Positions 1 through 64,000 of a stretch of 64,000 nucleotides of DNA are shown piece by piece. The translations under genes were made by a program, and so were the position numbers. Under the pieces are notes generated by a model. It saw only the letters and a list, made by a program, of their open reading frames with translations, was not told the DNA's origin and did not search any database. Source of the stretch: Promethearchaeota archaeon (GTDB lineage: Archaea > Asgardarchaeota > Lokiarchaeia > Sigyniarchaeales > SOKP01); contig JBHLOY010000010.1 of the NCBI GenBank assembly GCA_048939995.1, positions 64,001 through 128,000 on the forward strand. The letters run 5' to 3'. Within the stretch, counting starts at the first letter, position 1; each line of letters starts with the position of its first letter.

Positions 1-297
1 ATAGGTAATCTTTTTTTCTAGGCTATTATCATACCTTTGCAAGTCCAAATTAATCTTTTCCCCTAAATTTTTGCTGGTTTCGTTTCCAACAAGTAATTCA
101 TTGTCTCTAATGAAAATAGTCATATTCTTTAATGTATGAGATACAGCTTTTGCCCTTTTCATAATTTCAGAATCATTTGGGTACTTTTTATAAATTTCAG
201 TAAAAAATTTCATGCGTTCAATGCATAACTCGTACTTACTTGACAATAGATTCCTTTTTAAATTAAGAATTCGTTTAGAATCAATCAAATTCTTCAA
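1..297 (-). CDS. Glycyl radical enzyme (PFL/PFL2 family), N-terminal part; runs off the window
   Basis: Not in ORF track. Manual translation from TTG 297: MKNLIDSKRILNLKRNLLSSKYELCIERMKFFTEIYKKYPNDSEIMKRAKAVSHTLKNMTIFIRDNELLVGNET, matching the GRE N-terminal pattern ER..TE..K...RAKA..H.L.N..I.I...EL.VGN. Confidence 0.8.
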   Translation of the reverse strand, partial: MKNLIDSKRILNLKRNLLSSKYELCIERMKFFTEIYKKYPNDSEIMKRAKAVSHTLKNMTIFIRDNELLVGNETSKNLGEKINLDLQRYDNSLEKKITY

Positions 298-406
298 TTT
301 TAAAGTCTCTCGAAAATGTTGTTAGATAGGTGAATTATATCTTAATATCATAAAAAGTTTAAAATTTTAAAAGATAATTCAAATTATTAAAAAAAAAAAA
401 AAGGAG

Positions 407-949
407 TTAAAAATTAATAAGTTTAATTACGTCGTTTCCTTTGAAATTGATGCCATCAACGAATTTGCCAGTAATGGAAATCTCAACAAACTCAGTAGGT
501 TCCAAAAGCAAGATATTTATAACTGAAGCACGGTCAAATTTAATTTTTAAACAATCAAAATTGTCATAATTCCCAGTCTCTAAAGTCACTTTAATAGGGC
601 TTAATTCTCCATTAAAACGAATTGAACCAAAATTAACTGTAGTAATATCTTTTTTATTTGAAAAATGAATCCTCACTGTAACCCATCTACCTTTGCTTTT
701 ACAGTTTAAGGTATCAGGATCAAAATCTACACACCCTTCTATAGTATCCTTCTTCTTTTTATTTGGATCCTCCTTATTGGGTATTTCATTCGAATTAAAT
801 GATTTATCTTGTGGAACCTCCCCCTGAATAGATTGTAATGATAATGATAAAGGTGTTATAGTCACACCTAATCCAATAACGATTATTATTAACCCTGTTA
901 AATACTTTTTCATCGTCCTACATATAAGTATAATTCCTTCATAATACAA
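407..949 (-). CDS. Secreted/membrane-anchored hypothetical protein
   Basis: MKK followed by a hydrophobic signal stretch, then a beta-rich domain; poly-T tract follows the stop. Confidence 0.6.
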   Translation of the reverse strand: MYYEGIILICRTMKKYLTGLIIIVIGLGVTITPLSLSLQSIQGEVPQDKSFNSNEIPNKEDPNKKKKDTIEGCVDFDPDTLNCKSKGRWVTVRIHFSNKKDITTVNFGSIRFNGELSPIKVTLETGNYDNFDCLKIKFDRASVINILLLEPTEFVEISITGKFVDGINFKGNDVIKLINF

Positions 950-1226
950 TGAAAAATACGCCTTTTTAAATCTTTGCGAAATTTAGCCTTATTTTTGTCA
1001 TTTAATTCCCTTGAAAGAATTGAAATTACAATCCGGCAGAATTAATTAGACTTTTCAATCTATTCCCATGAAAAATGAGAAAATTAAAAATACTCTTAAA
1101 TATTCCCACTAGCATAATTAGGAATACCAATTAAAACAAAGAATATGAATAAATGAAAATAGTGTATCTTTTTTTCTGTTTCAATATTAAATTAATACAA
1201 ATACTAAAATCAAAATCTTAGGAAAA

Positions 1227-2081
1227 ATGAATTTTGAGACAATTAATTTTGAAATAAAGGATAATGGAATAGGTCTATTAACTCTTAATAGACCAGAAAA
1301 ATTAAATGCAATGTCATTTCAGATGATTGAGGATTTGCATAAATTATTTGATCATTTGATGATAAATCTAAACTGCAGAGTTGTCATTTTAAAAGCAGAA
1401 GGAAGAGTCTTCTGTGCTGGTTTAGATCTAAAAGAATCCACGGTTTTACAATCAAAAAAGAAACCTCAAGAGCTAAAAGAGAAATTCTTCTTTATAGACG
1501 TTCCCGAAAAGGATACGATTAAGGCGAAAATGTATGCACAATGGTATACAAGTCAAGTTATCGTAAAGATGAGAAAAATCTCACAGCCCATAATAGCTAT
1601 AATTAATGGACCAGCATCTGGGGCAGGGTTTGCGTTCGCATTAGCCGCAGATATCAGAATAGCAAGTAAAAATGCGCGATTTAATAATGCTTTTATTAAT
1701 ATTGGTTTTTCAGGGTCAGACTTAGCCTCTAGTTATCATCTCCCGAGGCTTATTGGGATGTCTAGAGCTGCTGAAATACTTTATACAGGTCGTTTTGTTG
1801 ATGCTAATGAGGCAGAGAATATTGGATTAGTATTAAAAGTAGTAGATGATGATGAATTGTTACCTGCTGCCACCGAATTGGCAGAGGAACTACTCAGAAA
1901 AAGTCCTTTAGGGTTACGAATGACTAAACAAGCAGTGAATTTTTCACTTGATTCACCAAGCTTAGAGACGATAATTCAACTAGAAAATCGAACTCAGATG
2001 CTTTGTTCTACTTCTAATGATATATTGGAAGGAGTTCAATCTTTTTTTGAGAAAAGAGCTCCAAAATATCCCTTAAAGTAA
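1227..2081 (+). CDS. Enoyl-CoA hydratase/isomerase (crotonase family)
   Basis: LNRPEKLNA, FCAGLDL, GAGFAFALAADIRIA, C-terminal FFEKRAP. Confidence 0.93.
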   Translation: MNFETINFEIKDNGIGLLTLNRPEKLNAMSFQMIEDLHKLFDHLMINLNCRVVILKAEGRVFCAGLDLKESTVLQSKKKPQELKEKFFFIDVPEKDTIKAKMYAQWYTSQVIVKMRKISQPIIAIINGPASGAGFAFALAADIRIASKNARFNNAFINIGFSGSDLASSYHLPRLIGMSRAAEILYTGRFVDANEAENIGLVLKVVDDDELLPAATELAEELLRKSPLGLRMTKQAVNFSLDSPSLETIIQLENRTQMLCSTSNDILEGVQSFFEKRAPKYPLK

Positions 2082-2105
2082 ATAATATGTATAAAGTGCT
2101 ATAAA

Positions 2106-2951
2106 ATGGAATTTAAGACTATTAAGTTTGAATTGACGGAAAATGGAATAGGAATAGTTAGTTTGAATAGACCAGAAAAATTAAACGCAATTTCCTTTCA
2201 AATGGAGGAAGAATTACATGAAGTATTAGATATGCTTACAGTTAATTTAAGTTGTCGTATCCTTATTTTTAAAGGGGAAGGAAGAGCTTTTTGTGCCGGT
2301 ACAGATTTACAAGAAGGATTAATTCTTAACTCTAAAAAAAATCCTCCTGGATACGATTCATTTGACTATTTGAAAGTTTCTGAACCAATAAAGAGAAAAT
2401 TGTATCACCAGTGGAGAATTAGTCAGATCTATGTGAAGATGAGAAAGATCAGCCAACCAATAATTGCAGTCATCCATGGTGCAGCAGCGGGAGGGGGTTT
2501 TGGGTTTGCAATGGCTTCTGATATAAGAGTTGCTAGTAAAGATGTAAAATTTATTAACGCTTCTATTAACATTGGCTTAACTGGGGCTGATACAGGAGGT
2601 AGTTATTTTCTCCCTCGTTTAATTGGTATGTCAAAAGCAGCAGAGATTCTTTATACTGGTAGATCTATTGGTGGAGCTGAAGCCGAAAAAATTGGACTTG
2701 TTTTAAAATCAGTAGAGAACAGTGATCTAATGCCTACAGCATTAGCAATTGCTGAAGAAATGTTAAAAAAAAGTCCTTTAGGCCTAAGAATGACTAAACA
2801 AGCAATTAATTTATCTATGGATTCTCCAAGTTTAGAAAATATTTTACAGCTTGAAAACAGTTCAATTGTGCTTGCATTTAGTTCAAAAGACATAAATGAA
2901 GCTTCGAGTGCTTTTTTCGAAAAAAGAAATCCAAAATATGATTTGTTATAA
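2106..2951 (+). CDS. Enoyl-CoA hydratase/isomerase, tandem paralogue
   Basis: LNRPEKLNA, FCAGTDL, GGGFGFAMASDIRVA; colinear with 1227-2081. Confidence 0.93.
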   Translation: MEFKTIKFELTENGIGIVSLNRPEKLNAISFQMEEELHEVLDMLTVNLSCRILIFKGEGRAFCAGTDLQEGLILNSKKNPPGYDSFDYLKVSEPIKRKLYHQWRISQIYVKMRKISQPIIAVIHGAAAGGGFGFAMASDIRVASKDVKFINASINIGLTGADTGGSYFLPRLIGMSKAAEILYTGRSIGGAEAEKIGLVLKSVENSDLMPTALAIAEEMLKKSPLGLRMTKQAINLSMDSPSLENILQLENSSIVLAFSSKDINEASSAFFEKRNPKYDLL

Positions 2952-2984
2952 TAAGAAAAAAAATAAAAGTGAAGATATAGGATT

Positions 2985-3500
2985 CTATCTGATTTGAACT
3001 TTTGGAGTAATTTTAGAAGCGCCACCAAAATTGGTTATAACTGGGCAATGTGTAAATACTTTATCCATTAACTCGTTTATCTTTTCTTCTGAAGCATCAG
3101 CCTTAATTCTAATCACAGGTTCTAATTGATCATAACCAGCGAGTTTACTATCATCAATCCCGAAAATTGCTCCAAGATTTATATGACCACGAGAAAAAAC
3201 TTTCATTTCTTGAATATTTATATTCATTATCTTTGCCCAAAATCTAGTTACTGCTATAATACAAGCCCCAATAGATGATAGAATCACTAATAGCGGAGAG
3301 GGCCCTTCATTTGTGCCACCTAAACCTCCAGGAGCATCAATCAATAGCTCAAAGGGCTCTCCACCTGGATTGCCCATCTTACAATTAACTTGCATCCCAT
3401 CGGATAGCATTTCACATTCAATATTAAAGTTTTTCTCTCCAGCATCCCAATTAGCCTTAATGGCTTCATAAGTTTCTTCAAAACTTGGCATTTTATTCAC
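2985..3500 (-). CDS. OsmC/Ohr family protein
   Basis: DAPGGLGGTNEGPSP...GAC and HCPV, with both family cysteines. Confidence 0.88.
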   Translation of the reverse strand: MNKMPSFEETYEAIKANWDAGEKNFNIECEMLSDGMQVNCKMGNPGGEPFELLIDAPGGLGGTNEGPSPLLVILSSIGACIIAVTRFWAKIMNINIQEMKVFSRGHINLGAIFGIDDSKLAGYDQLEPVIRIKADASEEKINELMDKVFTHCPVITNFGGASKITPKVQIR

Positions 3501-3659
3501 TTAGTTTATTTTAAATTTAATTATTATTATTCGAATATTTATTCAAAATATGTATAAATTAAAATGGAATTTGATTTAAAAGTGTCGATTTTGAGAAAAA
3601 AATTCATAATTTTTGTTATTTTAAATTATGTAATTAAAAAAAATGAGATGAATTTGAAA

Positions 3660-4181
3660 ATGGAAGATAAAAAAATCTCTGAATCTCAGGTTGAAATAGC
3701 CCAAATAATGTATCCTGAGCATGCTAATCCCTCAGGAAATGTCCATGGTGGGCATATATTAAAATTAGTCGATCAAGCAGCAGCTATTGTAGCAACAAGA
3801 CATACACACCTCAACTGTGTGACTGCAAGTGTTGATAGAATGGATTTTATAAGTCCAGTATATGTTGGCAATTTAGTAATGGTTAAAGCATCATTAAATT
3901 ATGTATCGAGGACTTCTATGGAGATTGGAGTAAGAATTGAAGCTGAATGCTTAAGGACCGGAACCCATACTCATGTGGGCTCAGCATATCTAACTTTTGT
4001 AGCTCTTGATGATGAAGATAGACCCACAAAAGTACCGGGGTTAGCTTTAGAGACAGATGATGAGAAAAAAAGGTATAAAGAAGCAGAAGAAAGAAGAACT
4101 AAAAGAATGAAACAAGTTAAAGCCCATCAACATCGACAGCAACCTTGTATTGTAAGAGTTGACAGGTTAAATTCTAAATAA
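3660..4181 (+). CDS. Acyl-CoA thioesterase (hotdog fold, YciA-like)
   Basis: PEHANPSGNVHGG..LKLVD, VTASVD, FVALD; ATG 3660 preferred over 3564. Confidence 0.9.
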   Translation: MEDKKISESQVEIAQIMYPEHANPSGNVHGGHILKLVDQAAAIVATRHTHLNCVTASVDRMDFISPVYVGNLVMVKASLNYVSRTSMEIGVRIEAECLRTGTHTHVGSAYLTFVALDDEDRPTKVPGLALETDDEKKRYKEAEERRTKRMKQVKAHQHRQQPCIVRVDRLNSK

Positions 4182-4258
4182 TCTTTTATTAATATTTCTT
4201 AGTTAAGTCTATAAGTTTTTATAAAAGAACATATGATGATATTTTAAAGGTAAAAGTA

Positions 4259-5614
4259 ATGGAAAGTGGAAAAAAAATCCCTAAATTAAAGCGTAAAATC
4301 TCTTTATTTGGCCTCACTGCTTACGGTGTGGGTAATGTATTAGGAGCAGGAATTTATGCTCTAATTGGAGAAGTTGTAGGTATTACTGGAAATCTAAGTT
4401 GGTTAGCATTTATTTTAGCCGCAATCACAGGAGCATTTACAGGTTTATCATATGCTGAACTTTCAGCAATGTATCCAAAAAGCGCCGCAGAGTTTGTTTA
4501 TACAGAGCAAGCGTTTAATAGAAGAATTTTATCCTTTATATTAGGGTGGATAATAATTTTCTCAGGTATTCTCTCCGCTTCTACAGTCGCATTAGGTTTT
4601 GCTGGGTATATATCAGATATATTAGGAATAGATATTAGTACAATGAAAATAATATTCGCGATTTATTTAATTCTAATTCTTAGCGTAATTAATTTCATTG
4701 GCATAAAAACTTCAACGCGAATGAATATTATCTTCACAATAATTGAAGCTTCTGGTTTAATCTTCATCATAGTAATTGGGATTCCTCATATTGGATCAGT
4801 TAATTACTTTGAAATGCCCACACTCAATTCCTTTGAAGCGATATTTTCCGCAGTAGCTTTAATCTTTTTTGCTTATATTGGTTTTGAGGATATAGCAAAT
4901 GTAGCTGAAGAGGTAAAAGAACCTCAAAGAAAGCTACCAAAAGCGATAGTTATTTCAATACTTATAACCACAATATTATATTGTTTAACAGCGATTTCAG
5001 TCGTCAGCATTTTACCATATTCTACAATAGCGGCTTCAGATGCTCCCTTAAGGGAAGTTGCTAATGAAGTCTTAGGTCCTATAGGGGCAAATGTTATAAG
5101 CTTAATTGCTTTATTTGCTACTGCTAATACTGTTCTGATAATGTTAATTGTTACTTCTAGAATGATCTATGGAATGGCGAGGGATAAAGCGTTGCCAGAA
5201 GAATTAAGTAAAATTTCTCCAAAGAATAGGATTCCAATATCAGCTGCTTTATTCACAATGATTTTCACAATTATTTCAGTTTTATTCGGTGATATTACTA
5301 TAGTAGCAAATGCTACAGTTTTCGGTGTTTTAATAACCTTCTTCCTTGTAAATATTAGTTTGATCGCATTAAGAAAAAATAAACCAGAATTAGAAAGACC
5401 CTTCAAATTGAAACCTTCAATTGGATGGGTCCCGATAATTGCATTGCTTGGATCTATCGTTTGTGCAGCCTTGCTATTTACTTTTGAATGGTATATATAT
5501 ATAATTCAAATAATCATTATAGGAATAGGTATAATTCTGTTTTATGTAATGAGATCGAAAATCGAAACTAAAGCTTTATCAAAAATTCAGCGAGATAAAG
5601 AGATAAAGAATTAA
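4259..5614 (+). CDS. APC-family amino acid permease
   Basis: GNVLGAGIY, SYAELSA, FFAYIGFE, about 12 hydrophobic segments. Confidence 0.92.
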   Translation: MESGKKIPKLKRKISLFGLTAYGVGNVLGAGIYALIGEVVGITGNLSWLAFILAAITGAFTGLSYAELSAMYPKSAAEFVYTEQAFNRRILSFILGWIIIFSGILSASTVALGFAGYISDILGIDISTMKIIFAIYLILILSVINFIGIKTSTRMNIIFTIIEASGLIFIIVIGIPHIGSVNYFEMPTLNSFEAIFSAVALIFFAYIGFEDIANVAEEVKEPQRKLPKAIVISILITTILYCLTAISVVSILPYSTIAASDAPLREVANEVLGPIGANVISLIALFATANTVLIMLIVTSRMIYGMARDKALPEELSKISPKNRIPISAALFTMIFTIISVLFGDITIVANATVFGVLITFFLVNISLIALRKNKPELERPFKLKPSIGWVPIIALLGSIVCAALLFTFEWYIYIIQIIIIGIGIILFYVMRSKIETKALSKIQRDKEIKN

Positions 5615-6759
5615 TCTTTTCCAATCATTTCTAATAGAAACTCTGTTATATATCTAATTTTTTTATTACCTTGAGTTTTATAATTAACGTATCGATAATT
5701 GAACACGCATAGTGGACAAGAAGTGATAATTTCCTCATTTTGAGCTTGATCAAGGATACTTTTTCCTATTTGTATTGAAATATTGCTATCAACTCCTCTG
5801 ATACCTGAACCCGCTCCACAGCAGGGAGTTAAATCTTGATTATTATTTAATTCATTTACTTTGACTAAAGTCTGAGTTAATAATTCACGGGGTTCATCAT
5901 AAATTTTAAGATTGTTAAGTTTTCTACCAAGGCGACAAGGATCATGATATGTGATCTCTTTATCTGACTTATTAAATTTGATTTTGCCATCTTGAAAAAG
6001 CTTATAAATTATTTGAATTACATGGTTTACGTTTATATCCCAATCCTCGATATATTTAGGATAAACGTTGTTAAAGGCATATAAACATCCACCACAGGTA
6101 GTTATTATATTCTTAATTCCAATTTTCTTGAAACGAGTATAATTATCATTAAATATTTGTTTTGCGAGATTTAAATTTCCAGCAGAATAAACATATTCTC
6201 CACAACATGGTTCTTTTTCCAATATTTTAAAATCATATCCTCCTTTTTTCAAAATTTCGTAGGACGCGCTCGCACTCTCTTTAACACGAAAAGAAGACAT
6301 ACAACCCAAAAATAGTAAGGTATCAGTCTTGTTTTCTTCGAATTTCTCTTTTGCAATATAATTTGCTGGAATCCAATTTAATCTTTCCTTAGGATTTCCT
6401 TTAACACTATTATCGTTCTCAATGATTCCTTTAATGATCTCATTATGAATTTCTAATGGAGCTTTATTTAATTCAACTAGTTTAATTTTCGCATAATGAA
6501 TAATATCAGCAATTGGGATGTTATTATCGCAAGCAAGATTACATAACCCACATAGAGTACAGGTATATAATGCTATAAGTTCTTGATCTGAAATATCTGC
6601 ATTCTGAAATACTTTTTCAGCTACTTTTAATCTTCCTTGTGGGGATTTTAAGGGATCCTGAGTCACTTGATAAGTATCGCATTTTTCAAAGCACTCTAAA
6701 CAATCAGTACAAGATTGAATCTGTTCAAGTAATTTCTTTTTGTTCATATTTATTACCAA
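5611..6759 (-). CDS. HdrD/GlpC-like Fe-S oxidoreductase with CCG domains
   Basis: CxxCxxCxxxC twice, then CCG, YHDPC, CCGAGSG, CPLC. Confidence 0.88.
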   Translation of the reverse strand: MVINMNKKKLLEQIQSCTDCLECFEKCDTYQVTQDPLKSPQGRLKVAEKVFQNADISDQELIALYTCTLCGLCNLACDNNIPIADIIHYAKIKLVELNKAPLEIHNEIIKGIIENDNSVKGNPKERLNWIPANYIAKEKFEENKTDTLLFLGCMSSFRVKESASASYEILKKGGYDFKILEKEPCCGEYVYSAGNLNLAKQIFNDNYTRFKKIGIKNIITTCGGCLYAFNNVYPKYIEDWDINVNHVIQIIYKLFQDGKIKFNKSDKEITYHDPCRLGRKLNNLKIYDEPRELLTQTLVKVNELNNNQDLTPCCGAGSGIRGVDSNISIQIGKSILDQAQNEEIITSCPLCVFNYRYVNYKTQGNKKIRYITEFLLEMIGKD

Positions 6760-7505
6760 TTATTCTCAATTTCATTAATATTTTTATATCCCACCACATT
6801 GTCTCTAAGAAAAATTGAAAATAGCAACTTTTTCTTTCTATATTTTTTAAGCATATTAAATAGAGCAAAATGTTCTGGAATATTATAAATCTCTTTATAT
6901 TTTTCTCCTACACCCTCAGAATATTGATATTGTTGTACAACAAAATTCCCTCTGAATCTATTCTTCTTAAGAAAACTAATGATCTTATGAATATCCTTTG
7001 GAGCTAATAAATTCTCTACATAAGTTGTTCTTATTTCAAATTGAATATTCTCTCGACTATTTACAAGCTTGAAAGTTTCAATGATATGATCTATATCAAT
7101 TTCACTATTCACTATATTTTCATATGTTTTTTTACTGAGTGGTCCTTTGAGATCTAGAGAGATTCTGTTAATATAGGGAAATAGTTTCTTTATTTTATCT
7201 GGATTTGTACCATTTGTGTCTATATTTAATAATTTCCCTACTTTCTGTATTTCTTTGCTTAATTCTATTATTTCTTCTTGAAGAGTAGGTTCTCCACCAC
7301 TCACACTTACCCAACTAACTAATAAATTACTATTAACGTGATCTAATATCTCATTAACTTCTATTTCTCTCCCTGCTTCAGGGTTTAGTAAATGTTTATT
7401 ATGACAAAAAGAGCAGTTCAAATTACAACCAACTGTAAAAATAACCATTGATGTCTTTCCTGGAATATCTTTTGTTGATATATCTATAATTCCTCCGATT
7501 CTCAT
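6753..7505 (-). CDS. Radical SAM glycyl-radical activase (NrdG/PflA-like)
   Basis: GCNLNCSFCHN, SGGEPT, DTNG, DLKG, EIRTT. Confidence 0.88.
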   Translation of the reverse strand: MRIGGIIDISTKDIPGKTSMVIFTVGCNLNCSFCHNKHLLNPEAGREIEVNEILDHVNSNLLVSWVSVSGGEPTLQEEIIELSKEIQKVGKLLNIDTNGTNPDKIKKLFPYINRISLDLKGPLSKKTYENIVNSEIDIDHIIETFKLVNSRENIQFEIRTTYVENLLAPKDIHKIISFLKKNRFRGNFVVQQYQYSEGVGEKYKEIYNIPEHFALFNMLKKYRKKKLLFSIFLRDNVVGYKNINEIENNW

Positions 7506-7514
7506 AACATCACC

Positions 7515-8411
7515 TCAATAATTCATTCGAATAAAGTTTTCTACTTCAAATAAAGTTAAATTAAAAGGACCTGGAGTTTCTAATTTTAGGGAGGTTAATG
7601 CTGTTGAGAATTTCAATGATTCATCAGGAGATTTAGAAATTCTAGAACCCAAATAACTAATAAAAGCGGTATCTCCTCTTCCTGTTCTGCCTAAAGTTAT
7701 TTTGTTCTTCCATGGATAGAAGTATATATTACCTGCAGCATATAAAGTAATACCTTTCTCATGGGTGGCGATAATTTCTTTTGGACCATAACTATTTAAT
7801 TCAATAACAGCATCATTAACGTTAGTTTGATTTGTAAGGATTCTAGCTTCTTTTTGATCAACCTTGAGATAACTTATGCATGACAATATGGCTTTGATTT
7901 CTTTTTTTGATAATTTCTCATAGAGAATTTTGTTATTTTTCCTGATTCGTATGAATCCTTGAATATCTAATGCGAGCCTTCCGTTAAATTTTTCATATAA
8001 AAATTCTAGCAATTGAAAATTGATTTCACCTGCAGTGATTGGACCAATCACAAAAAATCTAGGATTTATTTTGGGGATATTTTCTTTTTTAAACAACCCA
8101 GCAAATCCCAATGGTTTATACTTTCTAAATTCTAAACTTTTTGAAGAATATATATTCCATAATCCTGAGGTTTCATTAGAAGGATACGCAAAGTATTGAA
8201 TTCCCTTTTTATTAAAGATTTCTAGTATTGAAAAGTCTTCTTTTTTTAGCAATGTAATAATTGAAATTCTTAAACCCATATGACTTCCCGCAATTCCACC
8301 ATAATAAACTGTTCCCCCTAATGATTCTATGAGTTTTCCGTCCACTTCTATAATATCTTTAGCAAGATGTCCTAAAATCGCAATATCAGAATCAAATGTA
8401 CCATTAGCCAT
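7515..8411 (-). CDS. PfkB/ribokinase-family carbohydrate kinase
   Basis: GHLAKD, GGTVYY, DIQG, GRTGRGDT anion-hole motif. Confidence 0.85.
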   Translation of the reverse strand: MANGTFDSDIAILGHLAKDIIEVDGKLIESLGGTVYYGGIAGSHMGLRISIITLLKKEDFSILEIFNKKGIQYFAYPSNETSGLWNIYSSKSLEFRKYKPLGFAGLFKKENIPKINPRFFVIGPITAGEINFQLLEFLYEKFNGRLALDIQGFIRIRKNNKILYEKLSKKEIKAILSCISYLKVDQKEARILTNQTNVNDAVIELNSYGPKEIIATHEKGITLYAAGNIYFYPWKNKITLGRTGRGDTAFISYLGSRISKSPDESLKFSTALTSLKLETPGPFNLTLFEVENFIRMNY

Positions 8412-8582
8412 AATTATAACTAGAATAATTGATGAACTATTTAAGAAATTAACTGACTAACTAACTAATTGTTTTAAACAAGCTATTCAATTCTTTATCT
8501 TTCTTCTAAAAGAGAAGAAATGATATGTATATTAATAAGTTCGCAACTTTATAAAAAGAATTGTTAAATAACGACTTTAAAT

Positions 8583-8795
8583 TTATTCATATATTAATGA
8601 CGGATTTGTTTTATTACGAATATAAGTTGCAATTATTCGTTCTTCAATTTCATGAAGCTTTGAGCTATTAAAATTACTACAATTCCAATCATAACACTTT
8701 CTATCATTTTTAAATACTATACTGCAATGAATTTCATGATATGTTCCTTTTACGTATTCTTTACCGCATACTAAACACTTTTTCATTGTTATCAA
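8583..8795 (-). CDS. Small Cys-rich putative zinc-binding protein
   Basis: CLVCG...HC...CYDWNC; short. Confidence 0.5.
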   Translation of the reverse strand: MITMKKCLVCGKEYVKGTYHEIHCSIVFKNDRKCYDWNCSNFNSSKLHEIEERIIATYIRNKTNPSLIYE

Positions 8796-9194
8796 CTTTT
8801 ATCTAAAAAATTTTCTATTAATATTTTTTCTAATTTAACATATATTATCATTTTTTCATATTTAAACCTTCCCATTATTTTCCCATATTGTTAAAAAAAA
8901 TAGAAGTGAGTTGTAGTTCGACAAAAAACCTTTGATTACAATATCATAATGAACAAATTTCAATAATCATAAATCTAACTGAAAAACCTTCATCTCAAAA
9001 AGGATGCTATTTAAAATTTATGGTATATTATTGAAAAAAATTTAGAAATGAGTAGTTTTAGTGGTATTAAATACATAATAATTCTCAATATAGGATTATA
9101 ATTTATTTTCAAAACCTTTTTTAATTTTGATATTTTTTCTTAATTACAATTTAGTAAAATTTATAGTTACTATTTAACAAAGGTAAGGGATATA

Positions 9195-9488
9195 ATGGCT
9201 ATTGATGATCTAATAAGTTTTTTGAAGAAGAAAGGTTTTAGAGATACATTAGAAGTCTTAACTCAATTTAAGAGTTATAAAGTTGATAAGCACACATTCT
9301 ACAATGAACTGAACAAATTTAGTTACTACAATTCATTCTTTCGCGTGAAAGATGATTTAATTGATAAAGGATTGATTGAGATCGAGCACAATCAAAATAA
9401 CAAGAAGAAATATGTAAAACTTACTGAGAAGGGCTTAGATGTATATAATAAATTAGTCGAGATTAACAAATTGATAAATTCCAAATGA
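9195..9488 (+). CDS. Winged-helix DNA-binding protein
   Basis: LIDKGLIE...YVKLTEKG wing signature. Confidence 0.75.
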   Translation: MAIDDLISFLKKKGFRDTLEVLTQFKSYKVDKHTFYNELNKFSYYNSFFRVKDDLIDKGLIEIEHNQNNKKKYVKLTEKGLDVYNKLVEINKLINSK

Positions 9489-9577
9489 TATCACGAGATA
9501 TTAATCCTTTAGATAATTTTTCTTAATTTTTCTTATTTTTATTTATTCATTGATACTTACAAGAACGAGTTCAAAAT

Positions 9578-10210
9578 ATGATATTTAAAAGACTCATAGT
9601 AGGACCTTTATCAACCAATTGTTATATCTTTGGTTCTGATAAAACTAAAGAAGTAGTTATTATTGATGCTGGTGGCAATTCAGATAAAATCATTGAAGTT
9701 ATAGATAACCTTAATGCTCATCCTAAAGCCTTACTATTAACTCATGGTCATTTTGATCATACATTAAAGGTCGGAAAACTTTTACGCTATTTTAAAATAC
9801 CTTTGATGTATAATAAAAAGGAATTTGATTCTGGAGTTTTTTCTCAAAAAGAAGCAGATAAGTGGTTAGTTGAAGGTGATATTATAGAAATTGGCGAATT
9901 AAAATTGCATGTTCTAGAAACCCCAGGTCATTCCCCTGGATCTTTATGTTTTTATACAAAAGATATTAAAAAGTTTGAGAGATTAGAAATTGACGGAATC
10001 ATATTTTCTGGAGATTTAATTTTTCGAAGGAGTATTGGTCGATCTGATATTCCTGGAGGAGATTCTAAGCAACTATTTAATAGCATTAGAAACAAAATAA
10101 TATACAATCGAGAATTCACAGATAATTTTTTAATTTTTCCAGGTCATATGGAAATGACGACTCTTGGAGAGGAATCCCAAATGAATATGTTTAGAAATTA
10201 CTTTCTTTAA
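9578..10210 (+). CDS. MBL-fold metallo-hydrolase (glyoxalase II-like)
   Basis: THGHFDH, TPGHSPG, SGDLIF, PGH. Confidence 0.92.
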   Translation: MIFKRLIVGPLSTNCYIFGSDKTKEVVIIDAGGNSDKIIEVIDNLNAHPKALLLTHGHFDHTLKVGKLLRYFKIPLMYNKKEFDSGVFSQKEADKWLVEGDIIEIGELKLHVLETPGHSPGSLCFYTKDIKKFERLEIDGIIFSGDLIFRRSIGRSDIPGGDSKQLFNSIRNKIIYNREFTDNFLIFPGHMEMTTLGEESQMNMFRNYFL

Positions 10211-10325
10211 TTGAAAATGTTTTTCATTAAATATTTATTTAATAAGATGATAATTTTTTAAATACAAAATATATTATATTATTAAAAATTAGTTTTTAAC
10301 TAGGATTAATTGAGAGTAGATAAAT

Positions 10326-10610
10326 TTGATTAATAGAAGTGAAGTCAAGGCTATAATACGCCGATTTGAGGAACGTGAAGGAATTCGGGGAGTCATTATC
10401 TGTGATTCAACAGGGTTGCCAATAGATTCAAATATGGATATTAATATGAGTGAAGAAGTAGCTGCTTACGTTACATCGCTAATTGGTAAGGGAAAGCAAG
10501 TGGTTGAAGCTTTAAATGAGGGTGCCTTAAAGTTTATAAGGCTCGAGACTTCTAAAGGGGAAACAATGATCGCTCTTGAATCTAATCTAATTTTGATCAT
10601 ATTGAAATAA
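10326..10610 (+). CDS. Roadblock/LC7 domain protein
   Basis: GIRGVIICDSTGLPIDS, helix, IRLETSKGE pattern; 94 aa. Confidence 0.85.
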   Translation: MINRSEVKAIIRRFEEREGIRGVIICDSTGLPIDSNMDINMSEEVAAYVTSLIGKGKQVVEALNEGALKFIRLETSKGETMIALESNLILIILK

Positions 10611-10820
10611 CTTTTGGAATTTTTTTTCCACTTTAACTTATAAATCTATTTTTAAGATGATTATCTAAAGAGATTAAGTCTTTGCATCTAATTACTATTG
10701 ACAGATTACTTTTTTTTTTTCTATACTTGATAAATTTAAATTTCTTTAAATTATATATATATTTAAGAAAATTTCTTAACTCAATTTTAATAGGTAAAAA
10801 GAAATAAAAGTTGCATATTT

Positions 10821-11168
10821 ATGGATAAAAAAGCGATTGAGAAGAAATTAGCAGAATTAATGGACATTGTACCCGAATGCGAAGGATTGATTGCAGCAGA
10901 TACAAATGGTAAAGTTATTATTGGTCAAACTTTAACTGATATGGATCACGATCTTATCGCTAAAGCTTGTACTAATATAGTTAAAGATTCTAATTCATTA
11001 GGAAAAAATATTGGTAAGGGGAACTTAAAGACTACCACTATAGAACTTGATGACGGTTTTGCAGTTCTTGTAGGTTCTGATGCATTAATTTTAATTGCAT
11101 TAGCTGGGCTTGATGGCCGATCATCCCTAAGTCTTTTGAAAAGAAATCTGATTTCAATTTTAAATTAA
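10821..11168 (+). CDS. Roadblock/LC7 domain protein
   Basis: EGLIAADTNGKVI, LGKNIGKGNLKTTTIELDDG. Confidence 0.8.
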   Translation: MDKKAIEKKLAELMDIVPECEGLIAADTNGKVIIGQTLTDMDHDLIAKACTNIVKDSNSLGKNIGKGNLKTTTIELDDGFAVLVGSDALILIALAGLDGRSSLSLLKRNLISILN

Positions 11169-11215
11169 TAATATTCTCTCTTTTTTTAAAAAAAGATAAT
11201 TAAAATAGTTTTGAT

Positions 11216-14200
11216 TTACTTCTTCTTTTTATCATTAAGACCCTCTTCTTCCAATAAAGAGTCTAAATCTGTTTTTTCAGCTTTTTCTGTTTCTTTCTGA
11301 ACCTGCTTAATTTCTGATACTTTAACATATTTCCCACGTTTAGCTTTCTTTTTGGTTGGTTCTTCAATTGGAGTTTCAATACGTTTTATAAGGCGCTTTA
11401 TTGAACTATATATGATTAACCAGAATAATACAATAACCCCTATTATCAAAATAGTCAAGAAAGGAATAATATAGTCTATTAAGGGAAGATCAAAGGTATA
11501 GAACCTCATCGAATTATGGTACTCTATGTACTCATTTGTAATTATATTCTGAGCGTTTATTGAAACATTAATGGTAATACTATTCACTGAGGATACATCA
11601 ATTTCTATTATAATTACAGTCGATTCTCCTGGATTCAACCGATTAAGGTGAAAATAATCTATTTGTACAATTCTATTTACTAAGCTTGGTTGGATGATAA
11701 TAGAAATATTTGATGCGGGTATATATAGACTAGATGTCCCATTATTAACAATAGTCAATCTGATTGTTGTTTTTACATTTCTATATATTTGTGGAACATT
11801 TTTGTTAATTGAAATTCTAAGATTATTTAATTCTCTGTATAAATCTACTGTTATATTTTGAGCATTACTTAATCTATAAATATCTCCTGACCAAATCAAC
11901 CTAAATAGTAATTGATCTTCTTCATTTAAAGCTAAAGTATCAATTTCGAAGTTTAGTAAGCCTTTACTATCTGAAATTTGAGAAGATAAATTTAACCATG
12001 AACTATCATAATATTGAAGCGTTACATTTTTTGTTGGTAATGGGGCTCCAAATTCAGTAGTTAAGATTGCACTAAGATTAAATTTTTGGCCACGAATAGG
12101 TGATTCAGGGTTTATAGTAACATTTGAGAATCTACTATTTCCTTTCAACGTAAATGATTTGATGAAATCATTGTAACTGCTAACATAATTTTTATCATAG
12201 ATATTTACAACAAAGGTCGTTTGGTTTGGAAGATAGGTGCATTCATTTCGATTAAATGGCTTTAATATAGATACTCCTGATATATCTTTATCGTATTTTA
12301 AAGCTAATAAATAACCTTCAAAATTAGTTTGGGTGCTGTTTACAATTAACGAGTAATCCGTACTTTCATAGGTTCCTAAATCAATATCTTCATTTTGATA
12401 TTTAATAATTATTGTTATTTTAGTTAAAACTCCCCCCTTTCTAACGGGGGCATTAACTCCTTGCCATATTCCATCATTAAATAAATGAGGAATGCTAAAA
12501 TCTAATGAGAACTCTTGACTATCTCTCCCCAGAGGGTCTCCTTTCAATTTCAATGTTTTATAACTGGAAGTAACTTCATCAATAATCCATTCATTATTTG
12601 CTAATGAAAGTAGCTGAGCATGAATCTTGATATTCACATCACTTAATTCAAACATATTTTTAAGGGTGACCTTAATATTTACCATTTCATCAGGATTTAG
12701 AATCGTTTCATTTTGAAGGAAATTTTTCAAACGGATTGGAATGTTATATCCACCTATTTCAAAAATATAATCTTGATCGATGTTATAATTCTTCACAGGA
12801 TAAAAGTTAGCACGGTTAGTAACATTTACCGTTCCTATAAGGATTGAATAACTCTGGAATACTTTATCTACTCCTCCAGATAAAATATTCTTATCTAATA
12901 CGGGTTCATAAAAGAAGTCATCTAAATCAACATTGTACGAATCGATATAAAGTTTAAGTTTTTTACAACCTATCGCTGAACCATTAGTCCAAAAGAAACC
13001 TAGATAATAATTTCCAAAATAACTTAGAGAATTTCTTATTTGCAATAATGTATCATTATTGAAATCGTATCTAAGAAGAGACTCTTTAATAATCCCCGTC
13101 AAATCATTTCTTTCTCCTCCAGGATATTCTCCTCCAGGATTTTCGGGATAAAACAATTTAACATTGGCGCTTCCACCTTTTGCTGGATTACCATTTATAT
13201 CCTGAATATCTACACTAGCTGTCAAATCATCTCCAAACATAAATCCATTTGTTTCCCAAAAAGTTCCACTATAATTATTAAAGCTATGCATTTGATATAC
13301 AAGATTCGGGCTAGTAGTACTTAGTATATATGTACCATAAATTCCATTAATTAAAGTCGTATTAACTACTATTTTGTCAAATCCAGATTTAGAAATTTCG
13401 CTCGATTCTCCTGTCGTACTAGGATATAAATCTGCATTATTTGGATTAGTTAGGTTATTAGCATCATAGGAATTTGGATATAAATACCAAAATTCAAGGA
13501 AGTTCCAATCAGGGATATTAGTATGGCTTAAAGTTAAGTCAAAACTTAAAAACCACCTCGGTAAGTCATCATAGGTACAATTGTAAGTAGTAGTAGTTAA
13601 TTCAATCCAATAAGCCTTAACAGAATAAGAAACATTAAATATAAATCCTTTAGCAATTGTAGTATTCCAATTAAGATCTATACGGAAATCATTTGGGGGA
13701 ACTGCACTTATATGAGTCGTAAATTCATGTGCCCATTGTCCCAAACCCCAAGTTAAATATGAGCTGTCTGCATATGGACCACTATTATCGATTTGGTTTT
13801 CTATTGGCATATTCTGAATATTTAAATTATCCTCTTCGGATTCCCAAAAGTCTGAGGGCATGTATCCTCGTGTAACATTAATTTTAAATGAGCTTGAATC
13901 TAGATGCTCAGATAGATATGGAATCGCTGAAGGAACAGTTTTTCGGGCAATATCCCAGCTTACCCCATTATTTGTAGTTATTCTTAATTGATGATCCACT
14001 TGATTATCAGGATCTCCGAAGGTAAATCTAGGTAATGTTGCGAGACTATACAGATTTTCAGAGCGATTTGATTTGATTACTATAAAGTAATTAAATAGCT
14101 TCAGATCTATAGTGTTAGCGGTATTAAATGCAAAATAAGTCAAGTTATCTCCATTGTAATTTGAAATAATGAATGAATCTATCATTCTAGTATAATTTGG

Positions 14201-15292
14201 GCTTATATTATTAGTCCTTAAAATTGTTTGGGTCCTAACAATTGTATCAGTAGCTTCATATAGAGTGATATTCAATTCGGAATGAGTAGCTAAACTCACA
14301 TCTAAAGTACGTATCCAAGCATAGAATCCATTTACGGTTGATCTTTTTCCTTTTAAATCAAATTCCAATGCTACGTAATCATCATTTGTAATCGGTAAGT
14401 CAAAACCATAACTTGCATAATCAACTAATTCAGTAACCCTTACTGTATAAGAACTCGCTGTTGAATTTCTAAAATAAAATTGGATGTTATTCATATCTGC
14501 AAGATCAATAAAATCTAAATTTTCATTTATGATTCTTTTATCAAAATTGGTGAAAGTCGAGCTGCCTTTAATAAAAATAGGTTCTGTCACATTTTTCCAT
14601 GCGGATTCGGATATATCGTACATCTTTATCGTTAGGTAAGTATTTAAAGAAGATCTTAAAGTAAATTGATTGATTAAACCCAAAATGTATGTTCTATCAA
14701 AACCTAAATTTATTGGTGGACTTGCTCTCGTAAAGAAAGTACCAGTAAAATCTGCTGCTAATGTAAAATTAATTATGCCCCCTGATGAAGTGAATCGAAT
14801 AAATGTTGTACTTTGCCCATCATCTAAATAATAAAGGTTTAAAGGATCGAGATTTGTACCTGTGTGGACTGATATAGAAGAAATAGCTTTATTGTATTTA
14901 AAACGGATGAATTCTCTTGCATTTAGCGCATCATCATTTTCTAATACATAATTCGTTGTATAATTATTCTGAAATGTAAAATTAAAATTTCCATAAGATA
15001 AATATCCTGTATCTGTAGAGGATATTGAAGGAATCTCAAGAAATTGGTTATTATCAGCAGTATAGGAATTATTTTCGCCGTAGATTCGTACATCTTGAGG
15101 ATCTCCTGCTCCCGTTATATAATAATCTGATAAATATCCATCAGCACTAGTGGATAAATCTTTTTTATCATAGGTTCTATTATTATAAACATAATTTTCA
15201 TTAGGGTAAATCTGAAGGCTTGATATTATTATAGACAAGACAAATATAATTAATAGTAAAATTCTTCTAATTTTCTTTTTCCTCTCCATCAA
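11216..15292 (-). CDS. Large surface glycoprotein-like protein (1358 aa)
   Basis: N-terminal hydrophobic segment, many N-x-S/T sequons, beta-rich Ig-like C-terminal part, C-terminal TM helix and charged tail. Confidence 0.75.
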   Translation of the reverse strand: MMERKKKIRRILLLIIFVLSIIISSLQIYPNENYVYNNRTYDKKDLSTSADGYLSDYYITGAGDPQDVRIYGENNSYTADNNQFLEIPSISSTDTGYLSYGNFNFTFQNNYTTNYVLENDDALNAREFIRFKYNKAISSISVHTGTNLDPLNLYYLDDGQSTTFIRFTSSGGIINFTLAADFTGTFFTRASPPINLGFDRTYILGLINQFTLRSSLNTYLTIKMYDISESAWKNVTEPIFIKGSSTFTNFDKRIINENLDFIDLADMNNIQFYFRNSTASSYTVRVTELVDYASYGFDLPITNDDYVALEFDLKGKRSTVNGFYAWIRTLDVSLATHSELNITLYEATDTIVRTQTILRTNNISPNYTRMIDSFIISNYNGDNLTYFAFNTANTIDLKLFNYFIVIKSNRSENLYSLATLPRFTFGDPDNQVDHQLRITTNNGVSWDIARKTVPSAIPYLSEHLDSSSFKINVTRGYMPSDFWESEEDNLNIQNMPIENQIDNSGPYADSSYLTWGLGQWAHEFTTHISAVPPNDFRIDLNWNTTIAKGFIFNVSYSVKAYWIELTTTTYNCTYDDLPRWFLSFDLTLSHTNIPDWNFLEFWYLYPNSYDANNLTNPNNADLYPSTTGESSEISKSGFDKIVVNTTLINGIYGTYILSTTSPNLVYQMHSFNNYSGTFWETNGFMFGDDLTASVDIQDINGNPAKGGSANVKLFYPENPGGEYPGGERNDLTGIIKESLLRYDFNNDTLLQIRNSLSYFGNYYLGFFWTNGSAIGCKKLKLYIDSYNVDLDDFFYEPVLDKNILSGGVDKVFQSYSILIGTVNVTNRANFYPVKNYNIDQDYIFEIGGYNIPIRLKNFLQNETILNPDEMVNIKVTLKNMFELSDVNIKIHAQLLSLANNEWIIDEVTSSYKTLKLKGDPLGRDSQEFSLDFSIPHLFNDGIWQGVNAPVRKGGVLTKITIIIKYQNEDIDLGTYESTDYSLIVNSTQTNFEGYLLALKYDKDISGVSILKPFNRNECTYLPNQTTFVVNIYDKNYVSSYNDFIKSFTLKGNSRFSNVTINPESPIRGQKFNLSAILTTEFGAPLPTKNVTLQYYDSSWLNLSSQISDSKGLLNFEIDTLALNEEDQLLFRLIWSGDIYRLSNAQNITVDLYRELNNLRISINKNVPQIYRNVKTTIRLTIVNNGTSSLYIPASNISIIIQPSLVNRIVQIDYFHLNRLNPGESTVIIIEIDVSSVNSITINVSINAQNIITNEYIEYHNSMRFYTFDLPLIDYIIPFLTILIIGVIVLFWLIIYSSIKRLIKRIETPIEEPTKKKAKRGKYVKVSEIKQVQKETEKAEKTDLDSLLEEEGLNDKKKK

Positions 15293-15460
15293 AAAACGAC
15301 CGTCTATCTCAAATTTTTTAGTTATAAAATCATTTAAAAATATTAAAATTTGCCAATTTTTTTAAAGTTATTACAAATTATAGTAAAATGACTTAATATT
15401 ATAAAATGTTTAAATTATTTTTATATCTAGAACAATTCAAGTTTAAAATAAAGAAAAATC

Positions 15461-16801
15461 ATGGCTATAGATCTAATTTTAAAGGAAATAGAAGAAAATA
15501 AAGACGAATTTATTGATTTTTTGCGAAAATTAGTGCAAACAGATTCTTATAATCCTCCAGGAAATGAAAAAAATGTTGCTTTAATAATTGAAAGTTATCT
15601 AAAAGAATCTGGAGTAAAAACCGAAATATTTCCATTTGGAGATAATAGAGCAAATTTGATAGCCTATTTAAATGATAATTTTAAAGGAAAGAACCTTCTT
15701 TATAATGGACATATGGATGTTGTACCTGCTGGGGATAAAGAAGAGTGGAAAAATCCTCCGCTTTCTGCCGTCATTAAGAGAAATAAATATATGTATGGAA
15801 GAGGTACTTCTGATATGAAGGGGGGTTTAGCTGCTATGACAATAGCATTAAAAATTCTAAAAAAAGTTAGTGATAATTATTCAGGAAACTTAATATTAAA
15901 TGCTGTTGCTGATGAGGAGACAGGAGGAGACTTAGGAACTAAATGGTGCTTAGATGAGAAGTTAAATGAGTTTAAAATCGATTTTGCAATTATTTCAGAA
16001 CCTTCTGGTCTTGATCCTTTACCCAAAGCGATTATACTTGGAGAAAAAGGGCGACTTGTGGTTAAAATAATAACTAACGGAATTGCAACTCACTCTGGCT
16101 GGCCTTTCATGGGAAAAAATGCTATACTTATGATGAATGAAATTATCACAAATCTTGATAAAATAGATAAATATGTAGTTAAAGTAGATCCTCCTATGCC
16201 ATTAAGTAAAATCAAGAAATTAGTAAGTAGAGCTTTCCCGAATGAAGAAATTTTTGAAAGAATTTTAGATGAACAACCATTACTTAAAAATGTACTAATA
16301 GCGTTAACACAATTTACTACAAGTGTTAATATTATCCATAGCGGTATAAAGGATAATGTAGTACCAGATAAATGTGAGGCTATAATAGACTTTCGTCTAT
16401 TACCAAACCAAGATCCGAACGATGTAATAAAATCATTGAAGAAGCTAATTGAGGATGAAATTGGCTATCCTATAAAGAAAAAAGTTAAAGATGTGTATGT
16501 TGATATTAAGATCTTACAGCAACATGCGGGTTCATATTGGAAAGATTGGGAGAAATCTTCAGTATTAAAAGAATTGCAAGAAATAATAGATAAGGTTTAT
16601 GGAAAAAAATCATTTTTTGTATTAATGCCCCAAAGTGCTGATTGCCACTATCTTCGTAATACTGGATCTTGTCCTCAGACAATAATTTTTGGTCCCGGAA
16701 GTGGTTCTAAAGTGCATTCTGCTAACGAATTCATTGAACTAGAAGATTTTCTAAATGCAATAAAAGTTTTCACATTATTTGCTTACAAATTTTTAACATA
16801 A
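15461..16801 (+). CDS. M20 metallopeptidase/deacylase (ArgE/DapE family)
   Basis: NGHMDVVP, GRGTSDMKGG, DEETGG, EPS, HSANE. Confidence 0.92.
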   Translation: MAIDLILKEIEENKDEFIDFLRKLVQTDSYNPPGNEKNVALIIESYLKESGVKTEIFPFGDNRANLIAYLNDNFKGKNLLYNGHMDVVPAGDKEEWKNPPLSAVIKRNKYMYGRGTSDMKGGLAAMTIALKILKKVSDNYSGNLILNAVADEETGGDLGTKWCLDEKLNEFKIDFAIISEPSGLDPLPKAIILGEKGRLVVKIITNGIATHSGWPFMGKNAILMMNEIITNLDKIDKYVVKVDPPMPLSKIKKLVSRAFPNEEIFERILDEQPLLKNVLIALTQFTTSVNIIHSGIKDNVVPDKCEAIIDFRLLPNQDPNDVIKSLKKLIEDEIGYPIKKKVKDVYVDIKILQQHAGSYWKDWEKSSVLKELQEIIDKVYGKKSFFVLMPQSADCHYLRNTGSCPQTIIFGPGSGSKVHSANEFIELEDFLNAIKVFTLFAYKFLT

Positions 16802-16841
16802 AAAATTTTAATAAAACCATATGGATTGTTAGAAAACTAAA

Positions 16842-18020
16842 TTGAATGATTTCAAAATTGAAGATTCAATTATTTTGATTGATACTTCTAGATCGATGTT
16901 AAGAAGAGACTTTAAACCAAATCGATTAATTGCAGCCTTGAGTGCCGTAAAGGCTTTTATCCAATCAAAATTTGAAATTGACCCCAAAGATAGAATAGCA
17001 CTTGTATCCTTTGGAGAGAGTGCCAAAAAGTTATGTCCTATTACTTATGAAGAGGATAACCTATTTGAAGCTTTCAAGAAGATCCAAATTTCTGGTAAAG
17101 GGTTATTACATGAAGGTATAGCATTTTGTTTGCAACTGTTAGTTGAGGAAATGAGAAAAGTAGGAGGAAAAACCAACAGAATTTTTATAGTTTCAGATAA
17201 TAAGATTCTTTATACTGAAAAATTGCATAAAATTGTGGAGATTGCCAAAGGTTTAGGAATTTATATAGATTCCTGCCAATTAGGGCAATCTGAAGGATAT
17301 TCAGGAAGTATTCTTAAACAGATTGCTAAAAACACTGGAGGTCAATACGGTTTTTTTAATAATTCTAAAGCATTAATTAATGCCGGAAATTCATTTGCTT
17401 CAAAAAAAGAGTTTAAAGAGTCAATCGATTATTTTTCACCTATAAAAGATAAAAAAGAAACTCCATTAATGGGTGAAATTGCTTTGGATTTACGAAGGCC
17501 TAATCTCTTAGATATTCGTTTAATGATGAGTGATAATGACAAATTTGGTGAAAAGTGTCAGATCTGCCATTCTGTAAAATCACCTATTACTGATGCTGAT
17601 TTTTACTCTGAAGGAAGATATTGTCCTTCATGTGATCGCCCAATGCATTTATCATGTGCAGCAATGTGGGCAAAAAAAACTGAAAAGAAGGAGCGGATCT
17701 TTAGATGTCCCTTTTGCTTTTTTCTTTTAGAATTACCCTCTTCATTTTCAAAATTAATTGAAGATAAAGAAGAAAGTCTTCCTAAAGTAAGATTAGTTAA
17801 TGAAGGAGAAGAAAAAACAACAAAAATGATTGTCTTTCCCAATGAAAATATCCATGAAATTAATGAATCATGTTCCTATTGTCACAGCATATTTTTAGGA
17901 GAATATAAAGTTTATCAATGCGAAAAATGTGGAGCTTATTATCATGAACCTTGTTTAGAAAAAGTCACAAAGGAACTCAGGGGATGTAGGAACTGTGGCG
18001 CTCAAATTATTAACTATTAA
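16842..18020 (+). CDS. vWA plus two RING-like Zn fingers; TFIIH p44/Ssl1-like
   Basis: IDTSRSM..DFKPNRL MIDAS-type vWA, TGGQY, C/H-rich finger CQIC..CPSC..HLSC..CPFC, and C-terminal CSYC..CEKC..HEPC..CRNC. Confidence 0.75.
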   Translation: MNDFKIEDSIILIDTSRSMLRRDFKPNRLIAALSAVKAFIQSKFEIDPKDRIALVSFGESAKKLCPITYEEDNLFEAFKKIQISGKGLLHEGIAFCLQLLVEEMRKVGGKTNRIFIVSDNKILYTEKLHKIVEIAKGLGIYIDSCQLGQSEGYSGSILKQIAKNTGGQYGFFNNSKALINAGNSFASKKEFKESIDYFSPIKDKKETPLMGEIALDLRRPNLLDIRLMMSDNDKFGEKCQICHSVKSPITDADFYSEGRYCPSCDRPMHLSCAAMWAKKTEKKERIFRCPFCFFLLELPSSFSKLIEDKEESLPKVRLVNEGEEKTTKMIVFPNENIHEINESCSYCHSIFLGEYKVYQCEKCGAYYHEPCLEKVTKELRGCRNCGAQIINY

Positions 18021-18101
18021 AAAGTAAATTTAAAAGAAAGAATGCTTTTTATTAAGCATATTAAAGCTAATTAATGTTTTTATCTTAACGAGTCAAAATC
18101 G

Positions 18102-20191
18102 GTGATTAATTTAAGCAAAGCTCATAAACATAAGTGGATCATTACTAGTGCTTGGCCTTATGTGAACGCAAATATTTCTTGAGAGCTTTAAGAATTAGCG
18201 TACTTCCACATCTAGGCAACTTAATAGGAAGCACATTATCAGCAGATGTATTTGCTCGCTTTCTACGAATGAAGGGAGATGAAGTATTATTTGTATCTGG
18301 TTCAGATATGCATGGAACTCCCGTAGCAGTGGAAGCTAAAAAAACAGGTGTTTCAGTAGAAGAATTAGCTATAAAAAATCACAATAAAATTAAGGAATTG
18401 CATAAAAAATGGAAAATTTCATTTGATAATTACACTCAAACGCATAATCCTACACATATCGAATTTGTGCAGAAATTTTATTTAGATATCCAAAAAAACG
18501 GATATATCTTAGAAAAAGATATAGAATCCCTTTATTGTGAAAAAGATAACCTTTTTCTTCCTGATAGGTTTGTAGAGGGGATTTGCCCTCACTGTGGAGC
18601 TGAGAAAGCGAGAGGGGATCAATGTGACAATTGCCAGAAGTTATTGACACCTCTCGAGCTTAAAGAATCGTACTGTTCGATATGTGGCGCAAAACCTATA
18701 CTTCGAAAAACTAAACATTGGTATATGGATTTTCCTAGGCTTCAAAATCAATTGAAGAAATTAATTGAAAAAAATGAAATTATCCCTCAAAATGCTCGGC
18801 AAATGTGCTTAAACAGTATCGAGGAAGGTCTTCCTGAAAGAGCCATTACGCGAGATTTAGAATGGGGTATTCCCGCACCGTTTAAAGGAGCTGAAGGAAA
18901 AACGATATATGTATGGTTTGAGGCTGTGTTAGGTTATGTTAGTGCTTGTTTAGAATGGGCTGACAAGCTAAAAAATCAACCAAAAAAATTTGATTACTTT
19001 TGGAAAGATAAAAATACCAAATCGGTTTATTTTATAGGGAAGGATAATATCATCTTCCATTTAATTGTGTTTCCAGGACTCCTAATGGCATATAATGCCG
19101 ATAAAAAGGATTCTGATAAATTAGTTCTTCCATATAACGTCTCTTCTACAGAATGGTTAATGCATGAAAATGAGAAATTTTCAAAATCTAGAGGAATAGG
19201 GATTTGGATTGATGAGGCGTTAGACCTGGCACCATTGGATTATTGGAGATTCAATTTAGTTTATAATCGTCCGGAATCAAGTGATACCTCATTTTTATGG
19301 TCTGAATTTGAAAATAACATTAAGACTTTAAATGATAACATAGGAAATTTCATTCATAGGACATTAACCTTTATTGATAAACAATTCAATAAGATCATTC
19401 CAGAGAAAGTTGAATATGACAAAGTAGATAAGATTTTTGTTGAAAAAATCAATAGAATAGGCGTTGATGTCGGAAAAAGCTTAGATAATTTTAGTTTACG
19501 TAAGGCAATACGAGATGTTGTGAGTTTTGGAAAAGAAGGAAATGTTTATTTAAACGAAAAGGCACCATGGCATTTAATAAAGAAAGATAAAAAAAAAGCG
19601 GGACATGTATTTAATATATGCGCTCAAGCGGTATATGCTTTGGCAGTTCTTTTAAGCCCATTTACTCCTGGGACAGCAAACAAAATTATTTCATTTTTGA
19701 ATGATCCTAAATTATCCGAATCATCTTGGGATAGTATTAATGAAAATGCTGTCAGTGCAGGAGTTAAAATTAAAAGTCCAGAGCCAATTTTTCAAAAATT
19801 AGATATTGAAGAAATAAAGAATAATTTAAATAAAATCAGAGAAGAAAAGCAAAAGGGAGGAAAAATTGAATTGATATCTTATGATTATTTTAAAAAGTTG
19901 GATATTAGAGTCGCAAAAATAGAATCTATTGAGAAGGTACCTAAAGCAGATAAACTATATAAATTAGGAATCGATATTGGGAATGAGAAAAGGACACTCG
20001 TAGCAGGTTTAGCGGAACACTATAAAATAGATGAGCTAATTAATAAAAAAATTATAGTGCTAACAAACTTAGAGCCAAGAAAATTACGAGGAATTCAAAG
20101 TGAAGGAATGCTGCTTGCTGCTGTGGATAATGAAAAGGTATCTATTTTAATACCAGACAAAGAAATTGAGATCGGGGCAAAAGTAGAATAA
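18102..20191 (+). CDS. metG: Methionyl-tRNA synthetase, two exons: join(18102..18171,18204..20191), 685 aa after splicing
   Basis: Exon 1 (GTG 18102) [23 protein letters not shown]; exon 2 [18 protein letters not shown], Zn knuckles, YVWFEA, IGKDN, KFSKS, C-terminal tRNA-binding OB domain. The exons are in different frames, separated by 32 nt. The start codon is less certain than the junction. Confidence 0.95.
18172..18203 (+). other. Putative 32-nt bulge-helix-bulge (BHB) mRNA intron in metG
   Basis: Central helix ACGC 18166-69 / GCGT 18198-201; 3-nt bulges AAA 18170-72 and ACT 18202-04; intron stem 18173-83 / 18187-97; exon stem 18155-65 / 18205-17; contains in-frame TGA 18180-82. Confidence 0.88.
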
Positions 20192-20193
20192 AT

Positions 20194-21438
20194 CTATAAT
20201 TTTAAAGAAAATACTGGATTTAAGCGGGCTATAACTTCTCCTAGATCTAGTTGTAGCATTTTTAAGATTACGTCTCTTCCTCGATATTCAAATTGTAATT
20301 CTTTAACATTCTTAATTATTTTTAATTTATTACGATCTTTTACTAACTCACACACAAAATATCTCTGGTCATTGTATTCCAATATTTTTTTCACATTTTG
20401 AATATCTGGCAAATTATAGCCTCCTCCATGTGCTAAAATATCTACATTTCTCAATAATTCCAATAATTCCAATTTTACCGCTCTTTTTAAAAAATTATTA
20501 TTTTTTAAGGTTATCTCTGAAAGATTTTTCTGTCCCATAAATAGATAACAAGCCATATCTGCTCTAAGAGCGGTAGGAAAAACATTGGAGGTGATATACT
20601 TACAATTGAGATCAGTACAATTACTCCCTAAATACATATTATTATAATCTTTTAAAAACTGGTGTGGTTGATTGCAAATTATTTGAAAATCATTACCAAA
20701 TAGATGATTTGCAATGAGTAATCTTTTTCTGCTTGAAAAATTCAGAGCTTTTTTATTAAAATCTAAGTACTCATCAGCCTCAGAATCAATAAGGATATAT
20801 TGTTTTCCAAAAATGGTATTCTCTTCTAATGCATGTTCTTTTAATGTTTTAGATTGATCAATATACAAACCAATTCCATGTTTATCATCTCTGAATTCTG
20901 GAGCAGAACCATGTATAAAAAAAGTATATGGTGGAAAATCAATATCAGTTAGATTTTTAGTTTTAAAACAATTAATGAAATGGTTTGAGATCCCATAGTC
21001 CCAATTAATTAGAATGTCTTTATAATATAATTCTGTGGATTTTATTTCATCAATCTTCTTAATAAGATCATAGGGGTCTGGTAGTTCATATAATCCTCCA
21101 CATAATATACCACAACAATTAGGTTTTATATTTAGAAAAATTAATTTTTCATTTCCAGATCCCCAATTTAATCTACCGCCATATCCGAGACCAGAATTCC
21201 ATCTGAAATTATTTTTTGATATTGTTTCATCTGGAGAGGAGATAAATGCTGCTTTAGGTTCAAACCCATATTTTTCTTGAATAAGTTGAAATTGAGCAAG
21301 TCCATACTTCATATTAGCTCTACATAGTTTTGAAGCGCCATCATTTAAACCAGTTGAAAAAATAAACTTTTCTGCTCTACTTAGTAACTCAACTTTATCC
21401 ATTTGAGATAAATTCTCAGAAATACTAGAGGTCGCCAT
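20194..21438 (-). CDS. Divergent RtcB-family RNA ligase
   Basis: RtcB-like motifs in order: SPD..G.GYGG, NCCG, SNHF, IHGS, PHQ, AHGGG, E....YR, VIARLNP...K. Confidence 0.75.
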   Translation of the reverse strand: MATSSISENLSQMDKVELLSRAEKFIFSTGLNDGASKLCRANMKYGLAQFQLIQEKYGFEPKAAFISSPDETISKNNFRWNSGLGYGGRLNWGSGNEKLIFLNIKPNCCGILCGGLYELPDPYDLIKKIDEIKSTELYYKDILINWDYGISNHFINCFKTKNLTDIDFPPYTFFIHGSAPEFRDDKHGIGLYIDQSKTLKEHALEENTIFGKQYILIDSEADEYLDFNKKALNFSSRKRLLIANHLFGNDFQIICNQPHQFLKDYNNMYLGSNCTDLNCKYITSNVFPTALRADMACYLFMGQKNLSEITLKNNNFLKRAVKLELLELLRNVDILAHGGGYNLPDIQNVKKILEYNDQRYFVCELVKDRNKLKIIKNVKELQFEYRGRDVILKMLQLDLGEVIARLNPVFSLKL

Positions 21439-21461
21439 AGAATACGAAAATTTCTTCTTAT

Positions 21462-21491
21462 TAAACCTAAATTATATAAACCTAAATTATA
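21462..21491. repeat. Perfect 2 x 15-bp tandem repeat TAAACCTAAATTATA in a divergent promoter region
   Basis: 21462-21476 is identical to 21477-21491. Confidence 0.9.
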
Positions 21492-21578
21492 ATAATTATT
21501 TCGTTGATATATAATATTAATGCATGTTAGTTTCAAATTTAATCATATGATCTATTAAATATTACTCTGCAAAACACT

Positions 21579-22196
21579 ATGAATATTCTATACGATTCAT
21601 TAAAAAGAATAAAAATGAATGGAGATTTTGAAGGTTCGATCATTACTAAATGTAATGACAAACCTAATTCATTAATTTTCTCAGACAATATGAAAGTTAC
21701 AGATAATGAAGGGATATTCATAACAAAAGGTTTAAAAGTCGGCTTTGAAAAGGCTTACAATAAAAGGTCTGCCTACTCAAAAGTAATGGATTTTCACTGG
21801 AATGAAAACCTATCAAGAATTCAATACTGTGTCCAAATCCCTGAGGATATAATGCATCTCTATTCCGAAGGTCAGTTTTCGGATACTTTTCCTTACACAT
21901 TGACTCTTCTTCATACCGCAGCATTATTTTTAGATGATTATGAGTCAAAGATTAATCATTTGGAATTTTTCAAAGGTGAAATACTTAAAAATCCCATTTG
22001 CCTTATAATGAATGGAATTTTAATTGCTGATAGAGTTGTTATTAATCATAGAGGAGATCCAGTTTTTTATGATTGTCTAATTATCGGAAGGGATAAAAAT
22101 GATGATTTAAAAATAAGCTATGAGCCTTTAACAAATGTTGATGATAAAGTAGTCAAATACATAATAATCCTCGGTATTGAAGAATTAAGAATTTAA
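21579..22196 (+). CDS. Hypothetical protein
   Basis: 205-aa ORF ending 4 bp before the next gene. Confidence 0.65.
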   Translation: MNILYDSLKRIKMNGDFEGSIITKCNDKPNSLIFSDNMKVTDNEGIFITKGLKVGFEKAYNKRSAYSKVMDFHWNENLSRIQYCVQIPEDIMHLYSEGQFSDTFPYTLTLLHTAALFLDDYESKINHLEFFKGEILKNPICLIMNGILIADRVVINHRGDPVFYDCLIIGRDKNDDLKISYEPLTNVDDKVVKYIIILGIEELRI

Positions 22197-22200
22197 AGCG

Positions 22201-23442
22201 TTGTTTATGTTATTATTTGAAGATAAAAAACGGATGGTCCTCAATTTCTTAAAGACAGGGATAAATCCCTTTGAAAAGTTTGTAAGTACTGGTGAAATTA
22301 GAGAAGATTTAAGTTTGGTTAATTCCAGAAAAGACTTATTAGAATCAATTATCAATGTTATAGAAAAAAAGAAAAACTTCATTTTACCTATAATTGGTGA
22401 TGTAGGAATTGGAAAAACCCATTTATATTGGGCTTTAAAAAATAGTCTTTACTACTTCAATACGATTCATATTTCACTTGAAAAGGTATATAAGAAATTC
22501 TTTTATAATACTTATTCAGAATTCATTGAAACGATTGAAGTTGAACCATTGCGAAACATTATTAATCAACTTTGTAATAGCTGGGGGGCATTAAAAAGAA
22601 AATATGGATTCTTTCATGTTGCAGACCTCGAAAAAGTGAAAAGAGAAGCATATGAAAAATTAAATGAAAATTTTTCTGCAGATGAGAAATTAGCATTATT
22701 TGATGTAATCACAGGTATAACCACACATCAACTAGATCCTTATAAAAGAATTGAAGCGGAAAGATGGTTATTAGGCGAACTGATGAATGTAAGAGAGTTA
22801 GCTCACCTTAATCTAAAATCTGATCTAAGCAAAAGCAAACATGCTTATATAATGCTCAAAATACTAATTGAAAATTCGAAGTTAGGTACAGTTTTATTTA
22901 TTGATGATTTTGAGAAGATTATTTCAATCCCAAAGTTATTGGGAGCAGATGATGATGAGGATGAGGTTTTTGACAGAAGTTGGCTCTATGGTAAGAAACA
23001 ATCACCCGATGAGTTTGTAACACAAAAAGTTCTCGAGAAAATTCTTAAATTACAAAGAATCGAAGATCTACGTATATTAATTGTTTTAAGATCACTCGAA
23101 TCATTAGAACAAGTTAAAAAAAAGATAAAGAAAGCTAAAACTCCTTTGACTTTGGAATTCCTAGAACCATTTCGACTACAAAATTTTACTAGGGAAGATA
23201 TTGATGAATTTTATCTAAAGACTATGGAGATCTTCCTTCAAAATTTTAATTATTTACATTTTTATGATGACTTCCCAAATTCTATCTTTCCTTTAACTGA
23301 AGATATTTTAGAAACCATCTATTCCAAAACAAAAGGTAATCCAAGGGGAATATCCAAATTTCTCATAAAAATTTTCAATGATATTATTTCTTCTCATGAA
23401 GGACTGAATATAATCTTACAAAATTATAAAGATTCTAATTAG
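22201..23442 (+). CDS. P-loop (AAA+-like) ATPase
   Basis: Walker A GDVGIGKT, Walker B VLFIDD, C-terminal GNPR. Confidence 0.8.
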   Translation: MFMLLFEDKKRMVLNFLKTGINPFEKFVSTGEIREDLSLVNSRKDLLESIINVIEKKKNFILPIIGDVGIGKTHLYWALKNSLYYFNTIHISLEKVYKKFFYNTYSEFIETIEVEPLRNIINQLCNSWGALKRKYGFFHVADLEKVKREAYEKLNENFSADEKLALFDVITGITTHQLDPYKRIEAERWLLGELMNVRELAHLNLKSDLSKSKHAYIMLKILIENSKLGTVLFIDDFEKIISIPKLLGADDDEDEVFDRSWLYGKKQSPDEFVTQKVLEKILKLQRIEDLRILIVLRSLESLEQVKKKIKKAKTPLTLEFLEPFRLQNFTREDIDEFYLKTMEIFLQNFNYLHFYDDFPNSIFPLTEDILETIYSKTKGNPRGISKFLIKIFNDIISSHEGLNIILQNYKDSN

Positions 23443-23446
23443 GAAT

Positions 23447-24181
23447 TCACTTTCTATTTAAAAGTATTCTTTGAAAAGATTCTATCTCTTTTACGAATAA
23501 ATTTTGATATTCATCTATCCAATCAGCCTTCAATACTTTTTCTTTAAAGGTCTCCAAACTAGTTATAAAATCAAAATATTCAATTAAGAGAGTTCTAAAT
23601 GAGTTTTTTGTTAATAATGTGTAATTTCTATTGGTATTTAATATATTAAATAAAGCGATCTCATCCTTAATATGATTCTTTAATACTCGAATACTGTACT
23701 CAACAATTTCTAAATTGCTGACATCAATTACTTTAATTATGTTTTTAATAATGATATTTGGTACATGCTTTAACCTTCTTAGGAGTTTTAATGCATTCAT
23801 TTTAGTAGGGATATAATCTTCAAGTACAGCATAAGCTAATATAGTATAAATCTCACTTGAAACCTCATGTTTATCAACAATTTTCCCTAGACTTTGAATA
23901 ATTTCATTTCTAATCCATCGATCAGAATCAAAATAAGACTTTATCAAATATTCTATATACTTACTTTCAAGAATATTATTCTCTCCGATTTCGCCTATAA
24001 GATAAATTAGGTTTAACTTAACTTTCTCTAAAAGTGAACCTTTTGCGTTTTCAATAAGATAATCAAAGTAAATTAAATCTTCTCTTTTGGCCCTTCTACT
24101 TGCTTCAATCAAAAGATTATTAATTGAATCAAAATCCTCATTTTTTATAGATTCTAAGAAGAAATTGTGTTTTTCTAGCAA
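23447..24181 (-). CDS. HEAT-repeat protein
   Basis: DSDRWIRNEIIQSLGKI and similar helical repeats. Confidence 0.7.
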   Translation of the reverse strand: MLEKHNFFLESIKNEDFDSINNLLIEASRRAKREDLIYFDYLIENAKGSLLEKVKLNLIYLIGEIGENNILESKYIEYLIKSYFDSDRWIRNEIIQSLGKIVDKHEVSSEIYTILAYAVLEDYIPTKMNALKLLRRLKHVPNIIIKNIIKVIDVSNLEIVEYSIRVLKNHIKDEIALFNILNTNRNYTLLTKNSFRTLLIEYFDFITSLETFKEKVLKADWIDEYQNLFVKEIESFQRILLNRK

Positions 24182-24305
24182 AATTTATCTTTTTTAATTA
24201 GGATTAATTTATATTGGAGAAAATTATTCTATAAGATTTAAATATGCTTTAATAAATATTAAAAAAATTGACCAAACAAATTTAAATATTTAAATCTCCA
24301 TTTGA

Positions 24306-24599
24306 TTTACAAATTTCATATCTTACAATACTGCTAACTTTAATAATCTTGGAGTTTATTTGGATGCGAGTAATGACAATTTTATCTTGTATAATAACGT
24401 AGCAAGCAATATAGTTTGCTTCAATGAAACTGGAGGTACGGGAAATATATTCGAGGGGAATACATGTATTGCTATTGCACCTGCTATGGATCCTTTTGTA
24501 CTTGGACTTATTATAGGTCTAGTAGTTGCTGGAGGAGCTTTCGGAATTGCGATTGGTGCAACTTTTTTTATCAGAAAAAAAAAAAGAACTAAAGAATAA
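24306..24599 (+). pseudogene. 3' remnant of a NosD-like parallel beta-helix membrane protein
   Basis: Frame open from TGA 24303: FTNFISYNTANFNNLGVYLDASNDNFILYNNV..GNIFEGN, then TM helix and RKKKR; no signal peptide or credible start. Confidence 0.55.
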
Positions 24600-24638
24600 A
24601 TTCGAAATTTAAATTTTCATTTTTTTCTTAATAAATTT

Positions 24639-25214
24639 TTAGCTTTCATAACCAATTGGTATAATATATAGAGGCTCAATATCCTTTGGAAGACTTAAAA
24701 CTTGCTTGACACTTTCATCGTTATAGGCTCCAATTGGTACAGAGGCTAAACCTAAAGCAACTGCTTGTAAATGTATATTCTGAGCACAATGCCCCACTTC
24801 AATTAAAACATATCTTACTCCTCTTTTGCCGTATACTTGAGTAGTTCTTGAAAATCGAGCGCAGATGATTATGTTAACATAAGCCTCTGCTATAAAATAT
24901 TGGTCTAAAGATGCCTGAACTAATTTTTTAATTAAAAAGTTATCAGTTAACATTTCTAACATATGCTTTTCAATATTATAATGGAAAAGACCTTTATCTC
25001 TCAAAGTAACATAAATTTCTAACGGATATGTTGCTCCTGCTGAGGGAATAGTTCTCTTTGTACCCTTCTTTCCCTGTGCTGCCCATAATATTTGAGAAAT
25101 TTTCTCTATTTCGATCTCTTTGCTTCTAAATCTCCTTATACTTTCTCTCTCATAAATAGATCTTTCAAGACTAACAGTACCATCGAGTTTTGGAGATGGA
25201 AGTGTGATATTCAT
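24639..25214 (-). CDS. SagB/ThcOx-family nitroreductase
   Basis: RESIRRF, LWAAQG, RTIPSAGATYPLE, EVGHCAQN. Confidence 0.92.
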   Translation of the reverse strand: MNITLPSPKLDGTVSLERSIYERESIRRFRSKEIEIEKISQILWAAQGKKGTKRTIPSAGATYPLEIYVTLRDKGLFHYNIEKHMLEMLTDNFLIKKLVQASLDQYFIAEAYVNIIICARFSRTTQVYGKRGVRYVLIEVGHCAQNIHLQAVALGLASVPIGAYNDESVKQVLSLPKDIEPLYIIPIGYES

Positions 25215-25287
25215 TTTTAATAAGGAATTATTAATTATTTCTATGATAATAAATGTATTTTATTCTAATAAACTAATTAATATTCTT

Positions 25288-25650
25288 ATGAGCTCAAAAT
25301 TAAATTTAGAAAAATTATTCAAAGAATGGAATGAGTTAAACTCTTCTGCTGAAGAATCTTTCGGACAATTCAATTTCTCAAAAATTAAGGAGATTAGGGC
25401 AAAGCAGAAAAAACTTGAGGATACAATATATGAAATACTGATACAAAATGCTCCAGATGAATTTAAAGCTTTATTACCAGATGACTGCGGTCAATTGGAA
25501 GTAGGTTATGATACAGAAGGAGATATTTTTTATTTTGTAATGATGGACCCAAATCTAAATGGTGAAGATGCAATTAAACTAATTGCTTTCACTATTGATA
25601 TTGAAAAAAATGTGAATCGTATTAATGATTTCAAAATAGAAGATTCTTGA
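25288..25650 (+). CDS. Hypothetical protein
   Basis: Protein-like composition from ATG 25288; the longer start overlaps the divergent gene. Confidence 0.6.
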   Translation: MSSKLNLEKLFKEWNELNSSAEESFGQFNFSKIKEIRAKQKKLEDTIYEILIQNAPDEFKALLPDDCGQLEVGYDTEGDIFYFVMMDPNLNGEDAIKLIAFTIDIEKNVNRINDFKIEDS

Positions 25651-25843
25651 TTTTTGGTCGGAGATATAGGATTCACAGTGCAAAGCATGATATTCTTAAT
25701 CATTTTATATCATGATCCTACTTTAGATGTGATCCAACAAATTTTTTCACTGACTTGTTGGAAATTATTATCTGTATTCTATTAATTATCCAATTTCTGA
25801 TCGAATACTTCAAAAATAAAAAAAATAGAATAAATATACAAAT

Positions 25844-27373
25844 TTAAAACTTATCTGAATCTTCATACCAGTCGGGGTACCATTCATAATATTCTCTTGG
25901 AAATGAATCCTTTAAACCAGTATAGGTTGCTTTAACTAATATAACTTTACCTGATTTATCTCGATGTGCGACTATAAGCTTTTTTTCCTCTAAAATTTCA
26001 AATATTTTTTTAATAGCTGAACGGCTTCCTCCAATATCTTCCCTTACATCTTCAATAGTCATATATAATCCTGGATTAACTTTGTAATCATGAGCAATTA
26101 CTTTTAATACATTTTCCTCATTCACTTCCATTCCATTAAATTGTGACTTTTTCTTAGAAATAATTGGAGCGTTGACTTCATCATTCCATCTAATTCTCAT
26201 TGAAGCATTATAAGAAGGAAGCATGGAAGAAAATCTATAAACTATCATTTTTTGTATTTCTGTAGTCCCAGCTACAATTTCCCCTATTTTACCCTCTCTT
26301 ACCAAACGCTCCATCGGATAAAATCTAGTAAGCCCATCTCCTCCCATGATTTGAACTGCTTTAGTACCTGCCTCTCTAATATATTCACTGATCACCCATT
26401 TTGCGACTGAAGCGTCAATCATGGGCTCAAGACCGTCATCTAATTGTTTAGCACAATTATAAGCAAATAATCGTCCCATTCGATATTTAGCAATAATATC
26501 CGCAATCTCATTTTGAATTCCTGAGAATTGATTTGTAGTCTTATTAAATTGAACTCTCCTTTGAGTATAATAAAATAAAACCTTAATAATATCCATTAGA
26601 GTGCCTACATATACAGCACCTGCTATCAAGCGTTCAAAATTCAATCCCGCCATCATTACATTCCATCCTTTCCCAACAGGACCAATTCTGTTTTCATCAG
26701 GAATTCTAACATCTTCAAAACTTAAATAACCATTTGGTACATTATCAAATCCGACGAGTGGATTGATTCGTTCCAAATGAAATCCTGGAGTTCCTTTTTC
26801 AACAATAAAAGAAGTAATATGACCATATTGTTTCCTTAGACTTGGATCTTCGCTAGTTTTAGCATAAATAAAATATCGATCTGAAACTCCTGCCCCTGTA
26901 ATATATCTTTTTTTACCGTTTATTACCCACTCGTCTCCATCTTTTATAGCAGTAGTCATGACATTTGCTGCATCAGATCCCGCGTATGGTTCAGTAATAC
27001 ATACGGCTCCTAGTTTATCCCCTTTAGCTAACTGTGGCAACCATAACTCTTTTTGTTCATCTGAAGCATACCTTAAAATTTGCTCCAACCCTGCAAGCAT
27101 ACTAACAACAAAAACGTGTCCAACAGCGTATAATCTTCCTAATTGCTCTGCTACTATACAGGCTCCAGTAGCCCCTAGCTCAAGTCCCCCATATTGCTTT
27201 GGAATTCCTGCACCAAAATATCCTTCTTCAGCTACTTTCTTAACTAATGGCCAAGGAAATTTTTGTTTCCAAAAATAATATTCCGCATCTTCAAATAGAT
27301 TATCCGCAAACTTTTCAACTTTTAGTGCGAATGCCCTTTGTTCTTCATTCCACCAAAAAAAAGGCTCAGACAT
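25844..27373 (-). CDS. Acyl-CoA dehydrogenase with C-terminal winged-helix extension
   Basis: ITEPYAGSD, NGKKRYIT, RRVQF, MGGDG, IVAGTTEIQK, plus about 120 extra aa. Confidence 0.9.
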   Translation of the reverse strand: MSEPFFWWNEEQRAFALKVEKFADNLFEDAEYYFWKQKFPWPLVKKVAEEGYFGAGIPKQYGGLELGATGACIVAEQLGRLYAVGHVFVVSMLAGLEQILRYASDEQKELWLPQLAKGDKLGAVCITEPYAGSDAANVMTTAIKDGDEWVINGKKRYITGAGVSDRYFIYAKTSEDPSLRKQYGHITSFIVEKGTPGFHLERINPLVGFDNVPNGYLSFEDVRIPDENRIGPVGKGWNVMMAGLNFERLIAGAVYVGTLMDIIKVLFYYTQRRVQFNKTTNQFSGIQNEIADIIAKYRMGRLFAYNCAKQLDDGLEPMIDASVAKWVISEYIREAGTKAVQIMGGDGLTRFYPMERLVREGKIGEIVAGTTEIQKMIVYRFSSMLPSYNASMRIRWNDEVNAPIISKKKSQFNGMEVNEENVLKVIAHDYKVNPGLYMTIEDVREDIGGSRSAIKKIFEILEEKKLIVAHRDKSGKVILVKATYTGLKDSFPREYYEWYPDWYEDSDKF

Positions 27374-27484
27374 AATATATTTCTCTTAATATAATAATTT
27401 TAATAGATTATATTGAGTCATAATAATTATTAAATCTAAAACTTTAGCATCTACTTTAATGTAAATTTTGTAGAAAAAAGAATT

Positions 27485-28198
27485 TCAATGATGAGCTCCT
27501 TTCTTTAATTTCCTGACTTCATAATAAGTAAAAGTTACAACTCCGATAAGAGTAAACCATATGAAGTAACCTCCAAAAGGAATAATAACGATAATATCAT
27601 TTTTTACTAATTCCCATTTAAATATAGTAGTTCCATTTGTTTTTTTTTCTATAGAAGTCGAGATGCCTTCAGAATTGTACACCACCTCAATAGTGGTTGC
27701 ATTAAAATAATCTAACAATAAAGTATTAGAGCTAATTTCAGTTGCGTTTAAAAAAGTTTTCTCAATAATAGCATTACTAACTAAGGTAAGATTGATTGGA
27801 ATTGGAATTACTAATGGATATCCCTCAAAAAACACAACTTTTGACCAGTTCAGGTAATTTAATGAGAAATTATAAGAAAGGTAAAAAGCATTATCATCTT
27901 CTAAACTCTTTTTAATCCATGCAAAATTATGGTAAAATTCTAGAGTATAATTTACTATCAAATATCTGTTTAAATTAATACTTGCATTAAATACGTCTGT
28001 TGCAGTAAATCTTATGAACTCGATTTCTTCATAGTAAGGTTCAGTTGCATTAACAGTCTTCCATCTTATGGATTCATCTTTTTCCAATGGAAATGATGAA
28101 TCTCCTAACGTGATATCACCAATAGTAGGTGTTAAAAAACTGCATAATGTTATTAGGCAAATAAGCAATGGTAAAAGTATTTTCTTACCAGTATTCAT
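27485..28198 (-). CDS. Secreted, C-terminally anchored hypothetical protein
   Basis: Signal peptide, sequons, IPFGGYF plus TM helix and basic tail. Confidence 0.65.
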   Translation of the reverse strand: MNTGKKILLPLLICLITLCSFLTPTIGDITLGDSSFPLEKDESIRWKTVNATEPYYEEIEFIRFTATDVFNASINLNRYLIVNYTLEFYHNFAWIKKSLEDDNAFYLSYNFSLNYLNWSKVVFFEGYPLVIPIPINLTLVSNAIIEKTFLNATEISSNTLLLDYFNATTIEVVYNSEGISTSIEKKTNGTTIFKWELVKNDIIVIIPFGGYFIWFTLIGVVTFTYYEVRKLKKGAHH

Positions 28199-28384
28199 AA
28201 TTTATTATCGAAAGTTAGTTGTCTACTATACAATAAAATCTTTAGATATTTAAGTTTTTGAATTTAAGTTTTCTTATGTTGCCTAACAATAACTTGGATA
28301 GACTTTATATATTTTATAATTTTCAAAAAAAGTAATTGGAAACAATAAAAGATGGAGAGAATACAAAATAAAAAAAGATTAACT

Positions 28385-29074
28385 TTATTCTTTATTTTTC
28401 TTATCTTTAAAGAAGTTTAAGGCCTTACTTTCTAAACGTTTCGAGTATTCTTCCCAATGATCATTTTCGCCCAATTTTTTCTTTGTAATTATAAACAAGC
28501 AAGTTTCAGCTCCTGCAGGAATAGTACTTTTAAACTGAATTTGGTATTCATTTCTCAGTTTTCCAGAATCTTTAAATGCTGCTATTATACCTTGTACTAA
28601 ATATCTTTGCACTCGACAATCGAATGCACTATATATGTCTTGGAGTGGACACCAAAGTATATCAAATGAACATTGATTTTCATTATCTATCCGTGGATTC
28701 TCAAGAGAAGTCCATGCTTGGGTATTAATTATTGTAGTTAAAAAACTCATTAATTCAATATCAGTAATATCGTCTGGAATAATACTATTTGAAATTATTT
28801 GATTCCCCATTTCATATCCAGTTTTAATTAAAGCATCTATTACGATTTTTTGTCCCTCTTTCCCTAAATTTTTTTCAACTTCCTTTAAAATGTTAATAAT
28901 TCCCCTTGACATGAATAATCCAAATTGTAATAAAGACGTTGGATCAAAATCATTTCTCTCTAAGATTTCTTTTCTAAAACGATCTAGAGCTTCTTTATAT
29001 GGCTCCCCAAATTTGGTTCTCTCCCATATGGGTTCTTTTCGATTTGCTCCTTTTAAAATTCCTTTGGCTTTCAT
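28385..29074 (-). CDS. Hypothetical protein, possible V4R/ATC-hydrolase-like ligand-binding fold
   Basis: WCPL...DC...TIPAGAETC Cys spacing. Confidence 0.5.
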   Translation of the reverse strand: MKAKGILKGANRKEPIWERTKFGEPYKEALDRFRKEILERNDFDPTSLLQFGLFMSRGIINILKEVEKNLGKEGQKIVIDALIKTGYEMGNQIISNSIIPDDITDIELMSFLTTIINTQAWTSLENPRIDNENQCSFDILWCPLQDIYSAFDCRVQRYLVQGIIAAFKDSGKLRNEYQIQFKSTIPAGAETCLFIITKKKLGENDHWEEYSKRLESKALNFFKDKKNKE

Positions 29075-29196
29075 TTTTAATTGTTTTTGAAAGATTTATT
29101 TGTATTTATTATATATAACATAAAATTTAACAAATTTAGATTATTAAAAAATATATTAGGAATCATAAAATTTGATTTCCAAAAAAGTTGATGTTA

Positions 29197-29943
29197 ATGC
29201 ATGTTTTGGTACTTTTAAGGCATGGAGAAAGTATTTGGAATAAAGAAAATCGTTTCACAGGCTGGACAGATGTTGATTTAAGTGAAAAAGGAATCGAGGA
29301 AGCAAAAAAAGCAGGACAATTGTTAAAAAGTGAGGGTTACACGTTTGATATTGCTTTTACTTCTGTATTAAAAAGGGGAATTAGAACTCTATGGATAGTA
29401 TTAGATGAATTGGATTTAATGTATATCACAGTTGAAAGAAATTGGAGGTTAAACGAAAGACATTATGGAGCTTTACAAGGCTATAATAAATCAGAAATGG
29501 CAAAAAGTGTAGGGGAAGAGCAAGTGTTAATTTGGCGAAGGAGTTACGATATAAGGCCCCCTGCTTTAAAGACTACAGATCCACGATATCCTGGTAATGA
29601 TCTGCGATACAAAGATTTAAATCCAAAAGATATTCCTTTAACTGAATGTTTGAAAGATACAGTTGAGCGATTTTTACCTTATTGGCATGAAGTAATCGCT
29701 CCAACGGTTAAATCTGATAAAAAGGTGCTTATTTCAGCTCATGGTAATAGTTTAAGAGCTCTTGTTAAATACTTAGATAATTTATCTGAAGAAGAAATAG
29801 TAAAATTAGATATACCTACAGGAATCCCTCTCATTTATGAACTTGATAATAATTTAAAACCTTTAAAGCACTATTATCTCGGAGATCCAGAAGAAATCGA
29901 AAAAGCAATACAAGTAGTTGCTGATCAAGGTAAAGTCAAGTGA
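29197..29943 (+). CDS. gpmA: 2,3-BPG-dependent phosphoglycerate mutase
   Basis: LRHGES.WN.ENRFTGW, LNERHYG, WRRSYD, AHGNSLR. Confidence 0.97.
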
Positions 29944-30026
29944 AAAAATACGATTGAAATACCTTTATTTTTTAAATTTTCTAATATAAATAACTTTAAT
30001 GTAAACCATTAATAATTGAATTTATC

Positions 30027-30815
30027 ATGAAAAAACACGTGGTAATAGATAACCCTGTAGTTTCCAATATCGTGTTCTACCCTCAAAAAAGTCCTATACC
30101 CTTAAATCTTGATTCAAATACAGAAATTTTGGAATTTCAAGTGGAAAAAAATGTGACTATTGGCGGATTTTTTTTCTTAAATGACATGAGTCTTCCTACC
30201 ATCCTATTATTTCACGGAAATGGGGAAATTGCGATAGATTATAGATCTCTTGCTCCTCTCTTTTTTGAATGCGGGGTTAATTTAGCTGTGGTTGATTATC
30301 GGGGGTATGGATTTTCTTCGGGAAAACCATATTATACAAGCCTAATTAATGATGCTCCAGTTATTTACGAAAATTTTATTGATTGGATAAATAAAAGGGG
30401 GTTAAATAATTCTATTTTTATTCAAGGGAGATCATTAGGAAGTGTGTGTGCTGCTGAGATTGGATCTAATAATCCTAAAAACTTAAAAGGCATTATTTTT
30501 GAAAGTGGTTTCGCCAGCCTTTATAACATTATGACTTACTTATTCAGAGTATCTAGCTCACAAGTAACACCCACATCTCTGATTAAATATTCTAATGATA
30601 CGAGAATAAAACAATTCAAAAAACCAGTTTTAATAATTCATGGAACTTCGGATTTTATAATCCCTAGCAGTGAAGGGGAGTTGATTTACGAAAGTCTACC
30701 TATTGATATTGATAAAAGTCTTGTTTTAATAGAAGGAGCTGGTCATAACGATATCTTATTGTATCATGATAAATATTTTGACCCTTTAAGTGAATTTATT
30801 GAAAAATTTAAGTAA
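30027..30815 (+). CDS. Alpha/beta hydrolase (ABHD13/17-like)
   Basis: FHGNGE, DYRGYG, GRSLG, HGTSD, GAGHND. Confidence 0.9.
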   Translation: MKKHVVIDNPVVSNIVFYPQKSPIPLNLDSNTEILEFQVEKNVTIGGFFFLNDMSLPTILLFHGNGEIAIDYRSLAPLFFECGVNLAVVDYRGYGFSSGKPYYTSLINDAPVIYENFIDWINKRGLNNSIFIQGRSLGSVCAAEIGSNNPKNLKGIIFESGFASLYNIMTYLFRVSSSQVTPTSLIKYSNDTRIKQFKKPVLIIHGTSDFIIPSSEGELIYESLPIDIDKSLVLIEGAGHNDILLYHDKYFDPLSEFIEKFK

Positions 30816-30912
30816 GCTTTAATTTTCAAATCAAGTATTGGACTAAAGATCATTTTAGTATAATTTAATCTTCATTCTCATATCTATAATATAATAAAAA
30901 AAAGTTCTTAAT

Positions 30913-31197
30913 ATGATGAATTTTTGTCCCTATTGCGGTTCTCAACTAAATAAAGAAAGAAAAGGTAAGCTTAATTTTTGCCCGTATTGTGGAGAACAAT
31001 TAACCCCTCATCTTAAAGAATTTAAATGCACAATCTGCCACCAAAAAATAAAACATAATCAAACATCTATAAATTGCGCATATTGTGAAAGTCCATATCA
31101 TTATAATTGCGTGGTTAACTGGTTATCAACCTATAATTCTTGTCCCACGTGTCAAAACACCTTTCTTAATCCTTACTTAAAGATTCATAAAAATTAA
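30913..31197 (+). CDS. Double zinc-ribbon plus RING finger protein
   Basis: FCPYCG twice; CTIC..CAYC..YHYNC..W..CPTC. Confidence 0.8.
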   Translation: MMNFCPYCGSQLNKERKGKLNFCPYCGEQLTPHLKEFKCTICHQKIKHNQTSINCAYCESPYHYNCVVNWLSTYNSCPTCQNTFLNPYLKIHKN

Positions 31198-31220
31198 TTA
31201 ACATTTAAATACCATTTATA

Positions 31221-31442
31221 CTATCGGTTTTTCGGTTCCCTTTTATCTTTATCGTAGGCCATCGTGATTATGAGGATTAACATACCCAATGCAATCCGAG
31301 CTATTAGTGAGTCATAGGGAAGCACTCCAACGAATAATAAGCTTTTTAAATAAAAATTTTTATTTTCAATGACAAAACCCAGAGGAGTATAATCCTTTAA
31401 TCCAAATTGACTCCAAGATGAGAATAATATCGTTATAGTCAT
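31221..31442 (-). CDS. Small hypothetical membrane protein or gene fragment
   Basis: 73-aa ORF with a hydrophobic stretch; no family recognised. Confidence 0.3.
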   Translation of the reverse strand: MTITILFSSWSQFGLKDYTPLGFVIENKNFYLKSLLFVGVLPYDSLIARIALGMLILIITMAYDKDKREPKNR

Positions 31443-31520
31443 TTAACATAAAAATATATGTGACGGTTAATTATTTAGTAGAAATAGCTGTTTTTTAATA
31501 AAAAAATTAAAAAAAAAAAG

Positions 31521-32162
31521 TTATTTCTTCTTTAACATATAAATACCATTTTCAAAAAACCAAAATAGATTAGCAAAGAGAAATAACCATTCTGTAAAAC
31601 TCTCAGCCTCGGGAGTCAGACCATGTATTATTCGATTTAGAATTAAAAGCACTAAATAAAGAAGAAAGAAAATTACGACTAAAGTATTGAATATTGCCTG
31701 AGATCTGGGAAATTCAGATGACTTTAATTCTAAATAAGTGTAGAGAAAGAGATAAAGAATCCCTGTAACAAAGAAAAGTAATTCAAACATTAAATGTGCT
31801 AGATAAATAGTATCTGAATTAAAAATTGCCATCCCCATGATTCCAATTGCTGAAAGTATTCCCAGAATGCATGTTATCAATGAACCTTTAGAGCTAATAT
31901 TCTTTTTCTGTAAGTATCTTGTAAAGCCGAGAAAGAACAATATAATAAAAATTGCAGTAACAAACCAGCAAATATTGAATAATATATGTAATGGATTTGA
32001 AGGCGTTCCAAGATGACTAATATGAGTAACAAAGAAGCTAAAATCTGGGTGCATTAAAATTGACGGAATAAGTCCAATAAAAAAAATTATCAACCCAATG
32101 AATGCAAAATAACTAGCATTTACTTTTTGATACATTCTATCGAATTTTTGCATAGCAATCAT
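31521..32162 (-). CDS. DUF998/Frag1-like membrane protein
   Basis: ISHLG after TM1, about 6 TM helices, EW near the C-terminus. Confidence 0.65.
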   Translation of the reverse strand: MIAMQKFDRMYQKVNASYFAFIGLIIFFIGLIPSILMHPDFSFFVTHISHLGTPSNPLHILFNICWFVTAIFIILFFLGFTRYLQKKNISSKGSLITCILGILSAIGIMGMAIFNSDTIYLAHLMFELLFFVTGILYLFLYTYLELKSSEFPRSQAIFNTLVVIFFLLYLVLLILNRIIHGLTPEAESFTEWLFLFANLFWFFENGIYMLKKK

Positions 32163-32505
32163 TTTTAAAGAATAATTTAAGATATTAATTCGTTAAACTC
32201 TTATTTATAGATTTTTAAGTAAAATAAGTTATTTTTGGGTCTTAAAGTTGTATTACCCGAGAATTCCACATTAAACATCTTTGTCTCGGTTATTTTTTAT
32301 TATAATGCAAAAAAGAAATGATTAAATCTGCAATTTCAAGATTATACACACAATGATTAAACCTAATTTGGTTTTTAATTACTTCTGAATTCATTTTTTT
32401 TCTGACTTTTTATGAAATGATATCACAAAAATCCATTTAAAATGATTGAGTTGATAAAATTAGTCATTTATAAAAATTTAGAGATTTTTGAAAGAATAAG
32501 TTAGA

Positions 32506-33396
32506 TCATACTAAAATTCCTTGGGCTACCATAATTACTTTACCCCCAACGGCAATATAAAATTTGCCTTCTTTTTGTTCGGCTCTTAATAATAAAAGAG
32601 ATTTTCTACCAATTTCATAACCTTGCTCTACTCTAATATTAATATTTTTGGTATTGAAATAATCATTCTTAACTAGATAAGCTGCTAAACAACCATTTGC
32701 TGAACCTGTTGCGGGATCTTCAGGTACACCTAAATAATCTGCAAAAAAGCGTACATTTAAATCATTATTTTGATTATAGGTTTCTGGACAAAAGACTAAT
32801 ATAGATTTAGCTTGCGTATTTTCGATCATTTCATAATATTTCGCTTTATTAATGTTTACTTTTTTTATTGCTTCAAGTGATTTCAATGGTATTATTATTG
32901 TTGGAACTCCAGTTGAAACCTCTTGAATTTTGAAGCGCGCATCAATATCCTCCTCATCTATATTTAGTATCTCTGCTAATAAGTCAGGAGCAAAAAATCC
33001 ATGAAAAGATGGTTCCTTATGTTCTATCCAAATCTCTGTTAACATGCTTCCTTGATACTTAAATAGAGCTGCGATTTGGCCTATTTTTAGATTCATTAAT
33101 ATAGTTTTTACCTTTTCTTTAATAAATTCTTTCTGAAAGATGAAGGCAGCACCCAGGGTGGGATGACCTGCAAAAGGTAATTCAGTATCGGGGGTAAAAA
33201 TACGGAAACTAAAATCTTCAGTTGAAGTAATAAAAATAGTTTCAGAAAAATTCATCTCTTTAGCAATCCTTTGCATAAGTTCTGTCTTTAAACTTTTATC
33301 ATCAATAATTACAGCAAGTTGATTACCTTCATACTTACTCTCAGCAAAAACATCCACAATATAAAATTTCAAACCTTCTGGCAGACTTTCCTTCAT
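32506..33396 (-). CDS. PhzF-family isomerase
   Basis: VDVF..GNQLAV, SET, ELPFAGHPTLG, EDPATGSA. Confidence 0.93.
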   Translation of the reverse strand: MKESLPEGLKFYIVDVFAESKYEGNQLAVIIDDKSLKTELMQRIAKEMNFSETIFITSTEDFSFRIFTPDTELPFAGHPTLGAAFIFQKEFIKEKVKTILMNLKIGQIAALFKYQGSMLTEIWIEHKEPSFHGFFAPDLLAEILNIDEEDIDARFKIQEVSTGVPTIIIPLKSLEAIKKVNINKAKYYEMIENTQAKSILVFCPETYNQNNDLNVRFFADYLGVPEDPATGSANGCLAAYLVKNDYFNTKNINIRVEQGYEIGRKSLLLLRAEQKEGKFYIAVGGKVIMVAQGILV

Positions 33397-33510
33397 ATTA
33401 TTGCACTTTCGAACTTGGGATTACTTTAATAAGGATATTCATTTAAATCTTTTAAGATTCAATATCTATGTAGACTATGTTTTTAAATAAATTTTATTAA
33501 TTTTAGTTAT

Positions 33511-34665
33511 ATGAAATTTAGGGAACAAGACACAAAATCGGCGGCTCAAAAGAAATTCTCAATAAGAGAATTAGGAGGTGCTTTTGGTGACTGGGGAACC
33601 TTAATCCCTTTTATTATTGGTTATGTTTCAATTGTAGGTTTCAATCCTGCAGGTATCTTTTTAACCTTAGGAATTACTAATATCATTTTAGGGATAAGAT
33701 TTAATCTTCCATTACCTGTTCAACCTCAGAAAACTATTGGGGCAATTGCCCTCTCCCAAAAATGGAGTACAAACCTTGTAATTTCAACTGGATTTGGAAC
33801 TGGAATAGTTTGGGCCTTATTAGGATTTTCAAAAATACTTAATAAAATTGTTAAGAAAATACCAACAATAACGGTTAGAGCTATCCAACTTGGGTTAGGG
33901 CTTATTCTCGGTTGGACAGCCATCATTCTCATTGGTGATAATTTTTTCTTAGGACTCATTTCAATGATAATAATAATCCTCCTTATGAATAATAAAAGAA
34001 TTCCCTCTGCAGTTTTACTTGTATTGCTAGGTATTATTCTTTTATTTATTACTAGTGAAATAATTTTGACAGATATTAAATTTAATATCCCTCATTTTGA
34101 TTTCTATATTCCTGATTGGTATAATATCATATTTGGAATGATTTATGCAGGTTTTGCTCAACTGTTCTTAACGTTAACCAATGTTATGATTGCCACAATA
34201 GTATTAATAGGTGATTTATTCCCTGAAAAAAGAGCCAAGATAAGCGCAAATTCTTTAGCGTTAAATATGGGAGTAATGAATTTAATAAATCCTTTTATAG
34301 GAGGTATTCCCTTATGCCATGGGTCAGGGGGTTTAGCCGCACAATATGCATTTGGGGCACGTACAGGTGGATCAATGATATTAGAAGGGATATTAGAATT
34401 AGTTTTAGGTTTGTTTTTTTCCGATACCCTCTTTCTAATATTTAATAAATTCCCAAGTGCTATTTTTGGAGCCATGTTGCTCTATACTGCATATCTATTG
34501 GTGAACATATCTTTTAAAGATTCTAATAAAAAAACCTTACCGATCATTGCTGTCTCTGGTCTAATTTGTTTTATTTTTAATTTTATAATTGGTTCCTTTA
34601 GTATTACATTAGGATTTTTCATAGCTTTTATCTTATATTTTATCTTTTCCAAAAAATTGAATTGA
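33511..34665 (+). CDS. MOT1-family molybdate/sulfate transporter
   Basis: ELGGAFGDWGT, PLPVQPQK, PLCHGSGGLAAQYAFGARTG. Confidence 0.88.
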   Translation: MKFREQDTKSAAQKKFSIRELGGAFGDWGTLIPFIIGYVSIVGFNPAGIFLTLGITNIILGIRFNLPLPVQPQKTIGAIALSQKWSTNLVISTGFGTGIVWALLGFSKILNKIVKKIPTITVRAIQLGLGLILGWTAIILIGDNFFLGLISMIIIILLMNNKRIPSAVLLVLLGIILLFITSEIILTDIKFNIPHFDFYIPDWYNIIFGMIYAGFAQLFLTLTNVMIATIVLIGDLFPEKRAKISANSLALNMGVMNLINPFIGGIPLCHGSGGLAAQYAFGARTGGSMILEGILELVLGLFFSDTLFLIFNKFPSAIFGAMLLYTAYLLVNISFKDSNKKTLPIIAVSGLICFIFNFIIGSFSITLGFFIAFILYFIFSKKLN

Positions 34666-34705
34666 ATTAATTTAGTTATATTTTTAAGTTTACACTAATT
34701 ACTTT

Positions 34706-36154
34706 TTGAATAAAAAAGCACCCTCACTTTTTGAAAACCGGGGATCAAAAATGGTAAGAAAAAACTTTTTTGTAATTTACATATTAATCGGTATTGTGCT
34801 CGGAGCCACAATTCCTACTCTTTTTATATACAGAATATCAAACGATCTCTCTGGTTCATATCGAATCACAACTAATATTTCTGAAACTGATATTTCTGAA
34901 GTTCAAATTTATAATGAAATTCCAGTAGGTAATATAAAATTTATCCCAGTAAGTAGCGAAACTACGATTATAAAAGCAGAATGGGCAATGTCTTATGTAG
35001 GAATTTATGATCCTCAAAAAATTATAGTAACTACATGTGAAATAATTCAATCTCGCTTAGTATTCTCTATTTACAGCAAAATAGATAAATTGGCTTTTAT
35101 CAATTCAATCTTAACCTTAGATATCACCATTTTTTTTAATCCTAGTTATGGAGTTTATGGTTTCGTATCTGATAGTGAAAAAGCCAATATTGATCTCTTA
35201 GTTTATAACCTCAATTTCAGTAAATTTGATTTTAAATCCAGTTCTGGTAATATTAATATTAGACTTGATTATATAAATATGTTTGATGATTTTAAAATAA
35301 CCACGAGTTCAGGTGACATATATTTAATTATCGATCACACATATTTTGCTAAAGATTTCATATGTACTACAAGTTCTGGATATCAAAATTTTGATTTCTG
35401 GAATATTGGATTTGATGGAAAAGCTAACTTCTTGGTGACTTCAAATACAGGAAGGATATATATCTTATGGGCCAATCATTACCTTAAATCTCACAGTTTA
35501 AATGTTAAATTTGAATCTAACAATGATATTTATCTGAAATTTTGGTCTCCCAAAGAAATTATACGGTCTTATTTCTCATTTGAAACAATTGATGGGACAA
35601 CTCGTTTTTCAAAACCATCAGGTATTTTTCAAGAAGTTGATGAAAATCATTATATAGCATATAATATTAATGATACATCTGCAGATCCTTGCAATATTAC
35701 AATAATCTCTAAACATGGTTATGGTTGGGTATTCTATGTCGATTGTTTTAAGTGGCAGCGATTTTGTACATATGGAGATATTAAAATAAGTTATGTTACA
35801 AAATCAGGAAGTTATTCAATTTCCGAGACATCTTACAATATTACTGCAGTAGACTTTTCTAATAAGAAATATGTCTATTTAAATACCTATCGACTTTTAC
35901 CACTAAAAATTGAGCCTCTTCCTGTATCTAGTGAGAATCTAATATATGTAGTTTGGAATTTAAAGTATTTAAGAGGTCAAAATATAGGTGTAGGATCAAT
36001 TAGTTTATCTCTATCGCACAAACAAAATGGTGATAACCTAGAAGTAAATCTAAGGCTTAGCTTTATAATAGATGAAATAAAACCTACTTTTTCAATTTGT
36101 AATATTACTTTATTTTATCACCCCAGTTATAATTTTAATAATTATACAATTTAA
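34706..36154 (+). CDS. Membrane-anchored protein with DUF4097-like beta repeats
   Basis: N-terminal TM; SSSGNI/TSSGDI/TSSGYQ/SNTGRI repeats; likely start at ATG 34751. Confidence 0.6.
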   Translation: MNKKAPSLFENRGSKMVRKNFFVIYILIGIVLGATIPTLFIYRISNDLSGSYRITTNISETDISEVQIYNEIPVGNIKFIPVSSETTIIKAEWAMSYVGIYDPQKIIVTTCEIIQSRLVFSIYSKIDKLAFINSILTLDITIFFNPSYGVYGFVSDSEKANIDLLVYNLNFSKFDFKSSSGNINIRLDYINMFDDFKITTSSGDIYLIIDHTYFAKDFICTTSSGYQNFDFWNIGFDGKANFLVTSNTGRIYILWANHYLKSHSLNVKFESNNDIYLKFWSPKEIIRSYFSFETIDGTTRFSKPSGIFQEVDENHYIAYNINDTSADPCNITIISKHGYGWVFYVDCFKWQRFCTYGDIKISYVTKSGSYSISETSYNITAVDFSNKKYVYLNTYRLLPLKIEPLPVSSENLIYVVWNLKYLRGQNIGVGSISLSLSHKQNGDNLEVNLRLSFIIDEIKPTFSICNITLFYHPSYNFNNYTI

Positions 36155-36206
36155 TCCCTTTTTATATACAATCACACGATTTAAATTGAGTACTAATTTT
36201 TGATAT

Positions 36207-36989
36207 TTGATTAATATGAAGAAAGATGAAGAAGTAAGACGGCTAATTATTAATTTAATGAATTCCTGGCCCTCCAAAGACTATTTTTTTCATAAAGGAT
36301 GGATTTTACGTTTTGATAATGGAGTAACCTACCGAGCTAATTCAGTATTACCTCTTGATTATTATGGTAGTAGAAGAACGTTTAATAGAGATCTAGATCT
36401 TGTAGAAAAAGCTTATCAAATGTATAATCTACCTCCAATATTCACTATGCATGATTTTTATAAGCCTAGTTATCTTTGCAAAGAATTACTTGACAAAAAT
36501 TATCGAGAAGTAGCCTATACAGTTGCTTTAGGTGGTAGAATGATTAATATTACTCATAAAGATGTTAATGAAAATTATGAATATTCATTTCAGAATAAGA
36601 GAAATGGTGATTTTTCATATTTCCTTTCAAATCATTCATCTAGATCTGAAGAACAACAGAAAATCATAAATCGGATTACTCAAAGGATTAAAATTCTTAA
36701 TAAATGTTTTATAGTTGTAAAATTTCAAGACTTAATAATTGGAACATTAATGGGTGTTCTTGATTTAAATGGTTATTTATATCTGGCTGACATTTTTGTT
36801 GATCCAAATTATCGCAGACAAGGTATTGCAAAATCAATGATTTATAAGATTATTTATGAATGGGCAAATCCTATACGCATAAATATGGTTTGGTTACAAG
36901 TTGAAATCGAAAATAAGCATGCTATTGACTTATATGAAAATATTGGGTTAAAAGAATTATATAGTTATTATTATCTAACAAATTCTTAA
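36207..36989 (+). CDS. GNAT acetyltransferase
   Basis: GWILR..RANSV, VDPNYRRQGIA, LQV..N..AIDLY..G. Confidence 0.88.
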   Translation: MINMKKDEEVRRLIINLMNSWPSKDYFFHKGWILRFDNGVTYRANSVLPLDYYGSRRTFNRDLDLVEKAYQMYNLPPIFTMHDFYKPSYLCKELLDKNYREVAYTVALGGRMINITHKDVNENYEYSFQNKRNGDFSYFLSNHSSRSEEQQKIINRITQRIKILNKCFIVVKFQDLIIGTLMGVLDLNGYLYLADIFVDPNYRRQGIAKSMIYKIIYEWANPIRINMVWLQVEIENKHAIDLYENIGLKELYSYYYLTNS

Positions 36990-37054
36990 ATTGAATCATT
37001 TTAATATTGTAAAATTATTTTATAGAAAATTTTTATAGTTTCAATCCATTTAAA

Positions 37055-37699
37055 GTGAATATGGAAAAAATAGAATCGATTAACACAATTATCTTTGATT
37101 TAGGTGGAGTTTATTTTACAAAAGGTACGATGCTTGCATTAGAAAAATTTAATGATATTTACAATATTAGTTATAAGGATCTTTTTCAGTTTTTTGGAGA
37201 TATTAAGGGTAGTGAAGGCTATTTAATTAGATTGGGATTAATAACTATGGATGATTTTGAAGAAAGATTTTTTTCTAAATTTAAAATAGAAGAGAAGAAT
37301 AAAAAAATAATTAGATATATTTGGTTTGGATCCTATGTGCCTTATTATGGGATGAAAGAAATTATCCAACAATTAAAAGCAGAAGGTTATAATTTAGTGA
37401 TTTTTAGTGGAAATATTCGAGAACGAGTTGAATTTTTGGATCAAAGATATAACTTCTTAAAATATTTTGACAAAGCAGTATTTTCATATGATTTAAAAAA
37501 AAATAAAAGCAATCCAGCTTTTTATAAAGAATTAGCTAACCAGGTTGGGTGTAAACCCCAAGAATCAATCTTTATTGATGATGAACATAAAAATATTGAA
37601 ATGGCTAAGACTTTTGGATTTAATTGTTTGCCTTTTTATTATACTGAACAATTATTAGAATATTTAAATAAATTTGGAATTGATATTAGATTAAAATAA
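37055..37699 (+). CDS. HAD-family phosphatase
   Basis: IFDLGGV, FIDD..N...A. Confidence 0.85.
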   Translation: MNMEKIESINTIIFDLGGVYFTKGTMLALEKFNDIYNISYKDLFQFFGDIKGSEGYLIRLGLITMDDFEERFFSKFKIEEKNKKIIRYIWFGSYVPYYGMKEIIQQLKAEGYNLVIFSGNIRERVEFLDQRYNFLKYFDKAVFSYDLKKNKSNPAFYKELANQVGCKPQESIFIDDEHKNIEMAKTFGFNCLPFYYTEQLLEYLNKFGIDIRLK

Positions 37700-37708
37700 G
37701 TTAAAATT

Positions 37709-37945
37709 TCACTTCAAAGATTTAAGATAATCTCTCATTGCTGTCTCAAATTCAATTTTCATTAAGCTTTTAAAAATAGGATTTTTATTTTTAAATGGAA
37801 TATTTTCATTTCCAGAATAAATATATCTTGTAATAGGATTCCTTATTATTTTAGAATAAGGTATAACAAACTCGGAAATACTACTACTCACATTTGAATT
37901 ATTATTTTCAATTATTTTGGAAGTTTCTGATTTTTGATAACTCAT
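37709..37945 (-). CDS. Small hypothetical protein
   Basis: 78-aa ORF 9 bp downstream of the RHH gene, same strand. Confidence 0.45.
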   Translation of the reverse strand: MSYQKSETSKIIENNNSNVSSSISEFVIPYSKIIRNPITRYIYSGNENIPFKNKNPIFKSLMKIEFETAMRDYLKSLK

Positions 37946-37954
37946 TGAAAATGC

Positions 37955-38416
37955 CTATTCTTTATAAATATAACCTTCTTTAACTTTTAAGTTAAGTCCA
38001 AGAGATTTTAATTTCTTTCCATGAGTATAAAATATTTTTTTAATTGATTTTATTGGAACATCAAAATGATCTGCTAAATCAGTAATACTTACTGATTCAA
38101 CCATTTCAAAAAATGTTGGTAATTCCTCGATAATATCTTTTTCGATTTGTTTGAGAGTTTTATCATAAGATAAACTGGCAGTCTCTAGAATTAGTTCCTG
38201 AGTAATTTCTTTAAAATCAACACCGTAGTTTTCCTTAAGGATATCTGGATTTGATTCAATCCATTGATGAACAATATTGTTTATTGATTTTGATAATGAA
38301 ATGTTTCGATTCTCTGCCATTTTATTTATAACTTTATAATCGAATTCATCTAATTTGACACTGATCCTTGGAGTTTTTTGTTCTATCTCTTCTTGATCTT
38401 TATTTTCAGAAGGCAT
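37955..38416 (-). CDS. Ribbon-helix-helix (CopG-like) regulator with C-terminal HTH-like region
   Basis: RISVKLDEFDYKVINKMAENRNISLSKSI; SITDLADHFDV; ATG 38416 preferred. Confidence 0.65.
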   Translation of the reverse strand: MPSENKDQEEIEQKTPRISVKLDEFDYKVINKMAENRNISLSKSINNIVHQWIESNPDILKENYGVDFKEITQELILETASLSYDKTLKQIEKDIIEELPTFFEMVESVSITDLADHFDVPIKSIKKIFYTHGKKLKSLGLNLKVKEGYIYKE

Positions 38417-38492
38417 TTTAAACCGACAAAATTTTTCTTGATCAGATAATACACAAATCTGTTTATAAATCTTTGCTTTTTTTATACTAAAG

Positions 38493-38510
38493 TGCATCAC
38501 AAGTGATGCA
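38493..38510. promoter_or_regulatory. Perfect palindrome TGCATCAC-AA-GTGATGCA, candidate operator
   Basis: 8-bp inverted repeat with 2-bp spacer between divergent genes. Confidence 0.6.
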
Positions 38511-38595
38511 ACAATTTAAATATGAGGATGTTGATCTATATAATATCAAAATATCACTAGCATATTGCTTATAAATTTGTGTAAGATAAAATAGT

Positions 38596-39246
38596 GTGTG
38601 TAAAATGTTAGAACTTTATTCCCCCCAACTTGAAATTTTAAACACTCGAGAACGAATAACGGTTGATTTAATAAAAGATGGGCAGGATTATCTAAAAAAA
38701 TTTGAAATCAATGAAGATTTCTTATTAGATACAATCTCTCTTGTATATAGATATTTACGAATTAATAGGAGGATTCCACATAATCTTTATAAATTTTTTA
38801 TCGCCGCATACTACATAATTTCTCGGCACCCTTTTGCTTTTCCAATGCATGAACCGAAAAAAAAATTTTGTAAGAGATTTAATATCCAGGAGAGTTCATT
38901 AGAGTATTGCATAAATAAAATTACGAGTACTTTAGATTATATACGGATATTAGATGACATGAATTTTCCATATTATATTGATCCAAAACGTGATATGAGT
39001 TTAGGGATCATAAAAAAGATGATTAAAGATAAGGTTGATAAAAATATGATGAAATTTTTACTTTATCATCAACCAATCAATTCACAAATTTTAACAGAAG
39101 AATTAGTATGTGAAGTAATTTTTGAGCAAAAAGCTTTTCCTGAAGAATTATTTCGTCAATTATATGAGATAATAATAATATTTGTAGAGAAAGAATTTTT
39201 AGAATACAATGAATATGTGAAATTGCAGCAACAATATTTTATTTAA
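38596..39246 (+). CDS. TFIIB/cyclin-repeat-like protein
   Basis: FIAAYYIISRH...KKFCKRFNIQESSLEYCINKITSTL resembles one TFB core repeat; no Zn ribbon. Confidence 0.5.
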   Translation: MCKMLELYSPQLEILNTRERITVDLIKDGQDYLKKFEINEDFLLDTISLVYRYLRINRRIPHNLYKFFIAAYYIISRHPFAFPMHEPKKKFCKRFNIQESSLEYCINKITSTLDYIRILDDMNFPYYIDPKRDMSLGIIKKMIKDKVDKNMMKFLLYHQPINSQILTEELVCEVIFEQKAFPEELFRQLYEIIIIFVEKEFLEYNEYVKLQQQYFI

Positions 39247-39251
39247 AGGTA

Positions 39252-40250
39252 TTAATAGCCGAATCTAATTAGTTGTAATGTAATCAGAAAATTCTGGTTT
39301 GAAAAGAGTCGATGCTTTATCTTAACCGGATCAGCATATTCAGCTTCTTTAAATAAATAACTTCTAAAGAAATCTTCATTCCATTCATTTATTGCCAATG
39401 CGATATTCAGGAATTGTTTTTGAAAGTTAGTTGGACCTGAAAACTCTCGGAAATGTAGAAATGGATTCAGTTCAATGCTTGCCTTTCCTTTCCTGGGGAG
39501 CCAGCGCACCTCCGAGATTTTAGTGTGGACAAATTTACCATCTCTATTAAATTTTGAGCAAAGACGATTTGATGTTAAATAAATCCCTACTAAATTTGGA
39601 TCATATCCTCGTTTCTTTCTTAAGCGATAATGAAAATCGAATAGTATTGATAGATTTGGTTTGAGTTTTACAATGAATTTGTCGTTAAGAAAAATCCAGC
39701 TAATTGGTAATGCAATGCTAATTATTAGATATAGGACAATGAAACTTTGAATGAAACCACTAAACTGACTGCCATCAAATTGAATGACTCCAAAATCAAT
39801 ATAAAGCAATAAAGCAATCGCGCCTGTATTCAACATTATAAATAATAGACTGCTAGTAAAACGTTTTTTAACTTCAAATCCGACATTTTTCACTTCTTTT
39901 TTAAGGAAACATATTAAAGAAGGAGTGAACTTCAAACGGATTAACTTAATCAGATAAATAATTACAAATAAAGATATACTGAAGAAAGCCCAGCCGACCG
40001 TTAAGTTAAATGAGTAATTTCTAATTGTAGAAACATAAACTTCGTTATTTAAAATTATATTTGGTTGAAAATAGAGGATTAAGTAAATGAGATAAATACC
40101 TAATATTAACACGATACTTATAAATGCTTTAATTGCTTTTCGGTAATACTCTGCTTTAATTATCTTTAATGAATCTACAATACGATTCTCATCCTCAAAA
40201 TCAATATCTACATAAGTTTTTTCATTTTTACTAATCATATACCCGTCCAC
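39252..40250 (-). CDS. Membrane protein (about 4 TM) with soluble C-terminal domain
   Basis: Hydropathy pattern; overlaps the upstream gene. Confidence 0.65.
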   Translation of the reverse strand: MDGYMISKNEKTYVDIDFEDENRIVDSLKIIKAEYYRKAIKAFISIVLILGIYLIYLILYFQPNIILNNEVYVSTIRNYSFNLTVGWAFFSISLFVIIYLIKLIRLKFTPSLICFLKKEVKNVGFEVKKRFTSSLLFIMLNTGAIALLLYIDFGVIQFDGSQFSGFIQSFIVLYLIISIALPISWIFLNDKFIVKLKPNLSILFDFHYRLRKKRGYDPNLVGIYLTSNRLCSKFNRDGKFVHTKISEVRWLPRKGKASIELNPFLHFREFSGPTNFQKQFLNIALAINEWNEDFFRSYLFKEAEYADPVKIKHRLFSNQNFLITLQLIRFGY

Positions 40251-40699
40251 CTCCTAGTTTTTTCACTTTCTTCTTGTGGGGTTAACCAATATTTCTGTAT
40301 AATTTCTCTAAATATTGTTAAATCTGGATTATCCTTCTCATTTAGAGATACAATATGGAATTTTTCTGTTTTTTTCTCAATATTGATATAGTTTTCTTTT
40401 TCTAGATATTCAAAAGCATGGAATAATTTCTCCAAACGATCAATATTCAAGCTATGCATAATGTCTGTTTTATTGATAACGGTATTCTCTTTCTGAAGTT
40501 TTGCTAAACTCATTAGTACTTGTCCCCCCCTAAGGGAAGCAATGTTAGTCAATTTGTCAAAAATTCTTGATATCACCTTCAATAAATTGTCAAAATCATT
40601 ATAGAAGTCAATTTTTCCTTCTCCTTTCAATTCTAACTTATCATTTATATTAGCTAAGCGGTATTTATTAACAAATTCTTGATATGAAAGTGTCATCAT
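40235..40699 (-). CDS. Winged-helix protein
   Basis: NKTDI..L..AFEYLEKENYINI..wing. Confidence 0.55.
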   Translation of the reverse strand: MMTLSYQEFVNKYRLANINDKLELKGEGKIDFYNDFDNLLKVISRIFDKLTNIASLRGGQVLMSLAKLQKENTVINKTDIMHSLNIDRLEKLFHAFEYLEKENYINIEKKTEKFHIVSLNEKDNPDLTIFREIIQKYWLTPQEESEKTRRWTGI

Positions 40700-40892
40700 A
40701 TAATGTATGTCTTACCTCTTATAAAAAAATACCATTTTATTAAACTTAATTACTGAAAGGGATACTTTTAATACTATACTACGGGATTATTGTAATACTT
40801 TTCCGAGTATTATTTTCAATAATAGGATTTAGGTTCTTTTTTCAACTAATAGAAAGAAAATTAAAAAAAAAAAAAATTAGTTATTTTATATT

Positions 40893-42587
40893 CTATGCTC
40901 TATATGTAGGATAAAATCTTAAAGCTCCATAGGCATTATACCATAATCCTTGAATGTCTGCCGAGTGAACTGTTGTTACTTTTCCGTGATAGCCAAAGCA
41001 ATGAGGATATAATCGATTGGCTAAATACCATTGAATATTTTTATAGATATTGTTTCTAGCAGTATCGTCTGTAGTGGCTAAGGCAGTCGCCATCATATTA
41101 TTTAACTTTGTATCATCAACTTGAGCAGAGTTAGCATATGATCCAGGATTAAATAATGGATCAAGCATGTTAAATGGATCCTTATAATCTGGACCCCATC
41201 CGATCCAAAATAGGCCTAATTCATCGTAATCGCCAAATAGCTTTCTGAGATAAGCACTCCAGGTTACGCCATCGTCAACCACACTTATACCTATAGCTGG
41301 AAGCCAATTATACAGAGCATCAAACAAATCTTCTCTCATAGAGTTTCCCACATTATAAGTATAGTTAACAGTAAACAAAGTTGCTCCTTGCCATGTAGCA
41401 TCAAGAGGGTCATTATTTACTGGAAACCCAGAAGCTGCAGGGACAGTGTCAACAATAGTTTGCCGAGCAGTTATCAAGTCGTAATCTGCTGCAACATTGG
41501 AAGAATTATATGGCGCTCCATAGCCAGGAGAGACAGGTCCATTTGCTCTAACTGCTAAACCAGCCATTATTTCTTCAATAATGTAGGTATAGTTAATAGC
41601 ATAGGAGATTGCTTTTCTCCAGTTAAGGGGAATATCCAAGGTATTCATACCAAGATACTGGTATCCTAAACCAGGAATGCCAGTATCATCAGTAAAGTGC
41701 TTGGCTGTAATGCTTGGTTCTGCATCATAGGTTGTAATTAATGAAGGGATAATACCTTGTATCCAGTCGATTTCATGCCCTAACATAGCGTTGTTTCGCG
41801 TGGTAGGATCATTAATGAATACCATAACTACTTGTTCCCAGAAAGGTGCTCCTCTCCAATAGTATTCAAAACCCCCAAGTCTCACTTCGACGTTTGGAAC
41901 ATAGTATTCGTAAACAAAGGGACCAGTTCCAATAAGTCTTCCATAAGTGAGTGAGATAAAGTCATCCTCTGGAGTTGAAGTTGGAGATAACATAGCACCT
42001 GCAACATAGCATAATAAGTCTATAAAAGGAGCATAAGGAGCATTTAGAGTAATTGTAACATTATAAGCCCCATCGGAAACGACATTATTTATGATAGGAG
42101 TTACTCCATCCGGGAAGAAGTATAATGAGGATGGATCTCCAGGAACCATTGTATCGGGAAGTGTTCCAGTACAATTGCTTAAATACAACAGTCTGTCTAA
42201 GTTCCATTTAGTTGCATTGGCATCAAAAGGAGTTAAATCGTGAAATACGATACCTTGTCTAACTTGTATGTGAAGGATTGTATCAGATTCCCACCAATAA
42301 CTTTGAGCAAGGAGGTTATATCGAGGTAGAGCATAATCAGACCAATTATAAGTAAAAAGGGTTTCAACTACTTGTTCAAGTACGTTATTAGAAGCCTGAT
42401 CCCATGAGTTTGCAGGATCAAGGACGTGAGGCGGTGATGCGCTACCGAATACAAGGCTTACATTTGGTGGCGCAACGAATTGAGCACCTTGAAGTCCAAG
42501 TATAATGTTACCTACTCCCGATGCCGCTAAGGCAATAGCGAGTACGATAATGGCTACATTTTTTTTTTCCATTTCCATTTTTTTCAC
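40893..42587 (-). CDS. ABC transporter solute-binding protein, family 5 (DppA/OppA-like)
   Basis: LDPA, VETLF, RQGIVFHD..FDA, IGTGPF, RKAISYAIN, GWGPDY.DP. Confidence 0.92.
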   Translation of the reverse strand: MKKMEMEKKNVAIIVLAIALAASGVGNIILGLQGAQFVAPPNVSLVFGSASPPHVLDPANSWDQASNNVLEQVVETLFTYNWSDYALPRYNLLAQSYWWESDTILHIQVRQGIVFHDLTPFDANATKWNLDRLLYLSNCTGTLPDTMVPGDPSSLYFFPDGVTPIINNVVSDGAYNVTITLNAPYAPFIDLLCYVAGAMLSPTSTPEDDFISLTYGRLIGTGPFVYEYYVPNVEVRLGGFEYYWRGAPFWEQVVMVFINDPTTRNNAMLGHEIDWIQGIIPSLITTYDAEPSITAKHFTDDTGIPGLGYQYLGMNTLDIPLNWRKAISYAINYTYIIEEIMAGLAVRANGPVSPGYGAPYNSSNVAADYDLITARQTIVDTVPAASGFPVNNDPLDATWQGATLFTVNYTYNVGNSMREDLFDALYNWLPAIGISVVDDGVTWSAYLRKLFGDYDELGLFWIGWGPDYKDPFNMLDPLFNPGSYANSAQVDDTKLNNMMATALATTDDTARNNIYKNIQWYLANRLYPHCFGYHGKVTTVHSADIQGLWYNAYGALRFYPTYRA

Positions 42588-42772
42588 TTAACTTTGAATT
42601 GATTTTTTTAATAGATAAGTACTTAAATTACTAACTAAATTTGTAAACTTATAAGTCTTGCTCTTCAAATACGGCACTGAATACATACTTTATGTAATAC
42701 AACTCATATAATATGTAAATGACTCCAGTTAGTGACCATCTCCTTTTAAATACTATTTTATTTATAATTAAT

Positions 42773-42898
42773 TGAAGAAAAAAGCGACATTTTTCTTTCC
42801 GTAGGATTTAAATAGAGAGCTTAGACCAAAGAAAAATTAACCGCACTATTTAAATCCTATTTTATCTTAAACCTTATCGGATGTCTTTATAAATTTTC
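42773..42898 (-). promoter_or_regulatory. BRE/TATA-like promoter, then hairpin and T-tract (leader RNA or operator pair), copy 1
   Basis: Minus-strand GAAAATTTATAAAG 42898-42885; 14-bp inverted repeat 42802-15 / 42846-59; conserved in copy 2. Confidence 0.55.
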
Positions 42899-43045
42899 AT
42901 ATACGAAAATGATTAGTTTCACAATTATAATTAAGAGGATCAAAATTCGAAATTTAAAGTAAATTTTTCCTCGCAGAAAAAGCTGATTTCAAATAGTTTC
43001 TTAACGAATATAATATAAAAAAAAAAAAAGTTAATTATTTTGAAT

Positions 43046-44740
43046 CTATACCCTGTAAGTAGGATAGAATCTTAGATTACCCTGAGCATTATACCATAAC
43101 CCTTGAATATCTGCTGAGTGAACCGTAACAATTTTTCCGTGGTATCCAAAGCAGTGAGGATATAATCGATTGGCTAAATACCATTGAATATTTTTATAAA
43201 TAACACTTCTTGCTGTATCATCTGTAGTGGCTAGGGCAGTTGACATCATAGAGTTTAACTTTGCATCATTAACTTGAGCAGAGTTAGCATATGATGCTGG
43301 ATTGAATAATGGATCAAGCATATTATATGGATCTAGATAATCTGGACCCCATCCGATCCAATATAGCCCTAATTCATCGTAATCGCCAAATAGCTTTCTG
43401 AGAAAAGCGGCCCAGGTTACGCCATCGTCTACCACACTTATACCTATAGCTGGAAGCCAATTATACAGAGCATCGAACATATCTTCTCTCATAGAGTTAC
43501 CGATATTATATGTATAATTAACAGTAAACAAAGTAGCTCCTTGCCAAGTGGGATCAAGAGGGTCACTATTTACTGGAAACCCAGAAGCTGCACCGACAGT
43601 GTCAACAATAGTTTGTCGAGCAGTTATTAAATCATAATCTGCAGCAACATTAGAAGTATTATATGGAGCCCCGTAACCAGGAGAGATAGGTCCATTTGCC
43701 CTTACGGCTAATCCTGCCATTATTTCTTCAATGATATATGTATAATTAATAGCATAGGAGATAGCTTTTCTCCAATTAAGGGGAATATCCAAGTTATTCA
43801 TACCTAAGTATTGGTATCCTAAGCCAGGGATACCATATACGTCAGTAAAATGCATGGCAGTAATAGTTGGATCCGCATTATAGGTTGAAATTAATGAAGG
43901 TATAATTCCTTGAATCCAATCAATTTCATGGCCCAACATAGCGTTGTTTCGGGTGGTAGGATCATTGATAAATACCATAACTACTTCTTCGAAAAAAGCT
44001 GGACTTTGCCAGTAATAATCAAAACGACCAAATCTTACTTCGACGTTTGGAACATAATATTCATAAACAAAAGGACCAGTTCCAATAAGTCTTCCGTATG
44101 TAAGTGAGATAAAATCATCATCAGGAGTAGATGTGGGAGATAATATAGAGCCAGCAGTATAGCATAATAAGTCTATAAAGGGAGCATAAGGAGCATTCAG
44201 GGTGATTGTAACATTATAAGCTCCATCAGACACTACGTTATTTATGATAGGAGTTACTCCATCAGGGAAAAAGTATAATGAGGAGGGATCTCCAGGAACC
44301 ATTGTATCGGGAAGTGTTCCAGTACAATTGCTTAAATACAATAGTCTGTCTAAGTTCCATTTGGTTGCATTAGCGTCAAAAGGGGTTAAATCATGAAACA
44401 CAATACCTTCTCTAACTTTTATGTGAAGGATTGTATCTGATTCCCACCAATAATTTTGAGCAAGAAGGTTTATTCTAGGTAGAGAATGATCGGAATAATT
44501 GTATGTAAAAAGAGTTTCGACTACTTGTTCAAGTACGTTATTAGACGATTGATCCCATGCGTTTGCAGGATCAAGAGTGGCAGGTGGTGATGCTTGACTG
44601 AATATGAGGCTTACATTTGGTGGTGCAACGAATTGAGCACCTTGAAGGCCAAGTATAATGTTACCGATTCCAGATGCTGCCAAAGCAATAGCGAGTACAA
44701 TAATAGCTACATTTTTTTTCTCCATTTCCATGTTTTTCAC
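43046..44740 (-). CDS. ABC transporter solute-binding protein, family 5, tandem paralogue
   Basis: Same length (564 aa) and highly similar to 40893-42587. Confidence 0.92.
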   Translation of the reverse strand: MKNMEMEKKNVAIIVLAIALAASGIGNIILGLQGAQFVAPPNVSLIFSQASPPATLDPANAWDQSSNNVLEQVVETLFTYNYSDHSLPRINLLAQNYWWESDTILHIKVREGIVFHDLTPFDANATKWNLDRLLYLSNCTGTLPDTMVPGDPSSLYFFPDGVTPIINNVVSDGAYNVTITLNAPYAPFIDLLCYTAGSILSPTSTPDDDFISLTYGRLIGTGPFVYEYYVPNVEVRFGRFDYYWQSPAFFEEVVMVFINDPTTRNNAMLGHEIDWIQGIIPSLISTYNADPTITAMHFTDVYGIPGLGYQYLGMNNLDIPLNWRKAISYAINYTYIIEEIMAGLAVRANGPISPGYGAPYNTSNVAADYDLITARQTIVDTVGAASGFPVNSDPLDPTWQGATLFTVNYTYNIGNSMREDMFDALYNWLPAIGISVVDDGVTWAAFLRKLFGDYDELGLYWIGWGPDYLDPYNMLDPLFNPASYANSAQVNDAKLNSMMSTALATTDDTARSVIYKNIQWYLANRLYPHCFGYHGKIVTVHSADIQGLWYNAQGNLRFYPTYRV

Positions 44741-44931
44741 TTAATTTTCTTGTTTTGTTTTTTTAATAAATATATAGTTAAATTACTAGCTGAAAACGTA
44801 AACTTATAAGCTTTCCTCAGTAGAGTCTGACAAAGAATACATAGATTATGTAATTCTATTCATATCGTGTGTAATTGACTCCAAATAGTAGACAATGTTC
44901 TTTTTAAATACAGTTTTCCTATTAATTAATT

Positions 44932-45069
44932 GAAGAAAAAAAGCGACATTTTTCTTTCCATAGGATTTAGATAGAGAGCACAAAACAAATAAAGCGAATG
45001 AAGAAAAGTACTTATCCTATTTAAATCCTATTTTTATCCAGATTTTAGGAAGTTTCTTTATAAGTTTTC
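44932..45069 (-). promoter_or_regulatory. BRE/TATA-like promoter, then hairpin and T-tract, copy 2
   Basis: Minus-strand GAAAACTTATAAAG 45069-45056; inverted repeat 44960-74 / 45017-31 with 1 mismatch. Confidence 0.55.
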
Positions 45070-45304
45070 CTAAGTCATATCCCTCCGAGTATGAGGAATA
45101 ATACATTCATTATGTATTCCAACTTAGGATTTATGTATTTGATTCCATTAGACAAACATCTCTTCTTTTATAGTAGCTCTAATAAAATATAATCAATAGA
45201 AAAACAATGGGAAAACACTCCCGAGTTATGATTAAAGAGAAATATTTTCAACACAATCAAAAAAACCTTTTTAATAGCACTAGTTTTGATATTTCTCATA
45301 AAAT

Positions 45305-45538
45305 GTGGAGGGGATAATAATAAAAACAAAAGCATGTTTTAGAACTTTTGAGGAAATGTGTTTGGAAAAATTAGCTGAAATTGGTATAGCTTCCGCCGAA
45401 GAATGGGCTTCTGCTATGGGATATGAGTATCGTGCTTCCTTGAATAAAGTTATCAGAAGAATAAAAGAGAAATACCCTCATAAAATTAAAATCTATTACG
45501 AAAAAAAACCCCGGAAATATGAAGCTTTAATCAAATAA
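45305..45538 (+). CDS. Small HTH/winged-helix-like protein
   Basis: SAEEWASAMGY..SLNKVIRRI..KPRKY. Confidence 0.55.
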   Translation: MEGIIIKTKACFRTFEEMCLEKLAEIGIASAEEWASAMGYEYRASLNKVIRRIKEKYPHKIKIYYEKKPRKYEALIK

Positions 45539-45552
45539 TCTAATTTTTTCTT

Positions 45553-46404
45553 TCATTTTTTATATAAATTTAAGTTGGAAATAATAGAATTCAATTTTGA
45601 AAACACCCCCATCGTCAGACTTAATTCCTTTTTTGTTATGATTGCTCTTTCAAAAATATTTTTAAATGCGAAAAGTACATTCTCCTTTTTATGAGTTCTA
45701 ATCTTTAACTCCTTTATTAAATTTTCGATGATAGAATAGAAAATTAAGCGATCTTCCTTATCAGCTAATACAATAGGATTTATTCCTCTTCCCAAGGTAA
45801 TATAATTAATTTTTTTAAAAATCTCATAAAGAACAATTCCACAGGCATGAGAAAGGTTTAATGAAGGGTATATATTCCCCGTTGGAATACGTAACAAGAT
45901 ATCTGCAATCTCTATTTCTTGGTTGGTTAAACCCCTTGATTCTTTCCCAAATAATATTGCAATTTTGAGGGGCTTATCCGATATTGGAAAATCTAAATCG
46001 TCAGGGAAAATTGCAATTCGTCTAATATTTCGATAACTCTTTCCTTTTGAAGTCGTAGCAATGACTAAATCGTAATGCGCCATTAAAGTTTTAAGTCTTG
46101 AGAAATGTTCTTCTTGATTTTCTAGAGATATTATATTAGAATTTAGGAGGATATCTTTTCCGTGCATTGCAAATCCTTGTGTTTCATAACTAAATATAGT
46201 ATCTTCATTTTCTACTGGATTAAAGATAATTAAATTATTGAAATTAAAATTCTTCATTACTCGAGCAATTGATCCAATATTACCTGAACTTTCAGGTCGA
46301 ACAAGTACTATTGTAAAGCTGATATTGGAATATTGTTCATATATTTTAATTTTCTGAAATGAATTGATTGCGGTTCTTAAATTTTTCTTATTTATGGAAA
46401 TCAC
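45553..46404 (-). CDS. trmJ: TrmJ/TrmH-family SPOUT RNA methyltransferase
   Basis: VLVRPE..GNIGSIARVMKNF, FGKESRGLTN, YPSLNLSHA. Confidence 0.88.
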   Translation of the reverse strand: MISINKKNLRTAINSFQKIKIYEQYSNISFTIVLVRPESSGNIGSIARVMKNFNFNNLIIFNPVENEDTIFSYETQGFAMHGKDILLNSNIISLENQEEHFSRLKTLMAHYDLVIATTSKGKSYRNIRRIAIFPDDLDFPISDKPLKIAILFGKESRGLTNQEIEIADILLRIPTGNIYPSLNLSHACGIVLYEIFKKINYITLGRGINPIVLADKEDRLIFYSIIENLIKELKIRTHKKENVLFAFKNIFERAIITKKELSLTMGVFSKLNSIISNLNLYKK

Positions 46405-46798
46405 TTCCTATTTAAATGATCCAATAAATACCAGAAGAAGGATTAATTTAAAAAATTGATATTTAATTTTTATAGATTTCTAGTCTTTTCTTTTTTTTTT
46501 AGATGCAGTTTTTCTATTTCAAGCTTAATTTCTTTACACATTTCCTTCGTAATTGGGAAAGGCTTCTTATGAGAATTTGAGAGCCATTTTGAGAGCAACT
46601 AAAATCTCTGGGAAATATCCAATAAAGGAATAGCTGGATGCTTAATCCTTTTTTTTTTTTATGAATTTAAGATGTAATATATAAATAGGTGAAAAATTTT
46701 TATTATTTATATAAAAAAATACATCTGGATCTATTAAAAGTAAGAATAATTGAGAATTTTATTGAAAATTTAATCTTAGCCATAATAAACTGATCAAA

Positions 46799-47392
46799 AT
46801 GCTGAGTCCTGAAAGAATAATCCAAAATCTAGAATTTATTAATATTAGTACTGATGAATTCACAATTTTTGAATGGAAACCACCAAGATCATTCAAAAGC
46901 TTCGTTTTAGATCTAAATATTTTGAAACAAAATCCTTCTAGCGATATATTCTTTCACTTACATAAAGGGAATATGAAAATCGCTTATATAAGAATGGAAA
47001 ATCTTATATATTCAGCAGGTTCTGATACAGAAATTCAATTTCAATTATTGGAAGCGTTAATTGAGGAAATAGCAAAAAAGTTTCTTGAAAGGTATGATAT
47101 TGAATCATATTTATCATATGGCAAATTTTCATCTAATTTATTCGATGATTTTAAACCATTTGTTAAAAACATAATATTCAATTTTAAATCTCTTGATCTA
47201 GTGAAAGAGATAAAAGTCCCATGTGCTGTTTGTGACAAAGTATTACCTCTGATTATAAAGAAGAGTTTTATTGAAAAAGCAGATTCTTATCCAGTTCCTA
47301 TTGTCTATAGTCATTTAGGACACTCTATCCTTTGCTTTATTGATGTGAACTACAATGTACGGGGCGTAGAATTAGTAAATATAACAGGTTAA
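46799..47392 (+). CDS. Hypothetical protein, possible longin-like N-terminus plus C-terminal CxxC/H-H Zn domain
   Basis: CAVC..YPVPIVYSH.GH..FIDVNY.VRG. Confidence 0.55.
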   Translation: MLSPERIIQNLEFINISTDEFTIFEWKPPRSFKSFVLDLNILKQNPSSDIFFHLHKGNMKIAYIRMENLIYSAGSDTEIQFQLLEALIEEIAKKFLERYDIESYLSYGKFSSNLFDDFKPFVKNIIFNFKSLDLVKEIKVPCAVCDKVLPLIIKKSFIEKADSYPVPIVYSHLGHSILCFIDVNYNVRGVELVNITG

Positions 47393-47413
47393 TGACATTA
47401 ATATTGATTTTTT

Positions 47414-48460
47414 ATGACAGAAAATAATAATCAGGATGACAAGAATTTATTTGAGGATATAATTAAAAAAACTAAAACTGGAATAACCTTCCCAAAAGAT
47501 TTAAGAGAAAGTTTATTTCAAGAGGATAAAGAAGTATATTTTCGGATTATTGTTCCAAAAGAGAAAGATAAGATCATCTTGGAGATTGTCGAACAAGAGG
47601 AAGTGAAGGAAATAACACAGAAGCTAAAAGAGAAAAAGCCAAAAGCATCACTCGAAAACTTAAAAGAATTACCCGAGAAGCACTTAAGTTATAGTCCTAA
47701 TTGGGCTAATTATTTTGTATATGATTTTAAAAACTTGGAAAAGGTAAAACCAATTTTAGAATCAGCATTCTATAAGTTTGCAGAAAAACCGATTAACTTA
47801 GAAGATGCTATGGGTCGAGTCAAATATGCCCTAGTATCTTTCTTGACATCTACTAAAACAGAAAATGCTAAGTTATATTATTCAGTTATTAGATTTCTGC
47901 TAGATATAATCGAAAAATTTAATCAACCGAACTTATTAGATTGGATTTTTGAAAAGGTGATCCCTAATATTGAGAGCAAATTTCTTTATGAATTAGCTCT
48001 CTTAGACATTATTGAAATATCGCTCAAAACAAAAAGATGGGAAAAGGCAGAACTCTATATTTTTTATGTATTAAAGAATATAGATGAATATCCTAGTTCT
48101 GAAATGTATAATATTATGAATAGTTTTAAGCAACTAGTTAAGAAAGTAAAAGATGTAGAGCGAAGTAATAAAATAGACATATTACTTAAAGAAAAACTAA
48201 TGGAATATGCTAAAAATATTATTAAGGAAGACATCGATTACAAGATTCAATTAATAGAGTTTCTAGAGGATTTACAATATATTGAACTTGCATACAACCT
48301 AGCAAAGGAACTAAAAGATAGTCTACCTCCTGAAAGTGTCAGGAATGATGAAATCCGTAAAATTGTAAAGAGGTTATATATAGCCCCTATTGCTGAAAAT
48401 AAGCCAGAATCTAGCTTGGATTTTGAAGAAATTAAAGAGGAGAAGGAAGAAATAAAATAA
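47414..48460 (+). CDS. AbrB/SpoVT-like N-terminus plus alpha-solenoid protein
   Basis: GITFPKDLRESL..VYF..DKIILE, then helical repeats. Confidence 0.5.
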   Translation: MTENNNQDDKNLFEDIIKKTKTGITFPKDLRESLFQEDKEVYFRIIVPKEKDKIILEIVEQEEVKEITQKLKEKKPKASLENLKELPEKHLSYSPNWANYFVYDFKNLEKVKPILESAFYKFAEKPINLEDAMGRVKYALVSFLTSTKTENAKLYYSVIRFLLDIIEKFNQPNLLDWIFEKVIPNIESKFLYELALLDIIEISLKTKRWEKAELYIFYVLKNIDEYPSSEMYNIMNSFKQLVKKVKDVERSNKIDILLKEKLMEYAKNIIKEDIDYKIQLIEFLEDLQYIELAYNLAKELKDSLPPESVRNDEIRKIVKRLYIAPIAENKPESSLDFEEIKEEKEEIK

Positions 48461-48463
48461 GAG

Positions 48464-49711
48464 TCACGATTTAGAATTATCTCTTTCTTGTTTTTCTTCT
48501 AAATCTTTAATCCGTTTTTCCATTCTTTTTAACTCATCTTCTACAATTTTTTGCTTTTGTTCTTCAATTTTCTTTTGTTGCAATTCTAATTCCACTACAG
48601 AAAGTTGACTCTCTTTTTGAATTAATTCCTCTCTACGTTTAAGCATTTCTTCTTTTTTCAATATCTCTAGTTCTTGGATTTCTTTTTCTTTTGAATCTAA
48701 TTCTAATTTTTTTTTTTTTAGTTCTAACTCTTTTTGCCTGAGTTCAATTTCTTTATCTAAAATTTCAGATTCTTCTTTTTGTATTTTTTTTTTAATTTTC
48801 TTAGGAATATCAGCTAATTCTTTTTCAGATCTTATTAACATTTCTTTATCAATTATTTCTTCCTTCATTTTTAGGGCTTGATCTTTTTCAATGATAATTT
48901 TTTCTTCTAATTCCTTTTCTCTCTGTTCCAATTCTAATTTTTTTTTTTTTAATTCAAGTTCTTTCTTTTTCAATTCAATTTCGCGATCAATTATTTCTGT
49001 TTCTTCATCTTCTAATTTTTGCTTTTCGGATATTTCCTTTCCCTCATCTTCAACAATTTCTTCAATTTTTTCAATTGATACAATTGATTTTAAGATATTG
49101 TCTACTGAGGTTTTAATTTTATCATCTTCAGGATTTTGCTTAGCATAATTCTTAATCACTTTTGTTACCATGGATGGATTATTTTTACCTATGGCTTTTA
49201 GGGCCTGAATTGCCTTCTCCACTACAAAATCCTTTTGATCAGATAATTTTTCAGCAATTTTATTTATTAAGGATTCATTTTCAAGAGGAGTATCCCCTCC
49301 GGCCATAAAAATTATTAGTTGTAAATCTGCTTCACGTACATTTGGGTCTTCAGAGTCTAATAAATCTTCACTAAATGGGAAAAATAAATCTTGTTCATTC
49401 TCACATATAGATTTAAGTAAAAGCAAGAATGAATAACGTAAAACAGAATCTCTTTTCGATAAATTTTCTAATAATGAAGGGATATCAATAATTAACTGTT
49501 CTATTAGAAATCTTAATACTGTACGACCTCCATGCAGAGTTAAAAGAGTCTCTATAATATCCTCCAAACGGTCTAGGTAATCCTCATCAGTAGAATCACC
49601 TAAATAAAGAGCAATTATTTTTGATGCGTCATCAAATCTTTCATCCTTGATAAAATCTTTAATCTTTAAAATTTCTGGATTTTCTTGTTCCTTTTCACTC
49701 ATAATATTCAC
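48464..49711 (-). CDS. HEAT-repeat plus long E/K coiled-coil protein
   Basis: DSEDPNVRE, DQKDFVVEKAIQALKAI; duplicated ELELKKKKLEL coil. Confidence 0.75.
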   Translation of the reverse strand: MNIMSEKEQENPEILKIKDFIKDERFDDASKIIALYLGDSTDEDYLDRLEDIIETLLTLHGGRTVLRFLIEQLIIDIPSLLENLSKRDSVLRYSFLLLLKSICENEQDLFFPFSEDLLDSEDPNVREADLQLIIFMAGGDTPLENESLINKIAEKLSDQKDFVVEKAIQALKAIGKNNPSMVTKVIKNYAKQNPEDDKIKTSVDNILKSIVSIEKIEEIVEDEGKEISEKQKLEDEETEIIDREIELKKKELELKKKKLELEQREKELEEKIIIEKDQALKMKEEIIDKEMLIRSEKELADIPKKIKKKIQKEESEILDKEIELRQKELELKKKKLELDSKEKEIQELEILKKEEMLKRREELIQKESQLSVVELELQQKKIEEQKQKIVEDELKRMEKRIKDLEEKQERDNSKS

Positions 49712-49720
49712 CTTTTATAA

Positions 49721-50653
49721 TCATACCCATAATACATAAAAATCATTATATAACCGGAAAATAATATTAAATATTAGTCTTAAATCTCTATATCTCAACC
49801 TTAGAAATTCAACCCCTATGTATAATTCAATCACAAGATTCTCACGATTATCTAGAAATAAATGAATTTCTTCGCAAAATTGGCTTAAAGCATCCAAATC
49901 ATTTGGAAATGTATTCCATAAATAAAAACTTCTTTTATTATCCTCATTTTCGGGTGGGATTTCTCCTACTTCTGAAATAACTTCTTTAGGGATTATATTT
50001 ATTACATCAACATGGTTATTTTGATTAATTTTTATCTTAACTTCGGGAAAAAAGATTTTTGAGTAAAGATCAATTAAGCATTTTAGTAACTCAAGATTTT
50101 CGATTTCTTCTCTATTAGCATTACAAAGCACATAGCCCTTATCAACAAAAATTACATGCACTTTATCCTCAAATTTAAAAACCATGAAATTTTCATCTTT
50201 TGAAATCAAATACTGGAAATCTTCATCACGATTGTTAATTCGATCATTAAAAATCTTAACTGCATCTTTGAATTCTTTTTTTGAAATGAATTTATTTAAT
50301 TTTCTATAATCTCCATGGAAAAAAACATCTAAAAAATCTATTAAATATAGATAGGAATCTAATGGTCTGTATACTACTGTTTTATTTCGGAAATCACGTA
50401 AAACAATATTTTTATGTACACTATAACAAAATTTCGGTTGATCTTCTATTGTTAAACCACTCAATATTCTTAACTTTAATAAAAATCTCCGCGAACATAA
50501 TGGTGATAAGGTGCATAATATACGATCTACTTGACACTCTTCAAAACATAATCTATTAATTCTTTTATTGAGTAAATCTAATAATTCAAATCTGTTTTTT
50601 GTTTCTGAATCATGATCCAAAAATCTGTTGATATGTTCTGGTTGCAGTGGCAT
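49721..50653 (-). CDS. Hypothetical protein with N-terminal Cys cluster
   Basis: CFEEC..CTLSPLC..FCY; 9 bp from the next gene. Confidence 0.6.
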   Translation of the reverse strand: MPLQPEHINRFLDHDSETKNRFELLDLLNKRINRLCFEECQVDRILCTLSPLCSRRFLLKLRILSGLTIEDQPKFCYSVHKNIVLRDFRNKTVVYRPLDSYLYLIDFLDVFFHGDYRKLNKFISKKEFKDAVKIFNDRINNRDEDFQYLISKDENFMVFKFEDKVHVIFVDKGYVLCNANREEIENLELLKCLIDLYSKIFFPEVKIKINQNNHVDVINIIPKEVISEVGEIPPENEDNKRSFYLWNTFPNDLDALSQFCEEIHLFLDNRENLVIELYIGVEFLRLRYRDLRLIFNIIFRLYNDFYVLWV

Positions 50654-50848
50654 GATTTATAATAGTTAATTCAGTTTAAATTCCATTTAAGTATTATATT
50701 CCATAGAATCTAAAATTTGTCATATTATTTAATTGGATTAATAGAAATATCAAAATTAAAAGTAATGATATTAAAATATATTAGTAAGCAATTTTTATAT
50801 TTTTATTAAGAATTAACGAAGGATTCTTAAAGAGATAGAATAGATAGA

Positions 50849-52357
50849 ATGTTAAGACAATTTCACATTTTTCACAAGGGAGAACCAATTTATAACTTTA
50901 CATACGCAATGGCTCTTGGAGATGAAGAATTAGAAAATGTTAAAAAAACTATCAAATCATATTTGGAGATACCTACTCCAGGGAAGACTGTTCAGAAACC
51001 ATTAGGAGAATATCAAATCTTTCATAGGGGAATCGGAGCATCCTTATTTTTATTAGTTACTGACTTAGTAGATACTCTTGAACAAATAGATGGAATAATA
51101 GATAAAATTATTGATAAATATAAAAAAACTTATTCTGATCCGCTATTAATTAAGAAACAAGATTCAATTTTATCAGAATTTGAATCATTTCTTAGAGAAA
51201 TCCAATATGAATTACACTCGAAGATTTGTATAATCGGCCCAATATCTTCAGGAAAAACTCAATTATATACCCTTTTAAGAGGTAATGGTGAAAAAAATAT
51301 CTTAAGTTTTGCAAAATCTTCAATTTTTCAAATTGATCAATTGAGATTTGATATCTGGGATTTTCAATTAAAAGATAATTTTTCATTATTATGGGCTAAA
51401 TTTATTAGTGGAGCAGATTTAACTTTACTTTTATTTGATTTATCTAATTATCATTTAAGGGTAATTAATCATTTCTTGGATTTATATCGAAAAGAAGCTA
51501 AGCTCTCGAAATTATTAATCATTGGTACTAAGCGTGATCTAGTTCAAGATATGGATCTTAAAATAATTAAGAATGAACTCGGACTTCCTGAATTTAAAGA
51601 TATTTCTCTTTTAGATACTGACGCCAAAAAAAAATTAATCCAAATTATATCATCAGCATTAAAACTCAAAATTTCGCTTCCCTCTAATTTTGAAATCTTA
51701 AGGAAAGAGGCAGAAAGACTGAAAAATCAAGGAAACTTTATTCTTGCTATTGCTAAATATAAGGAACTAATTAATATTTGTAATGCTTATCAAGATTTTA
51801 AATTCATAGCCTCATTTAAACAAGACTTAGAAGAACTTCAGAAAAAAGTAGAAAAAGAAAAAAGAATCAGGAAGCAGATTGATAGTAAAAAGAAGTTTGA
51901 AGTTCCCGGTCAAATTAAATTCACAGACAAAATTACCGTACAACCTTTACCCAAAGATAAAACTAAAATTCTCCCTAAAATAATTCCCAACATAGAGATC
52001 CCAAAAAAAGAGTTTGAGGAATCTAAAACCGAAGAAACGAAAATTGGAAAATTAACTTTATTTAAATCCTCTAAAGAAAAATTAAGGCCTGAGAAAGACG
52101 TTTTGAAGCCTGAAGATATTAAAATTGAACTAAAAGGACCATCTACAGAACCAACATCCATATCTCCAAAAGTTAAGTCATCTGGAGTACAATTTCCAAG
52201 ACAACTTCAAACTATTATCGAGAAGAAAGGAGGTAGCTTAAGTTTAAAATTATGTGAGCATCTTGTTAGCGAATTAGAGACTACTTTAGGAAGACCCTTG
52301 ACAATTGAAGATATTGAAACTGCTGCTAACATTTTCATTAAACAAGAGAATTTATAA
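50849..52357 (+). CDS. Longin-like domain + small GTPase + TPR/MIT-like helices
   Basis: MLRQFHIFHKGEPIY longin-type start; G1 GPISSGKT, G3 WDFQ, G4 TKRD. Confidence 0.75.
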   Translation: MLRQFHIFHKGEPIYNFTYAMALGDEELENVKKTIKSYLEIPTPGKTVQKPLGEYQIFHRGIGASLFLLVTDLVDTLEQIDGIIDKIIDKYKKTYSDPLLIKKQDSILSEFESFLREIQYELHSKICIIGPISSGKTQLYTLLRGNGEKNILSFAKSSIFQIDQLRFDIWDFQLKDNFSLLWAKFISGADLTLLLFDLSNYHLRVINHFLDLYRKEAKLSKLLIIGTKRDLVQDMDLKIIKNELGLPEFKDISLLDTDAKKKLIQIISSALKLKISLPSNFEILRKEAERLKNQGNFILAIAKYKELINICNAYQDFKFIASFKQDLEELQKKVEKEKRIRKQIDSKKKFEVPGQIKFTDKITVQPLPKDKTKILPKIIPNIEIPKKEFEESKTEETKIGKLTLFKSSKEKLRPEKDVLKPEDIKIELKGPSTEPTSISPKVKSSGVQFPRQLQTIIEKKGGSLSLKLCEHLVSELETTLGRPLTIEDIETAANIFIKQENL

Positions 52358-52464
52358 TATTTTATTCTAGTTCAGCTATAGTTCATACTTACTTCTTTTA
52401 AAGTAATAATACATTAAAATAGGCAATAATAAAATTTTTATCAAAAAAGCAGTGATATTAAAAA

Positions 52465-53958
52465 GTGAATGCAATAAAAGAACTATGGGAATATTTTAAT
52501 GAAATAATGCGATTGAATTACATAAGCGCCCTTTTGGGATGGGATCAACAAGTTTATATGCCAAAAGGATCAGTTAGAGGAAGAGCTGAACAATTGGCTC
52601 TTATGCAGAAGCTAATTCATAGTAGTATCAAATCTGAAAAAACTGGGAAATTAATTAAAGACGCTGAAAAGGAACAGAATCTAAATGAAATTGATCGAGC
52701 TATGATTAGAGAAGCAAAAAGAGAATATGAGCATGCAACCAGGATACCAGATGAATTGGTCATTGAAATCGCTAAAACTGCCTCTTTAGGTCACGTAGAA
52801 TGGGAAAAAGCAAGGGAAAAAAGCGATTTTTCCATATTTAAACCTTATCTTGAAAAAATGATAAAATTACAGATTGAATTGGCTGAAAAATTAGATACAG
52901 GTCCTACATTATATTCTACATTAATAGACCTATTTGAACCTGGAGCTACTTATGAGTGGATTTCAAAAATCTTTAATAATCTAAAAACTAATTTGGTTAA
53001 AATAGTAGATAAATTAAATCAGTCTTCTGATAAACCTGACGAATCCATTCTAAAGAAGTATTATCGTCCTGAAAGCCAATGGCAATTAAGCCTTGAAATC
53101 GTTAAAAAATTGGGTTTTAACTTTAATATGGGAAGGCAAGACAAATCCACTCATCCTTTCACTACTTCAATATCCTCAATAGATACTAGAATAACAACTA
53201 GGATTATTGAAAATTTCCTTTCACCTTGTATTTTTTCAACTATTCATGAATGTGGTCATGCTCTCTATCAAATGGGATTTAAAGAAGAACTTCATGATAC
53301 ATTATTAGCTGATGGTTCTTCACTTGGGATTCATGAGAGTCAATCAAGAATGTGGGAAAATATTGTGGGAAGAAGTAGAGAGTTTTGGGTATACTGGTAC
53401 CCTCACTTTCAAAAAGCCTTTCCAGAAAATTTGAAAAATTATCCAATGGAAGAATTTTATAGAGCTATCAATGTAGTTCAACCTTCCTTTATACGAGTAG
53501 AGGCAGATGAAGTAACTTATGCATTACATGTTATCTTAAGATTTGAATTAGAGAAAATGATAATTGAAGATAATTTGCAAGCAGGTGAATTACCAGAATT
53601 ATGGAATAATAAAATGGAAGAATTATTAGGAATTATTCCTCCTAATGATGCACAAGGAGTTCTACAGGATGTTCATTGGTCAGGGGGGGGATTTGGATAT
53701 TTTCCCACATATGCTTTAGGAAACCTTTATGCAGCTCAAATCTATAATGATGCATTGAAGAAATTACCTTTTCTACCAGAAGATTATAAAAAAGGAGAAT
53801 TTAACAACCTTTTGGATTACTTAAAAGAAAATGTTCATCAACATGGCAGGATTTACAGAGCTTCTGACTTAATTAAAAAAATTACGGGAGAAGACTTGAA
53901 TCCAGATTATTTCATTAAATATATACAAGAGAAATTCTATCCCATTTATGGGCTTTAG
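52465..53958 (+). CDS. M32 carboxypeptidase (Taq-type)
   Basis: WDQQVYMP, HPF, HECGH, HESQSR, IRVEADE, QDVHW, GYFPTY. Confidence 0.96.
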   Translation: MNAIKELWEYFNEIMRLNYISALLGWDQQVYMPKGSVRGRAEQLALMQKLIHSSIKSEKTGKLIKDAEKEQNLNEIDRAMIREAKREYEHATRIPDELVIEIAKTASLGHVEWEKAREKSDFSIFKPYLEKMIKLQIELAEKLDTGPTLYSTLIDLFEPGATYEWISKIFNNLKTNLVKIVDKLNQSSDKPDESILKKYYRPESQWQLSLEIVKKLGFNFNMGRQDKSTHPFTTSISSIDTRITTRIIENFLSPCIFSTIHECGHALYQMGFKEELHDTLLADGSSLGIHESQSRMWENIVGRSREFWVYWYPHFQKAFPENLKNYPMEEFYRAINVVQPSFIRVEADEVTYALHVILRFELEKMIIEDNLQAGELPELWNNKMEELLGIIPPNDAQGVLQDVHWSGGGFGYFPTYALGNLYAAQIYNDALKKLPFLPEDYKKGEFNNLLDYLKENVHQHGRIYRASDLIKKITGEDLNPDYFIKYIQEKFYPIYGL

Positions 53959-54042
53959 ATTTTTTCTAAAATCACTTTTTTTCTCTCTTTTACATAAGCT
54001 TTGGGAATTTAAGCAAAAAATTCACTGATTTAAAAATTATTA

Positions 54043-55179
54043 TTAAGTCCTTAATTTTGGGGGAGGCACATAAATTTTCCTCAGTTCTTCTTTAAGTGAA
54101 ATGGCATTCTCTGGACAAAAATAAGCACACACTCCGCATCCAATACAGAACTCAATATTGACTTCTGCTTGATTATTATTTAATTTGATAGCATCCACAG
54201 GGCACTTCTCAACACAGGTTCCACATCCAATACAATTATTGTTAATACTAGCTAAATAATGGGCATAATTAATCATTGCAATCATTCCAGTTTTCCACCA
54301 TTCAAAAGTGCCACAACAATCTTTACAACAATTGCAAATGCTTGTTTCTTCTTTAGTTATATCTGAATGAGGATGAAATGTTTTATGAACTAACCCAGCT
54401 TCCTCACTCTTTTTTAAGATAGTTAGAGCTTCTTGTTTATTGATCATTCTTGCGAAGCCTTGTTCAACAGTATATCGCGCTGATTTCCCAAAAGTAAAAC
54501 AATTCTCCGTTAAGTTAGTTTGCTTACATGGTTGACCCAATAAAGCTTTATGATGTCTGCAAAAGCAATGTCCAACGGCAATGTCATCAAATTTATCTAT
54601 TAGATTCTTAACTTCTTTTGATAATAAAATATTTTCATTTGGGACAGTAATTTCTTCATTAACTATAATCTTAATTTCTTTATCATTTACAGTTTTACCT
54701 ATTATTGGAATGGTTCTATCATAAGGAGCCATGTTCTCAAATATTGGCATTATTGAGTCATACCCATTCTGAATAAAATCTCTTAGCTCTTCAAATAACT
54801 TGGAGAATAACTTTGCTAGAGCTTTTTCTTCTGGAGTATGTTTAATTTTTTTCATATAAACATATTCAAACAAGCCAACCATTACTAAAGGCATTAATCT
54901 ATAGATAATTGGTCCCTTTGAGCTAGGTTGATTAAAAATTAATCCAACTTTAGCTAATTTTTGCACATGAAAGTTAATTTCTTCTTCCGACATCTTACTA
55001 GCTTCCTTTAATTGCTCCAAAGTCATTGAGGTTTTTCGTTTAAAAGCCATAATAAAATCAAGGTCTTCTTCTTCGATGACCATTTTTAGAATTCTAATTA
55101 AAGTCTCATTTATGGGAAAGGGAAAAATGCCAGCTTTTACAATGATACGAGCAGCCTTACGATATTTTTCATCAGACAT
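54043..55179 (-). CDS. 4Fe-4S binding protein with N-terminal HTH-like region
   Basis: CFCR, ICNCCKDCC, two CxxCxxCxxxCP motifs. Confidence 0.85.
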   Translation of the reverse strand: MSDEKYRKAARIIVKAGIFPFPINETLIRILKMVIEEEDLDFIMAFKRKTSMTLEQLKEASKMSEEEINFHVQKLAKVGLIFNQPSSKGPIIYRLMPLVMVGLFEYVYMKKIKHTPEEKALAKLFSKLFEELRDFIQNGYDSIMPIFENMAPYDRTIPIIGKTVNDKEIKIIVNEEITVPNENILLSKEVKNLIDKFDDIAVGHCFCRHHKALLGQPCKQTNLTENCFTFGKSARYTVEQGFARMINKQEALTILKKSEEAGLVHKTFHPHSDITKEETSICNCCKDCCGTFEWWKTGMIAMINYAHYLASINNNCIGCGTCVEKCPVDAIKLNNNQAEVNIEFCIGCGVCAYFCPENAISLKEELRKIYVPPPKLRT

Positions 55180-55419
55180 TTTTGTATTTTTTTATGAAAT
55201 TAGGTAATTCATTATAACTATAAATTTAAAATGTAAATTGATTTAAATCTTTTAACCTTTTTCCCTAAACAATATAAGAAAGGGAAGATATTAATCAAAT
55301 AAAATAGAATATGCTATGATAATTATTGGTTAATAGAAATTTTAAAATTATTCTAAAATAAACTAAAATAAATTAACACTTTTAATCAAAATAAATTATA
55401 TCCTTTAGGTTAGAAAAAG

Positions 55420-56739
55420 ATGGTAAATGTCTTAATAGTGGGACACGGAGCTAGAGAACATGTAATTGGGGAAACTTTAGTTAATAGTGGGGCAAAACTA
55501 TTTGCATTCATGAGTTTTAGAAATGCTGGATTAGATGAATTAAGCGAAGGAAGATTTAAAATTAATTCTGAGACAGATTTTAAAGAAATTATTAAATATT
55601 GCCAAAATAATAAAATTGATTTTGTAATCATCGGTCCTGAAGCTCCTTTAGTAGTCGGAATAGTTGATGCACTCGAAAAAAGTGAGATTCCATGTGTAGG
55701 TCCTAAAATTGAAGCTGCCCAACTCGAGGGTTCAAAAATCTTTACAAGAGGATTATTAGAGAAATACAAAATATCATCAAATGTATTTAGTAAACAATTC
55801 TATTCTATGGAGGGGATTGAGAGTTATGTTAAAGATATGGGAGAAGAAAATATCGTGATTAAACCTGACGGTTTAACTGGTGGAAAAGGTGTTAAAATTT
55901 ACGGTGAACATCTCTTTTCAAAAAAGGACATTATTAATTATTGCAAAGAGTTGATTCAGAAGAAAAGTGGATTTTTATTAGAAGAAAAATGTGAGGGAGA
56001 AGAATTTACTCTTCAGACTTTTGTTGATGGAAATAAGGTTGTAGCAACACCGCTCGTACAAGATCACAAAAGAGCTTATGAGGATGATACAGGTCCAAAT
56101 ACTGGAGGAATGGGATCATATTCATGCTCTGATCATCTTATGCCATTTATAGATAAAGGAGATGTTAATAAAGCTCTTATGGATATGACAAAAGTAATAA
56201 ATGCTGTTAAAAAAGAAACGGGGATTGAATATAAAGGATTTTTATATGGGCAGTTCATGAAAACAGCTAATAATATCAAACTAATCGAGTTTAATGTAAG
56301 GTTTGGAGATCCAGAGGCCATGAATGTATTACCGTTATTAAAGAATAATTTTACAAATATTTGCATGGACATAATGGATGGTAATTTATCATCAAATATT
56401 GAATTTGAGAAACAAGCAACAGTATGTAAATATCTAGCTCCTGAAGGATATCCAGAATCTCCAAAAAAAGATATGATGATTGAAATAGATCACCAGAATC
56501 TAGCTAAGGTCGGTGCAAAGTGTTATTACGCCTCAGTTCATAAGGATGGAGATAAAATCTATACGACCACATCTCGGGCAATAGGAATTTTGGGTATTGC
56601 TGATAACTTAAGCAAAGCTGAAAGCATTTCTGAGCAAGGAGTAAATTGTATAAAAGGAAGATTGTTTCATAGAAAGGATGTTGGTACATTGAAGTTATTA
56701 CAAAAACGAATAGATCATATAAACTCCTTAATGAAATAG
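55420..56739 (+). CDS. purD: Phosphoribosylamine-glycine ligase
   Basis: G.GAREH, GPEAPL, LEGSK, GGKGV, QDHKR, GPNTGGMG, EFNVRFGDPE. Confidence 0.97.
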   Translation: MVNVLIVGHGAREHVIGETLVNSGAKLFAFMSFRNAGLDELSEGRFKINSETDFKEIIKYCQNNKIDFVIIGPEAPLVVGIVDALEKSEIPCVGPKIEAAQLEGSKIFTRGLLEKYKISSNVFSKQFYSMEGIESYVKDMGEENIVIKPDGLTGGKGVKIYGEHLFSKKDIINYCKELIQKKSGFLLEEKCEGEEFTLQTFVDGNKVVATPLVQDHKRAYEDDTGPNTGGMGSYSCSDHLMPFIDKGDVNKALMDMTKVINAVKKETGIEYKGFLYGQFMKTANNIKLIEFNVRFGDPEAMNVLPLLKNNFTNICMDIMDGNLSSNIEFEKQATVCKYLAPEGYPESPKKDMMIEIDHQNLAKVGAKCYYASVHKDGDKIYTTTSRAIGILGIADNLSKAESISEQGVNCIKGRLFHRKDVGTLKLLQKRIDHINSLMK

Positions 56740-56810
56740 TTTTTATGAAGCAAAAACTAAATTATGAAATATAAAAGCTAGATTATAATAAAATCTCTTC
56801 TACTTCTTAA

Positions 56811-57314
56811 TTGAAAATGTCAAAAGAATGGCATGAAAAAAATGCTCACTTTAATTCATTAATTAAACAATTATTTCATGATGGGAATCATGAGAATAGA
56901 GCTAAAGCTGCAAGGCAATTAGGATTTCTAAAAGACGGTCGAGCCGTAAATTTATTATGCCGTGCGCTAAAAAGGGAGTATGATGATTTAGTAATAAATA
57001 GAATTATTGAAGCATTGGGATTAATAGGTGATGGAAGGGCAACCCTAGGAATTTTAGAGAAGCTAAATGACGAATTATCTAAACCAGAAATAGAAATGGA
57101 TAAATTGAGAATAACTTTTATAATTGAGAGTTTAATAGGTCTTAAGGATAAAAGAGCTTTATCATCTATTGGTCGATTATTAGAATCCCATGATGAAAGA
57201 TTAAAGATTCTGGCTAAACAAGCATTTAATGAGATTGAACCAAATTGGCGTAATATTGTTGAGAAAGAACATCAAAAGAAATCAATTCAGGAAATCTTTA
57301 AGATAAAACTGTAA
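56811..57314 (+). CDS. HEAT/PBS-lyase repeat protein
   Basis: RAKAARQLG..D.RAV, IEALGLIGD.RA, LKDKRAL. Confidence 0.85.
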   Translation: MKMSKEWHEKNAHFNSLIKQLFHDGNHENRAKAARQLGFLKDGRAVNLLCRALKREYDDLVINRIIEALGLIGDGRATLGILEKLNDELSKPEIEMDKLRITFIIESLIGLKDKRALSSIGRLLESHDERLKILAKQAFNEIEPNWRNIVEKEHQKKSIQEIFKIKL

Positions 57315-57351
57315 TATTGTGCAATATTTTGTAACCTTATTGAATATAATA

Positions 57352-57960
57352 CTATTTGCTAGAAAATTGATGAAAATATTTTTGTCCTCTGTGAATATAA
57401 TATAATTTTCTCACGTAATAAAAAATGAAATATGTTAGAATAAATACCCAATATCCAATAAAAATTATAAAAAATTGAAACATAACTGGTAGAAATACTA
57501 GTAGAACTAAACTAATCATTATTAAAATTATTAAACATTCAAATGACAATAAAAATGAATACTTTTTTTCTGAAGTTATTTTTCTAAAATTTTCAATTAA
57601 GCTATTTTCTTTTATATTTTCATAGCAATTACAGCATATTAAAGGCATATCAATGTTATATCGTTCTTTTACATATAGCTTATGAATTACAGTAAATATT
57701 CGGTGGATCAAGTTACCACATAACTTACAACGAAACTGAGCTTTAATTCTATCTGATTCAATTTTATTGATTTCTAATGCTGGAAAATAACAATCATTTT
57801 CTCTGTAATGTTGACAAGTTTTGCATGTTAAGATTTTTTCTAGATATTCCTCTTCTGAGCTCGTTTTCCCAGGTTTAATAAAAAAAGCATATTGACTATG
57901 ATACTGACAAAGTACACGTCCTTTATGATCAATCTCAAAAGAAGGTTCTACAAATGACAT
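57352..57960 (-). CDS. Cys-rich hypothetical protein with two C-terminal TM helices
   Basis: CKTC..C, CKLCG, CCNC, hydrophobic tail. Confidence 0.65.
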   Translation of the reverse strand: MSFVEPSFEIDHKGRVLCQYHSQYAFFIKPGKTSSEEEYLEKILTCKTCQHYRENDCYFPALEINKIESDRIKAQFRCKLCGNLIHRIFTVIHKLYVKERYNIDMPLICCNCYENIKENSLIENFRKITSEKKYSFLLSFECLIILIMISLVLLVFLPVMFQFFIIFIGYWVFILTYFIFYYVRKLYYIHRGQKYFHQFSSK

Positions 57961-58166
57961 TATTCCTAATAATGAATCTATCGATAATCAGATAATCATA
58001 ATGGTTTATTTATTTAACGATTTAATTTAATAAGATCTCTTTAATTAAATTTTTCCTATTAAAGTTATGTTATTGGTTTTAAAAGAAAAAATTAATCTTT
58101 AGTATATGATTATTTAGGTTATAAAAATTCATTTCATTCTCAAATTTCATGAGGGTAAATTAAAAT

Positions 58167-61100
58167 ATGACCATTTCAAATGAAAATTATAATTTAATTG
58201 ATATTATCTCGAATAACATTGATGACTTATTGTATATTCTTAATAGTTATTTCGAATGTGAGTACGTAAATGAAAAGGTTCATTTAAATACAATTGGATA
58301 TTCTTGTATGTCAAAAAATTTCACAGAATACGTTTATCTGGGGGATAATAAAAAAGCTATTGAATTTCTAAGGAAAACTTTAAGATCCGGACAAGCTCTT
58401 GAGGAATTTCGGATATTAAGTGAAAATGCCTATAAATATTTTGAGGTGCAAGGAAAGAGATTCTTTGACAAAAATTACAACGCGAAAATATTTCTTATAT
58501 TAAAAGATATTTCTAAACTCAAGGAGTTAGAAGACCAATGGATGAAAAGAACTGAAAAATTAAAAGAGATGACGCAGAGTTTACCAGAGTTGAGATTTTG
58601 GAAACTTTTACAGACTAGAGGGTCAAAGACAGCTATCCAAGAAGCACATCAAATGTTAGATTTGGTTATAGACAGTATTCCTCAGTATATTTTTTGGAAG
58701 GACATTCATTTAAATTATTTAGGTTGTAATAAAAATTATGCTCAAGTTAATGAATTAAAAGATTCTAACTTCATAATTGGAAAAAGAGATGAGGATTTAC
58801 CTTGGCCTAAAAATAATTTGTCTCATATTCAAGAAAAAGAGAAGAATGTGATTGAAGTTAATCAAATTGAGCATTCAGTAGAACTATTAATCTTACCCAG
58901 TGGAAATAAGGGTTGGTTTGAAGTAAATAGAATTCCACTTCATGATTTGGATAATAAAATAATTGGGATTTTATCATCATATAATAACATTACTGATCGA
59001 ATAACAGCTGAACAAAAGTTAAGTCAATCAGAATTGAAATATCGCAGTATTCTTGAAAACATAAAGGAGGGATACTTTGAAGTCGACTTAAAAGGTAATT
59101 TTACTTTTATTAATAATTCTTTCTGTGAGATTTATGGATATAATGAAGATGAGATCCTAGGACGGAATTACAGACGGTTTGCAGACGAGAAGAATAGAGT
59201 AAAAGCGTATGAATCATTTAACCAAGTATATAACACAGGTATTGGGCAGAAATATTTACGATTTGAATTTATGAAAAAGAATGGAGAGATCATATTTCTT
59301 GAAACATCAGCTTATTTAAGATATGATTCAGATGGAAGAAAAATTGGTTTCTATGGAATGGTACATGATATAACCGATAAGTATCATTTAGAACAAGAGT
59401 TAAAACAATCAGAACAAAAATATAGACTAATTTCTGAAAATGCTTATGACTTCATTTGCATAATTAATCAAGAACTCAAATTTGAGTATGCTAATGAACA
59501 ACCTATTTTCAACATTCTAGGTTATAAAATCGAAGAAGTAATTGGAAGTTCAGTACTAAGCATTGTTAAACCTGAAGATAAAAAATTAGCTCATAATGCT
59601 TTAATTCAAGGTTTTAAGGCTGGAGGAGGTACATTAGAACTTAAGATAAAGCATAAATCTGGTAATTGGATCTGGATAGAAGCTAAAGGAAAAACGTTTA
59701 TTGATTTGGATGGCGAAATTAAGGGGATAATAATCGGGAGAGATATTACTGTGAAAAAGATGGCAGAAGAGAAACTGAAAAAGTCTGAAAAACGATTTAG
59801 GCATTTATTCGAGAGTTCGCCATTTACTATTTGGTTATTGAATTCAAATGGGATTGTTATTGACTGTAATCCAACAATGAATAAATTACTTTCAAAATAT
59901 ACTAAAGAGGATATAATAGGTAAGCATTTTACTGAAGTTCTATCAATGTTTGAAAGACCTGAATACTTCATCCCATATTTCAAGAAAAGATTTGATGCCT
60001 TCATTAAAGATGAAAAAGTTGAACCTCTTGAATTCCAGATGACAAGAGGGGATGGGAAAAGTTTATGGTTAACCTTACAAAGTTCTAAAATAATTTTAGG
60101 CGATGAAACTCTAATACAAGTTATCATTCAAGATATAACTGAAAAAAAGAAAGCGGAGGATGATTTAAAGAAGTTAAATAAAGAACTTGAAGAAATTATC
60201 CTTGAAAGGACGAAAGAGTTAAGAGAATCAGAAGAAAAATTCAGAACTATTGCTGAACAGACATCACTAGGTATTACCATAATTCAAGAGGGATATGTTA
60301 AATATACAAATCAAGCTTTATCTGATATCATAGGTTATTCGAATGATGAGATAAAAAATTGGTCAAGAAATGAATTTATTAAGAATATACACCCAGAAGA
60401 TTTACCTTTTGTTTTAGAACAACTACAAAGGAAATTGGGTGGAGAAAATACTTTATTATCTCATCATACAGTTAGAATATTCACAAAATCTGAAGAAATG
60501 AAATGGGTAGAATTACATTCAAAAGCAATTAAATATCAGGGAAAGATAGCAGATTTCATAACATTTATAGACATAACAGATAAGAAAATAGCTGAACAAA
60601 AACTGATTGAATCAGAAGAAAAGTATCGCCACTTATTTGAAAATTCTCCTTATGGTGTTGTATTGATTGATTTTAATGGAACTATAATTGATATTAATAC
60701 TACTACTCCTAAGTTATATGGTTATACAAAAGCGGATTTACTAGGGAAAAACTATCTTGATCTTAAGGAAATATATCCATTAGAGACAAAATCAGCATTG
60801 CGTAATATCACAAGTTTACTAAATAAAGGTGACTTTATATTGCCAAAGATGAAGCCCCAATTGATCAAAATTTATAAGAAAGATGGGACAACCGCTTGGG
60901 TGGAATCAGAGTTATCTTCAATTAAACTTGGTGATCAAATCTTCATACAAATAATTATTCAAGACATCACAGATAAGAAAATAGCTGAACAAAAATTAAT
61001 TGAATCCGAAAAGAGACTCAGAGAACAAAATATAGAATTAAGAGAGTTGGATAAACTTAAGACTGACTTCATCAGCATTGCGGCTCATGAATTAAAGACA

Positions 61101-61748
61101 CCATTAATTTCTATAGGGGGATATGTAGATTTGATACTTATGAGAGATAAAGATCTAAAAAGTGAAATAAAGGAGGATCTAAAAAGAGTTTTAATCAATG
61201 TTCAGAGACTTGAAGATTATATTAATAGATTAATGGATGTAATGAAAATTGATGCTAAGAAAATGGAATTAGACTTTGGGGAATATAATGTACTTCAGAT
61301 CATAGAAAATACACTCTCAGAATTAAGTTTTCAAATTAATCAAAAAAGTTTGAGAATGAAAGTAGAAGTTGATAAAGAGTTTAAGATGACACTTGATTCT
61401 TCTAGGATTTATCAGGTTTTTTCCAATCTTATTTCAAATGCAATAAAGTTTTCTAATCAAGGAAGTACAGTTGAAATCTCTGCTAAAATTAAGGATAAAA
61501 ATTGTTTATTTTCAATAAAGGATTATGGAAAGGGTTTAAGCGATAATCAATTAAAGAAGTTATTTGGCAAATTTGTAACCATTGGAGTAAGTTCAGATAA
61601 TTTTTCAACTTTTGAGAAAGGAAGTGGATTAGGATTATATATCGCTCGAGGGATCATTGAGGCTCATGGAGGAAAGATATGGGTAAAGTCAGAAGGATTA
61701 AATAAAGGCGCTGAATTTAAATTCACAATACCAATTAGAAGTTATTAA
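58167..61748 (+). CDS. Cytoplasmic multi-PAS (7) sensor histidine kinase
   Basis: Seven DIT/DIS/NIT-ending PAS-PAC units; H-box AHELKTP, N-box NLISNAIKF, DYGKG, GSGLGL. Confidence 0.95.
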   Translation: MTISNENYNLIDIISNNIDDLLYILNSYFECEYVNEKVHLNTIGYSCMSKNFTEYVYLGDNKKAIEFLRKTLRSGQALEEFRILSENAYKYFEVQGKRFFDKNYNAKIFLILKDISKLKELEDQWMKRTEKLKEMTQSLPELRFWKLLQTRGSKTAIQEAHQMLDLVIDSIPQYIFWKDIHLNYLGCNKNYAQVNELKDSNFIIGKRDEDLPWPKNNLSHIQEKEKNVIEVNQIEHSVELLILPSGNKGWFEVNRIPLHDLDNKIIGILSSYNNITDRITAEQKLSQSELKYRSILENIKEGYFEVDLKGNFTFINNSFCEIYGYNEDEILGRNYRRFADEKNRVKAYESFNQVYNTGIGQKYLRFEFMKKNGEIIFLETSAYLRYDSDGRKIGFYGMVHDITDKYHLEQELKQSEQKYRLISENAYDFICIINQELKFEYANEQPIFNILGYKIEEVIGSSVLSIVKPEDKKLAHNALIQGFKAGGGTLELKIKHKSGNWIWIEAKGKTFIDLDGEIKGIIIGRDITVKKMAEEKLKKSEKRFRHLFESSPFTIWLLNSNGIVIDCNPTMNKLLSKYTKEDIIGKHFTEVLSMFERPEYFIPYFKKRFDAFIKDEKVEPLEFQMTRGDGKSLWLTLQSSKIILGDETLIQVIIQDITEKKKAEDDLKKLNKELEEIILERTKELRESEEKFRTIAEQTSLGITIIQEGYVKYTNQALSDIIGYSNDEIKNWSRNEFIKNIHPEDLPFVLEQLQRKLGGENTLLSHHTVRIFTKSEEMKWVELHSKAIKYQGKIADFITFIDITDKKIAEQKLIESEEKYRHLFENSPYGVVLIDFNGTIIDINTTTPKLYGYTKADLLGKNYLDLKEIYPLETKSALRNITSLLNKGDFILPKMKPQLIKIYKKDGTTAWVESELSSIKLGDQIFIQIIIQDITDKKIAEQKLIESEKRLREQNIELRELDKLKTDFISIAAHELKTPLISIGGYVDLILMRDKDLKSEIKEDLKRVLINVQRLEDYINRLMDVMKIDAKKMELDFGEYNVLQIIENTLSELSFQINQKSLRMKVEVDKEFKMTLDSSRIYQVFSNLISNAIKFSNQGSTVEISAKIKDKNCLFSIKDYGKGLSDNQLKKLFGKFVTIGVSSDNFSTFEKGSGLGLYIARGIIEAHGGKIWVKSEGLNKGAEFKFTIPIRSY

Positions 61749-61882
61749 AAAAATTAATTAATGTTTACCTATTTCATCTTAAGTAAAATTTATTTAAAAT
61801 CGATATAATTTTTCTTTAAAAGAAATTAGAGTTAATACCCTCTGATTATACTTAAATCGAAGCTTTATTATTTTAAGATTCA

Positions 61883-64000
61883 ATGTCTACAATAATAGTT
61901 TCTGAAAAAAATAAGGCCGCTAAAGCAATTGCTGAGGCTTTAGGGACAGTTAAAACCATAGCTATATCAACAAAGATCAAAATTTATTATGTTCCGGCAA
62001 AAAATTTATATGTTATTCCTCTTAGGGGACATATACTTGAATATAGGAATTCCCCCGCGTTTAAAAGTTGGACAAAAACTAATCCTCGTGAGATTATAAC
62101 TAATCCTACTGCAATTGAGAAAGTGCCAATAAGTTATTCAAAACCTTATATTAAATTGTTAAAAGAATATTCTCAAAAGTCAAATTATTGCATAATTGGG
62201 ACTGATGCAGATATAGAAGGGTGCAACATTGGACTTTTTGATGCCCTCCCTTTTATACTGAACGCAAAACCTAATATTAAAGTATCTCAATTATGGTTAA
62301 GTTCATTAGAAAAAAGTGAAATTATACAGAAATTTCATAATCTTATTAATCCAAAGTATAATTGGGGAGAATCAGGAGAAGCTCGTGCTATAATTGATGC
62401 CTTTATAGGGTTTTCAGCTACTAGGGAGATAACCAATACTCTTAGCTCTTTATTAAGTAAGTTTAGGGTAAAATTTACATCAATTGGAAGAGTTCAAACC
62501 TCTCTTCTCTACTTAATTTATTTAAGAGAACAAGAAATAGAAAAATTTGTACCTGAACCTTATTTCACAATTGAAGCAGTTCTACAACATAAACATGGAA
62601 ATTTTAAAGCATACCATTTATTGAATCCTTTTAAAAAACAGGACGAGACAAAAGCTAAAAGTATTTATGCCAAAATCAAAAATGAGAAAATTGCTATGAT
62701 TATAGACCTCGCCAAGGAATTAATTAAAAGATTTCCTCCTACTCCATTAAATACTTCGAAAGCTTTGATTCTTTTAACCAAAAATTTGAAAATATCTGCT
62801 CATACGGCAATGAACACAATGAATTCATTATATCTCAATAAAATAATCTCTTATCCTAGAACTGAAAGTGATATATATAAGAAAGATTTTGATCATAAGG
62901 TGAAATTGAATCAATTTAAAAACCACACTAAATATGGTAATTATACCTCTAAATTAATAAAATATAATAAATTAATACCAACAAGTGGCAAAATCGATGC
63001 TGGAGATCATCCTCCTATTACTCCAATAATAGGTTTGGAATTAGAAGATAAGAAATTTGAGAATAATCTTCAAAAAAAAGTATATGATTTACTCGCACGA
63101 CATTACCTTGCTTTATTTGGTGATTATGCTACTGAATCAAAACAAACTTTAAACTTATTAATCAAAGATGAGCGATTCACTGCTCAAGTAGTCACATTAA
63201 TTTCAGAGGGTTTTTTGGAGATTGCACCCTTCCTCCGACCTAAATATGATACTGAAATTCAAATTGTTGGTGATCAAATTCCTATCGAGAAGATATTATT
63301 TAATGAAAAAGAAACTAAACCACCACCTAGATATACGGATACTACTCTTCTAAAATTGATGGAAAAAAACCATCTTGGTACAAAATCAACCAGGCCCATA
63401 ATAATTAGATTACTCCAAACTAGAAAATTGACTCAGAGAGTCAAATACAACTATATCATAACCGCTTTAGGAACTTTTATTATAGAAAATTTAATTAAAA
63501 TATGGCTTCCCTTTTTAGAACCTAGTTTTACTAAGAATGTTGAATTAAAACTTGAAGAGATCAAATTAGGAAAAAAAAAAATGCATAACGTAATCCAGGA
63601 AGTTAAGGATGAATTTTTAAATTTATTTGATAAATTGCTTGCTAATAAGAAAAACATAATAGCTAATATTGATAGTTTTAAGAAAAAATTAGATCTTCAA
63701 ACTCCTAAACCAATTCCTGTAATGACTAAATCCTTCTGTCCCTATTGCTACAGTTCTCCCATGAAATTTATAAACCTACCAAAAAAGAGATTTCTTGTAT
63801 GTTCAGGTGAAAGTTGTAAGAAATTCCTCTCTCTCCCTAAAAAGGGTAAACTAGAGTTGTTAGCTACAAAGTGTTCTTTATGTGGATTCAATATTTTTAA
63901 AATTTCTACTTATAAAAATAATAGACTTTTTACATATTGGCTTTGTCCAAAGTGTTGGAATGAAGGTTTAAATGAAAAGACTGGTCAAGGTTTTTGCTCT
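61883..64000 (+). CDS. topA: Type IA DNA topoisomerase with C-terminal Zn ribbons; runs off the window
   Basis: Not in ORF track. MSTIIVSEKNKAAKAIA, GH, TDADIEG, SIGRVQT, ISYPRT (catalytic Tyr), HPPITP, LGTKSTR. Confidence 0.93.
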   Translation, partial: MSTIIVSEKNKAAKAIAEALGTVKTIAISTKIKIYYVPAKNLYVIPLRGHILEYRNSPAFKSWTKTNPREIITNPTAIEKVPISYSKPYIKLLKEYSQKSNYCIIGTDADIEGCNIGLFDALPFILNAKPNIKVSQLWLSSLEKSEIIQKFHNLINPKYNWGESGEARAIIDAFIGFSATREITNTLSSLLSKFRVKFTSIGRVQTSLLYLIYLREQEIEKFVPEPYFTIEAVLQHKHGNFKAYHLLNPFKKQDETKAKSIYAKIKNEKIAMIIDLAKELIKRFPPTPLNTSKALILLTKNLKISAHTAMNTMNSLYLNKIISYPRTESDIYKKDFDHKVKLNQFKNHTKYGNYTSKLIKYNKLIPTSGKIDAGDHPPITPIIGLELEDKKFENNLQKKVYDLLARHYLALFGDYATESKQTLNLLIKDERFTAQVVTLISEGFLEIAPFLRPKYDTEIQIVGDQIPIEKILFNEKETKPPPRYTDTTLLKLMEKNHLGTKSTRPIIIRLLQTRKLTQRVKYNYIITALGTFIIENLIKIWLPFLEPSFTKNVELKLEEIKLGKKKMHNVIQEVKDEFLNLFDKLLANKKNIIANIDSFKKKLDLQTPKPIPVMTKSFCPYCYSSPMKFINLPKKRFLVCSGESCKKFLSLPKKGKLELLATKCSLCGFNIFKISTYKNNRLFTYWLCPKCWNEGLNEKTGQGFCS

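Follow-up and report, generated by a model that had tools for sequence, protein, structure and literature searches.

The systems closest to the locus described here are found in archaea and in eukaryotes. The pre-mRNA of cbf5, which encodes a pseudouridine synthase, reportedly carries a bulge-helix-bulge (BHB) intron in Desulfurococcales and Sulfolobales (Watanabe 2002; Yoshinari 2006; Yokobori 2009, PMC2738675). At such motifs, each bulge is cut by the archaeal splicing endonuclease EndA behind its second base. The HAC1/XBP1 mRNA is cut by Ire1 at two stem-loops and joined by a tRNA ligase (RtcB in animals), and serves as a regulated switch. Within archaea, splicing has been confirmed for no coding gene but cbf5, with other cases being predicted (Yokobori 2009, PMC2738675). 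A BHB intron of Haloferax volcanii, located in the 5' UTR of HVO_1309, is cut by EndA, also in vitro, and has been detected in circular form (Schwarz 2020, PMC7714728).

In Asgard archaea, introns have been described in tRNA genes, mainly in Jordiarchaeia and Atabeyarchaeia (Valentin-Alvarado 2024, PMC11291895; bioRxiv 10.64898/2026.10.13.758758). The preprint (bioRxiv 10.64898/2026.10.13.758758) makes no mention of mRNA, states that splicing is demonstrated for none of the inserts newly described in it, and names the arrival of BHB introns as an open problem. A heteromeric, loop-bearing EndA is also present in Asgard archaea, where it has been linked to the cutting of relaxed motifs (Kaneta 2018, PMC5829648). 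No report of an intron in an Asgard coding gene or mRNA, or in an archaeal aminoacyl-tRNA synthetase, was found in the literature, mostly openly accessible (i.e., mostly without subscription journals), in agreement with an earlier reading made from the sequence alone (hereafter, the sequence-only reading), which knew of no such case.

The gene studied here, metG, encodes methionyl-tRNA synthetase (MetRS) and is interrupted by 32 nt. Judging from the sequence, it is highly likely that this insert is a small BHB intron spliced from the mRNA by EndA, with the exons joined by RtcB, and the metG mRNA very probably must be cut and rejoined before the essential MetRS is made.

Layout and fold of the interrupted metG gene

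Positions refer to the window, i.e., the whole stretch of 64,000 nucleotides that was analyzed. The relatives of its source genome are Promethearchaeota (Lokiarchaeia). From GTG 18102 on the plus strand, 26 codons are read before the stop TGA 18180-82, and a different frame is used by the PHLGN part of MetRS. Excising 18172-18203 yields a single open frame encoding a MetRS of 685 residues, 12 of which are read across the junction. Exon 1 (18102..18171, plus strand) comprises the GTG start and a total of 23 codons plus one base; it encodes the first Rossmann-fold strand and ends in WPYVNA. The putative BHB intron (18172..18203, plus strand) shifts the frame and holds the TGA of the exon-1 frame. 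Exon 2 (18204..20191, plus strand) is intact, running from its HIGH-type motif (HLGN) through to a tRNA-binding domain at the C-terminus, with matches to PF09334 (462 bits), PF19303, and PF01588. The GTG start is shared with intron-bearing relatives and with the intronless sister clade (P0005, P0010), and the exon-1 strand aligns to P. abyssi MetRS 1RQG from residue 3 (via the intronless relative P0009). The gene is present in one copy in this Lokiarchaeia genome, which is 98% complete.

The BHB motif, including the exon-exon stem formed by 18155-65 with 18205-17, spans 18155..18217 of the plus strand, on which all its parts lie. The 5' strand of the central helix is in exon 1 (18166..18169), and forms four Watson-Crick pairs with the 3' strand in the intron (18198..18201). 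By the EndA rule, the first 3-nt bulge (18170..18172) would be cut after 18171; for the second (18202..18204), a cut after 18203 is predicted, as in the register test presented below. Both bulges, which are on opposite strands, begin with A. The intron hairpin (18173..18197) pairs 18173-83 with 18187-97 by means of eight Watson-Crick pairs and two G-U pairs, with one mismatch (10/11 paired), and contains TGA 18180-82.

The exact BHB conformer has a free energy of -16.9 kcal/mol against a minimum of -17.4 kcal/mol (i.e., 0.5 above the minimum), the pair probabilities of the central helix are 0.83-0.98, and the 63-nt segment presents a folding z of -2.65. The two exon pairs beside the second bulge, GA/UC, are weak, with probabilities of 0.25 and 0.49, and the second-bulge side is therefore expected to breathe between the canonical and the relaxed form. 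When 200,000 shuffled 32-nt inserts were placed at the metG site, with any of seven registers accepted, 118 yielded a 4-bp helix and a stem of at least 7/8 pairs, and 31 of the 200,000 yielded the exon pairs as well. A self-splicing group I or II intron was considered and rejected, given that the insert has only 32 nt against a catalytic core of hundreds of bases, and that no Rfam match was found over it at E up to 1. Mimicry of tRNA-Met was likewise rejected, because the spliced loop contains no Met anticodon.

The source genome encodes two EndA subunits and an intact RtcB. The alpha subunit of EndA is closest to that of Aeropyrum pernix (3P1Z, E 5e-37), to which its loop insert and catalytic Y/H/K residues align. 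The metG inserts are relaxed motifs, and their cutting would depend on the broad range of substrates attributed to EndA of the loop-bearing type (PMC5829648), which weighs somewhat against the splice reading. The insert presents the features of an archaeal BHB intron, apart from a clear covariation within metG: a central helix with its bulges, flanking helices, a product restored by excision, and the enzymes in the host. In the proposed mechanism, the folded metG transcript would present a 4-bp helix flanked by two 3-nt bulges, an (alpha-beta)2 splicing endonuclease would cut after 18171 and 18203, RtcB would join the exons, and the ribosome would then read the full 685-residue MetRS. The excised 32-mer would probably circularize, as archaeal introns do.

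The coordinates, frames, helix, bulges, and stems claimed in the sequence-only reading were all verified on the sequence. Its claim that removing 32 nt restores the spacing of MetRS is borne out by the 685-residue frame, whose motif spacing is that of 129 intronless orthologues, and the second intact metG that would have spoken for a decaying copy was looked for in the source genome and is absent.

Two genes flank metG. Directly upstream, in conserved synteny, is that of a vWA-domain protein (16842-18020, plus strand) with C-terminal zinc fingers (Ssl1/Tfb4-like and RING/PHD-like matches). Tail to tail with metG, a 414-residue protein without a Pfam match has its gene on the minus strand (20194-21438), and resembles a divergent RtcB. 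The top structural match of its model (pLDDT 63) is 2EPG, with Z 8.4, an rmsd of 4.5, and 232 aligned residues, the next match having Z 5.0; 2EPG is TTHA1785, an RtcB-family protein. RtcB is the label on 13% of the members of its Atlas cluster, and residues C109, N152-H153, H176, H259, and H337 are invariant, while the likeness to RtcB was not detected by Pfam, hhalign, or Foldseek. This neighbor adjoins metG in 45 loci, whether the intron is present or not, and a canonical RtcB exists besides. Hence, the idea that it is a dedicated ligase finds no support, because it flanks intronless metG too. As for the tRNA genes of the source genome (98% complete), ARAGORN finds only 20, many with introns at odd positions, and further ones may be unassembled or masked by multiple introns.

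Relatives, gains, and the position of the junction

Among 161 genomes of the class, an uninterrupted, gap-free metG motif is present in 129, and an insert between WPY and PHLG in six, source genome included. In the other five insert-bearing genomes metG is single and its long downstream frame is intact. An insert is also borne by three further assemblies (NCBI, Logan, JGI), and since related inserts occur at the same site in these independent assemblies, an assembly slip is ruled out as its source. Fifteen class genomes matching neither pattern were searched, of which four are intronless, one has the site at a contig end, and ten are without a match to the query. At E 1e-30, nothing matching this MetRS type was found in G036 and G037 (98-99% complete), G116, and G031, where the gene may be unassembled or the MetRS different. 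A pattern search of 400 genomes across the phylum yielded no metG insert beyond the six known; its 15 other matches, assessed solely by length and sequence, occur at the control rate. Among the 14 matches of a DNA pattern scan in metagenome contigs, none is in metG. A record titled Candidatus Nanopelagicaceae bacterium (L057) bears a Lokiarchaeia-type metG together with the neighbor gene, and is probably a misbinned contig.

The inserts fall into two families, one of 32 nt (source genome and kin) and one of 31 nt (another genus), with downstream metG frames that are intact and 84-91% identical within each family. The predicted junctions are one base apart, that of the 31-nt family being cut further along, and no sequence likeness beyond that of shuffles was found between the two families. 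In a free tree (quick search only), the 32-nt family forms one well-supported clade nested among intronless genes, and the 31-nt family a separate clade. Under the AU test, a single clade uniting all intron-bearing MetRS is not rejected (p = 0.13). Notwithstanding this value, the simplest reading is that the two introns are probably separate gains, given that their sequences are unrelated and their junctions one base apart, and that the free tree separates them. The distribution also suggests a recent gain of the 32-nt intron, confined to one small clade of its genus. In the intronless sister clade of this family (L002, L003, L029), ASGP replaces VNAI at the intron site, which is possibly a trace of imprecise loss, or of independent change.

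The metG site would be open to invasion because the Y-V and P-H codons on either side can pair, and a second, unrelated intron would have landed one base away in another genus. Both pairing codons are present in 7/42 intronless genes and in all intron-bearing ones. Pairing-capable flanking codons may thus explain the two arrivals, and selection after insertion would look alike. As to a donor, there is no significant copy of the intron elsewhere in the source genome, no Rfam match, and no likeness across families. The intron most likely persists through efficient removal, and not through a job done: its patchy, recent distribution suggests a tolerated insert rather than a regulatory device.

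The BHB register is the only one that yields a common peptide in all members, namely NAI (56/199 homologues) or NAV (11/199), and the spliced junction of the source genome carries the commonest motif, NAI. With the upstream register, the peptide is NAL in the source genome (0/199) and NAK in two 31-nt members (1/199); with the downstream register, the 32-nt family presents NAN or NAD (1 and 0 of 199). The codons beside the site are also frozen. In the 32-nt family, 8/9 synonymous codons are identical there against 34% gene-wide, a level reached by 0/336 comparison windows, and in the 31-nt family the values are 8/10, 34%, and 0/351. This freezing is absent from three intronless control sets.

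The structure is kept as well. None of the 10 exon pairs varies within the 32-nt family, in which 93.8% of cells are paired against 31-40% with slid partners, and the intron hairpin is kept in relatives with 92.5% of cells paired. Each 32-nt relative has one mismatch, located at an end of the central helix, and the 31-nt family does not have the exon pairs right beside the second bulge. Aligning Lokiarchaeia metG genes, as the sequence-only reading had proposed, shows intron presence and absence (6 against 129 of 161) and does not show the covariation, there being three one-sided changes and zero two-sided compensatory changes among four distinct 32-nt inserts (four sequences only). A search of short proteins, covering assembled and called genes only, did not find the full-length spliced product of the clade. 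The central claim of that reading, an EndA-spliced intron in an essential gene, is supported by the single copy, the folds of relatives, the register, the frozen codons, the enzymes, and the false N-termini in public annotation.

These data also bear on whether the insert might be removed from the RNA by another nuclease and ligase (e.g., the divergent RtcB-fold neighbor), or with cuts shifted by one or two bases, which is very unlikely. The imperfect central helices of relatives and the RtcB-fold gene tail to tail with metG would fit other enzymes, yet a 4-bp helix with 3-nt bulges is the substrate geometry of EndA and recurs in nine inserts of the genome, and the neighbor is found next to metG in intronless relatives too. 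As for shifted cuts, in relatives a cut one or two bases upstream also yields a common peptide, whereas in the source genome the upstream registers give a peptide that is absent from the 199 homologues.

BHB inserts in other coding genes

The sequence-only reading had further proposed scanning the genome for BHB motifs at other frameshifted genes. At least eight more BHB inserts are present in coding genes of the source genome, and all nine have 30-33 nt and a full 4-bp helix. The eight hosts are EF-1alpha, purA, fwdA, a PurM-like gene, a GHMP kinase, a CaiB-type transferase, and two unnamed genes. On the minus strand, the inserts are at 167345 of contig C11, 109926 of C7, 377452 of C17, and 175447 of C23; on the plus strand, they are at 379867 of C28, 64707 of C38, 20329 of C7, and 23476 of C17. 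Most host genes are single-copy, and most excisions restore a recognizable motif, for instance the P-loop in EF-1alpha and in PurA. In a genome scan for BHB motifs joining coding stretches, fwdA and the PurM-like gene ranked above metG, and a looser scan added the GHMP kinase and two other genes. The scans missed EF-1alpha, purA, and the CaiB-type gene and most low-ranking candidates are false, so the count is no census. No shared intron sequence pointing to a donor was found among the inserts of the source genome, whose cbf5 is uninterrupted at the motif checked.

The PurM-like insert occurs in 24 genomes, with 29 or 30 nt and an identical spliced junction. Two-sided changes are present in the fwdA and PurM-like inserts, the one in the central helix of fwdA combining a synonymous exon base with an intron base. 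The EF-1alpha insert is found in 10 genomes with 31, 32, or 33 nt and its helix kept. Given that these lengths run through all three phases at one site of an essential gene, the insert must be removed, as a ribosome could hardly cope with it. A BHB-shaped insert of 30 nt with an in-frame TAA also interrupts leuS, inside GYD|SFG, in G032 and G035 (L083, L084). These two genomes belong to the second genus and have both metG and leuS interrupted; the leuS insert is absent from G033, G136, G140, and the source genome.

The metG insert hence belongs to a class of BHB introns, 29-33 nt long, that interrupt ordinary protein-coding genes in this Lokiarchaeia family. It is likely that tRNA-type splicing is a routine step of gene expression in this family, with repeated gains in essential genes (MetRS twice, LeuRS, EF-1alpha, PurA, and others) where an mRNA hairpin pre-exists, and that translation depends on mRNA splicing. 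Regulated use of such splicing by the cell would be a further step, to which nothing here points.

The varying lengths also weigh on the explanation that the RNA stays unspliced and that the ribosome crosses the insert, either through a programmed frameshift or by skipping the hairpin with its stop. Ribosome hopping occurs in T4 gene 60, and bypass sites are generally laid out as a stop with a hairpin after it. In the source genome alone, no stop closes the -1 frame within the insert, and cbf5 introns were once mistaken for frameshifts (Yokobori 2009, PMC2738675). However, in each of the three other 32-nt variants the insert has stops in both frames, and the 31-nt family would require the opposite shift, because of which this explanation fails. 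Moreover, neither a slippery run nor a conserved pair of take-off and landing codons is visible, a frameshift would insert about 11 residues in a motif with a spacing that does not vary across 129 genomes, and the same-site inserts of EF-1alpha have 31, 32, and 33 nt. Frameshifting or hopping is therefore extremely unlikely.

Removal of the insert from the mRNA remains the preferred reading, and it implies that gene callers place the N-terminus wrongly. A false start at TTG 18179, followed by intron-derived residues (18179..18203, plus strand), is used in P0001 and in the NCBI-annotated relatives P0002 and P0003; the protein called from it has 670 residues and does not include exon 1. In P0008 there is no start at the place of the TTG, and the protein is called from beyond the HIGH-type motif. 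The N-terminus is false or truncated in 7/7 database proteins of the clade, two NCBI entries carrying intron-derived residues, which confirms what had been expected from the sequence alone. Because public annotations give false or truncated N-termini, Asgard gene catalogues under-report intact genes. It is exceedingly improbable that metG works without exon 1 (from the TTG 18179 start, in line with the public calls of 640-670-residue proteins from downstream starts), is a decaying pseudogene, or reflects an assembly error, because exon 1 supplies the catalytic fold with its first strand and is conserved down to its codons, and no second metG stands in for it, while P0008 does not even have that start, and the insert recurs in independent assemblies with the downstream frames intact.

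Comparison with known systems

With an intron in the sole MetRS gene, no protein would be started or made without mRNA splicing. If true, a close prokaryotic relative of eukaryotes relies on mRNA splicing for translation itself, which bears on the view of Asgard protein genes as intron-free. Introns of the metG type are not spliceosomal, and say nothing direct on the origin of the spliceosome. The gene offers a clean test, since any growing cell must hold the spliced junction, and two unrelated introns one base apart beside 129 empty orthologues provide a direct route to studying how BHB introns arrive.

In comparison with the cbf5 intron, that of metG is also a short insert in a coding sequence, with the size of a tRNA intron and BHB or relaxed BHB borders; likewise, its host has a heteromeric, loop-bearing EndA, and it is lineage-specific and overlooked by gene callers. 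It differs in being in the Asgard phylum and in an essential aminoacyl-tRNA synthetase, and in having been gained recently, apparently twice at nearly the same site. Moreover, cbf5 is a single case, whereas this genome has at least nine inserts. Splicing of cbf5 was shown by experiment, whereas that of metG is what we infer. The metG intron would work like that of cbf5 and is not homologous to it, being in Promethearchaeota and not in Desulfurococcales or Sulfolobales.

The Asgard tRNA introns share with the metG case the phylum, BHB borders, many separate recent gains, and the absence of a shared sequence pointing to a donor, although they interrupt tRNA genes and the present ones interrupt coding genes. 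The HVO_1309 intron is also a BHB intron in an mRNA, yet it is in an untranslated leader, where no reading frame is broken. In HAC1/XBP1, as proposed for metG, a short frame-shifting intron is removed without the spliceosome by an endonuclease and a tRNA ligase. There, however, the cuts are made by Ire1 at stem-loops rather than by the tRNA endonuclease at a BHB motif, and the event is a regulated switch. The chemistry is known, and what is new is its setting, in an Asgard host, in an essential synthetase and in many coding genes of one genome, with gains that recur.
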